Below, in pieces: positions 1 to 34,640 of a DNA stretch of 34,640 bases (the stretch's first letter is position 1; each line of letters opens with the position of its first letter). The translations under genes were made by a program, and so were the position numbers. The notes beneath the pieces were generated by a model that saw only the letters and a program-made list of their open reading frames with translations, ran no database searches and was not told the origin of the DNA. Source of the stretch: Basidiobolus meristosporus CBS 931.73. Taxonomy: Eukaryota > Fungi > Basidiobolomycota. Location of the stretch: NCBI GenBank assembly GCA_002104905.1, contig MCFE01000801.1, positions 1 through 34,640 on the forward strand. The letters run 5' to 3'.

Positions 1-70
1 CACTACTGATAGATCTCATGGCAAATCTGATAATACCTAGGTGGGCTAACAAAACAATCATAGAGATAGC

Positions 71-190
71 ATGGCAGCTGGGCCTGATTTACTGATGGCA
101 GCTGGGCCTGATTTACTGATGGCAGCTGGGCCTGATTTACTGATGGCAGCTGGGCCTGATTTACTGATGGCAGCTGGGCCTGATTTACTG
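71..190. repeat. 24-bp minisatellite ATGGCAGCTGGGCCTGATTTACTG x5
   Basis: Five perfect head-to-tail copies ending 179 bp upstream of the ATG at 370. Confidence 0.97.
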
Positions 191-369
191 ATGGGTCTAT
201 AGTGATCACAGTGCCATAGAAACATATCTGAGGCTCTGTTAGTGGAGATGACTGGCAAGGAGAAAAAGTATTTAAGTCCAAATGGTCACCACTGGTATAG
301 CATCATCCTATCTTGCCTCAACTCATTAGTGGTATTCCTATAAAAACTCATCTCTTTCTCTTAGTTAAA

Positions 370-801
370 ATGAAGTTCTCTTTCAGCAATCTCTCACTGG
401 CCACTGTTGTTGGTGTTCTTTTCCTTGGAACCACACTCTCCCTTCCCCATGGTCAGGCAGATGCAGGTACCAGCAAAGTTCAGAAGAGAGGCTACTCATA
501 CTATGACTATGATGATTGCTGTGACCCCTGCTATGATCCTTGTTATGATGATTGCTGGGATCCCTGCTGTGATCCTTGCTATGATCCCTGCTATGATGAC
601 TGCTGTGATCCCTGCTGTGACCCATGCTGTGACCCATGCTGTGATCCTTGCTGTGACCCTTGCTGTGATCCTTGCTGTGATCCTTGCTGTGACCCATGCT
701 GTGATCCCTGCTGTGATCCATGCTGTGATCCCTGCTATGATCCTTGCTATGATGATTGCTGTGACCCATGCTGGGATGATTGCTATGATGACTGCTGCTG
801 A
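370..801 (+). CDS. Secreted Cys/Asp/Pro-rich tetrapeptide-repeat prepropeptide, copy 1 (143 aa)
   Basis: True start is AAAATG at 370 (the track ORF begins at an upstream TTG). MKFSFSNLSLATVVGVLFLGTTLS is signal-peptide-like; QKR at residues 38-40 is a Kex2-type site; then GYSYYDY and 24 x D[PD]C[CYW]. Variation among identical tetrapeptides is confined to synonymous third positions (GAT/GAC, CCC/CCT/CCA, TGC/TGT), which supports this frame. Confidence 0.85.
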   Translation: MKFSFSNLSLATVVGVLFLGTTLSLPHGQADAGTSKVQKRGYSYYDYDDCCDPCYDPCYDDCWDPCCDPCYDPCYDDCCDPCCDPCCDPCCDPCCDPCCDPCCDPCCDPCCDPCCDPCCDPCYDPCYDDCCDPCWDDCYDDCC

Positions 802-1174
802 GTTGGGTACCATAAAGTGCCCACAGCTAGAATTAGCTAATGCCAGTGCTGCAAGTTGTACTGTGCTGGTTTTGCATCACCTAAATTACTCAATGTCTGC
901 AATTTTGAATAAAGTCACTCTTGTTAGCTGATATGTATATATGATAGATTGTGATTTCAGGGATCAGCATGTGGCTCTTATTTATCAAGCACTCTCCCAT
1001 CATCAGGGCATAAACAAGTGGAGTACAAAAAAGAAAGCTGCTGTTTAGGGTTAGTCAGCCTACACTAGCTTTTACTTGGGTCTGGGCAACAAAAATGAAT
1101 CTGTGGTATAAAATATTCTTGCAAACCAGCCTACTTTTACATCACTGACTTGACCTTCATTTCTGCCAGAATTA

Positions 1175-1245
1175 TGGAGCTTGTGGGAATTGAACCCTGC
1201 ACCTGAAGCACTAAGGCCCAGCTCTAAACCCAACTGCCAGACATC
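1175..1245 (-). other. tRNA-like 3' half / Pol III B-box remnant in the repeat unit (also at 2395 and 3591)
   Basis: The minus strand reads ...GCAGGGTTCAATTCCCACAAGCTCCA: an exact GGTTCRANTCC B-box followed by an acceptor-like end. No convincing 5' acceptor strand or D arm, so it is not called a tRNA. Confidence 0.35.
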
Positions 1246-1314
1246 ACTACTGATAGATCTCATGGCAAATCTGATAATACCTAGGTGGGCTAACAAAACA
1301 ATCATAGAGATAGC

Positions 1315-1410
1315 ATGGCAGCTGGGCCTGATTTACTGATGGCAGCTGGGCCTGATTTACTGATGGCAGCTGGGCCTGATTTACTGATGGCAGCTGGGCC
1401 TGATTTACTG
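1315..1410. repeat. 24-bp minisatellite x4
   Basis: Four perfect copies upstream of CDS copy 2. Confidence 0.97.
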
Positions 1411-1589
1411 ATGGGTCTATAGTGATCACAGTGCCATAGAAACATATCTGAGGCTCTGTTAGTGGAGATGACTGGCAAGGAGAAAAAGTATTTAAGTCCA
1501 AATGGTCACCACTGGTATAGCATCATCCTATCTTGCCTCAACTCATTAGTGGTATTCCTATAAAAACTCATCTCTTTCTCTTAGTTAAA

Positions 1590-2021
1590 ATGAAGTTCTC
1601 TTTCAGCAATCTCTCACTGGCCACTGTTGTTGGTGTTCTTTTCCTTGGAACCACACTCTCCCTTCCCCATGGTCAGGCAGATGCAGGTACCAGCAAAGTT
1701 CAGAAGAGAGGCTACTCATACTATGACTATGATGATTGCTGTGACCCCTGCTATGATCCTTGTTATGATGATTGCTGGGATCCCTGCTGTGATCCTTGCT
1801 ATGATCCCTGCTATGATGACTGCTGTGATCCCTGCTGTGACCCATGCTGTGACCCATGCTGTGATCCTTGCTGTGACCCTTGCTGTGATCCTTGCTGTGA
1901 TCCTTGCTGTGACCCATGCTGTGATCCCTGCTGTGATCCATGCTGTGATCCCTGCTATGATCCTTGCTATGATGATTGCTGTGACCCATGCTGGGATGAT
2001 TGCTATGATGACTGCTGCTGA
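1590..2021 (+). CDS. Secreted D[PD]C[CYW]-repeat prepropeptide, copy 2 (143 aa)
   Basis: Translation identical to copy 1; no nucleotide difference spotted by eye. Confidence 0.85.
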   Translation: MKFSFSNLSLATVVGVLFLGTTLSLPHGQADAGTSKVQKRGYSYYDYDDCCDPCYDPCYDDCWDPCCDPCYDPCYDDCCDPCCDPCCDPCCDPCCDPCCDPCCDPCCDPCCDPCCDPCCDPCYDPCYDDCCDPCWDDCYDDCC

Positions 2022-2534
2022 GTTGGGTACCATAAAGTGCCCACAGCTAGAATTAGCTAATGCCAGTGCTGCAAGTTGTACTGTGCTGGTTTTGCATCAC
2101 CTAAATTACTCAATGTCTGCAATTTTGAATAAAGTCACTCTTGTTAGCTGATATGTATATATGATAGATTGTGATTTCAGGGATCAGCATGTGGCTCTTA
2201 TTTATCAAGCACTCTCCCATCATCAGGGCATAAACAAGTGGAGTACAAAAAAGAAAGCTGCTGTTTAGGGTTAGTCAGCCTACACTAGCTTTTACTTGGG
2301 TCTGGGCAACAAAAATGAATCTGTGGTATAAAATATTCTTGCAAACCAGCCTACTTTTACATCACTGACTTGACCTTCATTTCTGCCAGAATTATGGAGC
2401 TTGTGGGAATTGAACCCTGCACCTGAAGCACTAAGGCCCAGCTCTAAACCCAACTGCCAGACATCACTACTGATAGATCTCATGGCAAATCTGATAATAC
2501 CTAGGTGGGCTAACAAAACAATCATAGAGATAGC

Positions 2535-2606
2535 ATGGCAGCTGGGCCTGATTTACTGATGGCAGCTGGGCCTGATTTACTGATGGCAGCTGGGCCTGAT
2601 TTACTG
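2535..2606. repeat. 24-bp minisatellite x3
   Basis: Three perfect copies upstream of CDS copy 3. Confidence 0.97.
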
Positions 2607-2785
2607 ATGGGTCTATAGTGATCACAGTGCCATAGAAACATATCTGAGGCTCTGTTAGTGGAGATGACTGGCAAGGAGAAAAAGTATTTAAGTCCAAATG
2701 GTCACCACTGGTATAGCATCATCCTATCTTGCCTCAACTCATTAGTGGTATTCCTATAAAAACTCATCTCTTTCTCTTAGTTAAA

Positions 2786-3217
2786 ATGAAGTTCTCTTTC
2801 AGCAATCTCTCACTGGCCACTGTTGTTGGTGTTCTTTTCCTTGGAACCACACTCTCCCTTCCCCATGGTCAGGCAGATGCAGGTACCAGCAAAGTTCAGA
2901 AGAGAGGCTACTCATACTATGACTATGATGATTGCTGTGACCCCTGCTATGATCCTTGTTATGATGATTGCTGGGATCCCTGCTGTGATCCTTGCTATGA
3001 TCCCTGCTATGATGACTGCTGTGATCCCTGCTGTGACCCATGCTGTGACCCATGCTGTGATCCTTGCTGTGACCCTTGCTGTGATCCTTGCTGTGATCCT
3101 TGCTGTGACCCATGCTGTGATCCCTGCTGTGATCCATGCTGTGATCCCTGCTATGATCCTTGCTATGATGATTGCTGTGACCCATGCTGGGATGATTGCT
3201 ATGATGACTGCTGCTGA
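2786..3217 (+). CDS. Secreted D[PD]C[CYW]-repeat prepropeptide, copy 3 (143 aa)
   Basis: Translation identical to copies 1 and 2. Confidence 0.85.
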   Translation: MKFSFSNLSLATVVGVLFLGTTLSLPHGQADAGTSKVQKRGYSYYDYDDCCDPCYDPCYDDCWDPCCDPCYDPCYDDCCDPCCDPCCDPCCDPCCDPCCDPCCDPCCDPCCDPCCDPCCDPCYDPCYDDCCDPCWDDCYDDCC

Positions 3218-3730
3218 GTTGGGTACCATAAAGTGCCCACAGCTAGAATTAGCTAATGCCAGTGCTGCAAGTTGTACTGTGCTGGTTTTGCATCACCTAA
3301 ATTACTCAATGTCTGCAATTTTGAATAAAGTCACTCTTGTTAGCTGATATGTATATATGATAGATTGTGATTTCAGGGATCAGCATGTGGCTCTTATTTA
3401 TCAAGCACTCTCCCATCATCAGGGCATAAACAAGTGGAGTACAAAAAAGAAAGCTGCTGTTTAGGGTTAGTCAGCCTACACTAGCTTTTACTTGGGTCTG
3501 GGCAACAAAAATGAATCTGTGGTATAAAATATTCTTGCAAACCAGCCTACTTTTACATCACTGACTTGACCTTCATTTCTGCCAGAATTATGGAGCTTGT
3601 GGGAATTGAACCCTGCACCTGAAGCACTAAGGCCCAGCTCTAAACCCAACTGCCAGACATCACTACTGATAGATCTCATGGCAAATCTGATAATACCTAG
3701 GTGGGCTAACAAAACAATCATAGAGATAGC

Positions 3731-3826
3731 ATGGCAGCTGGGCCTGATTTACTGATGGCAGCTGGGCCTGATTTACTGATGGCAGCTGGGCCTGATTTAC
3801 TGATGGCAGCTGGGCCTGATTTACTG
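3731..3826. repeat. 24-bp minisatellite x4
   Basis: Four perfect copies upstream of copy 4. Confidence 0.97.
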
Positions 3827-4005
3827 ATGGGTCTATAGTGATCACAGTGCCATAGAAACATATCTGAGGCTCTGTTAGTGGAGATGACTGGCAAGGAGAA
3901 AAAGTATTTAAGTCCAAATGGTCACCACTGGTATAGCATCATCCTATCTTGCCTCAACTCATTAGTGGTATTCCTATAAAAACTCATCTCTTTCTCTTAG
4001 TTAAA

Positions 4006-4401
4006 ATGAAGTTCTCTTTCAGCAATCTCTCACTGGCCACTGTTGTTGGTGTCCTTTTCCTTGGAACCACACTCTCCCTTCCCCATGGTCAGGCTGCTGC
4101 AGGTACCAGTAAAGTTCAGAAGTGAGGCTACTCATCCTATGACTATGATGATTGCTGTGACCCCTGCTATGATCCTTGTTATGATGATTGCTGGGATCCC
4201 TGCTGTGATCCTTGCTATGATCCTTGCTATGATGACTGCTGTGATCCTTGCTGTGATCCCTGCTGTGACCCATGCTGTGACCCATGCTGTGATCCTTGCT
4301 GTGACCCTTGCTGTGACCCTTGCTGTGATCCCTGCTATGATCCTTGCTATGATGATTGCTGTGACCCATGCTGGGATGATTGCTATGATGACTGCTGCTG
4401 A
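4006..4401 (+). pseudogene. Diverged copy 4 of the D[PD]C[CYW]-repeat gene with a premature stop
   Basis: Codon 40 is TGA (4123-4125) where the other copies have AGA. Downstream the frame stays open with 21 tetrapeptides (7 central DPCC instead of 10), ending TGC TGC TGA at 4401. Confidence 0.88.
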
Positions 4402-6680
4402 GTTGGGTAGCCTAAAGTGCCCACAGCTAGAATTAGCTATTGCCAGTGCTGCAAGTTGTACTGTGCTGGTTTTGCATCACCTAAATTACTCAATGCCTAC
4501 AATTTTGAATAAAGTCAATCATGTTAAGCTGAACTGCTCAATTTTGAGTAAAAATGAACAAAAATTAGCTGTGTGAATTAGAGATCACAGTATGTACAAG
4601 TTACAATGCAGGTACATTGTACTTGAGCATGCAAATATCGCTGAAACTGATAAAGCTAACTGGGAGACACAACATAGAAGGCTAGGACACATTGGGGAAC
4701 AGAAATTGAGCCAATTGGTGAAAAATGAGCTTGTTTTAGGCCTAAATTACTCAATTCCAATCAAGTTGAGTGTCTGTAAGGGATGTTCATATGGCAAACA
4801 ACCAAGGGCATATTTAAGAAGCTCAGGAGGTATCAACACTTCCATATTTTTGGCTAATGTACACACAGACATATGTGAGCCCATGAGAGCACTGCCATTG
4901 GAGCCAAGAGATACTTTAAGACAATTATTGCTGACATGGGGAAGTTAGAATTGTATATACTTCCTCAAAAAAGGGATAAGGCTATAGAGATGTTGAAACA
5001 CTTCAAGGCCATGGTAGAAACAGAAACCAGGTGTAAGTTGAAGATACTTTGAAGTGACAATAGAGGGGTATATGGCTTAAAGAAGTTTACAAAAGACTGC
5101 TCATGTACTGATATTCTTCAGTAGACCACTGTTCCAAGTACACCACAGCAAAATGGAGTAGAAGAGGGTGCAAATAGAGCAATAGTACTAATGGGAAGAT
5201 CTATGCTACATGATAAGGGAATGAACTACAAGTTTTGAGCTAAATTCTTTGCTACAGTAGTATACAGCATGAATAGATGCCCAACAACAGCAGAACATAA
5301 TTCTACATGCTTTAAAGTATATATAGGCAAAAAATCAGACCTCTAGCACCTCAGGATCTTTGACAGTGGTGTCCTTAAGAACATTGCTGAAAAAAATGCT
5401 CAAAGCCGGAACCATAGAGTAGAAAAGGGATCTTTCTTGGGTACTATAATGATACTAAAGAGCATAGAGTGTATGATGGCAAAATTCTAAAGCTGATCAA
5501 GAGCAGGGACATTGTATTTGAGGAGAATTCAGATCAGAGAGCCAGATAAATCTTTGGTCAGCTGCCTGCGGATTCCATCCACACTAATGAAGAAGATACA
5601 CACCAGATTCAATAAGATACAGAAGATAATTCCGCCTGCTCCAGATCAGAGCAGATTATCCCAGTTAGGAGATCTACCAGAATAAGAAATGCCCCTGGAT
5701 CCTGGTGGCAGACATCCAATAATCATGAAGAAGCTTAACTTGCATTTTGTGCCAAATCTCCAAATCTGGAACAGGCAATACAAAGTCCAGATGATATTAT
5801 GTGGCATCAAGCCATGCAGGAGGAGTACCAAACACTGATCAAAGCAAAAATATGGGAATTGGTAGATTTACCAAATGGGAGAAAGCCAATAAGATATTGA
5901 TGGATCTACAAGATCAGGATAACCTCAAATAATACCATTAATTAGTTCAAGGCTAGATTGGTGGCTAAAGCCTATTCCCAGAACCAGAGATTAGACTAGA
6001 AGGGGACATTTGCTCCAGTTGCCAAGTTCAACTCCATAAGGGTGATTCCAGCCCTGGCAGCTGTACACAGTCCAGATCCACACCAGGTGGATGTCAAAGC
6101 AGCCATTCTCAATGGGGACTTGCAAGAAACTATATATTTGAAGTAACCAGAATGTTTTACCAGTCCCAATGGACCCCATAAGATGTGCAGACCCAGGAAA
6201 TTTTTGTAGGGGCTTAAGCAGGCACCTAAAGCATGGTATAACAAGATTGACACATTTCTAGAGGAGACTGGGCTCATTTGCAGTGGAGTTCACAGTACCT
6301 ATGTGAAACAGCTCAAAAAGAGGGTGATCATCCTAATTATTGATGTGAACAACCTAAAAATAGCTACAAGCAACCAGGAGGTACTTAAACAGATGAAATC
6401 AGATCTCCTCAGCATGTATGAGATAAAGGAGCTTGCAAAATTGAGCTATTTTCTGGGAATTGAAGTGAACTTTGATATATCTACTTAGAAAGTTGGGCTG
6501 AATCAGTCTAAGCTTATCAATGTAATTCTTAGATGCTTCAGAATGGAAAATTGCAAGCCTGCAGCTACCCCTATGGAAAATAATCTAAATTAAGCAAATC
6601 TCAGCCAGTTTAGACATAAATGGCTCAAATATGGACCTAAACTCTCCCTATCAATCAATGATTGGTAGCCTGATGTACTC

Positions 6681-7046
6681 TGTTACAAGTCTTGGTATAA
6701 GAGTTGCAGAGGAATAGGGTGTTTAGCTAGTATTGTATTCACTAAAACTTGTACTGATTTTATTGAGGTTCAAGCAGCTCCTTAAATACATTTTGCCAGA
6801 TCAATTGCTGACTAATTGTATTTCCTAATGTAGGTTGTAGCTGATGACTCATATGATTGCATCATCATCACCCAATAAGATCCTACTTAATATATCTATT
6901 TATGTCTGATAAGGATCTGCTGATTCATTTGCTGACTAATGCTACTGATTTCATAGAAAATACTGATTTACTGATAACCTAAACATATGCTAATTAATTT
7001 GACTAAAACTGATCTAACTTAAACATTCAAGCGGCAGATCATAACA
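6681..7046 (-). mobile_element. Solo LTR of the Ty3/gypsy family found at 10359-16325, inserted in the copia RT
   Basis: Reverse complement of the LTRs at 13589 and 15127 (TGTTATGATC...TTGTAACA). Removing it restores GSLMYLMLSTCPDIA; degenerate 4-bp TSD ACTC/GCTT. Confidence 0.9.
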
Positions 7047-7696
7047 GCTTAATGTTGTCTACATGTCCTGACATTGCTGTGGCGGCTGGAATAGTAAGAT
7101 AATTCATGCAGAATTAAGGATCACATCTAATTACAGCTGTGAATTGCATTTTCAGATATCTACATGGTACCATAAATATGCTACTGGAACACTCTGGAGC
7201 AGTTGATAGGCAAAACTATGATGGTTATAGTGGTTAAGATTGGGGTAGAGATCTGATTGATAGATGCACTACTACTGGGTATGCATTTCTTCTTGTTGGT
7301 GCAACTATTATTTGGAATTGAAAGAAACAACTATCTATGGCCCTATCTACAACTGATTCTAAATATATGGCTGCTTGCCAAGCAACTAAGGAGGCTAAAT
7401 GCTTACAGAAAATATTCAAAGACCTAGGCTTTCACCCAGAAGTATCAATATGTATTTACAAAGATGATCAAAGTTGCATTTTGTTAGCTAGGAATTCTAT
7501 CAATCATGCAAGAACTAAGCACATAGAGTTACAACACCACTTTGTGAGGGAAGCTGTGGAAAATAACTTAGTAGAGTTAGTTTTCCGTCCCACTGACAAA
7601 ATAGGGGCAGATATGTTGACAAAACCGCTAGCTAGACCACCATTTGGGATCCTCAGAGAGGAATTAGAATTAAGAAATGATTTAGTCAAGGAGGTG

Positions 7697-7954
7697 TGTT
7701 ATAATATTGGACTATTTAGTATCATTCAGCAGCTAAAAGTTAATGTACCAACCCTGGAACTGTTACCAAATGCTCCTGAATGTTAAGAAACCCTACTTAC
7801 TTAGTGTTACAGCTGTAATACTTTTACAAGGGTATAAATACTGAGCCTCTTTATGAATAAACAAGAGTTCAACTATTATCACTATATCTTCATGAGTTCC
7901 TTATATCCAAATCACTTCTTATATTGCAACACAAACAGTTTGACTCTTACAACA
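7697..7954 (+). repeat. Probable 3' LTR of the copia element
   Basis: Follows RNase H and a purine tract (AAGGAGG). Termini TGTTATAA...TTACAACA, internal TATAAATA and AATAAA. No partner LTR in the window. Confidence 0.7.
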
Positions 7955-7989
7955 GATCATTATTATATTAATTTTTTGTCTATGCACAT

Positions 7990-10358
7990 GCAGATTTAAT
8001 AACTATTTCCCCTTTGGTTTGACTCACTTCCACATATATGCTGTCAACAATACAGAAAAGTTGTCTGGCTCCCAATCAAACTCCATTATTAACAGCAGCA
8101 GATGTGCTGTTAGACAACAGCTTGCTTTGATTTTCTTTACATCTAGTAGTGATATATCCAAAAAGACCATATTGATAGTGTTCTTACTGAAGGTTTAATG
8201 CAGACTCCTCAGGCTCTCTGTTAAGTAGGCAAATGATAATCTTTGCCAAGCTGGAAGCTGATCACAATGTTCAGGCAGATGAGAATGTAGCAAACCCAGT
8301 ATCCTTGCAGAAGACCAGCAAGTGACCATTACAACTTCACCACCACCTGTATAAGCAAGTATGTTGTCAGCACATCCCAAAGTATTACTGAGGCAAATAG
8401 GTGCAGTGGCTGATAGGATGGATCTGGTGACCCAGAGAAATCAGAAATTAGTCCTTAAGCAAGATGAGTTGATAATAGATTTGTTCAGTTGGATAGTGCC
8501 ACATTGAGCCATGAGTGCCAAATGATGCCATAGTGTGCCAGAGAGGCCAAGTAAGCCTATACTTGGCCACAGAGTGTGAAACATAGATCTGTATCTTCAT
8601 GCAAAGCAGCCCCTGTGCTTCACCCAAGATGCAGGAGAAAATCCATTTTTTGACGTTTTTTTGTGGATCAATTTTGTGCAGGATGTGTACAAGCACTAAA
8701 GGATTGAAAAATACATCTGGTACTCAATACCCATGGCACCCTGAATCTAGCTCCTGCGGCTTGTAACATGTCACAAAAATGCATGGCACTATCTTGGTCC
8801 ACTGGTACTATCTGGCTCTATATTTAATTATTTGCCCTGAAGTAAGTTCTATACATAGCACTTATAGTGCCAGATAGTACCAGTGGACCAAGATAGTGCC
8901 ATGAATTCATGTGACATGTTGCAAGCCACAGGAGCTAGATTCAGAGCGCCATGGGTATTGAGCACCTTATGCATGACTTCAATCCTTTTGTGCTCTTACA
9001 CATCCTGCACAGAATTGACCAAAAAAAACGTCAAAAAATGAATTTTCTCCAACACAATGGGTGAAACACAGGGGCAGCTTTGCATGAAGATGCAGAACTA
9101 TGTATCACACTCTGAGGCCAGGTAAATGTTCACTTGGCCTCTCTGGCACACTAGGGCATCATTTGGCACTCATGGCTCAATGTGGCACTATCCAACAAAA
9201 CAAGTCTAACACATGTAGAACACTCAGCATCCCAGGTCTAGGATGCTCCATTGTTACTGCAAAGAAGAAACTCCAGTAGCTCAATGTCCCAGCCAAGTAC
9301 TTGGCCATTTCCCAATGTAATAGCAAAGGAACACCATACAACCTTTGAAGTACAACAAAAGTGCCCAAAGATGATGCTCACAGGAAACCTATTGCAGCAT
9401 GAGAGGGAGAGATTGTGATGTTTATACACAGGCCTAAAAATCAAATTGCATTGATAATCTGTGAAGCCATTGAGTGCATTGATAAGGAGTTGGCTAATAA
9501 TCAAGAGACTATTAGAAGTCTAGCACATCATTGGCTAAAAGCTGGCATATCAAGGGACCATCAGAGACTCTAGGCAAAGCAGAATGTGCTTGGCCTGTTT
9601 CATGAGCATAATCATGGAATCAAGCAAGCAAACAGACCTTGGGCCAGCATTGGAATGCTAAGAAAGTATCTGAACAATAGCAGAAACTATCAAAGGTAGA
9701 AGAACATAGGAATCATGGCTAAAAACCAGCAGCTTCCTCAAGATCTTATTACAAGCAGGGCTGAAAGATACAAACAAGTGGCAAAGAAACATTAGGTAGC
9801 CAGAGAAGTGTCAGTAGGCAACAGACAGGCAGTGACAGGCAGGCAAAGACAGGTGCATAGCAAAGCATTTATCAAGGAGGAAACATAGTTCAATACAAGA
9901 AGAACTTAGACACAGTAGCTGTGAAGGAATTGACAGTGATAAGAGCCTGCAGCATTGTGAGGAGCCTGTCACAAATAGGGCTAGAAATTCTAAACAAGCA
10001 GCAAAGTAATGTTATGTTACTGGGATATTGCTGCCTAGGGAGTAGCAGGCAAAAATGGATGCACCAGTGCTGCATCCATCAAGAAGAAAGCTAAGTACAA
10101 TACAAGAAGCACTTGATCATAGTAGGATTGATGGACTTGACAGTAATAAGAACCCAGGGCTTTCTCAGGAGCCTGTCACAAGCAAGGCTGATAGCTTCTA
10201 GTAAGTAGCTAAGAAAAGTTAGGCTTCCATGAGAGTGCTGACAAGGGACAAGCAGGCAAAATCAGATGCCCCAGTAAGGCATTAATCTGGGAGAACACAG
10301 AGTACCATACTTGAAGCACTCAGTCTAAGTAGTAGTGAAGCCCTTGGCAGTGATAAAG
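7990..10358 (-). mobile_element. Inverted fragment of the CACTA/CMC-type element family (accessory ORF region)
   Basis: Aligns by eye as the reverse complement of about 17400-18900 and 21800-22600; contains diverged ~200-bp internal repeats. Confidence 0.65.
8478..9206. mobile_element. Foldback/MITE-like element: ~345-bp inverted arms, ~40-bp loop, TA at both flanks
   Basis: Left arm 8478-8822 is the imperfect reverse complement of right arm 8863-9206. TA at 8476-8477 and 9207-9208. The homologous host sequence at ~18260-18280 lacks the insert. Confidence 0.8.
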
Positions 10359-13300
10359 TGATATGATCTACAGCTTAGATATTGAAGTCAGATTGATCTT
10401 TAGTCAAACAATTAGTCATATATTTTGACTATCATTATATCAGTGTTATCTATTAAATCAGTGGCATTAATCAGCAAATGAATCAGCAGATACTTATCAG
10501 ACATAATGTATATACTAATTAGGATCATGTTGGGTGATGATGACACAACCAAATGAGTCATCTGTCACAACCTACATAATATAATACAATTAGTTGGTAA
10601 TTGATCTGGCCAAATGAATATCAGGAGCTGCCTGAACCTCAATAAAAATCAGTTCAGGTCTTAGTGAATACAATACTAGCTAAGCTCTCTATTCCTTTAC
10701 AACTCTTATATCAAAAATTGTAACATTGGCATCAGCAACTACCAGAAACTTCCCTCCTAAAGAAAGTGGAAGCCTCCCCCCATGATGTCAGAAAATCAAG
10801 AACGGATGATTGCTATGCAGCACATCCTAACAGCAACAGTTACTCCAGATTCTTAGCCAGCAGCAACAGGGAATGACTACCATGGTGCAGAACCAGCAAA
10901 ACCATGTCAAGAGTAACTTTAGTGTGAAGGTCAACTAGTACCTTGGTAGAGTCAATGCAAATGTGGGAACTTGGCTCTTCCAGACTGAAGAAGCTCTAAA
11001 GGCTAAGGGCATTGCTCGAGAAAGCAAGTTGCATTATGCAGCCTCTCACCTGGTAGATGCAGCTTTAAGGTGGTACTACAAGAAGATAAGGTAAGCAACC
11101 ATTATGGGATGCTCTACAATCTCTACCTGGGATGAGTTTGTGTCAGAAATTCAATATGCTTTTGAACCTCCACACCAGCCAACACTACTAAGAAGAAAGT
11201 TGAAGACACTCAGACACAAAGGAATAGTTTCAAAGGACATCTATGAATATAGATGTCTACTTGGACAAATTGATAGAATGGACCCCCTGGATCAAGTGGA
11301 ATACATTATTCATGGATTGAAAGAAAGAACTTGTAAGGAAGTGAATTATTGAAGACCTCAGACTATTGAAGATGTCATCAAGATTGTCTTTAACTATGAC
11401 TCAGCTATGTTTAGAGTTGGGAACCCTACAGTGACTAACCAGAGAGGCTACAATCATGATAAAGAGGACAATCAGAGGCAGTACCAATGGAAATAGATAC
11501 TGTGCAGAAGAATCCTACCTCAGAAGAATGTAAGTGGAAAGGACTTTGCTTTAATTGCCACCAGCAAGGACATATTGCAAAGTATTGCCCTCAGAGAAGA
11601 AATGGACACCAAGCATCAAGAAACTTCAGCTATATTGAAGCTCTTGAGTGTAGTAACATGGAGGATAAACTCAAAGAAGACTTGGTTCTCACCTTCCATA
11701 TGACAGAAGAGTACCTTTCCCAGATGACCATGAACTCAGGAAAGCTATTATACTTGAATGGAGTTATCAATGTTGTACCTGCCAAGAGTGTGATTGATAT
11801 AGGAGCATTGCATGTGTACATGCCAGAGCAATCTACTTTGACGGCTGCAATCAACTTGGAACCCACCAAATCAGCTTCAGTCTTAAAAGTTGATGGGAAC
11901 TCTCACATAATGAACCGTATTATTCAGCCAGTAAGGATGAAGATCAATGACTATGAAGAAGCCCTACAGGTCTATGTATTGGGGAACAGCAAGTTTGACC
12001 CTGTACTTGGAAAGAGCTGGCTACTTTGTTGTAATTCATCAATCAACTGCACAACCCATGCTACTCAGATCTAGACGGACAACTAGATCTATGAGCTAAT
12101 ACCTGCCATACTGAATCTCAACTTGGTCAATTCCAGTGTGTGTGAAACAAGTAAACTTAGCAAGACACAGTTCTGTAAAGCACGTACAAAAGGCACCCAG
12201 ATGTTCCTCATGGTGGTATTATGGAAGGATTCCTCTACTCTAGCACCCCAGAAGGTCCAGACTCTTTTGAAGGAAAATTCTGACGTATTTCCAGAGGAAC
12301 TTATAAGCCTACCACTAGTCAGAGATGTGGATCATACCATTGACATAGGAGATAGTTCTCCAGTGAGTAAGACACGTAATAGAATGAGTCCATTGGAGTT
12401 GGAAGCAATGAGGATACAAATAAATCAGTTACTGGAGCAAGGATAGATCAGACCCAGCAAGTCATCTTGGGGAGCACCAGTACTCTTTGTGAAAAAATGG
12501 ATGGAACACTCAGGATGTGCATGGACTACAAAGCCCTCAACTCAGTTACTGCAAAGAATACGTACCCCCTACCTTGGATTGATGAGCTTTTGGACCAACT
12601 CAATGGAGCCACTATAATCAGTAATACTGGCCTCATGTCAGGATACAATCAGATTGGGGTGAAGCCAGGAGGCATCCCTTAGATGGCATTCAGGACCAGA
12701 TATGTACATAACAAGTACTTAGTTATGATTTTTAGCCTCACCAATGCCACTGCAACATTCATGGCCCTGATGTACACTGTCTTCCTGGAGTACTTAGACT
12801 AGCTTGTGATAATCTACCTGGATGACATATAGATATACAGCAAGACAGAAGAGGATCACTTGGTGCTTATTGAAAAGGTCCTGACAAAGCTAAGTGTGAA
12901 CAAGCCCTATGGCAAGCTAGCCATGAGTGAATTCTTCAAGGAACATAATGAACATCTGGGACAAATAGTGACTAACACAGGAGTGACCGTAGACCCTAAG
13001 AAGGTTGAAGTTATCAATAATCTGAAGCAGCCCCATAGCTTATCAGAACTCAAATCATTCCTGGGAATGGTTTCCTATTATTGAAGATTTGTCAAGTCCA
13101 ATGTAAGTATTGCAGCCCCTTTAGCTGATATCCTCAAGACAGACAGTGCCTACAAGTGGGACATAGCTTGTGAGACTGTCTTTCAGATGCACAAGAATAA
13201 ACTTGCTAAGCTGCCAAGCTTAAAAATACCCAACTTCAGAAAATAGTTGACTCTGAGCACAGATGCTTCAGATTATGCAATTGGTGGAGTGTTGAGCCAA

Positions 13301-13588
13301 GAATACAAGGGAAAGGACTACCAAGTTGCCTTTGAATCCCAGAAACTGAACTCAGTGGAACAAAACTACCTGGAGCCTAAGAAGGAGATGCTAGCTATAA
13401 TACACTGCTTGAAGACATAGAGATGCTATATGGAAGAAGTCAAATTCACTGTAAAGACTGATCATGCCTTGCTCATGTATATAGTTACTCAGACGGTAGA
13501 AGAATTACAAGATGGAGTGAATACATTCAGCAATTTGATCTGGAGATTTTCTACTGCCCTGGGAAAAACAACACAGTTGCTGATGTCT

Positions 13589-15493
13589 TGTTATGATCTG
13601 CCGCCTGAATGTTTAAGTTAGATCAGTTTTTAGTCAAATCAATTAGTATATGTTTAGGTTATCAGTATATCAGTATTATCTATGAAATCAGTAGCATTAG
13701 TCAGCAAATGAATCAGCAGATCCGTATCAGACAGAAATAGATATACTAAGTAGGATCTTATTGGGTGACAATGATGCAATCAAATGAGTCATCAGCAACA
13801 ACCTACATTAGGAAATACAATTTGTCAGCAATTGATCTGGCAAAATGTGTATAAGGAGCTGCTTGAACCTCAATAAAAATCAGTTCAAGTTTTAGTGAAT
13901 ACAATACTGGCTAAACTCCCTATTCCTCTACAACTCTTATACCAAGACTTGTAACATTAGTAGCAGCAAGAACCAGAAACCTCCCTCCTGAAGAAAGAAG
14001 AAACCACCCTCAAGATGTCGGAGAATCAAGAATGGAAGAATGCCATGCAGCAAATCCTGGCCCAACAGCAACAGTTATCCCAGATCCTCAGCCAACAGCA
14101 ACAAGGAATAACTACCATGGCTCAGAGCCAGCAAAGCCCTGTCAAGAGCAACTTTAATGTGAAGGTCAACCGGTACCATGGCAGAGTCAATGAAAACCTG
14201 GGAACTTGAGCCTGCAAGACCATTTGAGAGATGGGGAATTGACTTTATTGGAAGACTGCCAACTACTAGGATATGCAACTGTTAGATCCTAGTAGCTATT
14301 GACCATGCCACTAAATGGCCAGTTGCTAAAGCTGTACCAATAGCCAGTGAACAAGAAGTTGCAAGTTTCATTTACCATGAGATCCTGATGAAGTTTGGAT
14401 GCCCTGTGGAGATCTTATCTAATAGAGGTGCAAACTTTATGGCAAAGATATTAGACGCTTACCTGGAAATGCAGCAGATCAGACACTTGAAAACCTTGGC
14501 ATATCACCCCAGAACTAATGGAGTCACTGAGCGATTTAATGGATTATTTGGAAAAATGCTGACCAAGTATGCAAATGGAGTTGTCAGTAGATGGGATGAG
14601 TATATAGACCAAGCACTCTTTGCATGCAGAGTCAGAGTACACAACACCACCCAGCAATCACCATTTTACTTAGTTTATGGATGTGAACCAAGGATTCCAG
14701 GAGATCTCACACAACCAAAGCTTACAGACACCTTAGAAGATGAACTCAGTCAGCCAAGTAGGCACCAGCAACTGGAACAAAGACGTCAAGAGGCACAGAC
14801 CAAAGTATCTCAAAGTGCAGAAAAGATGAAGCAGAGATTTGATAAGACTATAGGACCAGAAGCATTGACAGTTGGGAACTTTGTATTGCTAAGAAACAAC
14901 ACTTGGAAGAAGTTTGAGCCACAATGGACAGGACCATTCAAGATCATCAGAGAATGTCCATTTGCAACTTACCAACTGGTGGACAAACAAGGCAATATCC
15001 GGGAAGACTTAGTGCATAGGGACAGACTCAAGCGTGCAAGACTTGCTGATAATACTGAACCATCAAGATATTGGTATCACAAGAAAAGAGATTCAGGAGA
15101 ACCCTCTCAGCTTTAGTAGGTGAGAATGTTATGATCTGCTGCTTGAATGTTTAAGTTAGATCAGTTTTTAGTCAAATCAATTAGTATATGTTTAGGTTAT
15201 CAGCATATCAGTATTATCTATGAAATCAGTAGCATTAGTCAGCAAATGAATCAGCAGATCCTTATCAGACAGAAATAGATATATTAAGTAGGATCTTATT
15301 GGGTGATGATGATGCAATCAGATGAGTCATCAGCCACAACCTACATTAGAAATACAATTAGTCAGCAATTGATCTGGCAAAATGTGTATAAGGAGCTGCT
15401 TGAACCTCAATAAAAATCAGTTCAAGTTTTAGTGAATACAATACTAGCTAAACTCCCTATTCCTCTACAACTCTTATACCAAGACTTGTAACA
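13589..15493 (+). mobile_element. Nested, internally deleted (non-autonomous) gypsy element with both LTRs (13589-13956, 15127-15493)
   Basis: The LTRs differ by about 11 substitutions and 1 indel. TSD GTCT/GCCT; removal restores host RNase H GKNNTVADAL. PBS-like TAGTAGCAGC after the 5' LTR. About 65 gag codons are joined directly to integrase. Confidence 0.93.
14209..15116 (+). pseudogene. Gypsy integrase (rve core and C-terminal region) of the nested element
   Basis: WGIDFIG..AIDHATKW..EILSNRGANF..YHPRTNGVTERFN..GPFKI..VHRDRLK. One in-frame TAG at 14283-14285; the second catalytic Asp appears as Asn (SNRG). Confidence 0.9.
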
Positions 15494-16329
15494 GCCTTAC
15501 CAAGTTTAGAACAAGTTGCACTACTCAACTTGGTGTATGAATCAGATTGGCCTAGCCTTTTACCAAAGTACTTGGAGGACCAAGCCATTCCTATTGAGGT
15601 GGATGAAAAGATCAAGAAGAAAATCCAGGATGTTGCCAGCAAATTTGTAGTACAGGATGAAACACTCAACCCAATTTTTGATGGAAGCCCTATTGCCTAT
15701 TGCCCTCATGTTGCTTGCCTGAATTTAATAAATAAGCTACTTGATGGATTTGGACATCATGGTATTGAAGGAGTCTATAGCCTTGGGAAAGCCAGAGCAT
15801 GGTGGCCTAGAATATACCAAGACATTGAGAAGCTAGTGAGAACATGCCCAAATTGCCAAATCAACCAAGGCTAGCCACAGGGAATTGCTGAAATCTTTCC
15901 CTTGTAGCCTGTGAGACCATTGAAAGATGGGGAATTGACTTTATTGGAAGACTGCCAACCACCAGGAAATGCAACAGTTGGATTCCATTAGCAATTGACC
16001 ATGTCACTAAATGGCCAGTGGCTGAAGCAGTACCTGTAGCCAGTGAACAAGAAGTTGCAAGTTTCATCTACCATGAGAACCTTGTCAAGTTTGGATGCCC
16101 TGTAGAGATTTTATCCAACAAAGAAGCAAACTCTATGGCAAAACATTGGAAGCTTACTTAGAAATGCAGCACATCAGACCCTTGAAAACCTTAGTGTATT
16201 TACCTAGAACTAATGGAGTCACCAAGCAGTTTAATGGACTATTTGGAAAAATGCTGACCAAGTATGCAAATGGAGCTGTTAGTAGATTGGATGAGTATAT
16301 AGACCCAGTGCTTTTTGCTTATTGAATGG

Positions 16330-19300
16330 TGCACTTTAAGGGAGTTACTTGATGAGTGTGAGCTTTGGCTTAATATTGGTCTTGGGTATAGGGACTTTTA
16401 TAGGCCAGTATAGCTTGAAATTAGGTTACAACTGCTGTTGGAAAGGAAATACACTGATTTGTATGCATGAAGTGAGAGCATTATTTGAGTTAGGAAGTAG
16501 GAGTGTGAATTGAGGCAATAGCCAGTCAATATACACAAACACAGGAGCTGACTGAGTGTTTGGGATTGGAAAGTGAGAGATAATGTAGTGGGCCAATAGA
16601 AAGCCACTTATTTATAGTTGTGCTGAAAAGTTTTGCCAAGTTTCTTGTTGAATATGGGGTGTAATCTTTTTTGACTGTGTTTGCAAAGTGTCCTCAGCAC
16701 ATCAATTCCTCTTGGTCATGGGCTTTGAGTTTTATGATGGCCATTTGACAGGTTCATCACAGCTATATCCTAAGTTCCTCAACTGGCTGAGCTTCCAACT
16801 CTTGAAAAACAGCTCCTCTCTTGTTAGTAGTTCTTCTTGACTATTGTGGTATTTACATATATCTAGTTTGACAACTTTCATTAGAGAGAATTACAGCTTC
16901 TTTATCTTGCTTCTCTGTCTCTGGCTTGGGTGGACTTTTCTCTTTCACCTTTACATTTACAACTACCAATTGAACCCCAGATTTCACAAAAACTTAGTCA
17001 GAATTTTTCATCACAATGAGACATAAGAGGCAGTTGATTGGTCCTCTGACAATTTTCCCACTTTGTCTGTCAGTGGGATCTGCACTTTCTCTACAATGGA
17101 GGGACTGGAGGCAGTGGTACAAATTGCTTTTCTCTGCAAGCCCATCTACCTTGCCATAGTGTAGCTCAACTGGCTACACTTCCAACTCTTGATGAAACAG
17201 CCGGTTTCTAGTTTATAATTACTCTAGGCTGTGATGGCATGCAGCCTGTTCTGGGCTGACAGAATTAATTGGTGAGAACTGCAGCTCTTTTCTGATGCTT
17301 TCCTCTCTCTGGCTTGCATAGACCTTTTTCTCTTTACCTTTACCTTTATCACTACAAAGTCTTTCACTACCACTTTGACTGAGTACTTTTGAAATGGAAC
17401 TCTGTTTTCTCCTTGAAGAATACTACACTGATGCATACTTTTTTGCCTCCTCATCCCTTGCTGGCACTCTGCCAGCAAAATGATGATTCTTAGCTACTTG
17501 CTCAAACTATCAGCCCTGCTTGCAACAGGCTTCTGAGAAAGCGGTGGATTTCACCATGGTCAAGTCCTTTACTACTATTGTGGCCAAGTGCTTCTTGTAT
17601 TGAGCTACATTTTCTCCTTGATGAATGCTGCACCAATGCATCTGTTTCTGCCCGCCTGTCTCTTACTGGCACTTTTCTGGCTACCTGATGTTTCTTTTCC
17701 ACTTGTTTGGAGCTTTCAGCCCTAAGTGACAGGCTCTTTTGGAAGCCACTGGTTTTTAGCCATAGCACCCTTGTTCTTCTGCCTTTGATAGTTTCTGCTA
17801 TTCTTGAGATACCTTCTAAGCACTCCAATGCTGTCCCAAAATCCATTTGCTTGCTTGAATCCAGGATAATGCTTATTAATCAGGTCAAGCACAATCTACT
17901 TGGCCTTGTGTTCTTGATGGTCCCATAGTATGCTGGCTTTAAGGTGATGCCATGCCAGACTTCCATTAGCCTCTTTTATATTAGCCTACTCTTCATCATT
18001 GCACTCAATGGCTTCACAGATCTTTATGTTGTTTCATTTCTAGGCTTGGGCACAAGCACCATAGTGTCTCCCTCCCATACTGTCATAGGTTTTTCTGTGA
18101 TCTTTATCTTTGAGAACTGCAGTTGTGCTTCAAAGGCTATACCATGTTCCTCTGCTGTTACATTAGGAAATGGCCCAGTACCTAGATGTGATATTGTACT
18201 ACTTGATTTCTTCTTTGCAGCACAGATACTGGAATCTCTACCTTGGATGTTGATTGCTCCACATGTGTTATCTGCTCATCCTGTTTTTGGACTATTTCCT
18301 GACTCCTCTTGGCCATTGCATCTATCCTATCAGCCACTGCATCTAGTTGCTTTGGTATAAGCTGACAACATACTTGCTAATACTGGTGGCAGTGATGTTA
18401 TGATGGTCACTTGCTGGTCTTCAACCAAGAGTTCTACATTTGCTACATTCTCATCTGCCTGAGCATCCTGGTCAGCTTGCAGCTCTCCAGAGGATCTAGT
18501 TGGCCTACTGACTGGGAGACTGAGGAGTCCTCATTATTACCTTCAGGGGGCACACTGTCTGCATGGTCTTTTTGGATGTATCCCTGCTTGTTGCACTGAG
18601 TTTCAAAGCAAGCTGTTGTCCAACTGTTCTTCTGCTGATGGTAACAGTGGGTTTGGTTGGGAATCTGACAACTTTACAATATTTTTGGGCGTGTATATGG
18701 AAGTAAGTTAGGCCAAAGGGGAAATAGTGTTACATACATGTGTGTATGTGGTGCCACAACTTTACTTAAAATGCTTACTAGGGTGTGACATTTTTGATTG
18801 TATATTCATGTAGGTGCAATGTCTCAGGTATAGGACAGTCTAAAGTTCACATGAGTGTTGACAAAAAGTGATATCATAGTGTTCTGTTGTGAGTGTCAAA
18901 CTGTTTACCCCATGGAGAAGACTGCTCTGATTCAATGCCATTACAGAAGAGAAAAATGATCATGTGGCTATTGTAACAAGCCACTCAGTCATGAAGCATG
19001 CAGATAGCATCAGAAATAGCATTTACAGCTTTTACGCAAGGAGTTTGTGATGGGATTTGAGAGGCTATACTACAAACATAAAGCTGCACATGTAGATCTC
19101 TGCCACTACTGTATCCATTCCCTACTCATTCTTGCTTGGTGTGTGGAGAATATTGGGCCTTGCTTCACCTTATGGGAGTTTCCTATGGAGCAGATATGTG
19201 GGGAGATAGGAAGATGAGTCAAGTTTCAGGTACTACCATGTTCAAGTCTCAGCAAGAATTTTACCTTTAAGTCCATCATGGATGTGATGAGTTGGCACAT

Positions 19301-20425
19301 GGATGACAGCCAGGAAGAGTTGGAAAATACTGAGGGCAGATATGCACATGGACACATCTATACCTTTAGGATTAAGAAGCTAAGCAGCCCCAATGCATGG
19401 GTCATAATTTAAATAATGCAAAGCTGGGTTGGGTGCAACTAGCAACTAATTTTTATTAGGATAACTTTACCAAAGTATGCCAGGCTTCTATTGGTCACAA
19501 GCCAGCTTCTACACCATTCAATACAGAATTTATGGGGACTACATTCCAGCAGGGAGAAGGAATATATAGATACAATTCTCAACTTAGTGGTGTCTTAACA
19601 AAAGTATTTGCTGGATACAGCATCCTTTGAGATGACAATGTACTAAAGCATCCAAAGTCAAAACAACTGTAAACTTCACCAGCAGGGACTTGATAAGAAT
19701 GCAGCTGTGGTCAATAGTTACAAAGACAGAAAAGTATCTTTGTCTGAACAAAAATAAACTTGGGTGAAAGTTAGCCAGTTTATGGGATATTACTGATCAA
19801 GTAAGACAAATAGGATAAAACTAAAAAAAGGGTAGTAGAAAAATAGGGAAGTAGAAAACATGGGAATGGGCACATCTGACAGTGGGTGTGCACATATGTA
19901 GAGGTAAGTATGCAGGAGGTCATAGTTTTTTTACTAGAACTATGTGTGGAATACCCATATTAGTAGTGGGTAAACAAATAAAGGGGGGTGATTCTACAGT
20001 GGAATATATGAGTGGTGCAAGGGGTGGCAGAAAAAGAAAATACTACTTGGTCAATTGGTATAATAACATTATACCAAACTAGTTGAAGGCCACCATACTG
20101 CCTATATAATGCCAGCAGGGGTGAGCAATGAGGCTGGCAGAGCACTGTCAAGTTGCTTGCCATATAAGGCAATTGGATGTATTGGCCATCTAGGTCCACC
20201 CAAATAGATGTAAACACATTAAGACTGTTTGGATGCCATGCATTCTTGTCAAAAGACCACTAAAACACTCTCAAGTTTTGTACTTATTTAGCAGTTAAAT
20301 TAGCAAAATGCCATTACAATCCTGTCACAAAATTGTGCAAAGGGTCAATAGTTCCAAGTTGTTGGCATTATGACAGACTCATTGCAGGATCATGATGGCT
20401 CATCTGTATTGAATCCACCTGTGGG
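16330..20425 (+). mobile_element. Degenerate CACTA/CMC-type element copy A (internally deleted; transposase C-terminal remnant ~19060-19400)
   Basis: GPCFTLWEFPMEQICG motif near 19155-19200; colinear with 20426-25762; ends ...AATCCACCTGTGGG. Left boundary uncertain. Confidence 0.6.
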
Positions 20426-20701
20426 ACCAAGTTATTTTTCCATAGGGTTCTTGTATAGTCCTACAATTCCTCCTTGATAAATGCAGCAATAGTACATCTG
20501 TGCTTGCCTGCTTGTCCCTCACTGGCACTCTTCTTGCTACTGGATGCTTCTTTACCACTTGTTTTGAGCTTGCAGCCCTGCTTAGGGCAGGCTTCTGAGG
20601 AGGCCCCTTGTTTTTATCTGTGGCACCATTGTTCTTCTGCCATTGGTAGTTTCTGCTACTGCTGATGTATTTTCTTAGCTTACAAATGCTGGCCCAATTT
20701 C

Positions 20702-21229
20702 TGTTATGAATAGACACAATGCAGGAGAGTAGAGCTAGGCAAGGCAGGACCAGGAAAGGACTTAGGTATGGATCAACAAGGCTAGGTGGGTTTCCAAGGC
20801 AAGGCTGTTTATTCAAGACCTGTGTTTATCAGACTGAGGAATACATAAGGGGGGATAGGACTATATATACTTTTTGGCAATGTGGATGCCAAGAGATATT
20901 GGCTAATACTGATGGGGTTGTGGGGTGAGGCACAGTAAGTGTGCCAAGATAGAATATACTAAAGAACAGACTGGAATATCACATGGAGATATGTCAGGGG
21001 TCAGCTGATCATGTGACTAGGTCATGTGACCTGTAGTTACCATATATGGCATGAGACTACATAAACTTTAATGGGAAGCTTCCATAGAATGTTACATTGA
21101 GTAACATTGACTTGGAGCTTTCAAGAAGTTGCTAGAATGTAGTAGAACTTTCTAGATGGAGCTGGGATTTCTTCACTGACTTGATTTGGCTAGATAATTG
21201 GAGACCAAAAATGTCATGTGATCATGACA
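20702..21229 (-). repeat. 3' LTR of a chromovirus (second gypsy family)
   Basis: Minus-strand termini TGTCATGA...TCATAACA, immediately preceded by the polypurine tract AAAAGAGGAGAATAG and a chromodomain. Confidence 0.85.
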
Positions 21230-21256
21230 CTATTCTCCTCTTTTGAAGGGCTCTCT

Positions 21257-21394
21257 TCAAGCTTTTGGCTTTGGCTTGTTGGGGTATGTCTGGTGGAATA
21301 GCAAAACTAGATCTTGGCAGTTTTTAAGATTTGCTGCTGCTTCCCAAGTTTGATCATTTGGGCCATAACCCACCCAATCTACCAGATAGTGAAG
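21257..21394 (-). pseudogene. Chromodomain, C-terminus of a chromovirus integrase
   Basis: My translation: LHYLVDWVGYGPNDQTWEAAANLKNCQDLVLLFHQTYPNKPKPKA*, matching the YLVxWxGY..TWE..NL chromodomain pattern; too short for the ORF track. Confidence 0.88.
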
Positions 21395-21395
21395 C

Positions 21396-21809
21396 TGGTC
21401 CACTGGTACTATCTGGCACTATAAGTGCTTTATATAGGTTTTACTTTAGGGCTAATATTTAAATACAGTACCAGATAGTACAATGGGACCAACATAGTGC
21501 CATGCATTTTTGTGACATGTTACAGGCCACAGGAGCTAGATTCAGAGTGCCATGGGCATTGAATACCAGGCACATGTCTTCAATCCTTTTGTGCTCTTAC
21601 ACATCATGCATAACATTGATCTCAAAAAAAAGGTCAAAAAATGGATTTTCGCCAGTACAATGGGTAAAACGCAGGGGCTGCTTTGCATGAAGATGCAGAG
21701 CTATGTTTCACACTCTGTGGCCAATTATAGACTCACTTGGCCTCACTGGCACACTATGGTATCATTTGGCACTCATGGCTCATTGTGGCATTATCCAATG
21801 GAACAAGTC
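21396..21809. mobile_element. Second, truncated copy of the foldback element (one full arm, loop, ~27 bp of the other arm)
   Basis: Corresponds to the reverse complement of 8478-~8890 with the loop inverted; the arm again ends ...AACAAGTC followed by TA (21810-21811). Confidence 0.8.
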
Positions 21810-23139
21810 TACAGTCTCTCACACTCTTGCTGCAACTGGTTTTTCTTTTGGCTTTATTATTGGGACTGTTGTTATGCTACAAAGATGGTGAGGTGTTTCT
21901 CTGCTGTTATATTGCAAATTGGCTCAATTCATTTGCATACCTTTAAGCTACTGGAACATTACTATGAAGCAAAATTAACAAGTTCTCTATCTTTAAACTG
22001 ATTGCACTAGACAATTATCTGCACATTCTGTCTCTGGCTTATTTCCTGATTTCTGTGGGCCATTGCATCTATCCTATTAGCTGCTGCACCTAAATGCCTC
22101 ATCAATGCTTTGATATGAGCTGGCTCTATGCATGCTAGTACTAGTAGTCATGATGTTTTGAAAGTCATTTGCCAGTCTTCTATCAGAGACACTGCATTGG
22201 TAATATTCCCATCTGCCTGAGTGGTATGAGCAGCTTACAGATCTGCAGAGATTTTCATTAGCCTACCTGATTGGGGACCTGTGCAGTCAACTTTATTATC
22301 CTCAGCGGGTGCACTGTCAACATGACCAATTGTGAATGTAGCCCCATGTGTTGCATTGAATGTCAAAGTAAGCTTTTGTCCAACACTTCTGCTACTGCTG
22401 TCTATGGTGAGGGTTGGTTGCAAACCAGAAAACTTTGGTTTGATTCTGATGGCATGCTTATGTCAGAGGAGAAATATTGTTACATATACATGCATATGTG
22501 GTGCCATTACTTTATTCATAATGCATACTATGACAGGTCATCACTGAATCTTACATTCATGTAGGTGTAGTGTATCAAACACAAGACTTCTAAAATTCAC
22601 ATGAATATTGACAAAAGAGTGATATAATAGTGTTACATTATTGGGTTTCAAGCTGTTTGCCCCATGGCCACAACTACATTGACTCAACACCATAAGAGAA
22701 GAGAAAAAGACCATTTTGCTAATATAATAAGCCTCTCAGCCATGTAGTACACAGACTACATAGGATGTATCAACAGGGTCATGGCATTGTTTGCAACATA
22801 AGTCATATCTGAGCATTTATCAGGCCCTACTGTAGCAATATCATCTTGCTGGCCACTTGATACTTCTATAAAAGCACCCAGCCACACTTGTCACCATGTG
22901 CAAATTGAGATATGTGAGTTTGTGATGCTTATTGGCTCACCTCAGCCTTCAGGATATGACCAGCAGAGTTATAGCTCTGGAGAAAGCTCACTGTTGCATT
23001 ATGAGCCTACCTCTCCTCAGTATAGTACATTTTGCTCATCTCAGCTTTCTAAATATGGCCCATACAGTGATAGCTGTGTGGAAGAAGGCCCATTGATGGA
23101 CTGTGAGCCTATCTCCGGTAATCCATCTACTGGTGAATG

Positions 23140-24830
23140 ATGAGATGCTGTGGCTAGAGAAGTGGTGTATATCTACCAATATCCATGATGGGGCTCTGGG
23201 GATTTACTGCCACTTCATAGCAAAATTGTTCCAGGATACAACTAGCCATGTACATGATACAAACAAACATCTGTCATGTAACTGGCAACATATGATCCAG
23301 ACACTGTCCTGATACCAGCATGTTTCAACAGTTGCATGGCATTCACATCAAAAAATGCTACCATTGCAAGGTGTCAAACTTGCCAGGAATCCACCATTGC
23401 AGGAGGAAAACATAGTTCACACTCTGGATATATTTCAGTGATACCTTGTCTGAAGAAGCTCATGCAACCCAACAAATATTGCATAGCTACAAAGTACTGC
23501 ACTCAGTATCAATCAGTTACAAACATTTCTAATATATATGATGGCAAACATTACAAACAACTAAGAAGCAATGGCTACTTTGATGGTATATATGACTATG
23601 CATTTGCCTTGTTACTTGAAGGATTCTTATTGACCAGTATTCTTCCAGCAAATCCTGCAGGCTGCTGATTCTCATCAACCTGAATCTGCTGCCAAACCCA
23701 TGGTATCAGAGCAGAAATGTGATAGTAATCCCACTGATATCTGAGCCTATATCACCATACAACATGGAGAGCTACCTGCATTGATTGCTGGAAAGTTTTT
23801 GCATGCTATCCTGCATCATATTGGTAAATGACCATCATGTCACTCACATATTTTTATCTATATTGGAGATACCCCAGCCTTCAACAGGAAAGCCAGCTTC
23901 TCTGGGCACAATGGATGTTTTTACTGTAAAATATAGGAGCTCCTGAGGCCTTACTCCATAACTCACACACATTATTATTGTTCAAATGCCAACACTGACA
24001 GTATTATCCTCCCACAGAGAGAATGTACAGAAGTCAACATCCAACTGCAGTAAAGCTAGCAAGCAACAGGTCATTGCCCAAAAAATAGAATTAATCAAAA
24101 ACCAGAGATACTTGAGTCAGAGTGGATGTGTTGGAGCAAAAGCTTTCTGCTGGGAGAAATGCATTCACTCTTCAACAATATACCTATACCTATGACCAAG
24201 TTGTACATATGGCATTTCAAGCAGAATGGACCCTCTGGAATATTAGATAAATATGTAAGCACTTGCAAGACATTACAGAGCATCTGCTGCCAAAAATACT
24301 TCTCACAAGTATTAATCAATACTTATATGCACATGCAAGATTTCAAATGCAAGGATTGGATGAACTGGATATGTATTTATCCAAATGACCTTCTGAAGCA
24401 GTTTCTACCAACAGTGCATAGGCAGTAATGAGAGTCTTATCAAGAATTATTGGGTACAGTCAGTGAATTGAATATGGATCAGCCATCAGGATCCTATGAT
24501 AGGACCTTTAAAATACCTACTGCATATGCACAAATCTTGATGCATAGATTTCTGTCAATACTGTATCCATCTTACTTGGTATGTAGCAAATATTGGACCT
24601 TGTTTCACCTATTGGTGGTTTCCTATGGAGCAGATGAGTGGGGAGATGGGAAGACAAGTCAAGTTATAAGTACTATTATATCCCAATCTCATCACAAGTA
24701 CCTCTTTCAGTCTGTCATGAATATAATGAGTTGGCATGTGGAGGACTGCCAGGAAGAGTAGCAAAATACTGAGCACAGATGTGCATGTAGAGACACCTTT
24801 ACCTTTGGCATAAAAAGCTAAGCAGCTCCA
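23140..24830 (+). pseudogene. CACTA/EnSpm (Tnp2-family) transposase remnant
   Basis: Motifs across frames: ACFNSCMAFT..RCQTCQE, NIYDGKHYKQL, YAFALLLEGF, LILINLNL, IGDTPAF, MHSLFNNI, FLPTVH, GPCFTYWWFPMEQMSG, in the order expected for CACTA DDE transposases. Confidence 0.82.
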
Positions 24831-25959
24831 ATGTAATGGTAATCAATTAAGTAATGCAAGGTAGGGTTAGATGCAGCAAGCAACTAATGTCTGTTAGGAC
24901 AGCATTGCCAAAGTATGCCAGGCTTCTCCTGGACACAAGCCAATATCTACACCTTTTAGTACAGAACTCACACAAACAAAAACCACAGTGCTCCTAAAGG
25001 GGGGACTAGAATCCAGCAGGAGAAGAAACAGATTGGCTAAGCTCCAAAAAGTATTTTGCAGATATTCAAAAGGTTTTCATGGCAGAAGTGGTGGTAACCT
25101 ACCACTTGTTTGCAAGATGTATATGTTGCCAGCAATACAAGGTATATGGTAAATTTGCAAGTATACACTGAAAAGCTGTAAAGTTGAGGTGATAGAAATG
25201 TATTGATTGTAGCAGGTGTGCATGAATGTAGAGGTTAGTAAGCAGAATGCTGTTGTTGTTTTTTTTTGATTCATACAATATGCGAAATATCCATGGTAGT
25301 AGTAGGTAAGCAAATAAAGATGGGTGATGCTACACTTGAATATGTGAGCGGTGCAAGGGGAGGTAGAAAAGTGAAATACCATTTGATAAATTGGTAAAGT
25401 AGCATTATGCAGGACCAGCTGTAGAATGCCACACAGATGCAATAATGCCAATGAAGGTCTGCATTAAGGCCATCAAAACACTGTTAAGTTTTTCTCCATA
25501 TAAGCTAATTGCATCCATTGACTGGTTGGGTCCACCCAAATAAATGTAGACCAAATTAAGATCATCAAAATGCCATGCAAGTCCTGCCACAATACCATTG
25601 ATACTGTCAGGTTTATTACTTTATTTGGCAGTAAAAACTGCAAAACACTGTCAAAATCCCATCATAACAATTGTGAAAGGGTCAATAGTTTCAATCCACT
25701 TGCAATATGACAGCCTCATTGCAAGATCCTGATGGCTGATCCAGATGGAATCCACCAGTGGGTGGCTAGTCATTCTTTAAAGGGTAATTGGCCAATATAT
25801 CTCTTCTCCCTGCTGGATTCAATTCTGCCTTGGACATGCTCTCTAATTCTTGTTTGTGTTGGCTGCTAACATATCATACTATATATATGTCTAGATATCT
25901 CACATTCAATGGGAGTTGTCAGCCAGCATAACTATGACTGTGGATCTGCTCATATTATA

Positions 25960-26360
25960 GCAGTTACATAGAGTTTTTGATACTTAAAAGGAACTGCTGA
26001 TATCTTCTTAAAGAACACTTATAAGGATTCAGAGCAGAATCCCTTTGTATGCTCTGATATTTGGAAGTTGGAAGATCCTTTACAGGATACACATTTCTTC
26101 ATTGCAAATGAGCAGTTTCATGAAATTTAAGAAAGCAACTGACCATAGCACTTTACACCACAGAGGTAGAGTACATGGCAGCCTGTGAGACTACAAAAGA
26201 AGCAATGGGGCCAAGAAAGCTCTTTGAAGTTAATGCTCATGCCTAAACCCTCCCCCCTACATTATCTTATGATAATTATTGATGTACACAAGATAAAAAT
26301 CCAAGTTTCCATACTAGGGCAAAGCACTCAGATATTGGACCACCTTTTTAGATGCTAAGT
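25960..26360 (+). mobile_element. Second copia fragment (end of RT, RNase H)
   Basis: YLKGT, KKQLTIALYTTEVEYMAACETTKEAM and FHTRAKHSDI motifs, heavily decayed. Confidence 0.75.
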
Positions 26361-27423
26361 AAAGTTCTCTCCAATGGTCTATGTATAGTGTCTAGCTAGC
26401 ATCTTTGCTGCTTAGTTGCAGGTTCTCAATTCTGTGTCAGTTATAACTTTGGGTTTCATTCTAGGTCCTTAAGATTCATCCAATGTGTCTGAAACATATA
26501 GTGGGTGTATGCCATTCAGCTATAACATATCTTGGGCTGAAACTCAGAATACTCAAGTTGTTGCTTAGCACATTTAAGAGAAGTGACTGGACATACTTGA
26601 AGTTGTGGCCTCTAGACACATAAGCATCCAGAAGTGGTAATGGAGAAATGGAAGCAAATTGAATCCAGGAGCAGGAAGTATCTTATTTCACTCACCTTCT
26701 GTTTTAATGACAATGCAATACTGGTACTTTGGAGTAAATCTTGTGAGCTCCATTGTCTACAGATTGCAAGAAGCTGTATGCAAGGTATGGGTCTATTGGA
26801 AATGCTCCCAAAATGTGGGAACTGATGGGACTCCTGTTATTAGTAGGATATCCCAGGAATATAAGCCTAGATTTCTAACCAGGTGTTGACTTAGGAAGAT
26901 ATAGATTGTTGCTTGCTAGATAAACTAGTTGCAACTGTTTTACTGTGGTAAAGAAGCACCCTTAAAGCAATGTTTAGAGATATATGGGTCAGTCATATGG
27001 TTCAGAAAGCCTTGAAGCCATCACTAGTGTACTGATTCAATAGGCTGATCATGTAAACTAAGTCTGAGGTTGGCTATTCATTTTCTAGTAGTGCATCACA
27101 TCAAAAAGTAGAGTATACTGATAATACAAATGTTGGATTACTATATATATATGATACCTGACAGGTGCTTATATTCACTCACTAACAATTTCTTTGTAAA
27201 TAAGGGGTTGGAGGGATCGTTGGTGAGATCGTTGGTGGGCGGATAACTTCTTGATAGCTTGTCACTTGTAATGACCGCATTGGATCTGTGAAATATATGG
27301 GCCGAGGTTATCGGGAACAAAGAAGGTGAGGTGTACACGGGCACCTCCAACATTCACATGTTCCAGTGGGCATTTCATGGCTACGCTGGCTATTCAGCGA
27401 CATGCGATATCCTGACGTTATAG

Positions 27424-27726
27424 GTTGCATACGGAAGAGCCCCCATTTCCCAATCGGGTGGAAATTACCGGCACCGAGCCGGGGAAGGGACCGCACCCAG
27501 AGAGTATATAGAGCGCCTTGGACGGGCACTAACCCGGATGATCATGTGGGAATTCGTCAAGTTTATTAAGCATTCTTTTACCAGCAATTCATGGGACAAA
27601 TACAACTTGGGCCTTCCTGGCCACACCAATCGGTGGAGATGGATGCACCCCCCTCCCTATCGACCAGTGCGCGCGGTATCCAAAAAATCTGATGGGAATC
27701 CGAACGGCCAGCAACTAAGGAAGTGA
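27424..27726 (+). CDS. Possible terminal exon of an unidentified small gene
   Basis: 100 open codons begin right after CTGAC..TAG (branch/acceptor-like) in CpG-rich DNA. No recognisable domain and no resolved upstream exon. Confidence 0.25.
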   Translation, partial: VAYGRAPISQSGGNYRHRAGEGTAPREYIERLGRALTRMIMWEFVKFIKHSFTSNSWDKYNLGLPGHTNRWRWMHPPPYRPVRAVSKKSDGNPNGQQLRK

Positions 27727-27867
27727 CAATCAAGGAAGCGATTCAACTGAGCAAGGTCCCTAACGAAATGGATCCTCTCCTATCTGCATGAGGGGTCGTT
27801 TCTCCGGGCCGCTTTCGTGCAGGCGGCCGAAACTCTTCGTACTCGCAACACCCCCCAGCATTCTGCC

Positions 27868-30382
27868 TCAGGTGGCGGTGGTGGTCGAGGCGGAGCCCAA
27901 GTGTTGACTTGAGTGCACGTCTTTCTTCACCGGGATGTCCATCTCCTTCCCGAAATCGAACACCTCGAACCAGGTGGCGTTCCTCCGCTGCACCGCCGCC
28001 ACACAACGTCGGTCATCAAATTGGACTTGCCACACGTGCTGCAACCCCACCAGTAGGTCCCGAATGAACTTCCCCGTGCGAACGTCCCACATCTTGAGGG
28101 TGGTTTCGGAGCCGGAGATCACCTTCTGGTCATCATGCTGGAAGCATGTGATGGCTCCGGTATGGGTGGAGAGGACGTTACGACACGTGCCCGAATCGGG
28201 ATCCCAGACGCGCAAGGTTGCGTCGGCCGCAGCGGATACCAGATGGTTAGGAGTCAGACTAAGCAAACCGACCAGCGATGAATGACCTTCAAGAGGAGCA
28301 GATTAGCATTCAGAACAACAAGGGGCTCGCGCAGATTCACTCACCTTCCAGCGCGTAGATGCATGTCCCATGCTTAAGACTCCAAATCCGGACGGAGCAA
28401 TCCATGCTGCCAGAGATGCATCGGTTCCTGTCCTTATCGATCACCACGCTATACACCTTTTGCGTATGCCCCTCCAGCCTCCATTTGCATTCACCCGTCA
28501 TGACATTCCACACGCGAACCGTACAATCGTAGCTACCACTCACCACTGTGTTTCCATACGCCGCAATGGCTCGAACTGAATGCGCGTGTCCCATTAACGA
28601 ACGCAGGTAATATGGGTTCGGAACGGTCTGTACCTCATTGGATTCGCTGCTCTCCGGGGGATACCTCGGGTCGTCAGCGGCCGGAAGCTTCCATACCCGC
28701 AATGTGGAGTCGCGAGAGCCAGTCACGATGATGGGGTACGGTGGCTCCATGACAGGCTCCCCCTCAGGATCCGGGTTCACGTTGGTAGGTATGAGGATTT
28801 GCAGGCATCGTACGGTTGACGAATGGCCGCGAAATGTGTGCGTATTGACCCCTTGTTGGATATCCCAGATTCGGACGGTACGATCGGTGGAGCCGGTCAC
28901 CAGAGTGTTGCCGTAGTACTGCAACGCCCACACCCCACCGTTATGTGCCTGAAGCTTCTTCCTCAGACTACCGGTCTTCGTATCATAGATGTGGATGTCG
29001 AAATCTTCCGTGCCAGACACGATCTTGTCCGAATCGAACTGCAGGCAGGTAACAACGCATTCGCTGTGTCCCTCAAACGAGATACTGGAGCATCGACCAC
29101 GCATCCAATTCCGCCGAATTATATGATGTCGTCGGTACAGGTACTTGTATGAATGCTTTGCGACCGCCTCAAGGCTATCGCGGGGATCTAGCGGGGCATT
29201 GAGCCCAGGAATAGGCACCTGAAGGTCGATCTTGGCCGTCGAACCACCAGGCTCGCTACTCCCGTAGTTAAGCCGCGTGCGTTGCTCGTCTGACTGATCT
29301 GCATGTGTCGGTTTCTGCTCGAATGCGTTTAGAACCATCCGATCTTCTTCAATCAATTGGAATCCAGCCAGGTCAAACAAATTCTTCCAGACCTTTGCAT
29401 CAGAGTCCACCACTTTCCTCCAACGCTTACTAACCCTGGCCGAGCGGCAGGCACTTTGGGCATCCAGATAGCCCACCACCTTCAATCCCAATTCGTACGG
29501 GAGTTTCCCCAAGAAATCCACTTTCAGACTGGGCAGTATGGTGGATGCGACGAACTGGAGGGTTCCGGTGTTGGACCTTTTCAGCATCTGGAAAAGCATG
29601 GCTTGCTGAAGCTCCGCCGGCAATGAATCGAATCGGTTCAACAATTCAGATAGATTGGGAAACGCCGGGGCTCCAATGCTTTTCTGCTCCTCAGTATCTG
29701 ACTCTTCTTCCTCTGTTTTGAGATCTGCTCCCTCCATATCCATTGTGTTTTCTACATGCACCGGGAACGATGGTGAGCGACAAGGCGAGGGTAAGGAAGC
29801 AGACTCTTCCAATACCATCGAGCTATTTTCCGCTGCTCTCTCGTTATCTTGAGGGGGGGAGTTGGAAGGAAGTGAAGAGGTTGCATCCGTACTGGAGATC
29901 TGCATGAAACGAGATCGTTTGTATTGTGTTGGAGAAAAGCTTTCAAGTATCACGAGGGGGCTTTCCGTATCGTTAGCGTATCGTTTGAGCTTCGTCTGAG
30001 ACAGAGAAAAGTTCGATGCTACCTAGAAACATGCCATACATTGGTTGACTGTTGGTACGTTTAGAAGAGGTGTTAGAATATGTACCTTTATGGGCTTGGA
30101 TTCTGAGGAAAAGCTTTCGCCTACATCTTCCAAACAGCTGATTTTCAAAGCAGTTGGTGTGGGGTAGTTCTTCAGCGGATACTCTACCGAAGTGAACGGC
30201 AGATCTACCGGGGTTGGGAAGTGCTTTGTTTTTCTTGGTTTTGTTTCAGTTGTAGTTGTAGTGCTAGTGGTAATGATAGGCTGTAACGTGGAGGAAATCA
30301 GGGAGGGCTGTGAATGCAAGTCCACCTGTGAGAGAGAATCGGATGTTTCTTGTGGCTCCGGGGGGAGGCCGGAATCCTGCAT
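27868..30382 (-). CDS. CDC4: SCF F-box/WD40 substrate receptor Cdc4/Fbw7; exons 30382-30086, 30022-28345, 28286-27868 (797 aa predicted)
   Basis: F-box DFLGKLPYELGLKVVGYLD..RVSKRWR. Cdc4-typical WD repeats GVWALQY, GHSSTVRCL, IVTGSRDSTLRVWKLP, RNRCISGSMD, GAITCFQHD, RRCVAAVQR. Introns 30085-30023 (GTACAT..CTAG) and 28344-28287 (GTGAGT..CTAAT..AAG) keep the frame and give LEGHSSLVGLL. Confidence 0.93.
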
Positions 30383-31044
30383 GTTCTGAGATGGATATTA
30401 AGGACAAGGTAATGGTTGACAGTAACACAATAGACTACTAAGATTTTCTTGATTATTGCTGAAGGAAAGGGGTCCGTCCAAAGTGCCGCTTTTGGACCAA
30501 ATCAGTCAGTGGATTATCATTGCAAGGACCACTAAAAAACGAACCACCCGCCGGGTCACATGATTGTCCGTCATCGGATATTAATCAAAACACTAACACA
30601 CATAGATAACCTTGCCTCGCCGCTTTACCGCCTACGCTCCCACTCTACATAATGTGCCATGATCCATCAAGAGATCTTGTCCTGCAATAAGTGATGCATT
30701 GAATAATAAGTCCAATATTTCCCAATTTCTCCCGAATCAGCCGAATCAACCGATTTCGTTTCACCCAGGTTTGGGCTCGAAATGGCTGATATGGATCTAT
30801 TTCTGGAGAATATAAATGAATTGTTGATTAAACTCACTTTCCAATTCACTCAATATAAATTAGTGGCCTGCCTAACCGTGGATAGCTTTATTCATCGCTG
30901 TTGGGAAGCCCACTGCCCTTGGCTTAACTATTTCTTCCTCACAAGCGTATATTTACGTGGTATTGATCCCCTCCCTGTTACAAACATTACACCCTGTTAT
31001 TTCGTATATCTCCTGTATAGTTTTATTCTCCTAATTACACCCAG

Positions 31045-32823
31045 ATGACTCATAAAGGTAATAATAATAATACTGAGATTGGTCCCGATCTAGATGAAGG
31101 CTACGACGAACAAAAAGTTGAGATTCCAGAATGGATGGACCACTGGGGAGACGAACAAAAAGCAGGTTAGCATGGTTCTCATCGAAAGTCCGCCTCCCGT
31201 ACAGGCCTTAAAACTCACCAGCTTCTTTACACAGAGTTTGCTTACCAGCTACTTCTATCAGTCAACCCACAAACCGTCGAGGGAGTCATCTCTCGCCTGA
31301 AACCCCTACTGTACAAAGATTTTATCACCCACTTACCGCATGAGCTGGCTCTTCATATACTTAGCTACACAAACATCCCAACCTTAGGAAGGGTATCCTC
31401 GGTGTGTAAGAAATGGCACGAAGTGATCGATGATTCCGGATTATGGAGAAAGATGTACTTTGATGAAGGCTGGCAGGTCAAAGAGCTCGAGCTAAACTCG
31501 GCGGTTCAGAGCGAGGAGAGGAACGAGACGACTGATCCTCAGCAAGAACTACTAGAGGAGTTGAACAGCGGGATTGAGGAGGAAGACACCGAATCCTTGG
31601 TTTCCCCCTCTGAATTCGAATTCTCTTCAACACGTGTCAACGCGATTACGCGTCGCATCCCAGAGCTCTCTTTGCACGACGGGCTTACACAAAACGCATC
31701 CCTATCAACCATACAAAACGAGCAACGTCTTAACTTTGTCGGTTCGGCGATGGATACCCCTTTCAACTTGAACACAAGACGTATCCGTCGCTCCACTACG
31801 CTGTCCGGCTCCAGTAGAAGCAACCAGAACAGTGCCGCGCCTGTCCCAGTTCGTGACAACCCAGTTCTCATCTATAAAGATCATGTCAAGACGGTGAACT
31901 GGAGATATCTGGCCCAACAACGAGCCAGACTGGAATACAATTGGTCGCATGCTGGCTATCAACTCCGACGGTTGCCTGGCCACGCCGAAGGCATCTATTG
32001 CATCCAATTCGACTCGAAAAAAATCATCTCTGGCAGCAGAGACCACACGATAAAAGTATGGGATATTCAGAGTGGATACTGTATTTCAACGTACCAGGGA
32101 CATACTGCATCCGTACTGTGTTTGCAATACGACGAGGAGATCATCGTGTCCGGCTCCAGCGACTCTACAATCATCGTGTGGGACATCAAAACGGGAGAGA
32201 TCCTCCGCGTATTAACTGGGCACACGGAGCCAGTTCTGAATTTGAGTTTCGACAAAAAGCACATTGTCACATGCTCGAAAGATCGCACCATTCGGATCTG
32301 GGACCGTGCCTCGGGGACCCTACTGCGCACACTAACTGGCCATAGGATAGCGGTGAATGCGGTTCAATTTAAGGACGGGATCATCGTCTCTGCCTCAGGA
32401 GACCGGACGATAATGATGTGGGATTTGGAGACTGGTGCATGTCTCAAAACGCTCGTCGGGCACACCCGCGGCATCGCTTGTGTGCAGTATGACGGGAAAG
32501 TGATCATTTCTGGATCGAAGGATAAAACAATCAAAATATGGGATGCATCTTCTGGTGAATGCATGAAGACGTTAATAGGCCATACAGAGTTGGTCAGAAC
32601 CTTGCAATTCAATGACACAGTCATTCTTTCTGGCTCCTACGACCGGACCATCAAGCTGTGGGACCGGAAGTCTGGGGAGCTGCTAGGTGACCTCCGAGAC
32701 GGACATACCTGTAGGGTTTTCAAAGCTCAGTTTGACTCAACCAAAGTTGTGTCGTGTTCGCAAGATCACCATGTGCTCATTTGGGACTTTGCACACAACG
32801 TCGATGCTACATACTTGGCGTAA
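31045..32823 (+). CDS. fwd-1: F-box/WD40 protein of the beta-TrCP/FWD-1/Pof11 class; exons 31045-31165, 31235-32823 (569 aa predicted)
   Basis: Intron 31166-31234 (GTTAGC..CAG) joins WMDHWGDEQKA-EFAYQLL to the F-box DFITHLPHELALHILSY. WD repeats GIYCIQFD, GHTASVLCLQYD, VTCSKDRTI, VSASGDRTI, GHTRGIACVQY, RVFKAQFD..LIWDF closely follow the beta-TrCP pattern. The ATG at 31045 follows CTAAT..CAG, so an extra upstream exon is possible. Confidence 0.88.
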
Positions 32824-32950
32824 ATATTCTTTTCATTTGTATAAAATATTCACTCTCACCTCTCCTTTTGAAATAAACTTTTAGATTTTATTTTGCCATT
32901 GATTCTAATCTTACTCTACGTACACCTTTCGCATAAATATATTAATCCTG

Positions 32951-33873
32951 TTACAACGTATACCCTTTGCCCTTTCCGGAGTCAGGTCCATAGTCTTCCC
33001 CTTGCTTTGGCTGCTGATACCCTGCTGGGTGTGGCTCAACATACTCATCGTGCACAGGGGGTTGGTAGTCAGGCCCAACGTCCGGCTGCCCTGAGCCTGG
33101 TTGCGAGGGTGTGTAGTCATCGCCATGCTTGCCACCCTGCTCGTACTTCTGGGAATGGCCCTTATCTCCCGAGTACTCGTCAGGATGCTTGGAGTCTGGC
33201 TTGCCAGATGGGGCGTAGTCATCGTGGGCTGCGCCATTGCCAGACCCGTTCTTGTCAGAGGAATAATCGGGCTGCTGGTAGTCCTGTGGTGTGCTAGGGC
33301 GACTTCCCTGATATGTGGCTGGCTTGGTCGCTGGTTGGTAGTCATCCTTCAGTGGCTGAGCCTCAGGGTAGTCGTCACTCTTTGGCTGATAGTCATCATC
33401 CTTTGGGTGGAGGTTTGCATAGTCATCGTTCTTGGGAAGGCCCTCTGGATAGTCATCACCTAGTTTTGCTTGTTGATACGCAGCTGGTTTGGGGTCCACA
33501 TAGTCGTTTAGTGGTTGATAGTCATCACCCTTGGGATGGCCTCCGGGTAGTCTTCATTCTTTTGAGGGACTTCTGCATAGTCGTCTTTCTTGGGAAGGGA
33601 TTCGGAGTAATCGTCATTCTTAGGGCTGGCTTCGGCATAGTCATCGTTTTTGGGTTGACCCTCGTTGTAGTCGTCTTTCTTTGGACCACCTTCTTGACCA
33701 GGAAGTTTGTTGGTGTACGGGTCGGATGGTGGCGAGTCGTATGGCTTAGGGCCTTGAAGTGGGTTGTAAGGAGGGTCTTGGTAGGAAATGCCACCTGGAT
33801 CTTTAGGGATATACATGATGCTTGCAGAGCATGATGCTACAAGGAGAAGAGATTTCAATACAATAGACTTCAT
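32951..33873 (-). CDS. Secreted Pro/Asp/Tyr/Lys-rich PKxDDY-repeat protein, split by an apparent 1-bp frameshift (307 aa if repaired)
   Basis: Signal-like MKSIVLKSLLLVASCSA. Track ORFs 33873-33508 and 33499-32951 carry the same repeats in different frames; adding one C at ~33538 gives EAHPKGDDY, matching EAHPK in the paralog. Confidence 0.8.
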
Positions 33874-33906
33874 ATTTGATGATGAGTTGCCCGTCTTCGG
33901 CCCTAG

Positions 33907-33914
33907 TATTTATA
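33907..33914 (-). promoter_or_regulatory. TATA box candidate (TATAAATA) for the minus-strand DDY gene
   Basis: Exact TATAAATA 33 nt upstream of the ATG; motif match only. Confidence 0.45.
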
Positions 33915-34330
33915 CAGTGAAGTTACTGCACCCCGCCCCAGTCCTCATCGAAAAATCCTCCGTAGCTGAGTGCTTATTATGCTGCAGGGACATCACTGCT
34001 ATAGCCAGTTCTACTGAACTTGCCATCGCTGCCTCAATAGAATCAGGTTAAATGAGTTTTTGCTACAAACAACAGTCTCATTTAATTGACAATCGGAAGA
34101 TTTCCCCACATACGCTCGATCAAAATAATGCAATTCTCGTAAGCTTATATTCGACTGTAGGGGATAGTAGTTGGTAGGAGATGGGATCTCAGTGAGCATT
34201 GATGGTGGTGGCGTGGATCCAGGTTCAATTTGCTTAATAGTTTAAGCGGAAGTAGCTAGTTTCCACCGGGGTTTTGGAGGGGTGCATGCTGGAACTAGAT
34301 AAGTTCAAGGAGTCCTCTTCTTCGTGCTTC

Positions 34331-34338
34331 TATAAATA
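34331..34338 (+). promoter_or_regulatory. TATA box candidate (TATAAATA) for the plus-strand DDY paralog
   Basis: Exact TATAAATA 60 nt upstream of the ATG at 34399; motif match only. Confidence 0.5.
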
Positions 34339-34398
34339 TTCGCGGCATTTTCTCCAGAATGAACCAAACTACTGATCTTGACAGTTGAAGCCTAGAAA

Positions 34399-34640
34399 AT
34401 GAAAGCCATCACTTTAGGTGCCCTTTTATTAATCGCATCTTGCTCTGCAAGTATTATGTACATTCCAAAAGATCCTGCTTACAATCACCGCCAACCATAT
34501 AAGGCACTGGTTGACAAATCACGCACTCCTGATTATTCCAGAACTCCAGACTCCGAAAAGAATTATCCGGAAGCACATCCCAAACAAAATGATTACCCTG
34601 AGAACGACTCCAAGGTACATCCAAAAGACGACGATTACCC
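34399..34640 (+). CDS. Paralogous secreted DDY-repeat protein, 5' part (runs off the window; absent from the ORF track)
   Basis: My translation: MKAITLGALLLIASCSASIMYIPKDPAYNHRQPYKALVDKSRTPDYSRTPDSEKNYPEAHPKQNDYPENDSKVHPKDDDY. It shares ASCSASIMYIPKDP exactly with the minus-strand gene. Confidence 0.88.
   Translation, partial: MKAITLGALLLIASCSASIMYIPKDPAYNHRQPYKALVDKSRTPDYSRTPDSEKNYPEAHPKQNDYPENDSKVHPKDDDY

Follow-up and report, generated by a model that had tools for sequence, protein, structure and literature searches.

Tandem-amplified genes for a predicted secreted Cys/Asp repeat peptide in Basidiobolus meristosporus

The metallothioneins (MTs), including the fungal Cu-thioneins and the CC-rich MTs of Tetrahymena, are characterized by a very high cysteine content (about 30% Cys in CxC, CxxC, and CC motifs), by few aromatic residues, and by a cytosolic location without a signal peptide; gene amplification is known at some MT loci and is an established way of acquiring metal tolerance, as with CUP1 in yeast. 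In the phytochelatins, (gamma-Glu-Cys)n, an acidic residue alternates with a thiol. Short repeats of CC and proline also occur in proteins of disulfide cross-linked matrix material, as the keratin-associated proteins (KRTAPs, C-C-x-P-x) and the male-specific sperm proteins of Drosophila (MSSP, PF03940, Cys-Gly-Pro), which are animal, intracellular, and not polyanionic, with periods of five and three residues, respectively. The Kex2-processed repeat peptide precursors of fungi (KEPs) and alpha-factor-like precursors are small secreted proteins with a signal peptide and KR sites, after which Kex2 cuts, and are subject to tandem gene amplification. Finally, the circumsporozoite protein of Plasmodium carries the Cys-free repeat NANP, with a period of four residues, whose NPNA units make serial beta-turns.

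The locus described here belongs to Basidiobolus, a gut-associated fungus that is the cause of occasional human infections, and lies on contig MCFE01000801.1 of B. meristosporus CBS 931.73, of which a stretch of 34,640 nucleotides was analysed (the window). Its first gene copy has the following anatomy:

370-801, plus strand: coding sequence of copy 1, 143 codons without interruption and a terminal TGA, from translation
370-459, plus strand: signal-like part of copy 1, aa 1-30
460-489, plus strand: pro-piece of copy 1, aa 31-40, with KR at its end
490-798, plus strand: mature peptide of copy 1, built of D-[P/D]-C-[C/Y/W] units

The product of copy 1 has the N-terminal sequence MKFSFSNLSLATVVGVLFLGTTLSLPHGQADAGTSKVQKR, with a hydrophobic core at residues 8-25 (9-residue Kyte-Doolittle means up to 2.6) followed by PHGQA, which satisfies the -3/-1 rule; the predicted cleavage after A30 would leave a 10-residue pro-piece. 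The prepro region comprises 40 aa, KR being residues 39-40, and the remaining 103 aa consist of C39, D31, P18, Y11, W2, G1, and S1; K, R, and H are absent. Cysteine represents 38% of the mature part and 27% of the whole 143 aa, aspartate 30% of the mature part; bulky aliphatic residues are absent and 13 of the 103 residues are aromatic. Downstream of GYSYYDY, 24 tetrapeptides are ordered as DDCC-DPCY-DPCY, DDCW-DPCC-DPCY-DPCY, DDCC-(DPCC)10-DPCY-DPCY, and a terminal DDCC-DPCW-DDCY-DDCC, the first three blocks obeying the grammar DDC[C/W]-(DPCC)n-DPCY-DPCY with n = 0, 1, and 10. When the register is moved by one residue, (DPCC)n reads as (CDPC)n, that is, as abutting CXXC motifs; the mature part includes 14 CDPC (CXXC), 15 CC, and 0 CxC motifs, and proline is present in 18 of the 24 tetrapeptides, with the same number of Asp-Pro bonds. 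A mass of ~11.7 kDa, a net charge of ~-32 at pH 7, and zero trypsin sites are calculated for the mature part, while a single-sequence AlphaFold2 model (pLDDT 48) is an implausible all-helix structure and is uninformative. The layout proposed in a preliminary description of this frame (signal-like N-terminus, pro-region ending in KR, mature repeat) agrees with translation, hydropathy, and the -3/-1 rule; its 103 residues, 39 Cys, 31 Asp, and lack of basic residues are exact by script count, and its grammar, with the three values of n and the terminal cap, was reproduced to the residue.

The same description treated the frame as a single gene, a view that has to be revised in favour of a tandem multi-copy family whose fourth copy is broken. 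The array and its right border are organized as follows:

1-4530, plus strand: four-unit head-to-tail array, with unit starts at 1, 1245, 2465, and 3661
1590-2021, plus strand: coding sequence of copy 2, identical to copy 1
2786-3217, plus strand: coding sequence of copy 3, identical to copy 1
4006-4401, plus strand: coding sequence of copy 4, interrupted by a premature stop, TGA at codon 40 (4123-4125), where KR has its Arg
71-194, 1315-1414, 2535-2610, and 3731-3830, no strand assigned: 24-bp perfect minisatellite ATGGCAGCTGGGCCTGATTTACTG, from TRF
4592-4948: Copia-type fragment with a gag_pre-integrase domain (Pfam), right border of the array

The units are 1244, 1220, and 1196 nt long, followed by a truncated fourth; on the left the array continues past the window edge and on the right it ends at the Copia-type retroelement fragment. 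Units 1-3 differ in the copy number of the minisatellite alone (5.2, 4.2, and 3.2 copies by TRF, with 4.2 in unit 4). This element holds the palindrome CAGCTG, is placed 180-300 nt upstream of each ATG, and could be either a repeated regulatory site or the product of plain slippage. Since copies 1-3 are identical in their non-coding DNA as well, the local array is uninformative on selection. Copy 4 has three DPCC units fewer than copy 1 and a frame that is otherwise intact beyond the stop; in its codons 16-44 there are 3 synonymous changes together with D31A and Y44S, besides the TGA, and its 3' UTR matches that of copy 1 at 118 of 125 positions. In addition, unit 4 is chimeric: unit 1 is matched with 100% identity over the first 70 nt of the unit and over the 175 nt preceding its ATG.

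As the 12-nt repeat can be read through without a stop in five of its six frames, an open frame by itself is weak evidence of a gene. An ATG (in the context AAAATG) opens the frame at 370-801 alone, which is also the only one to show a dibasic site and a signal-like start. Moreover, its 11 DPCC units are written in 5 DNA spellings; the 12-mer varies at its positions 3 and 6 only, which are third codon positions, and in this frame only are all the differences synonymous. The switch between Asp and Pro at the second position of the unit takes two base changes, and the one-step intermediate codons are absent. The other frames of the repeat were considered and rejected, being devoid of an ATG or a signal and coding for peptides that vary with the silent differences (e.g., ILAV/IPAV/THAV). 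The frame is thus taken to be more than a product of chance, because the DPCC spellings differ at third codon positions and the other frames are heterogeneous. By these sequence criteria the gene family looks real, unannotated, tandem-amplified, and so far limited to B. meristosporus, so that the observation is stronger than first stated, as it concerns a tandem family with coding constraint.

Diverged copies of the gene are found in a second set of sequencing runs. Runs X1-X4 (2016) contain the window at 0.91-0.93 of the sampled words, while runs X5-X7 (2013) come from a different sample with the same species label and are considered genomic DNA because their longest contigs reach 48-88 kb; they are probably isolate B9252, to judge from PMC7466969. 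The contigs of X5-X7 match the coding repeat at 90-99%, and their unmatched ends directly upstream read CTGCCACATGGACAAGCT..., translated as LPHGQASNAG, with a second variant PHGQASSAGS; the window counterpart is CTTCCCCATGGTCAGGCA..., translated as LPHGQADAGT, and 5 silent changes separate the two across 6 conserved codons. The contigs also match the KVQKRGYSYYDYDDCC region of the window (475-530), with 4 differences in 56 nt. In these diverged copies the LPHGQA/KVQKR prepro is retained at the protein level, and the DDCC-stop ending is kept with a different 3' UTR; an in-frame variant module, DDYYDDCYD, is also present. These features are read here as protein-level constraint across the isolates. 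In each run, ~75-105 different short contigs align to the repeat over window positions 454-934, and the depth of repeat words, which is uncalibrated against single-copy depth, amounts to hundreds to thousands per contig and tens of thousands when summed, which suggests many, varied copies of the family in the X5-X7 isolate.

Candidate regulatory elements around copy 1 are recognized as consensus matches only:

339-346, plus strand: TATA-like TATAAAAA, 31 nt before the ATG
269-275, plus strand: second TATA-like element, TATTTAA
909-914, plus strand: AATAAA, poly(A)-signal-like hexamer, 108 nt past the stop

If used as a TATA box, TATAAAAA would leave almost zero 5' leader in the 31 nt to the ATG. 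The region around AATAAA (~861-934) is among the few non-coding islands kept at 90% or more in the X5-X7 contigs. A further spacer piece, GGAGCTTGTGGGAATTGAACCC, is located at ~1165-1244 and at the corresponding positions of units 2 and 3, and its minus strand resembles the T-arm and acceptor end of a tRNA; a scan of the array with ARAGORN and Rfam returned no tRNA and no RNA family. The X5-X7 contigs cover positions 1185-1230 although the flanks are dissimilar, and this T-arm-like piece may be a dispersed SINE-like fragment.

The search for relatives was carried out at the level of sequences, profiles, structures, and metagenomic DNA. A word-index search of the whole protein against 5.8 billion proteins gave 12 weak matches, all of them CCDPCC low-complexity sequences of bacterial or metagenomic origin and none including the prepro. 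The preliminary description had proposed the prepro region as a query: run on proteins, it returned nothing, with zero matches both for the prepro alone and for a 58-aa N-terminal query intended for short fragments. An exact or near-identical protein is absent from public protein collections, among them sets assembled from sequencing runs. An exhaustive phmmer search against 1.84 billion representatives yielded 1363 matches, of which the best 24 are period-4 low-complexity sequences, mostly DPTx repeats, with the prepro covered by none; they include giant S/T/P proteins and one bacterial protein that carries both a SpaA domain and a CYDPC/EEPC repeat. In Pfam, zero families were matched by the whole protein at E ≤ 0.01, and at E ≤ 1 the mature part matched only PF03940 (MSSP), at 17.7 bits, under the cut-off of 21.2 (E 0.0028, no single stretch passing); at this threshold no MT, keratin-associated (PF11759, PF13885, PF01500), or RiPP-target (PF27846) profile was found. 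NCBIfam profiles gave zero matches, and the only matches among PDB sequences were circumsporozoite NANP repeats. Neighbours in the ESM Atlas score 0.47-0.67, which is the range of noise, and comprise keratin-associated proteins, a bacterial Cxxx-repeat modification target, and an oomycete mating-induced protein. Two degenerate DNA patterns, one for the KR/GYSxYDYDDCC junction and one for the module boundary DPCYDPCYDDCC, had 0 matches in JGI metagenomes, and no report of such a peptide or of secreted Cys-rich repeats of Basidiobolus was found in the literature. On the basis of these searches, relatives of the peptide appear to be confined to the B. meristosporus data; the initial statement that the family was not recognized holds for every library searched, with zero profile or sequence relatives.

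In comparison with the systems mentioned above, the peptide is similar to MTs in its very high cysteine content (38%, with 15 CC and 14 CxxC motifs) and in the multiplication of its gene, and to phytochelatins in the pairing of acidic residues with thiols. Unlike both, it has a predicted export signal and a pro-piece, 13 aromatic residues (11 Tyr and 2 Trp), no CxC motif, and a strict period-4 repeat with proline; the early caution against assigning it to the MTs, which are normally cytosolic, is borne out by the aromatics, the signal-like N-terminus, and the lack of an MT profile match. The KRTAP clusters are its nearest named neighbours in the ESM Atlas, at a score (0.55) no better than noise. 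The KEPs have in common with it a small precursor with KR and tandem genes, and their signal peptide has a predicted counterpart in its N-terminus; in contrast to them, a single KR is present and the repeats lack intervening KR or RR (K/R = 0 in the mature part), so that one long peptide would be released. The circumsporozoite repeat shares the Asx-Pro periodicity of DPCC, but it is Cys-free and not homologous, the match being an artefact of periodicity and composition; by analogy with NPNA, a rod with one turn per unit is suggested for DPCC.

Similar repeats are found in bacterial proteins (P0002, P0006, and P0007, and the planctomycete-like P0003, P0005, P0009, and P0010), which contain CC[D/K/E]PCC repeats, runs of CCDPCCDPC, and sometimes CYDPCYDPC, and which bear signal peptides or spore-surface-type domains. 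The likeness of these uncharacterised proteins to the peptide is limited to the low-complexity repeat, neither prepro nor module grammar being in common; because they are bacterial as well, convergence is the likeliest explanation at the sequence level. In the metagenomic proteins P0002, P0006, and P0007 (L001:6001-6714), CC[K/D]PCC repeats come first and a weak BclA_C-like (exosporium) domain last, with the Cys repeat occupying the place of the collagen-like stalk of BclA. The genomic context of two bacterial CCxPCC proteins consists of housekeeping neighbours and is uninformative. The product of the array falls within the operational class of small secreted cysteine-rich fungal proteins of under 300 aa (143 aa, signal-like N-terminus, high Cys, lineage-restricted) and would represent a lineage-specific repeat protein of this type, with an extreme composition unmatched in these searches.

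To the right of the array the window includes the following features:

11487-15874: longer retroelement remains, with zinc-knuckle-like gag, protease-like, and integrase-like ORFs and weak integrase C-terminal Pfam matches
27868-30382, minus strand: WD40-repeat gene with an F-box-like domain
31402-32823, plus strand: WD40-repeat gene, 1 kb from the preceding gene and on the opposite strand
32951-33873, continuing to 34640, minus strand: signal-bearing ORFs with PKxDDY-type acidic Tyr repeats, matching no Pfam family

Retroelement remains occupy the stretch from the array to the next genes. The products of the PKxDDY-repeat ORFs resemble the Cys/Asp peptide in being acidic, Tyr-rich, low-complexity, and predicted to be secreted.

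A role as a bulk extracellular surface or matrix component, disulfide-stapled, protease-resistant, and polyanionic, such as part of a spore, zygospore, or hyphal coat or of an adhesive, is tentatively considered plausible. The preliminary description had suggested, as possible functions, an exported metal chelator or biomineral template, or a spore-wall or adhesive protein polymerised through disulfides or dityrosine. According to the matrix model, the precursor would enter the secretory pathway, where removal of the signal peptide would probably take place after GQA (residue 30); a kexin (Kex2-type) cut after KR would then remove the 10-residue pro-piece to give the 103-residue peptide. In the oxidising environment of the secretory pathway the CXXC units would be oxidised to a series of short disulfide loops, and some bonds would join separate chains: each CXXC, with its turn-forming Asp-Pro, could close into a loop, generating a stiff chain with a dense polyanionic surface and without trypsin sites. 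The number of cysteines (39) is odd and gain or loss of DPCC shifts it by two, hence at least one thiol would be left for inter-chain bonds. Tyrosine, which adjoins cysteine at the module ends, may together with it provide additional cross-links between the chains, and divalent cations would be bound through the 31 carboxylates. A bulk product is argued for by the three identical copies, by the array being cut by the window edge, and by the high repeat depth in X5-X7; the lack of Lys and Arg, the proline-rich sequence, the carboxylates, and the multi-copy identical genes are compatible with bulk polyanionic material. Weak analogies are offered by the KRTAP neighbours (0.55), the sub-cut-off MSSP match, and the bacterial repeats that precede a BclA_C-like domain. 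Against a matrix role, one copy is broken, the neighbours are transposons and F-box/WD40 genes, and a link to a life stage or structure is absent.

The main rival explanation, possible if rather doubtful, is a metal binder acting outside the cell or in a compartment, an acid and thiol polymer similar to MTs or phytochelatins that would sequester Cu, Zn, or Cd through CXXC/CC thiolates or Ca through carboxylates, for detoxification or for metal capture in gut or soil. The content of Cys (38%) and Asp (30%), the 14 CXXC and 15 CC motifs, the absence of bulky aliphatics, and gene amplification as a route to metal tolerance speak for it, whereas MT profiles are without a match even at E ≤ 1, 13 aromatic residues in 103 are unusual among MTs, the predicted export signal would send the thiols into an oxidising route where disulfides are expected, and neither metal-responsive elements nor transporter neighbours are seen in the 34.6-kb window. 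The predicted export route, the aromatics, and the lack of a profile count in fact against membership in the MTs and not against the mode of action, as the chemistry allows metal binding. The difference of the family between isolates would also suit a bioactive peptide secreted against competitors or the animal host, as an anionic antimicrobial, an inhibitor of proteases or metalloenzymes, or a polyanionic partner of cationic peptides; such a function is unlikely, since no likeness to known antimicrobial or toxin families emerged from Pfam, PDB sequences, or protein searches, and the extreme low complexity is atypical of target-specific peptides.

A non-functional or decaying repeat, that is, a recently amplified 1.2-kb satellite-like unit whose frame is unused now or has always been so, is quite improbable: the nonsense codon in one copy, the transposon-rich surroundings of the array, and the five open frames of the 12-nt repeat are in agreement with it, but an AAAATG start, a signal-like N-terminus, and a KR site are not easily obtained by chance, the variation of the repeat units is exclusively synonymous, and the X5-X7 copies keep the prepro and the position of the stop at the protein level despite silent changes. 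Very little probability is assigned to a RiPP-like precursor, heavily modified by Cys cross-links or heterocycles through enzymes encoded elsewhere, or to a precursor of small fragments, in which passage through the stomach would free tetrapeptides at the 18 Asp-Pro bonds. No other peptide bond is as labile in acid as Asp-Pro, and heterocycloanthracin-type bacteriocins are among the weak Atlas neighbours, together with the bacterial Cxxx-repeat radical-SAM target (0.47-0.53); on the other hand, these scores are far under a meaningful level, neither of the two profiles matches, and an ORF for a modifying enzyme (radical-SAM, cyclodehydratase) is absent within the window.

Beside the matrix component, which is the reading preferred here, an exported polymer of thiols and carboxylates acting outside the cell can be envisaged, with low probability, as either a phytochelatin-like metal sponge or the polyanionic constituent of a glue or coat of the coacervate type. 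In the latter variant the peptide would be paired with cationic peptides and cured via CXXC disulfides and Cys-Tyr chemistry, for example in the adhesive tip of capilliconidia or in the zygospore wall. To our knowledge, such a material or metal-handling system has not been described in fungi, and either variant, if true, would be new to them. As for the peptide itself, if expressed it would be among the most extreme natural Cys/Asp polymers, with abutting CXXC motifs on a polyanionic backbone and multi-copy encoded, and it would provide a model for the behaviour of tandem CXXC strings as disulfide-looped rod, redox buffer, or metal binder. In the biology of Basidiobolus it would constitute, again if expressed, a chemically distinctive addition to the amplified secreted-peptide genes of this fungus.
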